Source: Pavona decussata (lineage: Eukaryota). Taken from it: a stretch of 64,000 nucleotides of DNA. Each line of letters starts with the position of its first letter. Within the stretch, counting starts at the first letter, position 1. Made by a program: the position numbers and the translations under genes. Of this stretch, positions 1 through 64,000 are shown in pieces. Location: positions 3,906,001 through 3,970,000 of the forward strand of contig CDRNST010000062.1 of the NCBI GenBank assembly GCA_977016875.1, in the 5' to 3' direction. The notes beneath the pieces are model-generated. The model ran no database searches, was not told the DNA's origin, and saw only the letters and a program-made list of their open reading frames with translations.

Positions 1-3000
1 AAAGCTGTCAAACCGCGCGATGTGTAATTTATTTGCAACCAAACCCATTCAGGACGTTTTGTCGTGCCAGAGTTCAAACAACCTGCATTGTTCCCCAACA
101 TTCGAATCAAAAGAACTTGTACTCGGTCACTATGCTCGCAGTTGTTCTTCAAAGTAATTATCTCGACCTCATTGTTCGCAGGAAGAGCGAGGCGTAATGC
201 ATAAAAACAAAAGCCGACTTCATTCGCGTGCGTATCAGTGAATGCAATGTTTACCAAACTTCGCTCGTACCTTGTCATAAAGAAATCATTTCGTGTTATC
301 TATTTTTTGAAACTGTTGATTAGAAATGACTCGTTTAATATCCCGAAAGGAAATGTTCGATGTTATCGCTAAAGTATGGTGAAGACGAAGTAATAAATTG
401 GCGAAGTGAGGTGAAAATATTTGCCGCAAGTGAGTGAATGCGAGGTAAAACTTGAGGCAGATCTGTTTGCACAGAATTCGCGCTAACAAGGTGTTAAAAG
501 CGTGAGGGATAGTGATGCGCGAAATATCGCCGTTTCTTCAACGTGGATCTAGCGTTTGTTAACACCTAATTAAACAGTCTTAAATCCAGTTAATTAAAGG
601 GAAGTATGGGTTGATAACATCGTGTGAAAGGCCTTTTTGAACACCGATAAACCCATTATTAGTTTATGAGAGCAATATTGTATTTTCTTCTTTGTATATC
701 CGTTGCTTGTGATCATTGATTTAAGAAAGCACGAATTTAAGGCTCCTTTATTCAAAGTTCAAATTACACAAAAGATGTATAGCCAGCTTCTCACCCACTT
801 CGATTTGTCCCCGAGTTCATTGTGAAGGCGGTTACATTTTTTAAATAGAATTTTTCTTTTTTCACGAAGAATGAAGTACTTCTATTGTGATATTCGCAAG
901 TTGCGTGCGCGAAAAACAATGTGCTTTATGCTCTCAAAGAAGTGAATGCAAAGTTTTTCCAATAAAGAAATCAAATCTGGGTTAAAATGGGGCTAAAACA
1001 ATAACGCGACAACTGGGAGATGACTCTATAAAGCGAAGGTTTCAGCTTCAAAGGAAAGTCTTTCAAATGTGCGTGGCGTGTGCGCTCCACATGGCTAATA
1101 AAAATGACAATAACGTCCAACATGGTGTTAGCACAATGCGTTGTCTTCACATGTTGTAAGTCATTGTTTACTCTTTTCTTCGGGGTAACCTGTATTGTAA
1201 AGCTGTCTTTTGTTGCAATTTCTTTATCGTTGTCGCGGGCTATAGTTTCTCATATCTATAGCTTAGTGTGCGAAAAAATCGATTGTTCCGTGAGGCAAAG
1301 CTCTTCGTTTTAATTCCATCAAACAAAATGAAAACAAATGACACTTCCCTTGTTATATTATCTCGTAGGTGAACGATTTAACTGTAATATTTCAGCTAAC
1401 TAGCGCTAACAAATTCTTTTTTCTTTTTTCGAGTAAGAGCTGTCGTTGTACAAGGAAATTAAATTATATGCCCACCAACGCAAGCTGGTGTAGAATTTCC
1501 GCATTCATTATTCCTAAATCGCCCACGATGGGAAAGAAAAATAGACGCCTTGTTTATTGTCTAGCACAGTACAAGCACCATGTATAGTAATAATGATAAT
1601 AACGAGAAATAGTTTGCCCTGAATAAGGTATAGGAAAAGGAGAAGAGGACTTAAGCTTTTTCATGAATGTTCAAGAAATAAAAACATAATTCACACTTGG
1701 TTCTCATTGAAGTGTGAAAAATACTTCATGTTATAATTTTCTACGGGCGTTGTTAATTAGGGGTTATTTCATAAACAAGAACGATGCAACCAACCCTAAA
1801 CAACTAGGAGATGTCATGAAGACAGGCGAACGTAATCCCATGCTAAGTCATTTAAATTTGTGACACATTTCTGCACTCGCTTGGTGTGTTTTTCGTTTAC
1901 ATAACCTTGGATTCATTTCATTCACGGAGGAAAGCTTAAACGTGATGAAATTTGCTTTTGACAGCCTTCAGTTTGTGCAACTGAATAAACGCCATTTTTG
2001 CCAAACATCTCGTGTAGAAGTTGGCTTGTATTCCCGTTAATTCACACGAAATTTCTGCGGAAAACGAAGAAAAACGGACGATTTGAGGAGGCATTTGTGA
2101 ACTCTAACTACAAACTCCACCCGGTGTTCTAATCTCTCCGAGACCGCCAGTTTAACTTCCCCGCCAACGAAAAATTTTCAGCCGCATATTACTTTACATA
2201 AATCAACTACTACAAAATGATTTTTACACACCACGCTTTTATTTTTCTTTTTATATTACATGGATAGGAATTATACATACTTCTTTTCAAATATCAGCGT
2301 AATTCTGATATGTTATAATTTGCTAAGTATTCAACGGAAAAATGAAAACTTTTACAAAAGGTTTTCATGTACACGGCTTAAACCTAATATATAGGTTGTC
2401 TCATTTTACAGTTTGATTGAGAGAACAAAAGGCTAATTTTCCCGCTGAAGGGATTTGTTTCTCTTCCCAATGTTGTGTTAAGTTTGTTACAGGATTCATG
2501 TATTCATGTTTAAAAAAAACCCTTCTACATTACAGTTAAATATATTTGATTTAAACCTCTGTCAAGAAAAGTACAAAACTTTGCACAAGGCAAAAATAAC
2601 GCCGGTTTTCGATTATCGAAATATCATTAAGTTAAGCGAAATTAAAATGGGCGTGTTGTTGAATCGCTATCAGACGTGAACAGAGAAAAACTTTTAATTT
2701 GCCCATCCGTTAATGAACTTTACTACATATTTTTAACAATATTTTTAAATAACGCGTACACAAAATAAAAGAATATTTAGCCAACAAAAGTTCCTACATT
2801 CGGAGAAACGAAAACGTTATTCTGGATATCAACTTTTGTCCGAGAAATACTGTGGTCGGTTTTGCTGGCCGGTTCGTCTTCCATTTAAAGCCTTGGTTCA
2901 TTTAAAGTTATATATACCAGTGTCTATATACAGGGTTAGGTCTCGACTCTACCCACAGTCAACAAAGTCTCAAAGAGCTCATTAATTTATAAAGAGAATC

Positions 3001-3673
3001 TGCATGCAGAGTCAAGGCAATTCAATAAATTAATTTCAATTTACTGGTGCCTTGCGCCGAGTGTTAGGCCAAATCGCTAATGCTAGGCTTTCAGAGTCAC
3101 TCAAAGTTCGCAGTAATTTTTTTGTTTGAAAAGTTTACACGGCCAAGAGTTTCGCTTTCTCCTTGCCGAACTTGGCATGCATGCGAGTGGGTCGCTGAAG
3201 CATAAATTAAATCTTCATGTTCTACCATGCGTTTGGCATGTGGGTTCGATGTTATAATTTATAATTTTGACAAAAACAAAAAGCTGGTAACGCGAGCTAA
3301 TGGAAGTAAACTACTCGTGCTACTTAAAACTTAAGTATCTCTGAAAAACTTCGTTAACCTTGCTAGTTTCACAATCTCAGCGACATAAACTTTGTGGAAA
3401 CTAGCGTCGTAAATGGCAAACCAAGCGTTTGATCACACCGCTGTCATAAATATGCAAAAAGTGAAAAAAAATAAATATTTCAGGTGATCTTTTCGCTCGT
3501 TTCGGTCTAGAGCGCGGGCTTGCATGTTAACGATACAGGCGATGAACATTGTGTAAACATTGCTATCTTATTGATCACACTAAAAAGAAAGTTCTACCGA
3601 GATATTTAGAATATTGTTTTGTTCTTGGCTTTGACGTGGCCACTTGTTTTATCGCATTAAGTGAATTACAATC

Positions 3674-3688
3674 TTTGCATAACAATAG
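3674..3688 (-). promoter_or_regulatory. Sox-Oct (HMG-POU) composite motif downstream of SoxB
   Basis: TTTGCATAACAATAG reads CTATTGTTATGCAAA on the minus strand, a close match to the Sox-Oct composite consensus CWTTGTYATGCAAAT. Confidence 0.5.
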
Positions 3689-4455
3689 CCCGAACAGAAT
3701 GTTAGTTTGAGTTCCAAGATTAGAGCATTGTTAAAATATATATAGGACGATGCTCTAGTGTCAAATACAACCCGCTCAATCGAGACTGATCTGTGGTTAC
3801 CTTCGGGTACACTTCCTTCGAGATAAAACCATTCCTGCATGTAGTTTTTGTTTGTTCGCAACATACGTATGCAGGTACAAATGCGCATATATTAAACGAA
3901 AGAAAAAGTGTAGCAACGTTTTCGATTTCGCTTGAGCGAATTCGGCAAGTTTCAGCTCGAAAACTGGTTACGGCACTACAGAAAATTGAATGTTTGTAGC
4001 AAGGTTTATGTTGTTACTTTACATAACCGAGTTATTGTACTGTTTGTCAGAATATTGTCATTATTCATTGTAAGATAGAAATTGTCCCTCATTAAACCGC
4101 ATTTATCACAAGCCCGCGCTCTTTGTGACAAACGGAAATTTGCTCCTAGAAAGAATACAGAAATTTCAACTAACGCAAACTGAAAAGGCGTTTAAAAGAC
4201 ACATTAACACTTGCTTCTAATGTACTCGCAAGCACTAATAAACTTAACTCTAACGGAGAAAAAAATAGGAACTAACAAACATATTCGAACGAATTTGATC
4301 TCCGCTCTCGATTAGAAACTCGTTGAGTAAAACGTGTTACGTAGGTTGACAAGGCCTGTCGAGAAATGACTTTCAGGATCATGGCCCTGATTTTTCCATA
4401 TCACTCTATCACTAGCTCTTAAATTAAAAAGGTGTGGCACAAATACATAAGAAAT

Positions 4456-5292
4456 TTAAAGCAATACCGGGACATAAGCCACAGGTCGGGATAAGTCCTG
4501 CTGTGGTTGCCAAACTCCTGACACTCTCTGGCCGCTCAGTTCTGCAGTAGAGACTGTGTATCCACTCGGCTTGCTTGGCGCTTCGCTACTTGAAGCTGTT
4601 GGACTGGGCGAGCCGTTTGCCATTGCCCCACCGCGCGTCTCGTCCACGCTTGAAATTCTCTGTTGGATTTGCGAGGGTAGAGCGGGTTGGAAAGCTTGGC
4701 TGGTGTACAGTGCCCGGTTGTGGCTCATCACATCCGCGGGACGAAATGAGTGCGTTGAATCCAAAGAACTAGCGAAGAGCTGACGTGATGGCGGAGTGAC
4801 GGAGTGGTGACTGTTAACTGCGGTTACATTCGGGTAGATGACTGGATAGCCCGGCGAAACGGAGTGATGAAACGCTGTTGCCCCATTTATTTTGGAATAC
4901 ATTGGATCCGCGGACAAAGCAGTTGAATGAGCTATTGTTTGAGGCAATTGATTCGTTGGGAATTTGTCAACCGCCATCATTGGAGCACTGTATGGGGAAA
5001 ACATCGGGGCTGATAGCTCTTTCTTCTGCAGTGATTTCGGCTTGCGTCGCTTCGGTTTGTACTTATAGTCCGGATGCTCTTGGATGTGGATTGCTTGCAG
5101 TCGTTTCGCCTCGGCCACGAACGGTTCCTTCTCGTCTTGCGAGAGCATTTTCCACTCTGCTCCGAGCCGTTTGCTTATCTCAGAGTTGTGCATTCGCGGG
5201 TTTATCGCCGCGTACTGCTTTCTCTTGCCGCGACTCCACACCATAAACGCGTTCATGGGTCTCTTAATATGCCCTTCGTCTTGCTTACCCAT
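4456..5292 (-). CDS. SoxB: Group B Sox (HMG-box) transcription factor, intronless, SoxB2/Dichaete-like
   Basis: 278-aa ORF with an N-terminal HMG box [15 protein letters not shown]...[15 protein letters not shown]...[26 protein letters not shown]. It has a very short N-terminus, an S/P-rich tail and a single coding exon, as is typical of SoxB. The exact paralogue cannot be assigned without a tree. Confidence 0.96.
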
Positions 5293-5459
5293 ACTCGTAG
5301 AGTTAGTTGCTAATCGGAGCGGTGTAACTTTGTTAAGAGTGAGTGTGAGTTGATCTTCACGCGAGACCGGGTTCAGTCAAACTGTTTTCAAAGGAGCAAC
5401 CTCGGACTGTTTTGTGCTTGGTCGGCCGGCTCAACTGCTACAGCAACTTCCAGGCGTGA

Positions 5460-5610
5460 TTATGGCTGATGGATATAATGATATAATAGGACAATGCTAA
5501 TATTTCATTTCAATAATAATACGAGAAGTAAACAATAGGTGTTAATTATTTGGGCATGAATTATGTATATTTCCGCTCTCGGCCAATCAACATGCGGGAA
5601 ATTTCGGCGG
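5460..5610 (-). promoter_or_regulatory. Probable SoxB proximal promoter
   Basis: Lies 170-320 bp upstream of the ATG. Contains an AT-rich TATA-like tract (~5472-5488), overlapping ACAAT/ATGCTAAT (5491-5501), AACAATAG (5531-5538) and CCAAT (5583-5587). The TSS is not known. Confidence 0.5.
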
Positions 5611-8030
5611 TAGCTCTTGCGCCATGCTTTCTCAAGCACGTGCTTTAGAAGGAAAAATCTTTCGTTTGGCAACCGAGGGGCGCTGTTTGTGAAACCACAA
5701 AAACGATGGCCAAGTGGGAATACTAAGCGCGGGATTACAGCGCAATGGGCGCTGAGTTATTGCAAGTTTTCGGTTGTGTTTGCTCTGTCATTCAAACTTT
5801 ATTCTAATGATAGCGGTCAACACCTGCGCGAGGCACGCAGGTGCGCCTTTCAAACTATTTCAATATAATAATGTTTTCCGCTCAATACCTTTACCACATC
5901 TGCGGCATCCGCTATTGTTCGCTTTGCACGTGTTTCATTAGGGGCTTACCTTGCTTTCTGTGCGTCATTGTCGCTTTTTTAAAGAGATTTACAAACTTTT
6001 CAGCTTTTCTCTATTTAATGGACTCCCAGGAGCAATTTGCATAATGAAAGCCTCATTGTGCTATCCGTTTCGCGAATAATCGCAGCGAACTTCGGATCTT
6101 CGAGGTCAATTGGTTTTCATTGAACGACACAATAAGTGAAAAGAGAAAAGCTTTTCAAACTGTGGTCTGGGGGTCTTGGTCTTTTGTACTCGTGGATCAG
6201 AAAACTAAGAGGGCAAAACACATTTAAATTTCTACGCGCTCGTCTTCCGTGCATGGCCGGGTTTGCAAAGTGCGAGCACTTCCCGCGCTGATTGTATTAA
6301 CTCCGAAAAAATACTGATAAATTAGATCTAGACCAATGATAGAAGCGTAGTATTTGCAGAGTCATTAAGAACTTTGGTTACAGCCGATTTGCACCGCTAG
6401 ATAAATATTTCCAAATTGAGAATTGGCAAATTTTATTGTGGTCATTGTGAGTGCTATTGTCTAAGCCGAAATTTTAAACATCTACTTTTCTTTAGCGTGT
6501 GTGCGTCGCGAATAGCAGTGTAGTGTTTTTCAATTTTATGTTTATTTTTGCTCAGCGAGACTCCTGCGATCCGGTCGCCTTTCGTTTATTGTTTGGACGT
6601 TTCCGTGGGGTTGAAGCATTTTTCAATCATCTTGAAAATTTCTGGTGCGAAGCCGTGGGAGTCGAGTTGATTACTAACGGCTCCACTTGCAGCAAAACAG
6701 AGCTGTGTTTGAGAAGTAACACTAGACGCGTTTGTGTTTGAATTCGAGTTGATTTCCTTTCTGTTTACTTTACTAATAAGGAGACAAAAACTGGCTTTAA
6801 TTATGTTATTTGCTGCGGAGTATAGCTTCAATTGTTACGGCCGCAAAAAATTTAAGGAAGGGGATTTTAGCTGCAAACCATTTCCAATTAGACAAAGTTG
6901 AAAATTTCGTTCATCTCCCCCACTGTTAATTTACCACGAGAGAACGAAAGGCGCAAAATGAAAATTTGACAAAACGAATAAAGGTTTACCAAAACAACGC
7001 CTTTTGTTATGTTTTTTATCTTTTGTTTTGAATGAATATCGACAACTTCAATTGTCGATTGGAATAGCAGGAAAAAAAAATTGCCCACTCGTGAAATTTC
7101 CGCCGTAATTGGAAAGCAAATATCTGATATTGCTATAATTTATTTTTTGAGAAAACCAAATGATTATGATGGCATTTCCCAGACATTTTTACTTCTTAGT
7201 AAAAGCCCTGTCATAGCTCCAGGCTAGCCACAAGAGCAATGCTTTCGTTGTCAAATTAAGCTGCGTTCACGAGAGAAGTAGATTTCATTACACTTTATTG
7301 ATTTTCAGTGCTCGCAGTGCAACATTGTGATACTTTTTAGCCGGTTTGTAAATATACTTTAACCGCCGAATTAAACCTGGTGTTTAGACAAAGGTTGATG
7401 TTAGGCGATCTCTTGCCAGACTAAAACATGGATCCAAAACAACGCTCAGCGTATCAAGAAATGGTTCATTGTAGTGAGTCAAATTCGTCTTAACAAGTCC
7501 AAACAAAAGCCTTTTGTTGTTTATTGCGCTTGGGGAATTGTTCCGAGACTCGGCGAAGATGAATTTTTAATCGTCACAAAATTGTCGGCGTGTCAAATTA
7601 GCGGCACTAGGGGAGAGGGGTTTGGAAAGTTGTGGAAGGTTTACTATTATTGTTATTGATCCCAAGCAAGAAACCTGGAAATGCTAAATTATTTTATACA
7701 ATATTGGATCAGTTGATAATAGCGCGCAGCGCAACGCCGCAAAACAGTGAAGCTTTTATCGATGGTTTCACTTGGTCAAGAGTTGTGAATTTCAAAACTA
7801 ACTTGCCTTACTCGTAAAAAAAAGAAAGGAAAGAAAAGGCTTCGTTTATGAAAACTCGCGCTTTGGATCGGAAAAATCGCCCGATTAGACCGTTTGATTG
7901 AAAAGGATCAATGTGGTCGTTGTCATTTAGTCTTAAAACAAAAGCATCGGTTGCTAGTGCGGCTCTTAAAGAAGAGGTGTTAGTTTAAAACCATCACGCT
8001 TTCACTCGCGACGCGACGCTTTCGCCAAAT

Positions 8031-8213
8031 ATGCAAATTTCGAACTCGTGCAGTCATCGGCTAGTTTTGAATTTCCCTCGTGAATTTTGCTATTGTAATA
8101 ACAGCGAGTTTGAATTTCCCTCCTGAATTAATAAGCCTTTGTTTAGCGCTAAAGCTATTGTTGCAAAATCTCCTTTTATGGCCATATTTGCGACGCTAAA
8201 CAAAGAGCATTGT
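8031..8213. promoter_or_regulatory. Candidate SoxB upstream enhancer (octamer plus Sox-site cluster)
   Basis: ATGCAAAT at 8031. Sox-like sites at 8090, 8137, 8155, 8199 and 8208. A 21-bp direct repeat at 8066 and 8109. Confidence 0.45.
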
Positions 8214-11200
8214 CTTTGAATTTGATCAGCTTTTCTTGATACGAGGGCATCTTTGAGAAGAGAGTAGCCAAAATTTACTGTACACCTGTCTTCGACACGA
8301 AAAAAATAATTTAAATTTTATAAGTAATGTTCAAGTCCAAAGGTCTTGCGAGAGATTATTTCGGCAGGGCAGTGAACTGAAGAATTTGTTCTTCTCTTTT
8401 TTTTTTCTGATAAGGAACGCGAGCGATTTCTGTTATGTTTTTGTTCGACGGCGAAAGTCGTTTACATAAATTGGGTTATCACCTGTAGAGAATGCTAAAG
8501 CACTTTCATTTGAAGCTGACTGTGCTCTAAAACCCAGAATAAAGCAATCTTTATTGCTGGCGCGATAACTAGAATAGAAAAGAAACACGATAGCATTTAA
8601 CAGCGAATTTACACGTGCGTTTGGTGACTGCGAAATCTGTACGAATTACAAAAAGTTTGCGAGCAATCTTTAAAAATTATCACTTTATTCGCTTACCGGG
8701 AGTTGGGAAATTATCATGACCATGTGGTGGTCCCACGGCGGTAAGATTCGTCCCATCTAAAACAATCTTTCTTTAATTTTCAAAACAACGCACAATGGAA
8801 AGCCGTTGAAATGGCTAAAAAGAAAAAAGCCAAGAATAAATGTTTACCCCGCACAGAATGGACGTAGAATGAAACGATTTGTCTGCTAATACGACCATAG
8901 TTTGATCAATTTGCATTTCCAGCAAGTGAAATTCGCCGTCCATACAAAAGACATGTTAATAGGGACGCAGAAAACAGTGGCTATAGATCGCGGTTTTGAC
9001 GCTAAATTGGTTCCTTGGTTTGAATTGAAAAGGCTAAACAGTTATTCGCATGGCATAGTTTCGGTAAACCAACTAGACTGCGCTGACATCGAAAATGGCT
9101 GTTTCCGATTACTCCAGCGTTTCTCGCGAAAGGAAGTGAAAATAGCGCTCTATAAAAGCCACACTGACAAGGCAAAGTGGATAGGCATTGTTTCCAAGTA
9201 AGTTGGAGTACATTGAAAAACATTTGTAATCTCAGAAAGAGGGCATTTACTTCAATATATTTTTTTCTTAAGTTCTGAACCATCATTTTCCGTGCAGAAT
9301 GTTCAAAGTCCCAAACGTTTGTAGTAGCACCTGTCTTGATAACAGAAAATAGAGCGAAACTTCGCGGGTCATTAAGATATAAAATCCTTTAAATTTTGAT
9401 CTTATCCGCGATAAATTGCTGTCTTCTTTCATTGAAATATATCTCGAAAGAATGCCCTATCTGTAACGTTTCATGCGAAAATCGAAAATTTGAGCGAATT
9501 TTTAGACAGAATTTCACTGAGACATTTAATACCGAGCACTGAATTTCGCAGTGTATTAACAAAATGCGGAGAACGATAAAAAAAGATTCATACTAGCTTC
9601 CGAGAAAGACAAGTATTCTTACATTCGTCTGTTCTTGTGGCATGATGTATGTTTTCATTTTAAGCAATTTAATGTCTGATTTTTATCAAAGATGTACATT
9701 TATATTAGTCGGCCGTAATTGACACTGTGAAGCGAAAATTTAGTGTTTTTAAGTTTTGTCTCTGATATATACCTAAAACCTACACTGTTGGGGTTATTGG
9801 AATCAACGCTAAACTGAGCGTATTTTGAAAACTACAACGTGAAAAAATAACAAAGTATCTTTCTTTTTTAGTTAATAAATAAACAATATTTTTAGCAACC
9901 CAGTGTTGTCTTATTCACCGCAAGGGTCAGTTAAAAGTGAACAAACATTTCATGCTTCACGCTGAGAAATGGACAAACAGAAATGTATAACATTACTGAG
10001 TTTTTGTGCAATTTGCGAGTCTGTAAAATATACTAATAATTTCTACCCTTTCGTTTATTTTTCTTTTAAATATATATAAATTTTACCTTCTCTCGACGAG
10101 TAGGAGTCGTGTCACCTCGATGCCCTGCTAGCGGTCTCTTTGGAGAATTTTACGTTCGATATATTGTTTATAGCGATTAGCGTTGAGTTATATAAACCGC
10201 GCCAAGCCTAAGGGTTTTTGCAAAGTTATTCTCATAAAACTTACGTCAGCTGACTTCTCTAGGAGTTGAGAGTCTCTCACTTCCAAAAACAGAGAAAAAA
10301 GGGGAAGAAACCTCTTGACAATTGTTATTTCTCAAGGCTTTTGCGTGTAATTATACAGCCATGTTGAATCTCTCCGCCTTCCACTTAGTAAGTTTGTGCT
10401 AAATATTTGTCTTGCCATTTTTTTGTTATCCAATACTGCAATCACAAAACTGTTAATTTGTGTCTTGTGTACATTATTTTGCGATTTTTTATCGGTTTTG
10501 AAGGGGAAAAGCTAGAAGCATTTTGTCGTTTCTTGAAAGCTAGGAATTTTTTTTCAACACGATCGCTCGTGGCATTTGCGCAAATTACGACGTCAATTGA
10601 TATTTTCAGTATTATTTCTCGTTTAAAGGACTCTCAAGTGTCGTAGGAAAAAGTGCAACTCTTTATCGCTGTATGCGCAGTGGCCGAGTCAATTAATTGT
10701 TAATTATGGTATCCAAACATTTGTGTTCTTACATCAATTTCCCAGAGGCTACGCATTTCGTGGCTTCTTTGTGTTGGAGAGAAAGCTTAACAGAAATATG
10801 TATTTCCACTTGCAAACTTGCCGTCGGCGAATACAATAGCCAGAAAACAAGCTTTCTTTAATTTCCATTAGTCGACTGAATGCAAAAAGGCACTAAAAGT
10901 TATCCTTAAAACATTACTGCTCTGGTTTAAAAAGAGTTAATGGCGAACAGAATAATGATGTTTTTCGGAATATTGTTTCTACTCGCTTTAATCTTCCCTA
11001 AAAGGGCAGCGCGCGAAATGTATAAAATACAATTCTGAATCGTGTCTCTTGTTCTTTGAAATTAGTCGTTTCTACCTCATTTCAATGTTAATTGTACAAG
11101 GTTTTTTCTTTCGCGAAATAAAATTTGCGAGTTGATTTGAACTCAGATTTTAGTTCAGTGTTGTAGGTTTTGTCCTGTAAACGAAAGCGTCGCCGCTTGC

Positions 11201-14200
11201 CGCATGAAGAAAGGGTTTTGGTTTAGAGTGCGTAAAGGCGCTGTTTGAATAAAAACAACCTTCCAAGTTAGAATAAACACAGCAACACAAAAGAGCTCTT
11301 ATTGATGGGAAAAAGAAAGACTGCGTAGTCGATTGCCGTGCACTTTAACGAGCAATTAACGAGTCGGCTTTTAGACTAATAAGCTACAGTTTTATAATTT
11401 TGGTGTCGTAGCTCTTTTTAAGAGCAACTCCAATTAAACTTCTCACTCTCTGGAATTATGAAAAAATGTCAAATGGAATTTTCAAACTAATGCTTAGCCT
11501 CGAAGGTAAAAACTGAAAATTTTTTTTAGAAAGTTGAGATATCAAGTAGTCAACAAAATGCTCAAAATTTAATCGCAAACGATCGCGATTGTAGAAAAAA
11601 AAAAATTGTTTGTTTTTCTTTTATCTTCCCATTCTTGGGGACACAAAAGGCGTCCTTTGAAAAGTCGATCATTTAAAAACCAAAGATTCTCAGCGAGGCG
11701 CAATAGTTTCGCGGCTCGCTTTCGAACCTTGAATAAATGTCAACGTTCTCCGGTTTCTTTGGCAGGAAAATTAGTATTGGATTTAACCCGCGGCAGTGTT
11801 TGATTTGAGATGAGCCATTATCCCTGTTATATTTCAAGAGCCACTCTTCGCCGAGTAAATTTTTAAGTGTCTGTGGTAGCTATTAACTGTTCATTACTGC
11901 TTTGTTCAATAAAGAGCGAGAAAGATACACGACTCGTTGTATACGTTACTAGTTTGCCTCGAGCGAAAGTAATAAGACCTCGAAATCGAAATATATCGTA
12001 GTGGATTCTGAAATCATCAACGCGCAGTAAATGTATATCGTTTTATTGTGGAAGAAGATTAGTAGAGAAAAACGAAAATCCAATACTTTTGTGTAATTTT
12101 GGGCTATTCATATCACTTACGCATAATTTTAAGAGTTCTCTGAACATATGATATTATATGGTTGTTGCCAGGGTTTGAAACCCATTCGAATTATTTTTTT
12201 AAGCATTAAAATACATCGATTTCGTTTGTCTCCGCGTCTTTTCAACTACGTCTATAGAAAATGAGCAAGTAAACTTTTTAATTTGCTTGTTTTGTGTTTC
12301 ACCTGTAAACCAAAGAAATTGGACGTAATTTATTCGCGCTGTGGTCGCTTATTTGTGAGAAGAAAGTTGAAAAAAGACCCCTCAAATCGGCTACAATTTG
12401 GTACCGCGAAATATCATTCGAAATAATGGAACTATTTTGAGGAGGAACTTTCGTGCGACAGCGACATAAGTTTTGTTTTGGCAATGAAGAAACTACTGCT
12501 TTTTCAGTGGAACGAGCAAGGAACTTTCAGCGTTCCCCAGGAGGAAATTGCAAGCAAACAAAAACTCACGGGAAACATCACCAGCTGAAGAAATTCAAAA
12601 CAAAAGCATTTGCTTCATAATAGGTTTGGCAGGAAGAGGTTCTCTTTTGAGCGTTGTATGACGACATAGCGTCCGGTAGAGCATTGATTAGGCGTGGTTT
12701 TGTAGAGGGCCATACGCACATGAAACTCGACTCAGACAAACAGAAAAGATGCAAAGAGTATAGTCACCTTTTGACAGTTTTCATGGCTTTATTTGGCGGG
12801 AAAATAATGGAATATAACAAAAAAGGGACGTAATTTCCCGTCCCTCGCCACGCTACATCACAGAGGTTCATTCAGGAAATTAGGTTTTTATTTTGTCATT
12901 TTCTTCGACAAGAAAGAATTTTTGTGTGTGTTCTTATCGAATAAGCTAAACATTTTCCAACTTATACTGATATACATTCTGACAGCAGTCGTTCTAATTA
13001 CCAACAAAAATGTACATGGAAATAAAATTCATTTAAAATAATCTACCTGTTAGAGATTTTGATTCACGCGTGAAAAAATTTAGTTTCGGTCGACAGCGAT
13101 TTTGGTTGTTCACAATTCAGGAGCAGAATCAAATTGATTTTAAAGGTGCTTTTTCGTCTTGAAAATGATCAAAAGTTATCATTTGATCTTGAAATAGTCA
13201 TTTATAACAAATTAGTGAATTGCTAAAAAGCTTCTTGCGAAATTAAAATACCGCTTTTACTTCGTTTCACTTTCAAGGCAATAAGCCCGAGGTTATTCTA
13301 TAAAAGTCACGGATCATGAGTACAAAACTTCCTTTTACAAAGTGTCAAGAAATGTTCATCGCACTTGTGATTCGTTTCATTTCAGATCTTGGCGTTGCGT
13401 ATTCCTGGCATGAACAACGTTTCAAATTTTTCCCCAGAAGACAATTAAAATAAATTCATCTCTTTTGATAAAACAACGTAAAACCGAGTAATTCAACTGG
13501 ATTAATGTGGGGATATCACTGGGGATTATAATGTAAACGAATGTTAATTTCTTCGTGTTTTCTTGTACTCATATTTTGCCTCTAGGTTTTTAAATTATAG
13601 CAAGAAATAAGGCAAGCTTTTGATAAGTCGATCTTTATGCGTTTCTGTGCAGGCAGGCATGTTAAGATTTCTGTTTTCGAAAAGTTACACCAAATCATTT
13701 ATTTGCAAATTCGTAATCTCTGGAATATTCTTGCGCTTTGTATCTCTTTTGGTCAGAAACTGATTCACCTCTGGTATACGGACAAAGGCGTTACTATATT
13801 TTTGTGTATGTGTTTTTTTAATATCGATGTAACGATTTTAAGTTGATGGCACTGATTTACTGAAACAACATTTATGTTTGTCGAAATAATAAGAGAGTGA
13901 CCTAATTTTTTTTACTTCAAGAAAAAAAAATCGATATTGTTTACAGAGAAGCAAAAATGAAATAATGCACTTTTTGGTGGTTCGTGGGTTTAGTTGAACA
14001 GTGATTCCTACAACTCACGGCACTGAATCCGTAAATATTTGTATTTTCTGCTATATCATCGCATTAGTTAATGCTATTTTAAATTGGGGAGGGGATCAAG
14101 AAAAATGCAGACGGTTGCATGTATAGTTGTATTTTTTCCTTTGGCAACCTCGTAAACCTAGACTTTGTGTTACTAACATTTAACTTTTGCACTCTGTTTT

Positions 14201-17200
14201 ATTCCAGATTTTTGAAGTTCCTTTCATGGTATTGTTTCAACTCTTTTTTCCCCTGTACTATTCAGAAATTCCGTTTTAAATCAGCACACGGCCATTAGCT
14301 AAAAACACGCTTTTGTGCGGCAAAGGTTCTATAGAGGAAGTCAGTTTGTTGTCGAAAATACGCCATTCGTAAATTTGATTTTTCAAGCAAATATGGTAAA
14401 CAAGAAAAAGTCCAAAGGAAAACCTCCCCAAAAATAAATCGTTCAATGTAGCAACAGCCTGGTCACTTTGTTGCTTTTTTCGAATTATAGTTTGTTTTTG
14501 GGTAACATACAGTTTAAATATCTCGAGTTGTTATTTGGAAGCCATTGTTTTGGCAATTTGATGAATGTTTCGTCAGTGCTAAACGTTCTTAAAGTTGGTT
14601 CTTATGGAAACTAAACCGTGGAATAATTCACGTTCCAAAAGTCGCATTATTCTGGTTTCGTGATTGTATAGATTAATCATTTCTTCTTGCTTTATTAAAC
14701 GTGTGGTTCAAGGAGCATGCTATGGTAAGGTGCGCTATTTTCACTCCCAGACTTCAGAATACATGTTTATGTGCGATTTTAATCAAAGCTTTTTTCTTGG
14801 ATTGATATTCTGAGTGTCACGGCCCAAATACCATGCATAAATGATTTGGTCAAGATAACTTTTGATCTTTTTTTTTTTTTACTTCTTGGTGTTGAGATGT
14901 CCTTGAAGAAATTGGAATGGCAAACAGTCGACTTAATGTCGCAAATGAACTTTCCCCCAACACAAGTTTTTTTTTTTTTGCGGGAGAATGCAGAGAAAAC
15001 GAAAGAATCGCTGTTGTCTTGAACTTACATGGAAGCTCCATGCGCGCGGCGAGATTAAGAAGTCATTTTATTCGCACTGCGCGAGAACTTGAATGAACTA
15101 CTGTGCCGGTTTCTTGCCGTACCATGACTCTATTTTCAGAAAAAAAATCAACTTGATTAAATTTGATGAAACTGTTGGATTGCGGCCAAGCAACCTTCGA
15201 GTAGGATTGGCAACCCGGCAACATTTTGTGACATTTTCAGTCCGCGCGAAGTTCTGTTACTCTGCTGTAGGCGTGTGAATCTTTTGCTGATTTCAGCGAA
15301 GGCCAGACGAAGTCCTCACTGTTTAGTATTTTGTGGGTGCTTATTATTTAAGTTAAAGGAGGCGAGGAAAATGATTAATTTATACACACAAGGGAGTGGC
15401 TTGTTCTCGATGGAACCAGCGTTAACCATATCTAAAATCATCTTCGTTGAGTATTGAGATAATCCTCTGACGGTATTTTACATCGATTTTCTGCTGAATA
15501 AACCATCGTTAACCAGATCAAAAATAAACACCCAGGCTCGGCTATTTAGGAAAAAGGGTTAAGCTAACCAAGGTTAGTACCAGTTTTTAATTATCATTTA
15601 GAACTCAACAATAAAGGTTCTTTTTGTCCGTCATTTTCACTTCGGCTGTACTAACTCAAAATAAAGGAATGGAAACGCTTCTTAACAAGATAAACGTAAA
15701 ACTTGGTTATCTTTAAATCCTACCAGAGTTGGTGTAAACACGGTGTATTTCTTTTAGAGACAATATATAAAATGATCTTGTAATTTTCGCAGAGTGAGTA
15801 TAATCAGTTATTTCTACTCCAAAAATGGAGTAAATATTTTAGGTCTGGGGGCAGGCAGTATTCATAGCTTCATTTCACAGCGAAATGCCAAGTCTAGCCG
15901 GTCTTATTTACATAAAACTGAAGAACTGCCCTGTTCAATGCAGTTTTGTTCGAATTGAAATTAAATGACAATAATTTGCTATTTTAGAAGCTTGTCGAGT
16001 AGACTTTTCAGTTGATTTGTCAAAGGGGTGTTGTAGATTGTTTGATGAACAGTGAAGCTTTTTCTGTTCAAATTCAAACCTTCGAACTTATCAATCAAGA
16101 AATCACGTTGCCTTCTTCAATTTTCGGCGGAAATTATTTATTTACTTCTGTAATGCTATGTTTGTGGGGAAATTGTGATATTGCCATCATTTTAAACCTC
16201 GCATAGGAATCCCTTTTGTGTGGCGCGCGACAGTCATTTTACTTTCTCTCGAATGCAAGTGATGCAAAAACTTGGAAACGAATTTTAAATTGCTTATATT
16301 GATTTCCACTCAGTTCAGTCGGTTTTGCGTGGCGTGAACTGCAGTTTTCAGTCAGTTTCGAGCAAAAAAGAGTTTATTGCCACAACGTAGGCGACAACCT
16401 GTTTACATTGCCACTTTGTTCAGTAATTAGCCAGGTAATTATCACTCTATGTTCAAGCGCCAATGCGATCCACGAGGAACAAAACAGATTATATTATCAC
16501 CGATCAAACACCACCGATCTTTGGGTTGTTGGGCTGAAGATCAGGCAGGAACAATTTCAATGATTTTGTTGTGATAATAGGCAGGTGTCTGCTACACGCC
16601 TATTCAGTGTGTACCGCTTAAGAGAGTCGCGTGTTGTTTGAGCACATGGCGTTAAGGTCATCCTCCATAAAAACAAACGATTAACGTGCAAATGACAAAA
16701 TTCTTAAGGAGCTTGTTTCGTTGAGAGTTCAAACTATCTTGTAGACGGTTTATGCTTTTGGTTACAACTTATAAAAAGCTAGTAACGCTGGTTTTAACCA
16801 GGTGCATCACACATGCGCGCTTGTTTTATTCTTTTTCGACATTTCACCCAATGTCTCCCAGCTGAAAAGGAAATCTCAATTTGCTTGATGTGATGCCGAA
16901 CGTCAGTGTAACGTTTACTGCGTCTGCGGACGCAATCGAGAGAGTAAATTTTCGTTTCCTTATGGTACCGTTTATTTGACAAAAATCGGCGAACGTGACC
17001 GATATCAAGAATTTGTTTTATCGAATTTTTAATATTTAATTCGACGCACGCCATCTAACTTTAACCGCTGTCAACTTGAAAGAAAATCCATTGTTTGATG
17101 ATATATGTTGGGGTACTGCCATTTGAACCTCAGGGTAAAAATGTGCTGAACTAGGTAACACTTTCACACAAAGAAAGGAGATTCCCTGTGGTTTCACAGT

Positions 17201-17439
17201 TTACCACGATTTAATGCATTTTAATATTGATTAAGATGATTTTTTTGGTTTTCTTTTTCTTTTGGCATTGCGGAATAAATAAAAATAAATATTACCACTC
17301 AAAACTTAAGCCTTCTCAGTGACAGAATTTTGCAGTAAAATTTTGATACTTGAGGCATTTTCAAGCACATCCCGATTAGTCAGAACTTAATGTTTTTGTA
17401 CTTATATTTCTCTCTTATTTTCTCAGTGAAATAAGTGAA

Positions 17440-17522
17440 AGGGTTCGAACTCATGAACCAATCCCTGCGATACTGGTGCAGTGCTCTACCAACTGAGCTA
17501 TCACACCACTGGGAGCTGGTCA
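17440..17522 (-). mobile_element. tRNA-derived SINE fragment
   Basis: Minus strand reads GACCAGCTCCCAGTGGTGTGATAGCTCAGTTGGTAGAGCACTGCACCAG...GAGTTCGAACCC, with Pol III A and B boxes but no intact cloverleaf. Confidence 0.7.
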
Positions 17523-18018
17523 TTTTTTAAATGGTCGACAATATTCCCGTTAAAGATGAAGATATGAAAGTGACTTTTGCTATTACTGAAGTTGCAGACA
17601 TAATTACAATGTCTTTCATGTCTTGAAAATCGTCCACCCTTAGTTCGCATGTATTATATTTTATAAATTCACCGTTCAAGCCGAATTTTAGTTCGCAACT
17701 TAGAAGCGAACGTAACTGCGATTGTCCGCTGTCATGTATTAAACAAAAAAGAGCTAGTAAGTTCCGCTTTTAGGTATTGTTAAAACAAAATGAATTATTT
17801 GTGTGGTCCGAGGTTTTCCTCTTTGTTATAAAATAGCTTATCCAGACTATATTTAGCACGTGACCAAGCTTGTACGGAACTCGAGCTTAACACTCAGTTG
17901 TTATTCATATGAGATGATGCAATGAAAGAATGGAGCTAGCTATCGACGGTTCCCATTATTTTATTGATCTTTTTCTAACATTTGTAACTTCATGAATCGT
18001 TGTTTAACAAAACTTCGT

Positions 18019-18292
18019 GGGGGGGGGGGGGGGGAGGGTATACTCCTGGGAATTTTTGGTGGGAGTGTGCGGCTCGGTTTTCCAAACCCTGACTCTCTTT
18101 CAGACCAAAATATGTAATTCCTCGGTTCTCTTTTGTAGACTGCAAAATTCAAAACACTTTTCAGACCAAAATGGTTAAAATCCATACCCTATTTCAGACC
18201 AAACGTCTCAAAAACCACACCCTTTGGTGCTGCAGATACTATCTAGTTTATGTAGAGGAGTAACCCCTCGGGGGGGTGGGGTGGGGGAGGGG
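18019..18292. mobile_element. Poly-G/poly-C-ended non-autonomous element
   Basis: G-run followed by TACTCC at the left end, repeated internal TTTCAGACCAAA motifs, and a C/G-run at the right end. Same architecture as the copies at 20985, 26255 and 43977. Confidence 0.6.
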
Positions 18293-20984
18293 TCCAACGA
18301 GGAAATAAATAAACGTTAATATGTTTTGAGCTTCGATTGTCAATCGGCGTTAATGTAATTTAACCTCCGCCAACAAAGCGTAATTTCATTTCCTGACAAT
18401 TGTTGTCACATTGTGTAAAACGTTGTTTTATTTACTTGGCATAATAGGAAGTCCACGACAAACTGTAAATTTAAACAACTTAAAACAGCTGTCAAAGGCG
18501 ACCATATCACATTCCCTGTGTTTAAACACCATGAAACACAACGTGCTTCTTAGACACGTTCCTTTTGTTTTGCTGTCGTTTTACTTAAACACTTGAGAGT
18601 CTAAGGACTTTCTTAGTGGGAGGTAATCTAGTCACGAAAACCACCTTTCATACTCGGCAGGTACCTTTCGACAAAACCCGCAGCCTAAATAAATATCAAA
18701 AGAGAAAAGAAAAGACCAGACTTACTGCCGTCTTGGCGCGGAATTACGTGCGTATACAAACTCTCCCACGCGTGGGTTTCAGAAGAATTTAAAACGCGCG
18801 CACTTGTCGCCATGCGGAAGAATAGAGGGTGGACAGGAAATTGTAAAAGTAAGGCCTTAGCTAAACTGTGTGCCAAGCATACGCAATTTTTTAACTAACG
18901 TGTTCCAACATGATTTGAACAGATTTGTGAATGCTGGCAATGATTTGCCGTTACCTTGATCAAGAGGCGCACGCTCGCCCGCACAAGCCAATTTCGCAAC
19001 TTGTCTGTCTGAAATCTGTTCTGAAGTTGGCATTTCGTAAGTTACGATTACTTGCATCTACGTTAGACGAGGACCTTTAGGAATTCGAGGAAAGCCTTGT
19101 TATCTCGAATCCACACTTGAAATTGTTAAGAAAATCTTGTGCCTCTCTCGTCCGTGGAAGTTCGGCAGGGTCAGGGTTGAGGTAACGTTCGTGGAACAAG
19201 TATTACCCCTCCCGAGACTGTTATTGGAACAGAATACCGTGTCCTTTAGTTCGCTCGAAATATGCACGGTGATTTGTATGCCGATATAACCTTTCCGAGA
19301 AGCTTACAGTTTGGCGAGAAGGGAGCTCAAGTAAAACTGTGAGCTTGGTGAAATGAGAAATATCCTTCCATATTTCAAAGCTTATTTTGTGTTTATTACC
19401 CTTAAAATATTTTCCCTGAAAGTGCGCGCGGTATTTTGACTCAAAGCGTGGCTTAGGGTGTTATTAAATGTCTTCGTCTTTGTCAACAGCAAAACGCTTT
19501 TCCATCTTGAAGGTTTGGAATTTTTTTCATCGTATTGGAGGGAGTTAAGTTGAGAACTAGATAATATCACTTGGGGAGTATCATCTGATGTTTCTAAATT
19601 TTAGTTGTGGCGTATTGGGTCACGTGTCTCGTTTTGACCACTCGCAGGCACGCGAAAATATTTGATGGATTATCAAGTACTTTCGTCCGCCGAATATGCC
19701 AGAAATGAGCCTGCATTGTACTTCATGATGAGTCGTGAAGACTCCATTTATAATCATTTGTCAGAGTAAGTTATAACAGATGAGTACTTTTATAAGTATG
19801 TAAACGATCCTTTGTTCTTCATTGTGATATTTAGTCAATAAAGAAGGCCATTTCTTTTGACTCTACAACAAAAGAACACGTGCGAGGCACAACGCGTAAA
19901 GACAAAACGGAAATTCAAACGCCTTTCAATCAAAACAAATTTGCCTACTCAACGCCGAGTTAAGGAGGTGTCAAGGTACTTTTCGAGGTAAATTGGATAA
20001 ATTACAAAGAAGTAGCTTTTAGATCTTTGAGCCATTACCAACGTTATTCCAGTAACATTAACAGCAAATTAAGTAGTGAACTATACTGATGGCGCTTAAA
20101 GGGTCAACGACCGACGTTACTATTTGAGTTCTAAGCTAAGTTTTATATTTGCCAATGGCCCCTGGTCCATACGACAGGAGTAAAGTCAAGTTTTGACGTT
20201 CGTCGTGCGGACGGCTGGCGTTGGATCAGCTGGTCGTTTGTGAGTATTAATTACCAGCGCTTTCCCCGCGCAAATTTAAACGCCAAATTGCATTAACTCT
20301 AAATGTACTTGCAGTTAAGGAGTTCTCTGCGTAACACATTTTTGAAAATTTGGCAGCTACAAAAGTAAAGAGAAAGCCAAATTTCGAGTCAGTGAAATTC
20401 GTCTTGCAGTCGCCGCTCGTGAACAAAATGAAAATGAAATTGTTTTGGTATTCAAACTCTTCATCGCAAATCTATTATAACACTCAGGGCGTGTTCTTAA
20501 TGCAATTCTGACTATTCTTATTCTAGTTCAGGAATAACACAATACATACAATATCATTTCCCAAAGAACACAATTCCGCCCATTCAAATTAATCAGAATA
20601 GCTTGCCAAAAGTACGCACTTCCTCATATTCAGTAGAATCAGCAGAATGCTATTCTGTTCAATCCGAAAACAGAACAGGGAAAACGCCCCCTTCGAGTTA
20701 CCAACAGTTCACGCTTACTACGTGTTACGTTTCACGTCTAGCTCGTGGAATGTCCATTACGTCAAAGCGGGTACAACTTACGCAAGTTTGCACCCCAATT
20801 AACGTCCAAAGCTAGTCCCTGCAACGACCTCTGGTTTTTGCTTAACTTGGCGTCAGAAATCCGTTGGGTGAAAGTTATGAAAGAAACGTTTGTAAACGTA
20901 TTTGTGCGCACTGTTCAGCAGGCTGTCAACTTTGGGTCTCGCTCGTTTTACGCAATGTTTCGCTTGTGATATTCGTCGCTAAAG

Positions 20985-21259
20985 CCCCGGGGGGGGGGAT
21001 TACCCCTGCATAAGTTATATTTGTATGTACGGCGCCATTGAGCCGTTTTGGTCGGTAATAAGGTATACATTTTAAATATTTTCGTCTCAAAGTCTGAAAA
21101 GGGGTATGGATTTTACAGAAACGAGTATGGATTCTAGAAACCAGTCTGAAAATTGGGATGATTAGTAGAGGCCAGGACTGAAAAAGAGTACCAGAAAATT
21201 ACTTGGTTTGGTCTGGTTTGGAGAAGCGAGCCGCACACCCCCTCCCCTCCCCTCCCCGG
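20985..21259. mobile_element. Poly-G/poly-C-ended non-autonomous element
   Basis: CCCCGG-Gn left end and Cn-CCGG right end, internal GTCTGAAAA repeats, flanking GCTAAAG duplication. Confidence 0.65.
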
Positions 21260-22489
21260 TGGCTAAAGAAATTTAAGTGTACAGTTGATAAACCTGTTGT
21301 GTGGTTGGTTTGAGTGGTTTTACACTAAGTTCTCTGAATAAGAATAGGCATTCAGTGTTGAAGATTAATGAGGCGCGAATCAACAATACAGCATATTATG
21401 GTTTGAAAAATTTTCCTGTTCGCAAACAGTCAAGAAGATTAGTCATAAAGGCTCAATACTGAAAAATGGCATCGCATCCTACTGCTATCAATACACGAGC
21501 AAACTCTATGGTCCTTCTTATGGCCCGTCCGCAGATAAATAGACTATATGCGGACGTTTTATGAAACTTAAAAAGTTAAACGTTAATTTAGACTTGACGT
21601 GTGTATTGGGAAGTTACTGGGCAATCAGTCTAAGAAGTGTTTCGGTTTTACACAGTATTTTTTTTCTCGGATGGTTTCCTGAAAACGTGATCAAACTCGG
21701 GCACACTTAAGCAACACGAGGTTTTTAGTACGCGGAGGAGTGAGCGCCAATACAAGAATTATAGCGAGAACCGCGCAAAGCCAGTTAACTGTCCAAAAGA
21801 AAGGTATTATTCTTGGCCAAACGTCCTCGAAATTGTGTGGAAAATTGTCTGTTTTTTAATAATTTTGGTTGTTATTCAAAAATGAAATTTGAATCAAGAT
21901 TAAGCGTAAAGTACAAAAATAGGCGCTACTGACAAAGACTAAATCTTTCAGTTTTTGTTTTGTTTTGTTTTTTCTTGTATAAATCCATTTTAATGGACAC
22001 TAGATTAGCTTCTTAGTCACTTCAGTTTTTGCAAACGCGGTATAGAGAGTTAAGCCATTTGCCAAAACCATCGGTCCGATTATTCCTGTTTATCTGACAC
22101 GCTCCTCGCGTTTATGGAGTTCATCAAACTAAGCATAACCGCAAAATTTTTGAAAAGGATTGAAACGCCATGACAAAGCACTAATTCACCATGTGTCAAG
22201 GAAGATGTGTCCTGCTTGGGTGATCGTCAAGTGGGTGTTTAGCGCGCAAAGGAACCGGCCTCTTGGAAAGTGTTTCGAGTAGGAAGCTACAACCCCAAGG
22301 GCTCTTAACAGAACAAAAGGGAATACTGGGTGATTACGTACAAGGCTAATTAATTTAGGCTATATAGACATCAAGTCTTTGAAAGCACTTATCTCCTTGA
22401 GTATCTCGTACCTTCTATTTATAACCTACTAAGCGAAACTGTTCCCTAACCCAATCATTTCCGAACTTTCTCTAACGTTCGAACCGATA

Positions 22490-22730
22490 AAATCTTTAAT
22501 TGTGACCATTCAAATGAAAGCCACCGAGACAGTGCTTTCCTGAGATGCTGCTTATTACATGTATTTTGTACAAGGTGATTGTGGATGAGATATTAAGTTG
22601 TCACGTTTCAAATGAAAGCTTGTTAGTAGTCCTTTCCCGTGTACTCTCTCTTTTGAGTATGTGAATGAAATCTTGAAGTGGGAGCATTCAAATTCAAAAC
22701 TCACTTCTGAGTCTGTGGATAAAATCCTTA
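22490..22730 (+). repeat. Degenerate tandem-unit repeat (GAGTCTGTGGATGAAATCC...GTGACCATTCAAATGAAAGC)
   Basis: Several diverged units. The same family recurs at 47600-47915 and near 56190. Confidence 0.7.
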
Positions 22731-25038
22731 AAAACTAGTACAACCTTGCAAATTAAAGGTTGAAGACTACACCTCTTCGATCTTCAATTTATTCAGTTTT
22801 CATATTGCTTTGCGCGGAATGGACTTTTCTTGTTGGGTTTGGTCGTGAGGCTGTTTCGTTATTTCCAATTGTTTCAATTTCAAATTTACTGAAAGAATTT
22901 TTTGTTTTTTCAGTAGCGCTTTCGCAAAGCCGCTTCTTGCTTATGATTTCTCGCTGGTCCTAGCCTTGAACCTCTCTCTCCACTGTTTAAATTAAATTCG
23001 GTCTCCCATTCCTTTGAACACAAGCCGCTGCGAGTGTTTGCCGTTGTAACCAGGTTGAGTTGAATTCGGTTGTCGTTAATTATACCAACCTACCAGATTG
23101 ACATTGTATCGATATTGTGTGGACAAATAACTTATTCATAAATTACAACCGTACAAACTACAGATACAGAACTTACCTTGGTCTAAAGTAACTAACGAGG
23201 ATTGTTTGTGTGAAGGCCAGCTCATTAACAATGAGGTGTGATGGTCTGTGAAGGACTTTGTTTTGATTATATACCGTTCTTATTGTTCCCGTTTTCGGTT
23301 TTGTATTTTGTAACAACGGTCCTTTGAAAAGCAGTGATCCGCAAAACCAACGGCGCCTGTCGCAAGGCTAATTTGTGAGTCCATTATCAAGGCCTCGAAA
23401 ATAGACGATCCTGAACTGTCAGCTGTGACGCTTTCTGAAGCCTTGAAAAATCCTGTTTGGTTATGGCTACGCATTTTCTTGTGAGTGTTGAGGGGGTGGA
23501 TCCGGGATTGTATCAAAGATTATGAAATAACTATTTCTGGGTCTTTCTGCAGTAATCTCTGTGGTTTCATGTTCTCATAGTAAGGAATGAACTCCTCTAA
23601 ACCTTCCCCAGGCCCTGTATTGACTCATACTCAATACTGTAGTTCTTTCTTTTAAATTTACAACTTCCTGCTGTACTCAAACATTTGAGTTTGTAGATTA
23701 AATTCCCTTAAACTTAAGCTGCTGGGTGGTACTTTGGTGTGAAAGACTTCGATACAGCCCAAGTATTAATTATACATGCACCACTGTCATATTAACCCTC
23801 CTCCACAAACAGCAAGCACGGGCGAATAGAGTTTGAGCCAGAAAATGTAAACAAAAGTAATGTATGGGGCTAGCTGTGCGAAAATCTTGCCCTTTTCAAG
23901 GGCCCTGCTTTTTAGTGTATTGTTTGTTGTACTCGGTTGAATGTTAAGTTGTAACAAATGGTTCTAACTTTTTAGTTTGAACTTGACAAATAACCTGACG
24001 CAGTATCTCGGCTGCTGTTCGCTATTCGCTCTGCCTCACGCCATCCCATGCAGTTTGGATCAATATAACCCCCTCCGGCGGAAATACTGTTTTGTCTCAG
24101 TTGTGTATATCGCATGAAGTCTAAAATAGAATTTGGATTTTTGCCATTTCGGCTTGACTGAACAGGCGACAAACATTTCGCAGAGTACATTTTTTTCCCT
24201 TCCCCCAGGAAAACAAATTGAAATTGTTCAGCGTAGCCACTTTCACTCTGCCTCCTCTCAGCAGGATTTCACATTTGAACAAGCGCGATGGAAAAGATAC
24301 TGGACACGAACGTGAGCGCGAGGCAGCACGGGAAGGTGCACTAATTTACATAATGAGTGAGGCGCTAGGCGTCTGGGTACAAAACGACGACTGCTAGTTT
24401 TGTGGTTTTGAGAGCAAGATGTACACACTCACAACGTATCTTTTAAGGGAAGTAGTAAAAAAAAAACTACTATGCCCGAACAACCCGACCTACCAAACCA
24501 CAAAATAGATGGTGGTCTCTGCCTGCGCTTCCCTTCCCCAACCTCAAAAGATGATGTCTTTATTGCATAGCCACCCTTCTATTCAGCACTAAAAAATGAC
24601 AATGAGATTGAAGCCTCGCTTTTCTTGTTTATCTAGCAATTAACGATAAATCTTGTTAGCTGAATATCATTGTGTAAAATCAAATTAAACAGTGCGACTA
24701 CTGTTACCGGGGCCAATCTGGCGATTCAGATTGTAGGACAAGAACAATGAATTTCAACCAAAGCCGATTGAAACAATCACGAGTAGACGGAAAACAACAG
24801 TTAAAACCCAAAATTTTGGAATTATTCACTGTTCGTATCATACTGTGATCTGATTAGTGAGTTTAAAGTGACCCCGGTAAAGGCAATAAAATTTTGTCAA
24901 TAATGTTCATGGAATAGGTGGTGCCTTCGATAACTCTCCTACCCCAGACAAGGTGGGTCCTCTTCGAACAAATCTGTTGAAACCAGTTCCCTAACGCCTT
25001 ACCATTGCATGCGAGGCATAATTTCTTATTGCGTGCTG

Positions 25039-25400
25039 TTAAGGACGGTGCCTACTTTTGCTACTGCGTCTACGTTTAGCACATCTCGGAATGACGCGAA
25101 AAACTGTTACTAATTTGCGCAGCGTATAGCTATGCGGGAAAAGGAGAAGTTAACAAGGGTGATTGGAATGCACAAAAAAATTGGGTGTAGCCACGTAATT
25201 TTCAGAGACAATCGAACTTCAATTAGAAAAACAATTCTATAGTCTGTCATGTATTTTAATCCCTTATAGAGTTATTGTGGGTTAATTATCTCTGAAAAAT
25301 ACGTGGCTACCCCCAATTTTCTTTTTGGTTTTCAATAGCCCTTGCTAAGTCCTACTTCTCCCGCATCTGAGTAATAAACTGCACAATATCTATATTAGGT
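25039..25400 (+). mobile_element. TTAA-flanked non-autonomous DNA element (Kolobok-like), degenerate
   Basis: Begins TTAAGGACGGTGCCTAC. Shares internal motifs (AATTATCTCTGAAAAAT, GCTACCCCCAATTT) with the copies at 31855-32238 and 38020-38322. Confidence 0.55.
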
Positions 25401-26254
25401 GAATAGTTTTTAAACTTAAAAGTGCTCAGAAATAAAACTAAAGAAAAGGAAAGTCAGTCTATTGTTTCGCTCCCCAAAAAATCCGCCGTGAAAACACTAT
25501 TTCCGCTTCAGATGAAGCGGACGAATTACTCCCGCCCTCACAGGCGTAGCTTATATGGCGTAGCTTATCCATACTGGAGCCGGACGAAGCGGATTTCGTA
25601 GATATGTTTGCCATCGTGGAAAATAATTCAGTTAAGAACGTATTTTCCGTGTTTCCATGTGCAACTGTAGTATTTGTGAAGAACTGATATTGTCAGTAGG
25701 AGGAGCGGGGCTTTTAATCCGCATTTAAATTTCCTTAGCTTTTGTTGTTCTCTTTTGTTCTTACTTAATGCATTACCTTTTAATTAGGTGTAACGTAGTC
25801 AAATATAGTATTTTATCGCATTATATCGTATTGTGTTGCATTGTATGCACTTAAAATTTAAGGTACTTTAAAGGACAAAAAAAGGAAAAAAATGCGCTTG
25901 CGTGGAAATGCGAAGAAAGAAATATAAATAAGTAGCAGCTGAGTACATATTTCTATCGAGGTCTAGAAGCACTTGTAGTAACGCGCGAGGTAGGCGCCGA
26001 AAGGAATGGGAGAGAGGGGTTTCGAGCCTCTCAGTCCACGCCCTCTCGTCTGCACTTTGAGATAACAAAAACCTAAATATTTAATCAACTGACTCCGCAA
26101 AATAAGGCCAAAAGGTACATAAAGAAGGCGGAGAGATAAATAAGCGAGAGATCAGAGAAGAGACGTGGCAAAGCGTCATGAGTGGATTCTTCCCTACTAC
26201 TAAAACTACTTCAGGAACGAACATTATATCAAACGCACTGCCTGCGAACCGTCC

Positions 26255-26599
26255 GAGGTGGGGAGGGGGGGAGGAGGGGGGGGAGACTCCCATACAACTC
26301 GAAAGTTTCTGGGGTGATCGTTGCAGCTTTTAGGGGTTAAAATTCGTGGTTTGGTACCCTTTGCGGTGTGAAAATCTAAAATGGCCTCCGTCAAAGATAT
26401 GGTGGTACCTTTTAGAGTATTGAGCTGAAAAATATGAATGGAAGCAAATGTCAGTCAACTGGTACCTCTTAGGGGTAAAAATTGTTCGGACCCCCCCAAA
26501 AATTTAATTCTGGTACCTTTTAGGGGTTCTTTTCAAAATGTCGGAAGATCAGGCACTTTTATGAGTCTTCCGACCCCCCCCCCCCCCACCCTCCCCGGG
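26255..26599. mobile_element. Poly-G/poly-C-ended non-autonomous element
   Basis: Gn-ACTCCCATA left end, repeated TGGTACCYYT(T)AGGGG motifs, Cn-CCGGG right end. Confidence 0.65.
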
Positions 26600-28385
26600 T
26601 GAAGCGCTTGGCTAGCATTTCCGTTGATTTTCGAGTGCTCTGCAATCTTCTACTGAAACACAGATAATTTTTTTTGTAACTTAGAAAATATCCTATGAAG
26701 CGTTTACCGCTTTTTCATAGAGTACACGCTCGCTAAACGGTTGTTTCATAAAAGCGCTGTTTATAAGTAAAGAAAGCTGACGAAAGTTGGGGAACGGTAG
26801 GCAGTTACTGATTCATTCAGCCTGGTTGTGTACCATTGTGCCATGGAACATTTTGGTATTCGCACAGGAAATCCAGCTGCTGATTGAATGATTAATGCAG
26901 TGTTTTTTGGAAAGGGAAATAAAGGTTATTTTGACAACAGATCAGTCGCTTTTGTAGAATCTGAATTGTTTCAACAAATTCAACAAAGTTCGAACAAGTA
27001 CATGGCTGCAGATTTCAGGATTTTAGTGGACAAAGTGCACTGAAATTCCAATTTTGAAGTATAACTGTATCGAAAGAAAAAAAGTTAACATCACTGAAAA
27101 CAATGAAACAATGAAAAAAATGTTAACGTCACTGTCACGTCTGATTGGTGTTGGAAAAAAACATTTGGGGTTAGAAAAAATTCACCCCACCCCCCGCCCT
27201 TCCAGATGTGTGTGGCCCCACTGGTTATGATTTTTGTGGGGCCCAAATCTGAATATGGAGGGCAAAACTTACAAAACTTGGTCCGAAACTCAGTGGGTAG
27301 GAAAACTCACAGTAAAAACCAATAACTGTGACGGTTTGTAACAAACTGATTGCAGGACTGACTCTACGGCAAAGGGCAATTTATTTGGCCAATAATTCAA
27401 CTTGTACCACTATCTGGAGTAAAAGATCAGCAAGAAACTGTCGAACAAATGATGCAATAAAGACCAAGGCTGGTTTCACGGTTAAGGAAATATATTTTTC
27501 CAATATTGTTGAAAGAATCTTTTACGGGGAATTAGCTGGTTCTCTTCAACAAAAGGATTCAACTGTTTACAGTGACTCTTCTTTATTATCTGTAAGACTT
27601 ACACGAAGTCAGTTCACTCTGCTTTACACTCAATTATGCGCTAGACTAGATATATCACCCATTTTTATACTGACTAGTCAACCACCTGCTCAACAAAAAT
27701 TAAAGCTTACGTAATCCTTCTGTGATTGGCTACAGGGAGCTTATTTGTATCCATGCCTTCGATCTGTTAGCTGAGCCTAAGACATTTTCTTAGTGAAAGT
27801 TCACCGTGAAGCTTGCATTGGGTTGTCCAGTCAATACGAAAGAGGGAGACCAGTATAAAAATTACAAAGTTCAGACTTGTACAGTAAAATTTCACAAAAA
27901 TAATCTGAAAAAAACTAAAAGTTGTTGTTTAAAAATTGTACAAGTACTCGATTCGTTGAAGGTGTTAGCCTTCTTCATCGAAAACGATAAGATAAATTTT
28001 TCCATAAATTAAGCGAGTACGTGGTCATCAAAATCTAGAGCTGAAATTATATATTCAGTGCGTGGTTGATAGCAGAAATACAACAACAGATATTTATCTT
28101 CATAATCACCCTAAGATCATAGTCTGGATTTATTTTTAAAAACACCCTAAAGGTACAGATATTGTTATTTACTATAGCTATCTTCATCTTTAAAAGGAAC
28201 GTTAACCGCCATGCATAAATTCGGTAAAAGAACCCGAGTAAAGCAACTAAAAATGATTAAAAATAAGAACAATAGTTATTTCCTGGAAAGGACCGACGAA
28301 AGGTAAAGTTGAGTAAAAACTCATCAAAGCCGTAAAGGTAAACGAGGTGTTATCCAGGTGTTATTATTTGTGGGAAAAACGGCCC

Positions 28386-28525
28386 TGCGCATGCGTAATG
28401 ACACATATCTTTGTGGTTGAAAGTGTTTCTGCGGAAACGAACGTCTGCTCATACCGAATTCATGACAAGAGAATTTGTACGTTAATCACACGTTAGGAAC
28501 AGCTACGTCGAACTACAAGGTGAGA
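28386..28525 (+). promoter_or_regulatory. Possible SLC52 promoter and non-coding first exon
   Basis: NRF1-like TGCGCATGCG at 28386-28395 and a strong donor CAAG|GTGAGA at 28519/28520. Matching acceptors after a pyrimidine tract at 29211 or 29221, upstream of the ATG. Confidence 0.4.
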
Positions 28526-28721
28526 CTAGAAATTGTTTAGTATTATCTCTAGAAAGCTGCGTAACGAAGGAAATGAGTCAACTGGTCTTTTTCTGTGATA
28601 TTTCCCAAACCGAAATATAATTTGTAATAAGTCCCAACACCAAATAAAATTTCTTTAACTATTTTAACCCAAAATAATTGCGTTGTAAATATTTTTCATC
28701 ACTTACAATTTTTATCATCTA

Positions 28722-28875
28722 ACAATATTTCAAAAGGCCTATCTTCTTCAGGGTATTTCCTCAGTTTCGTCAGTTTCTGAAATAACCTGAAGAAGAAAGG
28801 CCGTGCCTTTCGAAATATTGGAAAAATATATATCCCTAGCTAGCCGTGAAATCAGCTTTGCTCTTTGAAGCATTT
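28722..28875. mobile_element. Penelope-like retroelement end fragment, inverted pair, with hammerhead-like core
   Basis: CAATATTTC-AAAAGGC...TTCTTCAGGG is the inverted partner of CCTGAAGAAGAAAGGCCGTGCCTTTCGAAATATTG. The CTGANGA...hairpin...GAAA layout is typical of PLE termini. Confidence 0.55.
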
Positions 28876-29446
28876 TAAAGTAATCTGGATTGGAGCAAAA
28901 AAGTCGATCATTTGAACAGGATTATAGACAGCGTAGAGAGCAGTATCGCCTATTAAAATTTCGTAGTACGTGTATTGGATTGCCTACTTCCACCAGCGTG
29001 TACGATTCGATCTGACGGAAAAATGGACGACTCCACACAATTTCGCGCGTAACTGTCTAATTAGGACTCTGGGTATCCGACTTTCTCTCAGTTTATTAAA
29101 AACTACGGCTAACAAGGAGTATACATAACTCCAAATCGTGCTATTTAATGTTAATTATTTAATATAGCAAACAATTTTTGTTTTGTTTTGAATTTCACTG
29201 GCTGATGATCAGTTTGTGCAGCCGACCGTGACTCCGTGGCGTGACTGGTTGCATGTCTAAAGTCCAAAAATGAGCCCGCAGGCCTTCAAGGGTTACATAA
29301 TTACTTCGTAGAGTGAAGAGACACGGTGAAAGTCACGGGTTGAATTTCATCAGCTGCTGCTTTATATCGCTGTGAGCCGTCGCCAGTCTTAATTGACAAG
29401 AACACAAACACACAAACGAGCATTTGAGGGTCTTTGAGTTGTCGAC

Positions 29447-32400
29447 ATGGCCTTTGAACGCTTTAAAAACAAGATTGTCGACGCGTTTTCCAATATTTCA
29501 GTCATCACCTACGCGCTCTGTGTTGTCTTCGGTACTGGCTCGTGGATTGCTATCAATGGGCTTTGGGTTGAATTACCTATAATTGTTCCAGAAATCCCGG
29601 AAAGCTGGTCTCTCCCGTCCTATCTGACCGTAATGATTCAACTGGCTAACATAGCTCCACTGGCGTTTACACTGGGAAACAAATTCTTTCCACGTGTTGT
29701 TTACGAGGTTCCCGTCATTTACATCAGCGTCCTTGTGGGCATTATATCATGTGCTTTGTTGTCGTTTTTCTGGAAAGAAACAAGTTACATCGCAGGCGCC
29801 GAGCGAAGCACAGCGCTGTTGGTCTTGTGTTTCTTTCTTTCCATGGTAGACTGCACTTCGTCTGTCGCGTTCATACCGTACATGGCCATTTTCCGAGAAG
29901 TGTACATGAGCCCATATTTTGCTGGTGAGGGGCTAAGCGGTCTTCTTCCAAGTCTCGTGGCATTAGCACAGGGCGTGGGAGGGGGGTCACATACCCCATG
30001 TGTGGTCAGCCCCACGGAACCTCCTGTGAACACTACCAATGGAACGTCAGGGAATGATACTTCCACCGGTAGCTGGGGTCCCAATCCCAAGTTTTCTGCA
30101 GAAGTGTTCTTCTGGTTTTTGAGTGCTGTGATGATGGCTTGTGGTTTGGCTTTCCTGGGGCTGAATTACCTCCCTGTGGCAAAGCGGCAACAGGTGAATA
30201 AATCTGGCTCAACCAGCGCTTACCAAGTCACTAAGCCAGGTGAACCAGCTATGGAACTTGCCTATGCAGAAGAGGGCATGAAGAAAGATGACCATGTTGT
30301 TCAAAATGGGTCCACAACTGAAGTTACTGTGCTACTGTTGGTGATTGTAGCCATAGTTGGTGGCTTGAGTAATGGGGTAATACCCGCAATCCAGTCCTAT
30401 TCCTGCATACCTTACAGCTATTACATCTATCATCTGACGCTCACTCTGTCAGCCATTGCCAATCCTGTCACATGCATTGTGTTTCCATTTGTCCGCACGA
30501 CATCGACGATGATCATAACTGTGCTGACAGTGGTGTACATTGGTATGTGCACATACATTATCGTCATTGCATCACAGAGTCCTGCAGTGTTGTTGAAATG
30601 TGAAGATTCTGGTGCTGCATTGATTGTAAGTAGAATCTTATTGTTTTAATTTTTCTTGGTGTTTTGATCATCAATTGTCACGTAAACATGAGATTTCAAC
30701 AAAAAGTGCACCGACACAGCAGGCGGTTACAATATATGTGCAACAAAACAACCATCACAGAACTTATTTTTTCATCAGTTAGAATGTTAAGCATGCAAGT
30801 AAAAACATAACCGCATTGAAAAGTGCTCCACAAGAGAAAAGTGTAGGAGTGGGTGTTAAACAAAACCAAGAAAAACGAACTTTTATTCATGAAAATTTCA
30901 TGAATACTTAATATTCTTGTGAGATTGTGTGAAAAATCCTGTTAAATATATGCATGCTGGTCGTATATTTATTTTTTCAATGCTAATTATAAACTCATCA
31001 ATGTTGAAAGGTCACAAGTTGCATAACAGGTCTTTTTCAAACTTTACCGCCCCTCATTGTTTTTGTTCACAAAAGATTATCATTAGGTTCTTTAATCATT
31101 TCAATTTTTAACAAAAGGTTTGCTGAAGATGCAGTATCTAGTGTTTAAATTAGCAAAAACATTGTCTTTGGATAGATCATTTTCTCAAACATGACATTCC
31201 AGACAAGTAAAAATCAGTCACCATGGCGTTCCAATGTTTTAAAACCAGACATAGTTTGTTTTCTGTTCATCCCTTGTTTTCCCCCAGTTAGTGGCTTTAG
31301 CAAAAGAGTCTGGTGGGTCAAGCATCAAAACTTTGCAAACAAAGAACTCAAATTTAAAAAAAAACATGCTTCTGACCAGCCGGCTATTTCACTGGTGTGG
31401 TCAAGGGGTAGCCTCCAACGCAGACGTCCTTAGGGGTTCTTCCTAAGGGGTTCAAACCCCTAAGGACATCTGCGTTGGAGGTTAGGTCAAGGGGTTAAAC
31501 TTGGGACTTTTTGTCAAACAGTTACAGCTAGCCATCAGCGCAAGATTTATGAGGTTATTAAGTCTGGCACCAGCCTTCAATCTGACCACTCACCCACATT
31601 TCTTTCTAAAGCTATTTTAAATGCTCAAGATTGTATATGATTCTAATGCGCAAACCTTGAAGAATAAGCTTACAACAATTCACAATTCGAAGGGGTGCCT
31701 GGAAAAAAAGTGGCCTAAAGTTAAGTTCTGAAAAATTTCTAGATTCTCCCTCCAGATTCCCTTTTATTCGCTTCTGAAACAAATTAAAGGAGAATTTAAC
31801 CTTACATCAAAAGTCACCTAGGACCTTATTCCATGTACCCCTTCATTTGTTGTGACTGTTTTCTTAAGTGCTGCACATACATTCTGCACATCTCCAGATG
31901 CTCAGGTTCCTATGGGTGGTGCCTACCAATACAGGGATATTTTTGCGCTGTTTAAAACTATGCGAAAAGAGCAGAACTTAGCAAGAACTTTTAGTATCAA
32001 AAAAAAAAAAAAATTGGGGGTAACCATGCATTTTTCAGACATTAATTAAAGCTTTGCTTCGTATTTTACTGCTGTTTTGAATTATCGTTGCTTTATTATC
32101 TCTAAAAAGAGGAAGGCTACTCCCAATTTATTCTTCTTATTATTTTTTGGATTTCCATCAACCCTTACTAAAATCTGCTTTTCCCACATAGTCGTAAACC
32201 GTGCTAAAATACTTCTGTATTTGTAGGCACAGTCTTTCAAAGCCTAAAGTTATTGTTCCTAACTTAAACTTTGTCTAATAGGTTGTGATCAGCGTCAGTG
32301 CTGTTGCTGTCGTAACTTATGTCAAAGTTGCCATTGGAGGAATCATGCGTGCAAAGGGTCGCAATTATCTGCTATGGTTTGGAGCTGTCACTCAAATCGG

Positions 32401-32467
32401 ATCATGCATTGGGGCGTTGGCCATTTTTGCTCCTGTGAATGTCTACCATCTTTTCAAGGAGGAGTGA
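29447..32467 (+). CDS. SLC52A3: Solute carrier family 52 riboflavin transporter (SLC52A2/A3-like); exons 29447-30625 and 32282-32467
   Basis: Family motifs FGTGSWIAINGLWVELP, PESWSLPSYL, QLANIAP, VDCTSSVAFIPYM, GEGLSGLLPSLVALAQGVG and NGVIPAIQSYSCIPY in exon 1; YVKV and GAVTQIGSCIGALAIFAPVNVYHLF in exon 2. The GT (30626) to AG (32281) phase-0 intron keeps the frame; about 454 aa. Confidence 0.95.
31409..31484. mobile_element. 76-bp palindromic MITE, TAG-ended, 10-bp TSD (AcademH-like)
   Basis: Arms TAGCCTCCAACGCAGACGTCCTTAGGGG and CCCCTAAGGACATCTGCGTTGGAGGTTA. GGTCAAGGGG is duplicated at 31399-31408 and 31485-31494. Confidence 0.85.
31690..31842 (+). repeat. Dispersed repeat (AGGGGT...ACCCCT short element)
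   Basis: A second copy at ~59150-59300 shares GGGGTRCCTGGAAAAAA, CTAGATTCTCC and TACATCAAAAGTCAC. Confidence 0.7.
31855..32238 (+). mobile_element. Kolobok-like non-autonomous element copy in the SLC52 intron
   Basis: Similar to 25039-25400; ends GTAGGCACAGTCTT, the inverse of the family terminus. Confidence 0.5.
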
Positions 32468-34993
32468 GATTGTTTTTTTGTCTAAAATGATACCCGCCAG
32501 GCTTGTGGTTGATCAAAGAGCGGGTTACCATATTGAATGGATAAATCCCTATCCAGCTGATAAACTAGTGTATTGAATGGAGAATATTTTTATCTACTGG
32601 ATACCAACTTATCCAATGGACCAAGTTATACATACATCTTATTCAATTGTTTTAGATATAATATGTGCACATATTTATGGGGGCGAGGAAAAATACGAGC
32701 AATTAGCAAAATCTTCTAGGGTATTAAAGGTAAAACCATCAAATAAGAGATTTATTATTTCATTGCAAAAAGATATTTTTATTTGGCTTTTCTTTTCTAG
32801 AAAGAGTGTTGAATTACACCCAGCATTATGTCTCTGTCCATCAGTTTCAACGCGTGCAAATGACGTAAACAACACAGAAAGCCATTGAAATGTTTTTGTC
32901 CGTATTCGCTCTGTTGTCAACTGGTTATATCAGGACACTACAGTGAATTACAGTCTTAATTTTTGCTTGTTCTTTTGACCTTATTTGGTGAAATGACATA
33001 AAAGTGGAATAATAAACTCTGTGAACAACTCTGAATCTCTCATGGGAACTGGAAGAGAGGGATGTTAGAACTCCCCCTTTCTTCACCATTTCCCACCCTT
33101 TCTCTCCTAGTTGCTGTTCCTTTCTCTTCCAGTCCTCTCCTCTCCCATTTCCCGTCCACTTCTGCCATGGAATCACTATGGGGATGGACATACATTGTAG
33201 ATTGCAAATTGAAAAAGTTGATCCAGATTTTTCAAGACCTGAATTGGCCTGAGTTGTACAAATTTGAGAACAAGTACATAAAAACTCTGTTAAAAGCCTA
33301 GAAAGAGAAACTCATTCAGAAGAAAGTTGTGTGTTATGTGCCATGTCTGGTTTGAATTTATGGTTAAATATACACAGCCATTTTACACAACCTTCTGCTG
33401 AATCTCTCATTATTTTTTTCTCGCTTTAAGAATTTTTTTGATAAATATTTTGTTCTAATTTCATCAACCTTATTTTCTTGATACATTATTCTTAGTTTTT
33501 TAGGACTCAAGAGAATGTAGCAGGGATGTCCAGAGGGTATCTTTCCTATTGAATTTGTTTATGTTTTATATATATGTTTGGGCTTGACTTTATTATTTAT
33601 GTTTCTAAATTTTTTGTTTACTATAGGCTTCAGCACCTGGGTAGCTCTTTAAGGGCCCGGCTAACATGGGAAACATTGTTTCCTCATGGTCGCTGAACTA
33701 GCAGGAAACAAAAAGTTGTTTTTCTTCTCTGGTGGTTAAACAATCATTTTTTCCAAACAAACTATGATGTTCCGGTACAGATCTGAGACCATTGCAAAAT
33801 GTTTCCTCTCTGGCAAAACTGGGAAACATGTTTCAGAAGCCAAATTGGCATCTTTCAAGTAAGAATGTTTTTTACTCTTCTCAAAAAAATTTTTTACACC
33901 CATGAAGCAAGACGTGTCGACAACATAATTATGTTCCTCACACATTCAAACTGTTTCCTAGTTTAGCCAGGCAAGGATTGCCATATCCCTATATCCCTTT
34001 AACTTAGAAGCTTCTCCCACCCCTCCCCCAAACCACCGTGACTTCCCTTTTTGCAAGGTGCAATCTTATTAAGAGCTCATTTTTTGTGCATGTAGCTCAC
34101 TAAAAGGTATTGCTCTGGGACGGGACAATATCATCTTTAGTTCAGATTTGCTTTTTGTAGGGAGAAACCTGTTAAATAACCTTATTAGTGTGTGTTGACT
34201 GGTGCTAGTCATTTTTAATGGTTTTGCTAATTTTTGTTGTTTTTTCCAAATAATGCTGGATATCTTCCGAAGTTTTTGACAATTCGGACTGCATGTACAT
34301 TGTGTAGCTCGGTTGCAAGCAGCATGTAGCTTTTTTTATTGTTAAGCATGAAATACATTTTACAGGCGTTAAAGTTCTATTGCCTTAAAAATATACATTT
34401 TAGTAATTTGTAATAATGACATTGTTACAACCAAAATTTAAAAGGTTACAGTTAGTAGTTGTATAAGTTATTTAAGGCAGTAAGTCAGCTGAACGTTTTT
34501 GCATTATGCAGTGTTTAGAATAAAGAGTTGGCGATAAAATAAAGAATTTTGAAGCTGGAATCTACGGTCTCTATGGTTTGATGTAAACGTCGACATACAT
34601 GTATATTTTGGGCGAATGACTCAACGAATATGTTTTTTAGGCCCTTTGACAAACCCACGGGCTGTTGTAAACAGGCAATCATATAAAATTTTCCAAAATA
34701 GTCTCCTTTGAATAAACAAAACAGACTTGAGTCTAGTGTGGTTGCACTAACACTGGGAATCCAATGTTGCCTAACAAGAAATCAGTTGGGGAAGGAGCGG
34801 AACATCAAATTCTAGCTTCTAAATCTTTATATCCTGCCACAAAAGTAAGCTGCCTTTAATTTTTTGAAATCATTGAGTCAGTTCGCAGTGCGTGGTTCCT
34901 GACAGCCACCTATACTCGTTTGGCCTTCTCTTGTACTTTCCAACGTCCGTTTTCAAGATTTTTTTACAGTAGAGCCCTTGGAGACTGAAGTGG

Positions 34994-35675
34994 TTATTGT
35001 TCGTGTGGGACCAGTGCAAGGTACTGTTGGACTTTCTCAGCCAGATCTGATTTCTTTTCTTTAGATTTCACGGTTACACCTCTCTTCTTGAGCCAGTCGA
35101 CTAAAGTAGCAGCGTTAACCTTGTGTAGCTGAAGTAAGATATATAATAGTCTGAGCGAGCTATTACTATGAAGGCAGAAGTACATGTAATTATAAGTGGA
35201 AAGCAAATAAAATGAGCTCTACATTTCGTTGGAAAACACCAAGTGAACCGCCTTCACCGGATACGTGTGGACGGAAGGCCAATTCGTAAAGAAAAAGTTG
35301 CGTTTTCAAACGAAAACGGGTGAGTGTGCCGAGACGGGGCCTGAGAAAGTGGAAACACGATGTCCAATTTTTATGTCTCTTTCTCGACTTCAACATTGCC
35401 GTTATGAATTCAGCCTCCAGATCGTAAAGCCACATTATGCGAATTAAATGACTTGGAAATAGAATAATTGCGATTTTGTAATAACGTTTGTAGCTTTTTA
35501 TTGGCGCCTTAGTCGTTGCTGCTTTACTAAGTTTCCTGAAAGTACATGTACAACGACCGCACCGCAGCCATGAAAGCTGCACATTAAAACGTTTCAATTT
35601 ACACATTTTTGGTTAGCAAGGCCTCACTCTGGCCTCGCGTGGAAAATAAGCCACTGAATGGGTACTAAACTACAA

Positions 35676-35711
<36 letters not shown>

Positions 35712-38700
35712 AATGATAATAATTAATTACTTCTAGAGCGCTATTCAGTACAAAGACAGATCAATGGCGCTTTACAATCGATGTCTCTAGGATTTGTAAA
35801 AGTACTAAAATTGAAAATGGTAATACTGATAATTTGACTTTATCCTACCTGGTCATTTGTTGCCAGCTCCTTAATATCAATACCTTCTTGGATCTTTGGC
35901 TTTGGTTTTGGCTTTTTCTGGGGTGGGTCCTCAGGAGAAAAATCAATGACCTAATACAACAAATTATAAAAATACTGAGAGCTAAAAAGCAAACAAAAAA
36001 AAAAAAAAAAAAACGAAGAATTCTGCACAAGCAATCTAATTTTCTCACTTAAGTAATTGATGATTTTATCCGTTTCATCTCGGACTATAATTTCCCTGTT
36101 TCTTTCAGCCAGTCTTCCCTCCACGGCTAATAAGCTCCCTCTCAATCCCTCTGAAAAAGTAGCAAGACCCGCCTCTCATCTATAATTCCTTTGATCTTTT
36201 TGATCATCTAAATAAGAATACTCGTAGCCGTCTCCTATTTCCTTTGGGTGAAGTTGGTGATTAAGGAACATGCAAATCAATTTGTTACAGAACTGATGCA
36301 TTCATTTTATACAAGACATATATTTCGTTACCTTTTTAAGTAATAAAGAAGAAAATTCATACTTATACACTGAACGTAGGCATTGAAAAATGTAATCAGC
36401 GGAGCCAGTATCCCTCGAAGTACTAAATTTCCCCTTACAACGGTGAGCAGACAGGGTTAGCTAGACTACAAGCAGTCAAGTAAATGTCCCTTTCATGGTG
36501 GTGGTGACTGTGTATATTAAAATCAGTCCAAGGAAAACGATTACATCGATTAACAAGGTATATGTACCTGTCTCTTTCTTGTCCGATCAACATTTGCCGA
36601 ATGAAACTGGGCAGGAAAAGACTCGTGCTGTAGTAGCTGAAGAGGAGCAGCGTGTTCGCCAGGTCCACGTGTTGAAACAGATAGTGAGCGTGTTGGTGTA
36701 TCGCTCGAACCTCGTTCCCACAAAGAATTAATATCCCAGATACCTTCGAACTCCTGTGGGGTCGCGTTCTTCTCCCTCTGTCTCTGACTGCTGGTAGGTA
36801 CTGCTTGTGTTATGACAAGCCCTGGTCTACTCTGGGGTAAACGCTTCACAACTTGTGTCGACGAATCAGCACTTTGTGCCATCGTAGTAGCATTTCTTTG
36901 AGCGACAGTAGGAGAATTCGTAAATCTTTCAATCATCCGCTCTAGGCTTGAATTTGAAGAATGGTCATCAACGCCATATTCCATTGTTCCATTGATGCCT
37001 CCTCCATTGGTTAGTACGTAATCCGGGCTAGCTCTATGGACTCTATGCTGGGATAGAGCGTGCCCTTGGCTCGTGTTTTCCATACGCCGGGCTGACTGTA
37101 GCGAAGCCAGAAGTGTAGAGTTTTGTGTTTGTAGTGAGTTACCAACACGCGCTTGTGAGACAGTAGCTGTTAGCGTTGGTTTGTGTCTGCTAGGCTGCAC
37201 TCTCTTCTTCGAAAACGTGGGGATGAGTCGAGTTGCAGACGTAGACCAACTTCGGCTACAAGAAACTGAGCGCTCAGTGTCAGGGTTTACAGACTTCACG
37301 ACGCGGTTGCTGGTAAAACACGGAACAAAGCGAGTTTCCGAAGAAAGGCAAGAAGATATTGGCGTGTAAGGGGGGGTTGTCCTCGGTTGATAAGTGGAGG
37401 GCGTTGTCATCACTTGGCTGACCAAGGGGGTGCTCTTCAGTTGATTGATAGTTTTATCATTTCCTGTTTGGAATTCAGTTTGGGAAGATGCAAGCTGTGA
37501 TGATATGAACGACTCCGCAGCAGAAGCGTTTGCTTGCCTTGCAACGTCTTGCGTACGCTGTTCTTGAATGGTAAAGGGTCTGCAGTGGTTCATCTGAGCT
37601 GGTTCTGTTCTTGTTAAGTTGCTGTAGTTTGCGTGGGTTGCCTGTTGAAGTCTGTTTGTCGGGTAGATTGGAGAAGACGTCAAAGTCAGAGGTGTCCCAC
37701 ACACGGAAGGCATGCGGCAGGATAGATCTCTTAGAAAAGAATTGAAAATCAGCTGGTGATCACAACGCGGTGACACTAAAGCTTGAGTGCTACGGATGCA
37801 GCTCGCTGGATATCTAGTTTATTCTTGTTAAGAAGTTTTTTCATTAATCACCAATTGACACGACTCACACGAGTTGTCACATGATGGGTGCTTAGAATAT
37901 CCATTTAGGCTAGAGCCCTTCACGCATCAAAATGCATGTATAGATGATGCCCTTCTCCCATCAAATAAATAAATATAGAGACATAACGCATCACGTGTGA
38001 AGCAGTATTGTAAATATCCTTAAACATCTCGCACTATTTCAAAATTTGAAAATGGGGGTATATAGCTACGCATTGTATAAAGCTTTCAAACACAAAACAA
38101 TGTATGTGATTTTTTTTTTTCAAAATTGAATCTGATTATCTCTGAAAAATGTGATTATCCTGGTTTTCTTTTTGCATTTCAATAACACTGGCTAAGTTCT
38201 TCTTTTCCCGGATGGTTACAATGAATGAATTAGTACTGAGTCACGGCCAATAAGATTTTCTCGCACCAATTCCCGAGATGCGGAGAACGCATGCGCAGTA
38301 GCAAAAGGAGACGTCGTCTTTAACGCCCGAGGGAGATCAGTCTGCCAATCGAATCCGTGGCCACCAAATATCAAGCTCTATACTATAACGGCTTTTGAGT
38401 ATTTATAGTGGTAAAAGGGTGTTAAACTTAAAAGGGTAACATGGTGCTTCTAAACTATCACTTCATATGTAGGATACGTGAATACTTTGCCTCTGATGTA
38501 AAAGAAATGGACATTGTAGAAAACATTTTCTTCTGGTGGCAGTCTGTATCCGTACTGTGTAGAAACAAATGAACAAACAACAACAACTCTATGCTTTAAC
38601 TCGCGGGAAGTCTAATATAATCTGGTAAGTGACAGACAACAGATGTCAGTGCCTCAGAATGGAATTAATGGAAGTCTCTAAAGCCTTGATGATCAAACAG

Positions 38701-39749
38701 AGAAACGATTCAAAATGACAACTTTTGTTGGAGGGGTAGGTGGTCAAATCAGTGTCAGTTTAGAGGCTTTATCTTGACTATCGAGTATTAAAGCACGTCT
38801 AGCTCACTCACTCGGGGAACTCTTCAGTGGCTGTCATTACAAATAGAACATCGTAACACTTCCTTCCAGTTACTTTAGCGCCAGAAATTCACCTACCATA
38901 AGTTTCCAATGTTTTCTTAGATCTTCGTAGCTTGTAAACGGACTGTCTTCTGGAAGCTGATGGGTTATGCTAAAAATTCGTCCTTTCTTTAAGCTAGGAT
39001 AATGGGAAACATGAAAGAAAATGATTAACAGTGTTATTCCAAGCCTTGGACGAGAGTTAAACATAAGATCGCTCAGCATGCACAAGTCAGTTTCGAACTC
39101 TATTTTGTAGGCTAAACTTTAAAACTGAGCCTTTCTGCGTAAAACTATTGATATGGTCTTGCTTAATTTGAAGAACTGTAGGGAGCCGCAAAACTGGTTT
39201 CTTTGTGTCACAATTAATCTGAGCTCGAGTATACCATGACAGGTAGCTTACCTCGGCAGCACGAAACACAAGTCGTCCGCAATAGCTGCGTCACTAATCA
39301 CGGCTTCGCTGTTGGTGTTGAACTCTTCCAGTGCTCTTGTTGAAGCAGTGAAATGTTCTGGCTGAGAACAAATATGGCAACATCACTTTAAGAGATTACA
39401 GTGAGTACTATTGTTCCAAGATCGAGATGATTTTTTTTTCGTTAGAAGGGAGTCTTATAAATTAAACGTTAACTTCAGATTCATTTCGCTAAAACTTATT
39501 CAAGAGAGATGTGGTTTGAAATCCGTCTCTTGGCAGTGTCTGAATAGACAAACTTTCGAGTTCTCTGAAGCGTTGTCCCAAAATTACATTCAAATTGCCT
39601 CATATAATGAATGCCATGTATATCTTGTTTACATTTTTTTTATACCTTACACGGCGTTAACTTCAGAGAGTAAGCTTGTAATCCAATGCAGATTTTGTCG
39701 CTAATGGTTACTTCCAAAACTACATTCAAACAAACAAACAAACAAATAA

Positions 39750-39792
<43 letters not shown>

Positions 39793-42400
39793 AATACTGA
39801 TTATTACAAATGAATAAATTGCCGGGAATCGACCTAGCTGATGACCAATTGAGGCCAGGAGCCAGGAGCCGATGAAGCACCTGACTCATTCCTGCCGAGA
39901 CAAATCAGCTTTTAACCACAAAGACTAAAAAAAAAAGGTATTTCTTAGTTTCAAAACAGGATTTTTGGCATGATTAAACAGTTGATTTCAGTTTTGTTAT
40001 AAGTTCTTTAGAAGTTGACTGACACGTACAGATAAAATGGAGATGACGCGATCACAGAGGTACATATGCACACGTGCATGTTATAAGAAAAAATTCGCAG
40101 TAACAACTGAACGCAACACTCAGTTCATTTAAACACATCTACTCATATCAGCTGTGACTTGTACTTACTCACTGCATTTAGTTTAGATTTCTCCAGCATG
40201 AAGTCACGCCCTAAAAATATCAAGAACACTGGATAGTTTAGTCAGTTCATCATAAACTCCCCACTCTAGGAAAACAACAACAACAACAAAAGTTTCACAA
40301 AGCAGGAATTCAAGAAGGCTGGGGGTGCATTCATTACCGTACATTTCCGAATATGATCCCCCACTCCCCCAACGAATAAAAGACATTGCCATCCAAACAT
40401 ATAAGCTGCACCCCCCCCCCCCTCCCGCCCCGCCACCGCTAATCTCGGACGCTGAAATCCTATGGACTGTAAGTGTTAACTGTTTTAGTATGCTTGCTTG
40501 CAGTATGCATGAAGTTTTTTCTTAGCACGACTCTTCTTCTGTCAATTGAACCCGACTGCAACTGAAGTTGAAAATAAAGCTTTCAAAATACATACGAGAT
40601 TCTTACTCTCGAAAACTTTGTCTTCAACTTTCGAATCTTATTCAGCAGGTAGAAGAATAGTAAATTAATTGACTGTCGGTTTATAAAGCTTTAACTCCCC
40701 AAAATTTCCACTGATACCAACTCCTACCAGAGAATTAGCTACTAAAACCACAACGTAATATTCGGAATTTCACTGGTATTACTAGTAGTATGCAAGCGAA
40801 ACTAAGAGAAATAGATTTCGGTTTGCACTGAATAGCCATTTCAGCATGTTGAGGTATTCTTTAAGTTGTAATTGTCCTTTAATCATCATCATACATGTTC
40901 CAGTCAAAGTGCACATCAAGAGGAATTCAATTTCTCATACCTTGTACAAGGAAGTCACCAGCCTTGTTCCAAAGCGGTGCAAGTTTCTGTTTCATGGTGA
41001 AGGAAAAACAAAACTGAAACAGACTCTTCGTCAAATCTACTGGCTCTGTGTTCTGTTTATAGATAAACACATTTGTTTAATTTATACAAGAGNNNNNNNN
41101 NNNNNNNNNNNNNNNNNNNNNNNNNNNNNNNNNNNNNNNNNNNNNNNNNNNNNNNNNNNNNNNNNNNNNNNNNNNNNNNNNNNNNNNNNNNNNNNNNNNN
41201 NNNNNNNNNNNNNNNNNNNNNNNNNNNNNNNNNNNNNNNNNNNNNNNNNNNNNNNNNNNNNNNNNNNNNNNNNNNNNNNNNNNNNNNNNNNNNNNNNNNN
41301 NNNNNNNNNNNNNNNNNNNNNNNNNNNNNNNNNNNNNNNNNNNNNNNNNNNNNNNNNNNNNNNNNNNNNNNNNNNNNNNNNNNNNNNNNNNNNNNNNNNN
41401 NNNNNNNNNNNNNNNNNNNNNNNNNNNNNNNNNNNNCGTATATTGTCAATGCAAAATGTCCTGGCTTTAAAGGCCACTCAAAGGAATTTTTCGACCTATA
41501 AAGGAACTAGTATGCCTGCGCCCCTCACTGAAGAAATACACCATTCTCATTGCATAAATAAGTTACCTGTATGTTCAGTTTTTGCAGGAGCTCTTGAAAT
41601 TTAGAGGATTGAATGATTGCTTCCTATAAACGAATCCCAAAATACAACAGATTAAATATTTGATATACCTACTACAACAATGTTTACAAAAGTAAGTTGC
41701 AACAACTGATTAATTGGTAAAACTTCTTTTCTCCTTTTTTCGTTTAAACAAATTCAACTTCACAAGTCATATGAAAAGATAAATCATAAATGAACAAACA
41801 AATAAAATAATTACTGAATGTCACCGAATTTTCAGAGCTATTTACATGATGTTAAAGAATATTGTAAGGAATGTTAATGTTTTGAATTGAACAGATTTTC
41901 AACCGTAATGGTAAGCCTGTTAAAAAAAAGTCATATATATTCGATTCCTTCTTGCCTGTGTTACAAGAAATAGCTGATTCCTTTCTTCCAACAGTGGAGA
42001 TACAAGAACTTTGGGCTCCGTAAAGATCAGTTCTCTGTGAAGATAAAAAAAACTTAAGCTTGAATGAATTTATTCGACACGGCATTGGCGGGAAACGTTT
42101 GAACCGGGCTTTATAGACGTAAGTTTAATACGCCTAACAAAAAGAAACTATGAAATATCTTCTGAGCATTTTCGAACATACGTTTAAAGCTATTTAGCTG
42201 TTCAGATAACAGTATAATATGTCTAATATCCGTCACAAATGTAAAAAGAGTTAAAAAGACGCTTACCTGCAACACATTGGCTGAATAGAGCTTATTTTGT
42301 CGTTCATTTCTGTTTGTATGGTAGCCTTTATAGCTGTCAGTTCGTCCAGATTTGGCAGAGGAGCGAAAAACAGACCGAAGAAGCCATCATGGTTTCTCAT
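34994..42400 (-). CDS. C18orf63: C18orf63/DUF4708 family protein with C-terminal SAP-like motif; 12 exons
   Basis: Phase-consistent exons: 42400-42267, 42034-41956, 41623-41567, 41052-40941, 40210-40169, 39719-39646, 39361-39252, 38993-38897, 38554-38478, 37813-36568, 35950-35849, 35128-34994. The peptides LFFAPLPNLDEL, QFCFSFTMKQKLAPLWNKAGDFLVQGRDF, CFVLPSLKKGRI, SPFTSYEDLRKHWKLMYGYRLP, FTYPASCIRS and SFLRDLSCRMPSVCG are collinear with human C18orf63 as recalled ([64 protein letters not shown]). Confidence 0.88.
35675..35720 (+). repeat. (GAT)n/(AAT) microsatellite, probable retroposon tail
   Basis: About 12 GAT units grading into AAT, flanked by an L2-like 3' stem-loop on the minus strand. 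Confidence 0.85.
38020..38322 (-). mobile_element. Kolobok-like non-autonomous element copy
   Basis: Minus strand begins TTAAAGACGACG...TTTTGCTACTGCGCATGCGTTCTCCGCATCTCGG, homologous to the copy at 25039. Confidence 0.5.
39728..39794 (+). repeat. Compound (AAAC)n(AAAT)n microsatellite
   Basis: Read directly; abuts the acceptor of C18orf63-like exon 6. Confidence 0.95.
41093..41436. other. Assembly gap (within C18orf63-like intron 3)
   Basis: Run of N. The flanking exons join in frame, so probably no exon is missing. Confidence 0.99.
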
Positions 42401-42536
42401 TTTTCAATTTGTCCGACTCTTAAAATATTTAATTCGAAGCACCAAATGCAAGGCCTTGCTTAGAACGAAACCTTTTTGCGAAGTATTCAGAAAACAGCTT
42501 CTCTCCTTCCTTCGCTCTATCGGGGAACGTTTGCCG

Positions 42537-42558
42537 TTTGGCGGGAAATATTTCGCGC
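42537..42558. promoter_or_regulatory. Clustered E2F-type sites upstream of the C18orf63-like ATG
   Basis: TTTGGCGGGAAA-TA-TTTCGCGC, about 140 bp upstream of the start codon. Confidence 0.55.
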
Positions 42559-42587
42559 CTTTTTTCAGGGAGCGCGGTGGTCCGCGG

Positions 42588-42740
42588 TGGTCCCGAGGGA
42601 AACAGTTAGTTTTGTCATGGATCCTAGAAAGACCAGTCTTTCTAGGATCCATGGTTTTGTTTTCCAGAGAGTCCTGTTCGTCTCGGGAAACATCAGGACT
42701 CGAGGGAAAACAAAACTAACTATTTTACTGAGGGACCATA
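42588..42740. mobile_element. Palindromic MITE containing a 38-bp CAT..ATG insertion (42616-42653)
   Basis: Outer arms GGTCCC-GAGGGAAACAGTTAGTTTTGTTTTCC and GGAAAACAAAACTAACTA...GAGGGACC. The inner perfect 18-bp hairpin is flanked by a GTTTTGT duplication. Confidence 0.75.
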
Positions 42741-42857
42741 AAATAAGTGCTTTGTTATATATTTAGACTTTCCCTTCAACAATCACAGCAAAACAAACAA
42801 ACAAATAAACAAACAACTGAGAGGGCTACAACTGCGGAATTGTATCCCGGTCGGGAT

Positions 42858-43060
42858 TAGTCTCCTTCGCAGCCGCTCGGGCCGGCCGGAGTCACGCAAC
42901 GCTCCCCGTCCCCACGCAATGACAACTAAGCGAGACGCTCATTGGTCCAAGCAAACAAAAGCGCAAAACAAAGGGAAAGGAATGTATGTCGGCTTGAAGC
43001 AGCCGCGTGGGGACGGGGAGCGTTGCGTGACTCCGGCCCGAGCGCCTGCGAAGGAGACTA
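42858..43060. mobile_element. TAG..CTA MITE with 9-bp TSD (AcademH-like), nested in an older element (~42758-43160)
   Basis: About 60-bp TIRs TAGTCTCCTTCGCAG...CCCCACGC and GCGTGGGG...CTGCGAAGGAGACTA. GGTCGGGAT is duplicated at 42849-42857 and 43061-43069. Confidence 0.88.
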
Positions 43061-43573
43061 GGTCGGGATTTGGTCGGGATACATTTGTATTTGATCAGGG
43101 ACACGTGACCAAGAATCAACCAATCACACTGCTCGCTTTGTTGAGTGAAAGTCTAGGTATAGAGAAGATATCCATTCAGGGGTATCGGCTACATACTGTT
43201 GAAATCATCTTTCTCTCTGATTTACCACTGGCTTTAGGCTGACTATTTCAATGCACGTTATTTGTAATGCATTATTTGTATAAAATAATGAGGTACTCGA
43301 TGAGGGTGCGTGTTAGCTACTCCACAAGGTTCCAAACACAATTTTAGGTAAGCTTAAATTGGATTTGTTTCTTTAGACTTGGTGTTACGAATTTGTTTGG
43401 TATTCTGCGCTAATCAATTCGAACTTTCATCTCCCCCTCCCCCTCCCCCCCCATGCCAGGTGTTCATGTGCATTTGACCATTTTCCGTGGCTGGGAATAG
43501 AGCAGTTTGATGCAAAACGCCTTCCAGAGGGCGGGGTGGGTAAAATGGAATTTACACCTTTCTTCCTGTCTGG

Positions 43574-43643
43574 TAGGCTCGATTTCCAGCCGTTTTGGGA
43601 GTCCGGTATCGCGGGCTCCCAAAACGGCTGGAAATCGAGCATA
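43574..43643. mobile_element. 70-bp TAG-ended MITE with 9-bp TSD
   Basis: Arms TAGGCTCGATTTCCAGCCGTTTTGGGAG and CTCCCAAAACGGCTGGAAATCGAGCATA; flanks CCTGTCTGG and CCTGACTGG. Confidence 0.8.
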
Positions 43644-43747
43644 CCTGACTGGCGGAATACGAGTGGTTCCTGCCCCATAGTCGAGTTTAGGGAAAAAATT
43701 GTCGCTTTTGTGAGCGATTGGCTCACCAAAAATGGTCTCCAGAACCT

Positions 43748-44464
43748 TAGCCTGCGTAGCAAGCGTCACGCCGTACAAACGAATCTGACCGCGCGAAAAT
43801 TGGGGCGAGAGCGAAAAATCGGCGGATAGGGGTGGGAGTGGGGAGGTGAGGGAACGCTTGCCCGAGGCCGAAGGGCTCCCTCGCCTCCACACTCCCACCC
43901 CCGTCCGCCGACTTTTTGCTCTCGCCCCAATTTTCGCGCGGCCAGAATGCGGAAAAATTCCTTCGTACGGGAACGTCCCCGGGGAGGGGGGGGGGGGGTA
44001 CTCCCATAAGTGGGCTATATAGGTATGTGCCGCGGGATAGGGTATGTTTTTTGACGTTCTCAGTCCTTAAATAGGGTATCATTTTTTCCTCATTTATCAA
44101 CGCGTTCCTGGATTAGTCCTTAGATAGGGTACCTAAATTGTATCAGTTAAATTGAAGCTTGTAAGCGCCACGTTTTACGAAAAAGAAATGGGTTTTTAAA
44201 ACTGAAGTGTCCGCTGAAGTATAAGAAAAGCGATTTTCATAGAGATTTGTGTTTATCCGTGCACATTAGCCGTTGTTTGGGTCCCTTGAATAGAGTGTCA
44301 TTTTTCGGGTTCAGTCCTTAAAAAGGGTATCCGTTATCCCTTCCTTTATCCTTAAATAGGGTCAGGGTTCGAGAACCTTCGCGGCACACCCCTATCGAAA
44401 ATTTTCGGGAGCACCCCCCGCCCCCTTCGGGGGGGGGGGGGGGGAACGCTTGCTACGCAGGCTA
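43748..44464. mobile_element. TAG..CTA MITE with 9-bp TSD, interrupted by a poly-G element (~43977-44445)
   Basis: TIRs TAGCCTGCGTAGCAAGCGT and ACGCTTGCTACGCAGGCTA. CCAGAACCT is duplicated at 43739-43747 and 44465-44473. Confidence 0.88.
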
Positions 44465-45447
44465 CCAGAACCTTTCCAATGTTTTCGAAGGTATGTATAG
44501 AAAATCTAATTGAATGTGAATAAACCAGTTACCAAAAATTGGAACATTTGTTTTTGGGGAGGGGCATTTGATCGTCAAATTCGGCGCTAGGGTTGGGCAT
44601 TTGTATCGCTCTTTGGTCCAGCGGGACGAGAATTTGAACAAGCCAGTTTTCAAAAGTTCAAATACCAGCGGGGATGTTGAAGTTTCCAATTGGTCGGCGC
44701 ATTATGCCGCCAGAATTTCATGGCAATTTCCACGTTCAATGTACCTTTTGCCGTACACTGAATGCTGCTAATGCACCAAACGAAAGATATCAAGTGATTT
44801 TCTCAAAGAGAAAACATTTTACCATAATCAGTCTCTGGAAAATATTCCGAGATACAAGGGAATTTGACAAAAACTAAGTTGCCATCCACGTCCACCACAA
44901 GCCAAAGACCCTTACGTTATACATGTAGTTTCAGGGCACTGGTTACAGGTCCTTTGTACTAAGTCAGAAGACCCATCCCACACCCCTTAAACAACGAGAT
45001 GAAATACTGAAGATACAGGAGCACATCAAAATTGCCGAACAAGCCAAATTTAAAAGCAACATAGTTGTTTTCAAAGTGCAGTAGAAAATAGGTGACATGG
45101 CGTCTTAACTAAAGCCTCCCATATGACTGGGGATACCTCGCTCGTAAGCGGACATCAAATCGGCATGGTTCCAGCTACACACAGGACTACATTTCTCACC
45201 CTCTATAAAGGACACCTCTCCTCTTAGCGTTTAATATTGTCCCAAAAATGGATTTAACTGTAATAAAACACACCAAGTTATACATACAGCAAAAGTTTTT
45301 TATTCTTTGACATTTTTTTGCAACAGACACAAGGTCCGACTAACAATAACAAGCTTATTAAAGGGCGGCATAAAATAATATATTTAATATATTATCTATT
45401 CTGGAGTAGAAGTATTCCACACAAAAGGACCGAATCATACAATCAAT

Positions 45448-45600
45448 CTGGCCCCGGTGGTTCAAAGACAATGTATCTCTATCCAGTGGATAAATCTCTA
45501 TCCAGCCGGTACAATGTACTTCAACCAATACATTTTATCCACTGGATAGCGAGTTAACCACTGGATAAAGTTATATGCTCTTTGAATAACTGGGGGTCTG
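45448..45600. mobile_element. MITE with internal TATCCAGTGGATA palindromes
   Basis: Ends CTGGCCCCGGTGGTTCAA and TTGAATAACTGGGGTCTG; a related fragment lies at 32497-32630. Confidence 0.6.
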
Positions 45601-46052
45601 AAAGTTAGCTCCGGAACTGAACATGGCCTTACTGCAGACTCATTTGTCAGCGGGACGGTCACCGAGCGACCAAACCGATGACTGAGTAGTCTCCACTGAG
45701 TACAACATTGACATGCGCTATAGGGAGGAAACTTCATAACAAATCACGACCTCCTTGATCTCATTTTTTTTTTTCTGATTGACAAAGATCTGGCACAATA
45801 GATTTTGATAATCATGCAAATAAAGTATATTTTCTTCTGATAATTCTAAGAAAAACACAAATTTTGAGAAAATCACAACTAACAACATAATTAAACAACA
45901 GAAATGGAGAAAAGCTGAGAATGAGATTATTTCAAAGAAATTATTGCACTGAATAAATCGCGCGAATACTTCATTTTTTGACCAATGGCGTCCGGCGCTC
46001 AATGGGCAGTCACACAATTGGGTGACGGAGTGGAAATGAAAATGATCTCATA

Positions 46053-46198
46053 NNNNNNNNNNNNNNNNNNNNNNNNNNNNNNNNNNNNNNNNNNNNNNNN
46101 NNNNNNNNNNNNNNNNNNNNNNNNNNNNNNNNNNNNNNNNNNNNNNNNNNNNNNNNNNNNNNNNNNNNNNNNNNNNNNNNNNNNNNNNNNNNNNNNNN
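46053..46198. other. Assembly gap
   Basis: Run of N. Confidence 0.99.
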
Positions 46199-47599
46199 TG
46201 CAACATATTCTACATGTAACAGTTCATGGTGCTTTACAATACTTAAAAATAAGAAAAACAAAAAATCACAAATTAAATTTACAGGTCATTGATGCTACAG
46301 GAAAAATCTTACTTATAGTAGCAATTGACAAACTTTAAGGAAAATATATGCAAAACTCTATTTGATGTTAATTAGCAGTAAATGTGGTTTAAGATCAAGT
46401 AACAAGCGATCTCTTTCTCCTGGTAAAATATTATAAAATGTAACCCGTGGTTAATTAAATAATGATTATACTACATATTCTACTGTCCACAATAAAAAAA
46501 GGCATTCTTAACGACCCCATAAAATAACTACTAATTATGCCCTGCAACATAGATAACTATGGCTCCTTTGAAATTAAATATTAAAGAAAAAATAAGGCAA
46601 ATAACTGCCATTTCGAGGTCTAGCAGAGGGCTGGTTCAATTTATAGAGTGACACCACCATATGAAAGACTACATCAACATAAGTTATTTGACCAAGTTTG
46701 GTGCTGTTTAGTTGAGAATTCTTATAAAATTTCAGTTGTAAAACCCTGTCATTTAGCTACAATTTCAAGGAAACTGAATAAAAGGGGAAGTATCACGCAA
46801 ATTTGCTGTCATTTCAAAACTCAAAAATGTTTGTTTGTCTTAATCACCCCAGTGCAATAAAACTGTCAATTAGTGCCCATGGCCAGAGACAGAGTAGGTC
46901 GGTAGGGATTGAAACTTGAAAAATGTTAGACTAATGTTTTTCAAGTTCTCGCATTTTTGTTTCTAAAATGCGCTAGAACAGATTACAAGTTGTTCCTTTC
47001 AAGAATTGAGTTGATTTCTTTCCGCTCGTCATTCTAGAATTATTTCACAGCTGATTGAAGGTCATATTTCATCATTTTTAACAAAAGATACAAAAAACCC
47101 TGATACTTCCCCTTTAAATATCACTAAGTTTACCATTTTTTAGTATACCACAGAAATAACAAATATTTTGAGAGTTTATATGGTTTTGTTAATAAATTAT
47201 TGGTTAAAATATACAACTTGACCCAGTCCCTACTCAACCTCAAAATGGCAGCCAATAACTGAGTCTTGTGACATCCTCAGATTCCACTGAAAATATTAAA
47301 CCTTCAAACCCAAAATTATATCAGCAAGTACATTCTCCTCACCACCATCAGATCTTTCTTATGCTGCTAGTTGGAAGAATTTGTTTGGTGATCATTTTCT
47401 TTATTTTCCCAACCTGCATGTTTTAGTTAGTACTGTAGTGATATTGTAAGGAGAATTCATATGCAGAGCACTACTGGGACTCAAAAGATTAAACAACGGA
47501 GACCTCAGCACATTTAGCTTATATATACAAAAAAAAAAAAAAAACTTGCTGGACCAGAGACAAACCCTTGCTCACATTAAGTTTCTTTTGAATCTTTGG

Positions 47600-47915
47600 A
47601 CCAAACCCTAAGTGTGACCATTTAAACAAAGCTTCTGAGTAATACTTTCCTATTCCTGTGTAAGATATTTTACTGTGGTTCCTGGTTCCACCTTTTGAGT
47701 CTGTGGATTAAGCCCTTTCAACTGTGTCCATCCAGTAAAAGCCGTTGAACAGTGCTGTATAGTGGGGCAGTTTATTGTGCTTTACTACATGGCTTCAAAT
47801 TTTGAATCTGTGGATGAAATCTTTTGGTGTTACCATTCAAATGAAAAGCTACTGAGCAGTATTTTCCTGCAGTGCTGCTTGTTTTGCAACAGCTTGCAAG
47901 TTGAAATTTCATTTT
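47600..47915 (+). repeat. Tandem-unit repeat, same family as 22490-22730
   Basis: About three ~100-bp units with TTTGARTCTGTGGAT...ACCATTCAAATGAAA-GCTACTGAGCAGTA. Confidence 0.7.
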
Positions 47916-47926
47916 GAGCTAAATTT

Positions 47927-48131
47927 AGGTCACGTTTGACCATTTTCTGGAATAAGAATAGACAATATAAACCTCTAGAATCCTTGCTTTACATAACGTG
48001 GAAGACGTACCTGCACATGTTTCCTGACAAACAAGAAATTCATGGGTCACTTTGTGTTCTGGTAACAAGGGGTTTTTGTAATAATTTAAAAACTTTCTTA
48101 TTCCAGAATATGGCCAATCAAATACACCCTT
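47927..48131. mobile_element. Harbinger/Tourist-like MITE
   Basis: Imperfect TIRs GTTTGACCATTTTCTGGAATAAGAA and TTCTTATTCCAGAATATGGCCAATCAAA, with TTA flanks. Confidence 0.55.
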
Positions 48132-49516
48132 ACATTGAGCCATCTCGAGTGTAAAAAGGTTTATACCTCGACATCTTGAAACCTATATAATTATATGAAG
48201 CTTTAAAGTTTTAACTCGAAAAGATGAAGATAAATTTGGTATTTGGGTAGGGTATGGATCATATTAAAGTTAATGGCAAAACACAATTAATGTTAATAAA
48301 AACAATTCAAAATTAATACCCAAGATCAAAACTCTTCTTTGTAAATTTAAATAACTGCAAAATAATAGGAATCCCACTACTAATTTTCTAAGGCTACCTG
48401 GTTCGCCAGCGCTCCAAGCAACTATTTAACCCTAAAAAAAGCAGAATGTCCTTGCAACCAAAACATAGTATGTACACAAAAATTGCACCTTCAAAGCCTG
48501 AATCTTCAGGCTCCTTGGTCAGCAGTTGGTTGCCTGACAACCAACCACTGACAACAAGCCTTGAGGCTTTGGGTATAAGATTGTAAAGATAAAGTGTTAT
48601 AAAGAGCTCTTAGTTTGGCAAGGGATTGGCTCCTTATCAAGAGAAAAAAAAGTTTATAAAAAAATTAATGACATTCCTTTTGACCTTACTTGTCCAAAAA
48701 ATAATGCACTGACATTATTCTAATGTTGCACTCTGTTTCTTAAGTAGTCTTAAAACTAAATTACTATATGTTTGCTTTAAGCATTTAACTTCATACAATC
48801 TTTCCTAATTTTTCATAGAGTTTATATTGAATAGTGGATGTAATAATATCGTTAAACATTGGTATTTTAAGCCTACCTGCTTTCAAAAACAGCTACAATA
48901 CTTTGAATACTTTTACTTCAAACAGAGAAGTGCAATCATACTTTGAATCAGTTGTCATAGTACTTCATTATACAAAGCCTGTTACTACTGCCAGGCCACA
49001 AAATTTTGCAGTGCAATGTAGCACATAGATATGCGTTTAAAAAAAAACCCATTAAAACAAATGCAACTTTCTGCATCTGCACCTAAGTAGCCAAACAACG
49101 CATTGCCAGTATACTTTCATAACTCCCTCACAGGCTGTCATTCGAATTTCCAAGGGGGAGGGGGGATAACAAAAGCCAAAGCTTTTAAAGGAAAGTGAAA
49201 GCTACATTGGAATTTCTAAAGATTGGGGGGAGGGGTAGGGGTAGGGAAAAACATTCTGTGGGAGAGGCATGAATGCATCCTGGAACAACAAAATAAATTC
49301 AACACAACAAGTTGGATAGATACCCTTTGAAACTGCTGTCCTAAGTGAAACTAAATCAGATGAATCATTTAACTCCCTCACCAAACATACAAACAAACAA
49401 GCAAAACAAACACCCAGTTGAAAAAAAAAAAAGCTTTCTTTTACCACATATTTATAGAGCGGTTAAACTTTGTAACCCACAACTCCTCTCTCAAGTTTTC
49501 CTCTCTCTTCTTGTTT

Positions 49517-52500
49517 CTAAAAGTGTGGGTTAGAGTTGTGATGTGACCCATGTCCCACTGAATAATGAGAAGGTACCTGCAGATGACCATGAGGGACTTG
49601 TTGACCATGTTTACGAAAACCTGTAAGGACAGGTTGAAATGCAGATTGTCCGCCCGTTGTCCCACGACCTCTCTGTAAATTTCCAGGCGTTCCATATTGC
49701 ACATTATCAAATGCCCGCTGGCGCTGGAGGTTTGAATGATACCGAATATAGGAGGGGTGGGGATATCCTGATGCTGCAGGTCCCCTCCCCTGGGGCCTCC
49801 AGTTCTCCCTAGGGAGGAAGGGATCACTGTAGTGCTGTGCTGGGAGCGGGGCTCGGTGGTGAGATGGCCTAAAAGTGTCTTCTGTTAATGAAGCTGTCTT
49901 GGCCCACAACAGGGGTGGGGAAGATTCTCGAGTTGGCCAAGGATTCTGAGAAGAGAAAGATAGAACACATTTTTAATGCATTAATTGGATATTTCTCAGT
50001 GTTTAGGAAGCTATTGTGCTGTGGTGTTCTAGGATTTTGGTTAAGACAAAAAAAGCCTCTTGAAGTAAAGGCTTTAGGGTACTGCACATGTCAAGACAAA
50101 AAGGAAAAACTAAGGCTTGAATGGGATTCAAACATATGACCTTTACAATACCAACTGTAAAAAAAATGTAAAATGTAAATGAAATTGTAAGCTTTCAAAG
50201 GTGTCCGTGCATTCCAGGTCGGGATAAAAAGGGAAAAAATGGCAGCACATTGTTGAGGGTGTTCATGATATTTATACACGTAACTGTACAATATTAACAA
50301 GAAATATTTCGCTATTTGAAGTGACGATCAATTTACTAAAATGGCACTAATTTTACATGTTCCTGATACTGGTACAAAGTCTTTAATGTGAGTTAGTTAC
50401 CGCTTGTGCCAAGTCCTCTGTGCTCCATGGTTTCCCAACATTTGGCATGAAGGACAAGTTTTCACCATGCATTGCATCACAACTGAAATAAAAAAACCTC
50501 ACTGTTAGATGTCATTCTTGTAGGGTGTCATGGCTAATGGCACAAATTGGCAAGCAGTTTGGTTCAAAGCAAAAAATACTCCACAAAGACTTTCCATGAC
50601 ACATGCTGATATAGTTCTCTGCTCATACTGTTCAAGTTCCAAGACTAGGGTTTTATAGCAAGACTACAGGACAAAAAATCACGTCAAATCAGCACTTTGA
50701 GTGTGACCAGACACACTGCACATTGTGGTTTTCTTGTTGCTAAAAAATCCAATTTGGATACATGTAGCCTTGAGATATGAAGTACAATTTTCAAACAATT
50801 CATGCGATGTTGCATCAAGAGCAGCATTAGCTGGTTCATGATTACTTATTCATGATTTAAAGCAGACCAATAGGCTATCAAAATTAGGTAATATGAACAG
50901 GACGACCGGACTAATGGAGGTTTCACCCATTACTTGGTGCATAAAAGGGTCTGTAATAACAGGATGGGTATAAAGCACAGTAATACCTTCCTCCTCTTGC
51001 AGCAGCCAACATGTCAGGACCAGTGATGCCAAGCCCAAGTGAAAACACAGTCTTGCCGCGGCCTGAAGTGTCAGTGTTCAGTGCTTCGTGGGACTGATTC
51101 CAGTTGCTACCAGAGGCCTAAAGATCAAGTCAGAGAAGATACAGCTTTTAGTCAAAATGTTGGCCCATTCTCATTAAACAGAATCATTTCTTACAGCGGT
51201 TACCAATAGCACGCAGCCTATCGCCTTCAAAAGACTCCGATAAAGTTGTGTTTTGGTGGACATCAATCAAAGGAAAGCCGTTGAAATTGTTTTGAATTCT
51301 GAGAACATTTCAAGGCAACAGAACGAAGAAATTTACAGTTTTATCCGCTGACAGATGGTAAACTTTATGAAAGTTGATTTCCAAGACAGATTATCTAAAA
51401 AATGCACCAAAACGCAACTTTATCCTACTCTTTTGAATGCCATAGGTCGCATGTTATTGGTAACCGCCGTAATATGCATTCGTGGAAATTTTGAAGAAAG
51501 AGAGTTTTGCAGCAGACAACAATGGATAAGACTTCTTATTTTGCTTGCTCGATGACAAAATCAGTTGAGAAGAATCTTTCTGCAAGGACACCATGTCCAA
51601 GCACATTTCTACTTTGTTTCTGAATTACAGATGACTGTAGAAAATAAAGAGTGATAAAGATGACCAACACTATATGCAGCCTTTATTGTTTCACAGGGGG
51701 AAGGGAGGGGGTTCTTACTTGAGGATTTACAGAATTGAATTTAATCAGACACTTCTGAAACAAGTAAGACAATCCTCATTGTTATTTCCAGATGTGATAC
51801 AGAGACAGATCTAAATTCTGGCTGCTGCAGGTCTTTAGACTCTGGAACTACTGTAGTATAGTTATGAAAATCAATACATTATAACAAAAAACATTCTTAC
51901 ACTAGGAATGTTCGCCCACACTGGATTGCCGTGGATGCTGCTCCCATAACTTGACCACTTCAAGCCAAGGTCAAGAAGCCCTGCGCCTGAATTGCTTGGC
52001 AGTAGGCTCTCATTCAGGCTCTTGGCATCTTCATTGTCCTCGTCATTCTTGTTGTTGCCAGGGAAATCTGACAAGGACCAGCAGCTATGGTATAGTGTGT
52101 CCTGAGAGCCATGGATATCTTTCTTGCATAGTGTTGAGCCTTCAGGATTGGTGTTAACAGCGTCAGAACAATCAGATGGAGGACTGGCTTTCTCCCACAC
52201 ACTCCTATTGGAATCAAAATTGTCAGCACTTCAGCCAAAGTCAAACCTCTCAAATGCAGACTTAAGGGTGTCCACTTACATGACATATCAAATTAATGCA
52301 CAATTCATCAGTGAAAAACAGTGGAAGCTGCATTACTTTCTCCTTCTTCATGTAAGGTATGACATGTATGATTGACAGAAGTGTAACTTACAGATCACTC
52401 AGAGGAGTTTTGAGTTGAAAAGTCATGTACTGTAGCAATGGAATTGACACTAAATTAAACATCTTGTTGAATTTTGACCCTAAAATGTACCATTAAAACA

Positions 52501-55500
52501 ATTTCCATACATGTTCAGGTTTACACAGCCAGGGAAATGGACCATACACACTATTAAAATAATTTGTATACACCCCGCTAATTTGCCACTTTTCCCTGCC
52601 GAGGTCAGCAGTCAAACTAAGAACTACATGTACTGCATTGATACATAGAGTACAATGAACTTAAAGTTAATCAGTCACTGACTGAACATAAGGTGTCTGC
52701 CAGTGTCTCATTAAATTTTAGTCCATCATACTTTCACATACAGTGTAAGGTGTCCATACCTGAGGCTCTCGCTAATGGATACTGCTTTGTCATCATCACC
52801 TTCCTCAGAGCTGACGGTGACGAGCATGGGACTGAGCATCTGGTCCTCATTTCCAGTGCTCACCTTGGCAGCTGTTTCTATTTCTGACAAATTTCCTGCA
52901 TTCCCATCATTTGCACTGGTCACATCTTCCTCCAGTTGCTGTGAAGGTGATGGTGGTGGTGGTGATGATGGTAATGCCTGTGGAGTGGTGCTCTTCTCCT
53001 TGTCATCAATATCATCATCAAGTTTACTTTCACTATCACCTTTGGTGCTGTCTTTTGACATTAGCTGGCTGTCCTGTTCACTGGAGACTGAAAGCAGACT
53101 ACTCCCATCTCCTTCCTGATCCTTGGCATTTGCAGGTTTAACAAACAAAATTGGGCAAACTTCAGTTGTTGGAGAGGTCTGCGTCTCCATGGAAACCATT
53201 TCTGTTAAGGGAAGCTTCATATCTTTTGAAGAATCTGCAGCTACGTCAATAGCGCATGATGAATTTTCCTTAGTTTCTGACCGGCTGTCTGATAGCTTTG
53301 CATCATGAGTGGTTCCCTTGTTATCAACCTGTGTGACACTGCTTAGGGCCACACTATAAATACTTCCCAGGCCGCTATCAATCGGTGTCATGTGACTTTC
53401 TGCCATGCTGGTATTGGTGTCGTCTTCATTCAGAAGTCGAAGTTTGATTGGTGCACCAGAAAGGAAGTTGATTACTTCTGTGAGTTCCTCTTGAGAAGCT
53501 AATGACAGTTCACTCTGAGAAACTGAAAAAGTACAAAATAATATTATTTACTATCAATCAGGACATGTTCCCCAATAAAAAAAAAGTTAGCAGACTGAAT
53601 CTTTTCATTGCAGGGGTTTCATTCTAGGTGCTGGGCATCAGGCAAATTGATCCTTTATGAACATGACTGTACCAAGCTGCTTTAAATGATCCCACTAAAG
53701 TTTTCACAATATAACATATCAAGTTAGCTATTTTACCCAGGTGCACTAATCGACAATGTATTACCTGCCTGTTCATGCTAAGTTTTGTTTATGTGCAGTT
53801 TTGTCTACCTACTTAAAATCCTGTTGCTCTTTGAACATTGCAATTGATTCCACTTGTTTACAAGCAAAATCAATCTTCATCAAATTAGATAAACTTACTT
53901 TGCATAGTTGGTTTAAAAGTTGGCAATGGAAACTGAGGAACTGATCTGGACCAATCACTTGGTGATGAGGGGTCGTCAGCCTTGCAGTCTTCATCAGCGA
54001 TCTTTCCTGGGATGCTGCTACTACCTTCTGGGACCATGGACTGCTCTTTAGCTCTCTTGGCCCAGTGTCTTGGGCGTGGTGGAGGAAGGGGTGCAGGGTC
54101 ATCAATGTCGGTGTCATGATCGTCGCCCGTGTCAGTACTAGAGGCTACGGAAGTTCGGTAACCTGAAGAAAGGAATGTAGTGTTAATGCCTGTTTAAGAA
54201 AGTGTTAATAACTATTTTATCTGACCAATTACAACAAATATACACTGAACCTGAATCGAACAAGTGAACAACGAATGCATGCATAAGCCAAATCACAAGT
54301 GATTTAAATTTCAGCTCAACCAAGAGACATGTTTGTTGCAGGGATATAGCTAAGAAAACCCTCAGTACTAAACAAAGCTGGCTCCTTTGGACTATGGACC
54401 TTTAAAATCAGCATCAAGTATTTGTGTTCTGTTGAAATTTCAGCCGGCGATAAGATCTCTTTCAGATGGTGAAATTTTCCCAGTAGCTCGCTCTTACTGA
54501 CATCCCTGGTTGGGCACTGCTGTCCATCATCTTCATAATCAATTTCAAAAAGGACATTGACCAATTTTCCTTTTTTCTGATATTGGTTGTCATGGGAAAA
54601 ATATGATTGACAGCAATGTAAAACACAAACAGCTGGGTTTGGACATCAAAGTTTATATGACTGTTATTGAAAGGGATGTCAATACCATATTAACAAAGGA
54701 AAGGTTAGACAGGTAGAGCAGTGAAAAGGCAGACAATGTAAAGTGTAAATAAAATAGTTATGGTATTGAATGTACTAATTTACCCTCCAAGAAGTTTGTG
54801 GCCGTGGCTTTAGTGCTCTTTACGTCAAGGTGAGGGGGGGGGGGGGGGTTACCTACCTACCCCCTCCCAGGCTAAGCAGCTCCCAAAAGTAAAGGCAAAA
54901 TAGGGTTAAACGGAAGGTTGATAGTCGTAGGAAAGCAGCCAGACTAACTGACAGATTGAGTAAACATAACTTCACAAATTAAATTTAAAAAATAGCAGCA
55001 ACTACCTGTACCTGTTGATTCATTTCTAGTGCCAGCACCAGATACGGCATTCAGATTGGTTGCGTCAACAACAGTATTTGGGTTGCTGAGTGTCTTGGAG
55101 GCTACTGACTTCCGTGAGAATATCTTAGATGTTGCTTTCGAGAAGGTCTTTCTAAAGCTCTTGTGCTTGGGGAACTGGGAAGTGTCCAGTTTGGTTAGCA
55201 ACGGCGGTGACTTGGAGAGGTCGCGCCGCTTTATATGAATGGCAGGCAGAGGTCTTTCCCTGAAGAGAGAAGTCACAGAATTCTTAAAATTGTTTGGAAG
55301 CTGCACACGACATGAAAGACTCCACGTTCTCCCAATATATTGAGCAAACTTGAAGAAATGGGTGTCTTAACTGCTGATAGCAACAAACAGTTTTTGCTAC
55401 ATTATTCCTCGCGAAGCGAGGTTAATAAATTCATCGGGCCGAGCCCGCCCGAGCGGAGCTAAGCCGCGCAAATTTTAGCGAAAAATATATTTATATATAT

Positions 55501-58500
55501 ATGTGTGTGTATATATGTTTATATCTTTGAAGGTGTCCGCACTGTTGCCTGGCAACAGTGAAAAACAAAGTATGAATGACGCCAGACTGTCTGGTGTCGT
55601 CTGGAGCAAAATTTGGATACATCAGAAAAAATATGCGTGCATGATCAAATTTCAACTGCAATGTTCATCAATATTCACTGGATACAGAACAATCCCTCTC
55701 CAGAATCTTTTCCCTTTCTTTTAGAAATCTTTTTTGTGCAAGATTGCATTGAAGAAATTACCCGTTTTATGGCCGCGGTAAAAAAAATTTTCCGTGGGAA
55801 ATAAATTCATCGCACACGACAGCGCTGCGCGCCCGTTGTACATTACGTCGCGTCAGAAATAGATTTTCAACCGCAAACTAGCCTGTGGAACTACGAAAAG
55901 ACGGCATGCTTATCAAAAAAAAAAAAATACCTATGCCCCTTTTGATCTCCTCATTTGATGCTACAATACGAGTAAAGAGGGCTTTCCACCCAGCCCCAGC
56001 TTCGCGAGGTTTTGCGAGTCACGTATTTCTAGTATAAATTATCACAGATGCCATAAACAGTAACAAATAAACAAATAAAATTATTATGATAGAATGAATG
56101 ATAAGCCAGCTGTACTCTCTCTTTTTCGTACCAGCAGTGATAATTCAACTTAAAGTAAAGTTACTATGAATCATTGTATGTAACATGGTCCCTTTGAAAT
56201 CTGTGAATAAAATCCTAGGGTGATTACCATTTAAATGCAAGTTGTTTAAAAGTACTTGAATGTATTATAGAGTCCTAAAGTGTTCAACGTCCCAATATTA
56301 AATTTGAAAAACTATAAGATCTGATAAATAACTCACTTGTCTTCCAGATAATCCATCAAACTAAACTTAGATGTATAAAGAGCATCAACTGTTCCCAGAG
56401 GAGAAGGTAAGTCCAGATCTTTCAACAGACAAGAAAAGGTGGAGGCATCTTCTGTGATGACCCTATACAGCAATTAACCAAAAGAAAAAGAACATAACCA
56501 TACAGTGGATGACTGGTTTCCAGACAGTTAAAACTGAGAAAGAATCTAATTAGCCGGTTGATACTCTTGAGCGAAACAAGCATCCGTTACATGTACGTGT
56601 AGCCAGCTGGCTCACTTTCCAGGCCACAGGAAAAGAGCTGACTAACAAAGGAGATGAGGGGACTCAAAACACTAACGTTGTTCATTCCATCAAAGACAGC
56701 ACAGGCTGCTTCACTGTATATCTATCTGAATTTTTGAAAAGGTGGCTGATGAAAAGTCAAATGTTTTTTATGAAATGACACTGAATTCCTCTTTTTGTAG
56801 CCCTGAGAAGGTTCGAATGATATGAAAGAGAGTAAAAAGGAGAAAGAAGAGAGTGGAGACAGAAAAAAAGACGACGCAACATTTTGTTTTTAAATTTAAA
56901 TGGCAAAAAAACATTCACACTGCACTCTTAAAGACAGACTTGAGTGGGCCTGTTTTCAAAAATCCAGGTATATATAATTTTATTACACAGAAAAACTAAT
57001 GCGGAGAGATTTCGACGTTTCGATGACATCCTGTCATCATTATCAAGAAAATGAAGAAAATTTACATAAGTAAGTAGACAAAACTAAACTGAAAACAACC
57101 ACCATTATCATTTTCTTGATAATGATGACAGGATGCCATCGAAACTTCGAAATCTCTCCCCGTTAGTTTTGCTGCTTAATTAAATAACAAAAGTCAATCT
57201 TATACATATAATTTTATATTATGGCAAATGTGATAAATCAAATTTACAATCCAACAACTGCATTGATGATGACAATATGATAATGACAGCGTACTTACCA
57301 TGTGGTAGAGACTTCCACGTGGATGGATGTTCCCTTTACGTACACTTGGGCCAGCCGAGTGGTTTTCTCTTTACCTGGTTTGGCGGTCACCTAACAAAAT
57401 AACAAATTGATGCAAATGGCATAATTTGAGTACAATAGCTACGCTGTGAAGGATTGCTATCTCACATGCATTTGAGAGGCAGTGGGGATGGGGGGAGGGG
57501 AGGGGGGCAGAGGCAAGGTCTGAACTAGAGACTTTCATACTGATCTAAAATTGGGTGTCCAAAGACTAAAGGAAGCATGGGTTATAAAATGGATAAGACA
57601 AGATTGATCCAGATCAAACTACAATTATTATTATTATAAAAATTAATTTCCTTTCATATGCAAACAAAACTAATTTTCACATGAAAAGCTTTGTGCACAC
57701 TCAGCCTCGCTTTTGTAATGAAGTTCAAGGCAACTCAGAAATGGCCTATTAACATGTTATATTGGCAAAGCTTAGAAAAACTCAAATGCATGAGTAATGA
57801 GGATAGTTATTGAAGTAGAAGGCGAAGGTGAACAAAGAAATGGTTACTCACCAGGTGGGCTCTGCCAAACAGAAGTTGCACAGCAGTTTTTGCTGCAGAG
57901 CTGGACACTGGAGAACAGGCCTCATACAACACCATCAGCACAAACATGTCCAGAGTCTCACGGTTAAGGGGGATGTCATTCTGCTTGGCTACAGAGCTAA
58001 CAAGGTCTCTGATACAGTGCTGTGTAAAGTAAAATACACTCATTTTATTAAAAGTCACATTCAGGGATTTCATTAACCCTTTAACCCCTAAAGCAAAACG
58101 ACATTTTCTCCAGATCCAAGACTACAAACTCAATGTCCATGTATGATATACCATTTTAAAGCTACTTATGAGTGTATTTCATAACTGATATAATTATGAA
58201 TAAGCAAAGTTATGGCTTTGAGATAAATGGCCTTAAACGCAAAAATTTAAAACCTTAAAAAATGCCCCCAATCCTTGTGTATATTAGGTATACCCCTAAA
58301 CTATAGCTTATTTTGCAGGTCTCAACATCTTCATTTATGTGAGAGATGTCTTAAGACCCACAACTTCTAGGGGAAAAAAGTTGAAAAGTTATAGGGGTGG
58401 TCAACCATATCACATATGGGAGGGGGTTAAGTTTTTATCATTTTGATGAGTAGACCTTCACAAGACCATCTTGGTGTCAAAAATTCATAGAAATCTGTCA

Positions 58501-61500
58501 AATACTGACAGAGTTGTGGCATTATGTGCCAAACGGCACTCTTAGGGATTAAAGGGTTAAGGCAGTCTTCCAGATAAGAGAGCGGTCTCAGGTCAAAACC
58601 CAAGAAAGCTGACTTCCTAACCCAGAAAATTGAATGGTAAACTTGAGAAGATTTGGAGAGAACCTTATCTACTAATCCTTCAAAATCCTTCATTGACTCC
58701 CTGACTCTGAAAGTTATCTGGAACAGTGTTAAGAGCCAGGCACCAGGCAAGTTGACCAACTTTGAACACAACTTTGTACGGCTGCTTTTAACAATCTCAA
58801 CTGACATTTCCCAGAAAATGACATATCCAAGTTGACTAACTTGCTTAGGTGCTCTAATCCCTTGCCTGCCTGTTCAAAGTCTTCATGAAACCCTGTGCGT
58901 CTTATCAAATTAAAAACTAAAACCCATCAGAGTAGAGACAAAATAAACAAAACTAAGTTCAAATCATTGTCTGCAGTAGCATACAAACTATGCTGTGTCT
59001 TTCAAAGACTACACCAAATTTAAACCAACAGCTTGAATTTTCCTGAAGATGATGCCCTTTTCCCCAAAAGGTCTGGTCTGGCAAGAATAATTATTTTTTG
59101 ATCAACTCCAAGTACAACATTTGAAAAGCAATGTTACCCTTTGAAAGCGAGGGGGTACCTGGAAAAAAGCCTTAAGTGATTTCTAATAAATTGCTAGATT
59201 CTCCTTCTAAATTGCCTTGTATTTGCTTGTGAAACAAAAGGAGAGTTTGATCTTACATGTACATCAAAAGTCACTTAAAGTCTTATTTCATGCCCCCTTT
59301 AAGCGAGGTCATATGTGGGCGACAATTTGAAAGAGGTCAAAAAAAGTGCACATTAAGAATGACAGTTGGAAATCTTCTCAACTGTCAATCCTTCTCATTG
59401 TTAAGAGATTATAATCTTACCAAGCAAAAGTTACAAATCCATTAAAATGTCTATAAAAATTGTATAATTTACATTTATCTACTGGTGTCATAATTGCTGT
59501 ACAAAACATGGCAGCTTTACTACTGAAGGATAGTTATCGAAATACACATAAGAGCAAAGTACGATGTTTACCATTTTAGACTTGTAATTATCATTGGCTT
59601 TACTTGGAGAAGAGCACACTTCAGTCATAACATAACCTGAAATTGAAACAAAAACATCTAAATATCCCCTTATACAAAGCACATCATCACACAGACAGGC
59701 GATGAGATAAATGAAGTGTATTAACCATTATCAAACAGGCACATGTGAGAAAAGAGAAGAATATCAACCATGTTCAAAAATCAACTTGTAACTTAATATA
59801 AAATTGTTCAGAGTATCTCACCAATCTTTAGCTGTAATTTGGGAATAAACTTCAGAATCTGTTGTTCCATTTCCTGAGCAGTGGATGCTTCTGTGATACC
59901 TCCAGTAGCCATAGCCTCAAGCTCACTACAGCATCCCTGAAAATATGAGTAATTAAATTTACCAAAACATGTTAACACCTGCACTTCCAAAAACAGGTAG
60001 TACAGTGTAGCAGGTCTCACATCTTTATATCCATGTATGAGGCCAGATCCAGGAAGAGGGATAAAGGGCTAATGTAACCAACACTATGAGCGGGTGAAAT
60101 GCAGGACATACTCTCCTATCCTTAGCAGTATGCAGGATGTTTGTCCCATGAACCTAAATGTAGTTTAATGGCTTTAGCCCCACAAGTCTCCTGTAGCTCA
60201 GTGGTAGAGCATCCGAACTAGTAATCGGAAGGTCTTAGGTTCAATTCCTGGTAGGAGCACTCAATTATGTTGTTCCGAGTATGCAGGTGTCACTTACTGG
60301 ATAATACATCATTCTCAGGACATACTTTATTGCACGATCTACTTCTTCTAAAATTTTTATATTTTCATGTTGCAAATCATCTTTTGTTACAACAGAACAA
60401 AGTAGGTAGGTAAGTATTACAGAAAATTGAGAATTTATATAAAAAAATACCTTTCTACAACGTTTACGCATCAGAAATTGCAAGTTCTTTCAAACCAGTG
60501 CCACTGCTTTTTGCACGATCTACATTGTACTTCTAAAATTTCTCGTGTAGCATCTCTGATCCCCAATAGATTCTTGTGCCAACTGACAGCCCCAATTTTC
60601 ATAATAAACTGGATCTACCCTGACACGTACATCACCCAGCACAGTTTCTACTGCTGTCTACAGTCCAAAAATAATTTTGTTCTTCCCTGGGATTGAGCAT
60701 GAGCACATTTCCTCTCATCACAACTTGCTGCTATGTCTGCAAACAAGCTCCTTAGCTTGCACTGATTGGAACTCAAACAATAACCATTACCCTAAGAATA
60801 AAGTGTAGTGTTCTAAGTTCCACATTACAGAGCGGAAAGAAACAAGAGAATAGTCTGAACAAATAATTATTAACTAAAAAACAATATTATTACCTTAAGA
60901 GCCAGCTCTATTCCTCGGGAATTCTTGTGGAAGCCAGCAGGTATATCTGCTTCTGGTGTAGGTGCTCGTTCAAACTCTTTTTTATAATTCTACAGTCAAT
61001 GAACCACAAAATTATTTCAAAATCAAAATCAACAATTAATAATATTAACATGCATCGGGGATATGCAGCCAGATTATACAAACATGTACATGTAGCCTGT
61101 TGTTTGTGCCAAGCCAAAAAAAAAAACGTACAACTTGCGCCGCCAATAACAGCTATGCCTAAGACCGACATAGGGTTTGTACCCTTTTTCAGAAACAAAT
61201 TTTCAGGACTTTTCCAGGTCTCAGAAAGTATTTTCAAGGGGCCGTAACACATATTAACTAATTTGTAGTTGTTGGATCCTCCTGGTTGCTTCAAGTGTGA
61301 TGTCTTTCAAGAAAACTTTTACTACTTCAGTTTACAGATTTCCAGATTTTCCAGTGCAGGATCCCCCACCCTACTTTCCAGTCCTGGAAAAGACCAGACT
61401 TAGGGTGCATTTCTTTGGGAAAATCCGATCCAAGATTACTTGGATCATGGTGCATCAAATGAACCGACGAATCCTTACCCAGAGCGGATTCGTCGGTTCC

Positions 61501-62660
61501 TTTGATACACCATGATCCGAGTGATCTTGGATCAAAAATCCGGATTCGGATTTTCCCAAAGAAACACACCCTAAAATTCAAGTGCTTTCCAGGTTTTGCA
61601 GGACTTGTATGAACCCTGTGACATAAGGTCTTGAACAAGTTTCAAAACCCTTTGCCACTTTTGTGTCGTTCATGACAAGTTGAGGGTTTGATTTTGTAGG
61701 CTTGTTGTCCGAGTTAAGAGGGTTAATTTGTAAAGAAACTGTGGTGCTGCGTCAGTGGGGGAGGAGAAACCAATGCTTGGTTTTATAACAGAGTTGATAA
61801 CTAAGGTAAGTTCACCACTGTAAAGAGATTCGTGTGTTGGCGTATTGTGCATTAGCCCTTTGTCAGAGTGAAGGGCTCTTTGTTCTGATGAAAACATCAG
61901 CACTTGAATCTTGTTTTTGTTAGGGTGGCTAAATTGCCTAAAACCAAGCAGTCGTTGTCGTCAGAATGTCACACACAAAGTCTTACCATGTTAATCAGCC
62001 TTAATAAGACAGTCATATTACAAAGTAAGAACCCGAAAAATAGTCACAACAAAAGCCAGCAACGGGTTAATAAGAGGCCTTTACCTTTAGTAAAGTATTA
62101 ACTTTTTGTATTAACTCCTTTCTTTCAGGATCAGCCAGTTCACCTTGACCACCCAGTGTTAGGAACTGAAGCTGTTCCCGTGACAACACATTACTCTGAC
62201 GCAATGCTTGGTTAGACTACAAGGAAAATAAACACATCAAGAGAGTCGAGCAACCTTTGAACAGTGAAATGCAAGGCACAATGTAAAAACTTGACTTTTC
62301 TCTATTCTAGCACAAACAAATTGGACATTATCAATACAATACATCACATAAAAAACTGTTTAATTGCTACAAGAACAAATTTGCTTAATTTGAAAAATAA
62401 TAGTTTTGAAATACTTATTTTTCCATTATGTGTCGTGAAAATTACCATGAAAATCTGTTGATACCAAAGCTAAATGCCATACATACTTGAGCAAGTGAAA
62501 TCCATGTTGCTGTGGCATCCTTGAGAGCCAGCGTAACTTCTCTGTCCCGCAGATAGTCACCAATCTCATGGAAGCCACCCAATGATGATGTCAAGTCAGC
62601 TGACGACATCAAAAAGTCTGCCTGGACTTGCAACAATGATAGGAAGCAAGAGCCTAACAT
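49517..62660 (-). CDS. GARRE1: GARRE1/KIAA0355 (granule-associated Rac and RHOG effector) homologue, 5'-partial; 15 exons
   Basis: Phase-consistent GT-AG exons: 62660-62487, 62216-62085, 60989-60894, 59936-59822, 59636-59572, 58019-57852, 57390-57299, 56462-56337, 55259-55012 (or 55006), 54162-53899, 53522-52760, 52228-51901, 51117-50987, 50482-50401, 49945-49517. The peptides LGSCFLSLLQVQ, AGFHKNSRGIE, GCCSELEA, KTAVQLLFGRAHL, EDASTFSCL..LGTVDALYT, KTFSKATS, EVINFLSG and GPDMLAA are collinear with human GARRE1 as recalled (LGRCFLTVVQV, AGFHLNPKAIE, GCCSEAEA, KTAVQLLFGQAGL, LGLVDVLYT, KTFSKLTS, EVIDFLSG, GPDLVAA). Confidence 0.9.
55401..56033 (+). mobile_element. Non-autonomous Helitron/Helentron-like (HINE-type) element
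   Basis: Subterminal inverted repeats CCTCGCGAAGC (55407) and GCTTCGCGAGG (55999), an internal (TA)n(TG)n tract, a 3' end TTTCTAGT and no TSD. Confidence 0.55.
56992..57170. mobile_element. Inverted pair of Penelope-like terminal repeats
   Basis: About 62-bp near-perfect inverted arms (56992-57054 and 57108-57170) containing TTGATAATGATGACAGGATGYCATCGAAAC. Confidence 0.6.
58077..58556. mobile_element. piggyBac-like MITE
   Basis: TTAA|CCCTTTAACCCCTAA ... TTAGGGATTAAAGGG|TTAA. Confidence 0.8.
60186..60298 (+). mobile_element. tRNA-derived SINE
   Basis: A box TAGCTCAGTGGTAGAGC and B box GGTTCAATTCC. The anticodon arm is non-canonical and is followed by a tRNA-unrelated body (TTCCGAGTATGC..GTGTCACT). 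Confidence 0.75.
61403..61571. mobile_element. Harbinger/Tourist-like palindromic MITE nested in a hAT-like element (~61171-61618)
   Basis: TTA|GGGTGCATTTCTTTGGGAAAATCCG ... CGGATTTTCCCAAAGAAACACACCC|TAA; almost wholly self-complementary. Outer ends are AGGGTTTGTAC and GTATGAACCCTG. Confidence 0.8.
61715..61870 (-). mobile_element. Degenerate Penelope-like 3' end
   Basis: Minus strand reads CTCTGACAAAGGGCTAATG...CCACTGACGCAGCACCACAGTTTCTTTA, recalled as a common anthozoan PLE terminal repeat. Confidence 0.5.
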
Positions 62661-64000
62661 CTAGGAGATTAATATATTCATACTCAGGGTAAGATAGGGT
62701 GCCTATTCCAGCAGGGAGGAGGTACCTAAATTTTTTTTACTTCAAATCATGGCCAGATGGTCATTTTAATTTTTGAGGTACATGTAACAAACTTGTAAGT
62801 AGTAGCATGTACAAAACTGTTTGCATCCATAGTTCTTGATTTGAATGTATTTACAAAACATTTTCAATTTCAGTGGATACTTATACAATATTATTTGTAC
62901 AAAAACAGTGAGCGTAGACATGACACACCCAAGGTATTTGTCATTATTGTTTTTCATTTAGTTTGTTTTACATGAATAAGCTTGCTTTGTTTATTTCTGA
63001 TGATGTTAACACCATTTGTGCCAAAAAGGACATAATCAGGTTTTGCAAAAGTGATCCTAATAGCAACATGGCCCCAAGATGCTATTTTCATTCAATTAGT
63101 CTGGCTAATTAAAACAGGGGGGATGTGTACGGAAAGTTCGAGTTTTGGCTGAGAGAGGGGGCGCTTATTTGAGGATTTTCCAGACATGAATATACAGCTT
63201 GAGTTCATTTAAATCTGCTTTGCCGCAGTACTATTATTTGATAGAAATTTGAAAAATGTTGACTGCGACAACCCTTGTACCTTTTAAAACAGCGTGTCTG
63301 AAAATGTAAGGTCGTTGTAGCCTTGCCTGCCCTGTATCATGTTCTAGTAAGTATTACTTTTGTTTGTTTAGTCAACTGCATCTTTATTACAATGAATCTG
63401 TAATGATTGGCTCCATGTCGTTGCAGGCATCCTGCCAACATAACTTATATGCCATGCAACTAATGTTTTCTTTTTTTGTTTCGGTGAAGCTTATAAAATA
63501 AAATAAAATAAAATAAAATTATTATCAAATTAATAACAACAAGAATGGCATCTGTTGAAATATTTAAATTCAGCTGGAATGCAAGGTCTAAAGGGTGCAA
63601 ACAACAGAAATAACAGAAATGAATAAACATGTTTATCCCGTTTCTTTTGCATGTGTCATACGCAACATTTGAGGCTGAATATTAAAGGGGCACAGGCATG
63701 ACCTGAGGGTACAATACATAAAAAATGGTTTTGGTATCCATCCACTAATGGTAAGGGTAGTTAATTTATTCTTTTCCAATGAAAACTATTGCTGAACATG
63801 TAACAGACAGTCTCTAGCTAGCCTGTATTTCTGGTAGGAAATAATTAAAAGATCATCCGGTTTTTCATCAAGGAAGTTAAAATCAAATTTGTACCACCTA
63901 ATTTTGATAACTCAGCATGATGTATTTTTAGAAAATGTAAAGGACCAGTAAACACACTCAGCAAGATCATCATCCCGGCATGTAAACAGCAGCATGCATA

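Follow-up and report, generated by a model that had tools for sequence, protein, structure and literature searches.

A predicted SAP/HeH-like module at the C-terminus of a coral C18orf63 (DUF4708) protein

Introduction

The C18orf63-like gene of Pavona decussata analyzed here is followed by two small exons, which raised the question of whether they belong to the same transcript and, if so, which kind of domain they add to the protein. To our knowledge, no function has been described for the C18orf63/DUF4708 family, and DUF4708 was not mentioned in any paper of the literature searched. The earlier note on this DNA had proposed that the last two exons are spliced in frame to the gene and encode a nuclear localization signal (NLS) and a Ku70-like SAP (helix-extension-helix [HeH]) domain.

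Results

Organization of the C18orf63-like gene

Based on sequence comparison, the gene, which has 12 exons, was classified as the stony-coral member of the C18orf63 orthologues (Pfam DUF4708, PF15813). It is positioned on the minus strand of the window, the 64,000-nucleotide stretch of DNA that was analyzed (Table 1). Pfam DUF4708, the N-terminal domain of the protein, was detected on four single exons (E values of 5.5e-10, 2.7e-8, 9e-6, and 1.6e-4), and these matches are colinear along PF15813 (profile positions 86-123, 162-197, 196-232, and 228-262). A tblastn search with the Montipora and Acropora orthologues placed 11 pieces in colinear order between 42400 and 34997. The exon order is that of the C18orf63/DUF4708 family, with which the DUF4708 exons are shared; in these exons and in the last exon, identity to proteins named C18orf63-like by NCBI is 62 to 89%. 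Comparison of the DUF4708 profile with PDB sequences gave no usable match. A gap of N from 41093 to 41436 lies inside an intron of the gene.

The linker of about 415 residues encoded by exon 10 is presumably disordered. It is rich in S, T, P, and Q and poorly conserved (36 to 92% identity, to coral orthologues only), and no Pfam family matched it. A second family was expected in the C-terminal half of the vertebrate orthologues, but Pfam scans of this half revealed none. The search with exon 10 returned mostly single-exon unspliced frames, some of which run into the intron; frames of this kind result from unspliced gene calling and were therefore rejected as evidence for an alternative stop.

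Table 1 Features of the C18orf63-like gene in the window
Feature	Position	Strand	Description and basis
Exons 1-9	38478..42400	minus	Encode DUF4708; Pfam on single exons, tblastn, RNA joints
Exon 1	~42400-42266	minus	
Exon 2	~42036-41953	minus	
Exon 3	~41617-41561	minus	
Exon 4	~41055-40939	minus	
Exon 5	~40220-40167	minus	
Exon 6	~39723-39646	minus	
Exon 7	~39361-39252	minus	
Exon 8	~38993-38897	minus	
Exon 9	~38554-38478	minus	
Exon 10	36568..37813	minus	Linker of ~415 codons ending RKRQ; open frame and joint 37813>38478
Intron 10	35951..36567	minus	GT..AG, phase 0; joint in runs X1, X2, X4
Exon 11	35849..35950	minus	34 codons; translation and alignment to orthologues
Basic patch KKPKPKPK	35894-35917	minus	Within exon 11
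Conserved short helix (IDIKELA)	35861-35881	minus	Within exon 11
Intron 11	35129..35848	minus	GT..AG, phase 0; joint 35128>35849 in runs X2, X4
Exon 12, coding part	34997..35128	minus	44 codons; HeH/SAP-like core
Exon 12, helix 1	35084-35113	minus	AlphaFold model
Exon 12, basic extended loop	35054-35083	minus	AlphaFold model
Exon 12, helix 2	35012-35053	minus	AlphaFold model
Stop codon TAA	34994..34996	minus	
3' untranslated region	34500..34993, at least this long	minus	Contigs continuous with exon 12 span 34500-35131

Splicing of the last two exons

Exon 10 ends at 36568 with a complete codon followed by GT, AG precedes exons 11 and 12, and GT follows exon 11, so that all junctions of exons 10 to 12 are in phase 0. 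The translation of exon 11 (35950-35849, minus strand) contains QKKPKPKPK and ends with NDQ; that of exon 12 (35128-34997, minus strand) starts LHKVNAATLVDWLKKRGV. Intron 11 holds a triplet microsatellite (35666-35729) and pieces of interspersed repeats.

RNA support for the coral gene consisted of short contigs, as distinct from raw reads or a full-length molecule of this species. Contigs of runs X2 and X4 skip 35129-35848, which corresponds to the junction 35849>35128, and contigs of runs X1, X2, and X4 skip 35951-36567, which corresponds to the junction 36568>35950. The joint of intron 10 was recorded as 35948>36566, and the cut was placed two positions further right. Each skipped stretch is bounded by CT..AC when read on the plus strand, i.e., by GT..AG on the minus strand. 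Since X1 and X2 stem from one sample, this support amounts to three runs from two independent studies. Four upstream joints of the same gene (37813>38478, 38554>38897, 38993>39252, and 39361>39646) were also present in contigs, and depth was close to zero within the introns. Run X12, from a coral metatranscriptome, matched nothing of the gene itself, its matches being confined to interspersed repeats within introns. In a related coral, a single contig of 2,953 bases encodes DUF4708, the linker, and the module in one frame of 718 residues (P0025). These results confirm that exons 11 and 12 are spliced onto the DUF4708 gene, and both in-frame junctions anticipated by the earlier note were recovered exactly, in two studies.

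Conservation of the C-terminal module

Three parts make up the C-terminal module in the predicted structure: first the basic patch, then a short helix, and finally a helix-extended loop-helix of 40 residues, which is contained wholly in the terminal exon. DUF4708 proteins from dozens of animal species, from cnidarians to amphibians, were found to end in this module. Exons 11 and 12 were searched singly, and residues 648-727 of the orthologue P0043 stood in for the joined C-terminus. The module profile recovered 245 representatives at E values of ≤1e-3 among 1.84 billion sequences. DUF4708 is present in 71 of the 76 listed module representatives of at least 400 residues, and among the matches listed, the module nearly always lies within 30 residues of the C-terminus. 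An alignment of 23 rows revealed six invariant columns in exon 12 (L1, L9, W12, L13, K25, and K26). Animals with the layout of DUF4708, linker, and module include cnidarians, echinoderms, hemichordates, a tunicate, molluscs, arthropods, fishes, and amphibians, a distribution that supports the ancestral status proposed for it. No amniote was found among the 150 best module-bearing representatives.

Sequence homology to SAP and HeH domains

Pfam analysis placed the module closest to HeH and Ish1 rather than to SAP, with every score below the curated cut-off. HeH (PF12949) matched 9 of 10 sequences scanned (best E value, 1.3e-7), Ish1 (PF10281) matched 6 of them (best E value, 1.6e-5), and SAP (PF02037) matched just 1 (E value, 0.12); one frog orthologue matched SAP at an E value of 7e-4. 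The best score was 27.2 bits against a cut-off of 28.9, and that of the window exon was 20.6 against 26.6. Exon 12 alone gave subthreshold matches to Ish1 (5.9e-4) and HeH (0.074) and no match to SAP, and orthologues were therefore needed as backing. A precomputed HeH entry exists in only one listed full-length protein of the family (jellyfish P0060).

Profile searches gave stronger results. Among the 1.84 billion sequences, three proteins with SAP repeats were found by the module profile (P0205, P0214, and P0217; E values of 2.5e-9 to 2e-8). These were the sole long matches outside the family among the matches listed, and they match Pfam SAP at E values of 4e-26 to 5e-28. Alignment of the module profile with the SAP repeats by hhalign gave a probability of 95.8% and an E value of 6.7e-9 over 40 ungapped columns. 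Against PDB sequences, the module profile gave chance matches only (Rab geranylgeranyltransferase beta; E value, 0.2). Taken at the sequence level, these comparisons support homology of the module to SAP/HeH domains.

Predicted fold of the module

The AlphaFold model of window exon 12 has helices at residues 6 to 15 and 26 to 39 (mean pLDDT, 77.7). The model of P0043:648-727 has helices at residues 42 to 51 and 62 to 79 (pLDDT of 83 to 88 in the module), preceded by the conserved short helix at residues 28 to 33. Both models thus show the SAP/HeH arrangement, in which an extended loop of about 10 residues connects two helices within 35 to 40 residues.

Comparison of the models with 48,161 chains by VIA-align gave Z-scores of 4.2 to 6.1 at the top ranks (root mean square deviation [rmsd] of 1.3 to 2.4 Å over 40 to 51 residues). 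The scores are modest because the domain is tiny, and values of 4 to 6 fall in the range described by the tool as common among small helical models. The top ranks comprise Rho-N, Ku70, Hcc-1, E1B-AP5, SF3B2, MKL1, SLX4, FAN1, PIAS1, Tho1, MANF/CDNF, and emerin/LAP2 domains. Rho_N reached a Z-score of 5.8 to 6.1, the emerin LEM domain 5.2, and the Hcc-1 SAP domain 5.8 (1.9 Å over 42 residues, 33% identity); the SF3B2 SAP domain superposed with an rmsd of 1.3 Å over 40 residues. The best match was a trypanosome RESC protein and not a named SAP domain. The domain is too small for Foldseek, which returned nothing from the PDB at E values of ≤0.001 with either model. Of the structural match anticipated by the earlier note, superposition on SAP, LEM, and Rho_N domains was thus obtained with VIA-align, and significance in Foldseek was not. 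The SAP/HeH likeness itself held in both profile and predicted structure. A special kinship to Ku70 did not, since Ku70 (Z-score of 5.7) is one of many equals.

Basic patch upstream of the module

The NLS pattern was defined as a K-K/R-x-K/R core with an optional KR pair 10 to 12 residues upstream. Exon 11 supplies the core (KKPK), and the last residues of exon 10 include an RKR that precedes it by 12 residues, a bipartite spacing at the level of pattern only. K[KR]x[KR] occurs within 50 residues upstream of the HeH domain in 89 of 102 family members, compared to 4.6% of the linker windows that served as controls. In the window, the HeH core has a net charge of +5.

Discussion

The basic patch and the SAP/HeH domain together suggest that the protein resides in the nucleus and is tethered there to DNA, RNA, or chromatin. 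We assign a probability of roughly 0.7 to the reading that coral C18orf63 combines DUF4708, a flexible linker, an NLS, and a SAP/HeH tether of this kind. The lysine-rich patch, with the RKR of exon 10, would import the protein into the nucleus, where the positively charged HeH domain might attach DUF4708 to DNA, RNA, or chromatin by way of the flexible linker, in a mode analogous to that of the SAP domains of Ku70, PIAS, SAF-A, and Tho1. Nuclear import and nucleic-acid binding are both proposed here from pattern and analogy.

HeH-type domains also act purely as protein-binding modules: LEM binds BAF, the SAP-like domain of MANF/CDNF binds the ATPase domain of BiP, and the SLX4 SAP domain binds MUS81. 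The module could therefore be a true HeH fold that serves as an adaptor recruiting DUF4708 to a partner protein instead of contacting nucleic acid directly. Emerin LEM, MANF, CDNF, SLX4, and the p53-binding domain of PIAS1 have Z-scores of 4.3 to 5.2, equal to those of DNA-binding SAP domains, and the invariant tryptophan together with the conserved preceding helix could form a docking surface. We nevertheless regard this alternative as unlikely, while giving it more weight than any other competing explanation. The core net charge is positive in 102 of 102 members (+2 to +9), and invariant lysines occupy the loop and the beginning of helix 2; such a combination is the usual signature of contact with the phosphate backbone. 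The best sequence relatives are, moreover, SAP/HeH/Rho_N repeats.

A family-specific module of unrelated origin, resembling SAP/HeH by chance as a short amphipathic helix-loop-helix, would fit the Pfam scores under the gathering thresholds, the missing PDB sequence matches, the nonsignificant Foldseek result, and the modest Z-scores. It is very improbable in view of the ungapped profile-profile match to bona fide SAP repeats, the selection of SAP-repeat proteins at E values of about 1e-8 from so large a database, and the finding that about half of the top 30 structural neighbors are HeH-superfamily domains. That exons 11 and 12 form another transcript or minor alternative exons, with the main product stopping in a retained intron after 36568, is hardly credible even though some related-coral database frames run on into the intron (P0017, P0023, and P0005) and isoform ratios are not measurable from contigs, given both joints in three runs of two studies, the near-zero intron depth, module-bearing full-length proteins in more than 30 species, and the fact that read-through frames are the expected output of a splicing-blind gene caller on genomic DNA.

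A terminal NLS with a SAP/HeH module provides a first concrete and cheaply testable hypothesis for the orphan C18orf63 family, in nearly every member of which the curated Pfam cut-offs leave the HeH domain unannotated. It also raises the question of whether amniotes kept the C-terminal module. In vertebrates, oocytes and pre-leptotene spermatocytes turn on C18orf63 around the time at which they enter meiosis (PMC9570461, PMC12055976, PMC12081002). Tentatively, and with more doubt than confidence, DUF4708-linker-NLS-HeH may be viewed as an ancestral animal germ-line factor of meiotic entry, whose HeH tail would tether DUF4708 to chromosomes and was lost or decayed in amniotes, including humans. 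If so, invertebrate, fish, or frog orthologues, and not the human protein, would show the original function of C18orf63.

Among known systems, SAP domains (Ku70, PIAS1, SAF-A/E1B-AP5, Hcc-1/SARNP, Tho1, SF3B2, MKL1, FAN1, and SLX4) share the fold in the models, at Z-scores of 4.2 to 5.8. Ku70 likewise carries a C-terminal domain after a flexible linker, with a basic patch in front of it, and its structure 1jjr superposes over 51 residues (rmsd, 2.2 Å), the preceding helix included, no closer than other SAP domains. The partner of the domain in the coral protein is DUF4708: Pfam scans of the window exons and of eight full-length orthologues revealed neither the Ku core (von Willebrand A domain and Ku beta-barrel) nor another known SAP-partner domain, and only DUF4708 lies upstream. 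The module has the L..WL...G and ..L...V..Y pattern in common with Ish1 (a fungal nuclear-envelope or stress protein), but Ish1 proteins contain several tandem repeats, whereas the C18orf63 family has a single copy. The HeH/LEM-like domain of yeast Heh1/Src1 and Heh2 and of MAN1, i.e., the Pfam model matched by most members at scores below its curated cut-off, is likewise a helix-extended loop-helix about 35 residues long. Heh proteins are membrane proteins that carry it at the N-terminus, whereas the coral domain is positioned at the extreme C-terminus, after the linker, of a soluble protein without a predicted membrane segment. In Heh2, a strong basic NLS accompanies the HeH domain, as does a long unfolded linker.

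Gene identity and transcript structure

Analysis of the window with Pfam revealed colinear DUF4708 matches in four upstream exons (E 5.5e-10, 2.7e-8, 9e-6, and 1.6e-4). A tblastn search with Montipora and Acropora proteins, named C18orf63-like at NCBI, gave 11 pieces in colinear order, spanning 42400 to 34997. The gene is therefore composed of 12 exons. Exon 10 matched no Pfam family, and its conservation is limited to corals. A 306-codon open frame some 30 kb further downstream (4459-5376), likewise on the minus strand, carries the HMG-box signature of a Sox-type gene. Several long open frames of 100 to 273 codons upstream of the C18orf63 gene (49444-55366, minus) are probably exons of a neighbouring gene.

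Features of the coral C18orf63 orthologue
Feature	Position	Strand	Description
Exons 1-9			Encode DUF4708
N gap	41093-41436		Within an intron
Exon 10	36568-37813	minus	About 415 residues; ends on a complete codon at 36568, then GT
Exon 11	35950-35849	minus	AG before, GT after; 34 codons, QKKPKPKPK inside, NDQ last
Exon 12, coding part	35128-34997	minus	AG before; 44 codons, start LHKVNAATLVDWLKKRGV
Stop codon	34996-34994	minus	Directly after the exon 12 codons

Translation of the minus strand showed phase 0 at all three junctions. Contigs of four public sequencing runs, presumed to be RNA, were aligned to 34500-40000. The stretch 35951-36567 was skipped by contigs from runs X1, X2, and X4, and 35129-35848 by contigs from X2 and X4; each skipped stretch is bounded by CT..AC on the plus strand, which corresponds to GT..AG on the strand of the gene. 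Four more upstream joints were present (37813>38478, 38554>38897, 38993>39252, and 39361>39646), and contig depth within introns was near zero. Because they lack introns and have canonical ends, these contigs represent spliced transcripts rather than genomic DNA. Their similarity to the window was 95 to 99%, which places their origin in other individuals or in a close relative. In the fourth run, a coral metatranscriptome, the only matches were to repeats within introns, with none to the gene. Since X1 and X2 are one sample, the splice support comes from two studies, and together with the translation it confirms, in phase 0, the junctions 36568>35950 and 35849>35128 that the earlier note had proposed. 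These contig data do not span exon 1 to exon 12 in one molecule; in a related coral, however, one contig of 2953 bases (P0025) encodes a single 718-residue frame with DUF4708, the linker, and the same C terminus. DUF4708, a long unconserved linker, and a basic patch with an HeH domain are parts of one spliced product.

Within the last exon, the RNA contigs and the window disagree at 35100, 35022, and 35011 (V10>A, Y36>C, and V40>I). The first change occurs in all three runs and gives the residue of other corals; the other two are confined to X1. These differences are allelic or sister-species variants, and no invariant column is touched. Intron 11 contains a triplet (GAT/ATC) microsatellite (35666-35729), and a long T run (35982-36024) shortly precedes the acceptor of exon 11; the read-matching tool left both out as repeats. 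Three short intronic stretches (35266-35317, 35757-35833, and 38271-38310), matched by many unrelated metatranscriptome contigs and by loose-ended contigs of other runs, are probably expressed interspersed repeats.

The C-terminal module belongs to the SAP/HeH superfamily

With all Pfam HeH, Ish1, and SAP scores under the curated cut-offs (best, 27.2 bits versus 28.9), the window's last exon alone matched Ish1 (E 5.9e-4) and HeH (E 0.074). C-terminal pieces scanned singly matched HeH in 9 of 10 cases (best E 1.3e-7), Ish1 in 6 of 10 (best E 1.6e-5), and SAP in one of 10 (E 0.12); a frog orthologue matched SAP at E 7e-4. By these scans, HeH and Ish1 are the nearest Pfam models. Because the scores fall short of the cut-offs, the precomputed Pfam annotation is DUF4708 alone in all but one of the listed full-length family proteins.

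A profile of a 23-row alignment of the module was searched against 1.84 billion representative proteins. The sole long non-family matches listed (E 2.5e-9 to 2e-8) were three unnamed proteins of 431 to 771 residues (P0205, P0214, and P0217; one derived from a 1849-base Logan contig), with 4 to 6 tandem SAP/HeH/Rho_N repeats of the consensus ..YSKMTVAELK.LCK.RNIKV.SK.KKDE.I.LL. Pfam found SAP in them at E 4e-26 to 5e-28, as well as HeH, Rho_N, and Ish1. Comparison of the module alignment with eleven of their repeats by hhalign gave 95.8% probability (E 6.7e-9) over 40 ungapped columns. Among the matches listed, and judged by profile, no protein outside the family comes closer to the C18orf63 tail than these three. 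A profile search of PDB sequences with the module gave no match.

Each exon of the coral gene was searched separately, with an orthologue piece (P0043:648-727) standing in for the joined C terminus. Structural models were generated for this piece, the last 80 residues of the orthologue, and for the window's own last exon. The orthologue model had pLDDT of 83 to 88 over a short helix followed by helix 42-51 and, after a 10-residue loop, helix 62-79; the last-exon model (pLDDT 77.7) had helices 6-15 and 26-39. Among 48,161 solved chains, HeH-superfamily domains filled the top ranks, with Z-scores within the range that the comparison tool calls common: the Rho N-terminal domain (Z 5.8 to 6.1), Ku70 SAP (Z 5.7; rmsd 2.2 Å over 51), and Hcc-1 SAP (Z 5.8; rmsd 1.9 Å over 42, 33% identity). 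SF3B2 SAP superposed with an rmsd of 1.3 Å over 40. Further top-rank neighbours were E1B-AP5, MKL1, SLX4, FAN1, PIAS1, Tho1, MANF/CDNF, emerin LEM, and LAP2 LEM-like domains; a trypanosome RESC protein ranked first. With Foldseek, neither model reached a significant E-value; the best TM-scores (0.66 to 0.77) were again to SAP, CDNF, and Rho domains. Given significant links at the level of profiles and an agreeing predicted fold, membership of the module in the SAP/HeH superfamily is regarded as established.

Distribution of the module in animals

The same module ends every full-length orthologue recovered, including those of cnidarians (stony corals, Nematostella, an octocoral, and a jellyfish), echinoderms (starfish, brittle star, sea cucumbers, sea urchins, and a crinoid), acorn worms, oysters, a horseshoe crab, and a teleost. 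All 23 rows of the alignment share L1, L9, W12, L13, K25, and K26 (numbering of the window's last exon). The profile search gave 245 matches at E<=1e-3, 122 of them at E<=1e-10. By a local profile, DUF4708 was present in 71 of the 76 listed representatives with 400 residues or more, and the module nearly always lay within 30 residues of the C terminus. Thirty named representatives add fishes (skate, shark, bichir, gar, bowfin, several teleosts, and coelacanth), amphibians (four frogs, a newt, and a caecilian), and invertebrates (a tunicate, a tick, three insects, and a brine shrimp). Many short database frames open with a translated polypyrimidine tract followed by Q-L-x-K-V-N, which indicates that the HeH core is a separate last exon; the intron just before L-x-K-V-N has the same position in corals, sea cucumber, oyster, and fishes. 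Judging from these frames, the HeH domain is one ancient terminal exon. The proposal that a fold-linker-SAP layout is ancestral in animals was borne out by the orthologues across cnidarians, other invertebrates, fishes, and amphibians.

No bird, reptile, or mammal was found among the best 150 of the 245 module-bearing representatives (95 weaker matches lie outside this set), with the taxon assigned by name for 30 and by the nearest DUF4708 anchor for the rest. Amphibian and coelacanth proteins score 66 to 76 bits. The module may have been lost in amniotes or have diverged below 50 bits.

Basic patch and possible function

KKPK in exon 11 fits a monopartite NLS core and, taken with the RKR found 12 residues before it at the end of exon 10, matches bipartite spacing. 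Of 102 family members, 89 have K[KR]x[KR] in the 50 residues preceding the HeH core, compared with 4.6% of control linker windows; the bipartite pattern is present in 41 of 102 versus 2.1%. These frequencies support a conserved basic element before the HeH core, whose net charge ranges from +2 to +9 among family members and is +5 in the window. Given its pattern and the analogy with Ku70, which draws on established knowledge, the patch may serve as a nuclear import signal.

The basic patch would carry the protein into the nucleus, where the cationic HeH domain could bind the DNA or RNA phosphate backbone, or a chromatin protein, and thereby tether DUF4708 on a flexible leash. In the leading alternative, this domain would instead be an adaptor between proteins, of the kind seen in LEM-BAF, MANF-BiP, and SLX4-MUS81; the LEM, MANF, and SLX4 domains are equally good structural neighbours of the module. 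A chromosomal role at meiotic entry, putative for corals, would suit the expression described for vertebrates: C18orf63 is oocyte enriched in vertebrates (PMC9570461), peri-meiotic in human fetal ovary (PMC12055976), and up in pre-leptotene spermatocytes (PMC12081002).

A literature search found no mention of DUF4708, and in the 37 papers found to name C18orf63, these three among them, it is a marker or statistical hit only. The SAP/HeH kind of domain is already well known; its presence in the orphan C18orf63 family, at scores below the curated annotation cut-offs, seems undescribed. The earlier note had described the tail as a Ku70-like SAP module. The SAP/HeH match stood in both profile and predicted fold, but special kinship to Ku70 did not, as many neighbours are equally good: Ku70 is a good architectural analogue of the coral protein but no special relative.

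What the first reader, a model, noticed from the sequence alone, without database searches (positions are those of the whole stretch)
37690..42400. DUF4708 region resembles an Argonaute/PIWI N-L1-PAZ lobe with no MID-PIWI
Seen: CFVLPSLKKGRIFSITHQLPEDSPFTSYEDLRKHWKLMYGYRLPPEENVFYNVHFFYIRGKVFTYPASCI. Known: PAZ domains run [strand]-I..I....P.S.F..(S/T)F.DY(Y/F)...Y...L/I.....L.V......YLP.E.C. The upstream GRDF...LEVTISDKICIGLQ resembles the linker-1 beta hairpin. Inference: a stand-alone PAZ-like nucleic-acid end-binding module joined to a ~380-aa S/T/Q/R-rich disordered linker and a SAP domain. It could be an undescribed component of RNA silencing or DNA-end processing.
Basis: inference. Interest (0 to 1): 0.7.

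Follow-up and report, generated by a model that had tools for sequence, protein, structure and literature searches.

The report
Stand-alone Argonaute N-lobe protein in coral
This coral gene is the ortholog of the uncharacterised animal protein C18orf63 (DUF4708), and its conserved N-terminal 325 residues are predicted with high confidence to fold like the N-L1-PAZ-L2 half of an Argonaute with no MID-PIWI half, which gives a widespread, meiosis-associated orphan family a first testable structural identity.

Summary
A 12-exon gene on the minus strand (42400 down to 34994) encodes a 753-codon C18orf63/DUF4708 ortholog in a stony-coral genome. The N gap (41093-41436) lies inside intron 3. Spliced contigs from three public runs join 41052 to 41567 across it, and the reading frame is kept.

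I folded the closest complete ortholog instead (Montipora, 80% identical) with a 79-sequence alignment, giving pLDDT 94.7 and pTM 0.90.

- **Sequence methods:** they see none of this.
- **Architecture:** no homolog has MID or PIWI. A roughly 380-aa S/T/Q/R-rich linker, a basic patch and a sub-threshold HeH/SAP-like motif follow.
- **Distribution:** every homolog that carries a species name is an animal, from cnidarians to mammals. Vertebrate papers place the gene in meiotic germ cells.

I found no paper linking the family to Argonaute. Nucleic-acid 3'-end binding is inferred, not shown.

Earlier notes from this scan on the same window concern only the C-terminal SAP end. The scan has not found the Argonaute-lobe reading before on other DNA.

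The parts
42267..42400 (-). Exon 1, with ATG at 42400; start of the N domain. Transcript contigs run on upstream to at least 42450 (5' UTR).
   Evidence: tblastn with P0025/P0048; Pfam DUF4708 profile positions 3-39; joint 42034/42267 in spliced contigs
41955..42034 (-). Exon 2 (N domain; the conserved RELIFTEP motif)
41567..41622 (-). Exon 3 (N domain)
   Evidence: joints 41622/41955 and 41052/41567; aligns to P0048 74-90
41093..41436 (.). Assembly gap (N run) inside intron 3; it does not touch coding sequence and was not filled
   Evidence: N run; the joint 41052/41567 skips it in runs X1, X2 and X4; no ortholog residues are missing
40940..41052 (-). Exon 4 (end of N domain and start of L1; the LAPLWNKAG motif)
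40169..40209 (-). Exon 5 (L1; the GRDF motif)
   Evidence: (contig pieces of X3)
39646..39716 (-). Exon 6 (L1 beta-hairpin, LEVTISDKICIGLQ)
   Evidence: strands E137-147 and E150-161 of the model
39252..39361 (-). Exon 7 (start of the PAZ-like domain)
   Evidence: Pfam DUF4708 162-197, E 9e-6; PAZ-like model
38897..38993 (-). Exon 8 (PAZ-like core: a strand, a loop with conserved F, and a helix with invariant W)
   Evidence: Pfam DUF4708 196-232, E 5.5e-10
38478..38554 (-). Exon 9 (PAZ-like: the YGYxLP motif and the last strands)
   Evidence: Pfam DUF4708 228-262
36568..37813 (-). Exon 10. The first ~190 nt encode the end of the PAZ-like domain and the L2-like segment; the rest is a ~360-aa S/T/Q/R-rich, poorly conserved linker. 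The 3' boundary is inferred from a GT donor and ortholog alignment and is not covered by laid contigs.
   Evidence: joint 37813/38478; composition S 14%, T 11%, R 8%, Q 8%; 36-42% identity between coral genera against ~80% in the N lobe; donor read
35849..35950 (-). Exon 11: basic KKPKPKPK patch (NLS-like). Boundaries are inferred from AG/GT sites and ortholog alignment.
   Evidence: conserved KKPR.KP block in the cross-phylum alignment
34994..35128 (-). Exon 12: HeH/SAP-like helix-extension-helix motif and the stop codon
   Evidence: tblastn 65-79% to orthologs; Pfam Ish1 E 5.7e-4 and HeH E 0.07, both below gathering score

Best explanation
The region encodes the N-terminal half of the coral ortholog of C18orf63 (Pfam DUF4708). 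That half is a divergent, stand-alone Argonaute N-terminal lobe made of an N domain, linker L1, a compact PAZ-like domain and linker L2. It is closest in fold to the N lobe of the Mediator subunit MED13. No MID or PIWI domain follows, so the protein cannot anchor a guide 5' end or slice. Instead the lobe is joined through a ~380-aa disordered, net-basic S/T/Q/R-rich linker to a basic NLS-like patch and a C-terminal HeH/SAP-like motif. Shown here: the gene structure, its splicing, family membership, the fold, the absence of a C lobe, and a distribution from cnidarians to mammals among the named homologs. Inferred: the protein is nuclear. The HeH/SAP-like tail holds it on duplex DNA or chromatin. 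The PAZ-like module carries half of the family's most conserved positions, mostly aromatic (F222, W232, Y236, G237, Y238, Y262 in Montipora numbering), and captures a single-stranded nucleic-acid 3' end or an equivalent ligand. By analogy with its vertebrate orthologs, it acts in germ cells around meiotic entry.
Confidence: 0.72

Rival explanations
1. The fold is the same, but the lobe is a protein-protein scaffold as in MED13. The PAZ-like cleft and the L1/L2 faces would bind peptides, possibly segments of the protein's own long disordered linker or partner proteins, and no nucleic-acid end is bound.
Confidence: 0.3
2. It is one half of a split Argonaute. The lobe would dock in trans onto a separate MID-PIWI-type protein, as APAZ, SiAga1 and AfAgo-N do with short prokaryotic Argonautes, rebuilding a bilobed guide-binding machine.
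Against: Short Argonautes are described as exclusively prokaryotic (abstract of PMC11370952), and I know of no animal MID-PIWI-only protein. The prokaryotic partners lack PAZ, whereas this lobe has one. No partner can be inferred from eukaryotic gene order: the nearest recognisable gene on the 3' side is a riboflavin transporter.
Confidence: 0.08
3. The Argonaute likeness is a modelling or search artefact or a convergence, and DUF4708 is an unrelated alpha/beta domain.
For: Sequence identity to the matched chains is only 6-14%. TM-scores over the whole lobe are low (0.26-0.47) with rmsd 5-9 A. No profile method finds the link.
Confidence: 0.05

Closest known systems
MED13 / MED13L (Argonaute-like subunit of the Mediator CDK8 kinase module), N-terminal lobe
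   Different: MED13 goes on to MID and PIWI domains and is bilobed, whereas DUF4708 stops after L2. MED13's disordered region sits between PAZ and L2; here it follows L2. No Med13_N or Med13_C Pfam match was found. MED13 lacks the HeH/SAP-like tail.
Long Argonautes and PIWI proteins (TtAgo, AaAgo, KmAgo, CpAgo, hAgo2, MILI, Siwi), N-PAZ lobe
   Different: There is no MID or PIWI, so no 5'-end anchoring, no guide channel and no slicer. Pfam PAZ, ArgoN and ArgoL1 are not matched. The PAZ-like domain is compact (~110 aa), with a loop plus one helix where I expect the hairpin-helix appendage of eukaryotic PAZ domains (inference from the secondary structure).
Prokaryotic stand-alone N-lobe proteins: APAZ domains of SPARTA/SPARSA/SPARDA/SPARHA, SiAga1, AfAgo-N
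   Different: They lack PAZ (PMC11788926), are encoded beside their MID-PIWI partner, and act in antiviral defence. DUF4708 has a PAZ-like domain, occurs in animals and has no known partner.
Dicer / DCL PAZ and Xrn1 PAZ/Tudor domains
   Different: Those PAZ domains sit in platform-PAZ-connector or nuclease contexts. Here the PAZ is flanked by Argonaute-type N, L1 and L2.
C18orf63 / DUF4708 family (PF15813)
   Same: This gene is a member. It shares the same architecture with named homologs from cnidarians, echinoderms, a hemichordate, a nemertean, molluscs, insects, a tunicate and vertebrates.
   Different: Nothing essential differs. The linker differs in length and sequence.

Membership tests
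DUF4708 / C18orf63 (PF15813) | Match to the Pfam model above gathering score (27 bits) | tested here: met
   One single exon already reaches 39.4 bits, and other exons reach 25.6, 21.5 and 13.5 bits at colinear profile positions. The 80%-identical ortholog P0048 scores 260 bits. The joined window protein was not scored because the exons were not joined.
DUF4708 / C18orf63 (PF15813) | Family-wide conserved positions and N-terminal domain followed by a variable linker and a conserved C-terminal tail | tested here: met
   All 24 positions conserved at >=90% are present. The cross-phylum alignment shows the same three-part layout.
Argonaute superfamily | N-terminal lobe: N, L1, PAZ and L2 domains in that order | tested here: met
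   Tested by predicted fold only. Model 7-325 maps to TtAgo 10-325.
Argonaute superfamily | MID domain (5'-end pocket) | tested here: not met
   The gene ends after a disordered linker and a 43-aa tail. No MID is found in 10 full-length homologs.
Argonaute superfamily | PIWI (RNase H-like) domain | tested here: not met
   No Piwi match in the window's exons or in full-length homologs.
Argonaute superfamily | Sequence-profile recognition (Pfam PAZ, ArgoN, ArgoL1, ArgoL2) | tested here: not met
   None of 79 members hits any of these at E<=10. Profile searches against PDB sequences find no Argonaute.
PAZ domain | PAZ fold (barrel plus helical appendage) | tested here: met
PAZ domain | Aromatic/basic pocket that binds a nucleic-acid 3' end | not testable with these tools
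   Model coordinates and residue-level superpositions were not available. The only evidence is that conserved aromatic positions F222, W232, Y236, Y238 and Y262 cluster in this piece.
MED13 family | Med13_N / Med13_C sequence families and a MID-PIWI C lobe bound to MED12 and cyclin C | tested here: not met
   No Med13 Pfam hit and no C lobe. Only the N-lobe fold is shared.
APAZ / SiAga1 / AfAgo-N stand-alone N-lobe proteins | N-L1-L2 fold without PAZ, paired with a co-encoded MID-PIWI protein | tested here: not met
SAP / HeH (LEM-SAP helix-extension-helix clan) | Match to SAP, HeH or Ish1 models above gathering score | tested here: inconclusive
   For the window's last exon, Ish1 scores 20.6 bits (cut-off 26.6) and HeH 13.3 bits (cut-off 28.9). 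Similar sub-threshold hits recur in sea-star, sea-urchin, snail and other homologs, and SAP itself appears only at E 0.087 in one.

The most novel reading that the evidence does not exclude
DUF4708/C18orf63 may be an ancient animal 'half-Argonaute' that reads nucleic-acid 3' ends on chromatin during meiotic prophase. In one version, the PAZ-like module holds the 3' single-stranded tail of a resected double-strand break, or the 3' end of a chromatin-bound small RNA, while the HeH/SAP-like tail holds the adjacent duplex. In another version, the lobe completes a bilobed Argonaute-like machine in trans with a separate partner.
Probability: 0.12. Interest if true: 0.9.

Novelty: new variant of a known kind. 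Interest (0 to 1): 0.68.

Why it matters
C18orf63/DUF4708 is conserved from corals and jellyfish to mammals. It keeps turning up in meiotic germ-cell expression modules next to SPO11, REC114 and SYCP genes, and it has no assigned fold or function. Pfam still calls it a DUF. None of about 8.4 million searchable papers contains 'DUF4708', and none pairs C18orf63 with Argonaute.

Recognising its conserved domain as an Argonaute N-L1-PAZ-L2 lobe without the catalytic half has three consequences:
- It adds a eukaryotic branch to the Argonaute superfamily beside AGO, PIWI and MED13. I know of no other eukaryotic stand-alone N lobe.
- It turns an orphan into a protein with obvious experiments: 3'-end binding, small-RNA or ssDNA co-purification, and meiotic knockout phenotypes.
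- It gives a natural comparison for asking what an Argonaute N lobe does on its own, which also bears on the unresolved question of whether MED13 binds nucleic acids.

Tried and rejected
- **Sequence-level PAZ or Argonaute detection.** I ran Pfam on the exons, on full-length orthologs and on all 79 alignment members at E<=10. I also ran phmmer and profile searches of all PDB sequences with the whole lobe and with the PAZ-like piece.
- **Word search with the long exon.** It mostly returned single-exon ORF fragments of coral relatives and yielded two full-length proteins.
- **Gap-disrupted gene or pseudogene.** Rejected: the gap is intronic, the transcripts are spliced, the frame is kept, there are no stops, and all conserved positions are present.
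- **Vertebrate or human-like DNA.** Rejected: the best matches are stony corals.
- **Joined protein.** The window's own protein was therefore not folded or scored as a whole, and the ortholog P0048 stands in for it.
- **Pocket-level analysis.** Not possible: model coordinates are not exposed.
Full report
**What is in the window**

The window is eukaryotic DNA at about 38-40% G+C. Its protein matches are best to stony corals: Oculina, Desmophyllum, Montipora, Acropora and Stylophora. The finding lies on a multi-exon gene on the minus strand.

Stop-to-stop frames and tblastn with two full-length relatives (P0025, a 718-aa transcript-derived pocilloporid protein; P0048, Montipora foliosa, 769 aa) give colinear exons from 42400 down to 34994. 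The 70-residue 'PAZ' string is the spliced product of four exons. The GRDF and LEVTISDKICIGLQ strings lie in two short upstream exons.

Pfam DUF4708 is hit by single exons at E 5.5e-10, 9e-6, 1.6e-4 and 0.045, at successive profile positions.

**The assembly gap, tested first**

The N run 41093-41436 lies between exon 3 (41567-41622) and exon 4 (40940-41052).

I laid Logan contigs of four public runs of the same coded organism on 37600-42450. The contigs are intron-less. They show joints at 37813/38478, 38554/38897, 38993/39252, 39361/39646, 40209/40940, 41052/41567, 41622/41955 and 42034/42267. The intron 39716/40169 is seen only as adjacent pieces of one X3 contig. Seven of the eight joints have CT..AC ends on the plus strand, which is GT..AG on the minus strand.

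The joint 41052/41567 spans the gap in three runs. The gap is therefore intronic and removed from the mRNA.

Phase arithmetic on the exon lengths (134, 80, 56, 113, 41, 71, 110, 97, 77 nt, then exon 10) reproduces the frame of each ORF piece. Ortholog residues 74-90 and 91-127 lie on the two sides of the gap with none missing.

With the three downstream exons (boundaries inferred from AG/GT sites and from ortholog alignment), the coding length is 2259 nt, or 753 codons.

All tests on the window's own sequence were made exon by exon. Exon-wise, the window is 265/332 identical to P0048, contains no stops, and keeps all 24 positions that are >=90% conserved in the family (the two split codons were read).

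**The family**

A profile of six N-terminal domains found 616 relatives (E<=1e-3) among 1.84 billion representatives.

Named members include:
- corals and a jellyfish
- sea stars, a sea urchin and a sea cucumber
- a hemichordate and a nemertean
- a mussel and a snail
- hemipteran, thysanopteran and hymenopteran insects
- Ciona, a catfish and a hedgehog

Many are labelled 'C18orf63-like' or 'DUF4708 domain-containing'. All named members are animals.

The cross-phylum layout is constant:
- a conserved ~310-325-aa N-terminal domain
- a long, poorly conserved linker with a few short conserved motifs
- a basic patch
- a conserved ~40-aa tail

None of ten full-length members has a MID or PIWI domain. 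The one extra domain, Exo_endo_phos in a catfish model, looks like a chimeric gene model.

**The fold**

I aligned 79 N-terminal domains (A2) with the closest complete ortholog, P0048:1-325, as the first row. AlphaFold2 without templates gave pLDDT 94.7 and pTM 0.90, and all five models scored 93.9-94.7.

*Foldseek against the PDB.* There were 101 chains at E<=1e-3. The top two were 8tqc_D and 7kpv_D (E 1e-9 and 5e-8); 7KPV chain D is Med13 according to PMC12477606. These were followed by Argonaute and PIWI chains from bacteria, archaea and animals at E 1e-6 to 1e-4, aligned over 300-400 columns.

*VIA-align re-alignment.*
|---|---|---|
| Human MED13 | 13.7 | 271 residues, 5.7 Å |
| Yeast Med13 | 12.3 | 263 residues aligned |
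| MILI | 10.3-10.7 | model 7-325 to 226-577 |
| KmAgo, CpAgo, TtAgo, AaAgo and others | 9-10 | model 7-325 to TtAgo 10-325 |

By my recollection of the published TtAgo domain limits (N to 106, L1 to 167, PAZ to 271, L2 to 337), the modelled domain covers N, L1, PAZ and nearly all of L2.

The low whole-lobe TM-scores (0.26-0.47) and the 5-9 Å rmsd fit a mobile PAZ.

**The PAZ-like piece on its own**

I cut the alignment to P0048:160-272 (A3) and folded it separately, giving pLDDT 94.4. Foldseek alone was not significant.

Half of the family's most conserved positions lie here: L201, P202, F222, W232, Y236, G237, Y238, L240, F252, Y262, P263 and C266.

From memory, several of these seem to fall where human Ago PAZ has its 3'-end-binding aromatic residues. 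That is a recollection, not a test.

**What follows the lobe**

The rest of exon 10 is S 14%, T 11%, R 8% and Q 8%, with 22% hydrophobic residues and a net charge of about +13. It is only 36-42% identical between coral genera, against about 80% for the lobe. This fits a disordered linker.

Exon 11 carries a KKPKPKPK patch. The last exon gives sub-threshold matches to Ish1 and HeH. The same sub-threshold HeH/Ish1 hits, and one SAP hit, recur in other phyla. 'HeH/SAP-like' is therefore reasonable, and 'SAP domain' is not established.

**What is known**

No paper in the searchable library contains 'DUF4708', and none contains both C18orf63 and Argonaute. The papers that mention C18orf63 list it:
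- among oocyte-enriched genes shared by chicken and human, next to SPO11, REC114 and SYCP1-3 (PMC9570461)
- among peri-meiotic genes of the human fetal ovary (PMC12055976)
- as a pre-leptotene marker in human testis (PMC12081002)
- as an uncharacterised gene of a meiosis component of testis single-cell data (PMC9792524)

Stand-alone N-lobe proteins are known in prokaryotes (APAZ, SiAga1, AfAgo-N). They lack PAZ and work with a MID-PIWI partner (PMC11788926). Short Argonautes are described as exclusively prokaryotic (PMC11370952). MED13 is the only other non-AGO/PIWI eukaryotic Argonaute-fold family, and its nucleic-acid binding is doubted.

**Reading**

*Shown.* The gene is intact and spliced. 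It is a DUF4708 member. Its conserved domain has an Argonaute N-L1-PAZ-L2 fold. There is no C lobe. The linker is disordered, with a basic patch and an HeH/SAP-like tail. Named homologs span cnidarians to mammals.

*Inferred.* I infer nuclear location, chromatin tethering through the tail, capture of a single-stranded 3' end or an equivalent ligand by the PAZ-like module, and a role in meiotic germ cells by analogy with vertebrates.

*Main rival.* The lobe may be a MED13-like protein scaffold that binds no nucleic acid. A split-Argonaute partner model is possible but has no candidate partner. An artefact is unlikely.

The finding is a new variant of a known kind. It is of real interest to people working on Argonautes and on meiosis, and it rests on predicted structure only.

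Noticed in passing
window 4456-5292 (-): An intron-less 278-aa ORF with a full HMG box (Pfam HMG_box E 1e-23), i.e. a Sox-type gene.
   Followed up: partly
window 29447-30649 (+): A 400-aa single-exon ORF that is a riboflavin transporter of the SLC52 family (Pfam E 2.9e-126). It lies on the 3' side of the DUF4708 gene and is the nearest recognisable gene there, on the opposite strand.
   Followed up: partly
window 36800-37300 (-), within exon 10: Short islands conserved between coral genera inside the otherwise fast-evolving linker, such as LPQ(S/T)RPGLVITQA and R(L/I)IP(T/M)FSKKRV. An I.P.F..K core is still visible across phyla. These may be docking motifs.
   Followed up: partly
P0043 (Desmophyllum), P0051 (Oculina), P0050 (Stylophora): Public coral gene models of this family are incomplete inside the conserved lobe. 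They lack exon 3 and/or exons 5, 8 or 9, and read into intron sequence instead. Family alignments built from them would blur the PAZ-like part.
   Followed up: partly
window 38248-38409 (intron 9): Contigs of runs X1-X3 pile up on about 40 nt (38271-38312) with unlike sequence on both sides. This is probably a short repeat shared with other transcripts, not an exon of this gene.
   Followed up: no
window 42035-42272: In run X4 the exon 1/exon 2 junction is reported as 42035/42272 with four other letters (GACG) between. In X1 and X2 it is 42034/42267. X4 also differs at several bases nearby, so this is probably allelic or population divergence rather than alternative splicing.
   Followed up: no
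window 42400-44100 and 46053-46198: Just upstream of the gene's start there are overlapping long ORFs on both strands, rich in P, G and R and without family hits looked up. They look like repeat or transposon debris. A second assembly gap lies at 46053-46198.
   Followed up: no
P0130 (Hemibagrus guttatus, 1034 aa): A catfish DUF4708 model carries an Exo_endo_phos segment inside the lobe (Pfam E 2.3e-6). This is most likely a retrotransposon fragment fused into the gene model.
   Followed up: no
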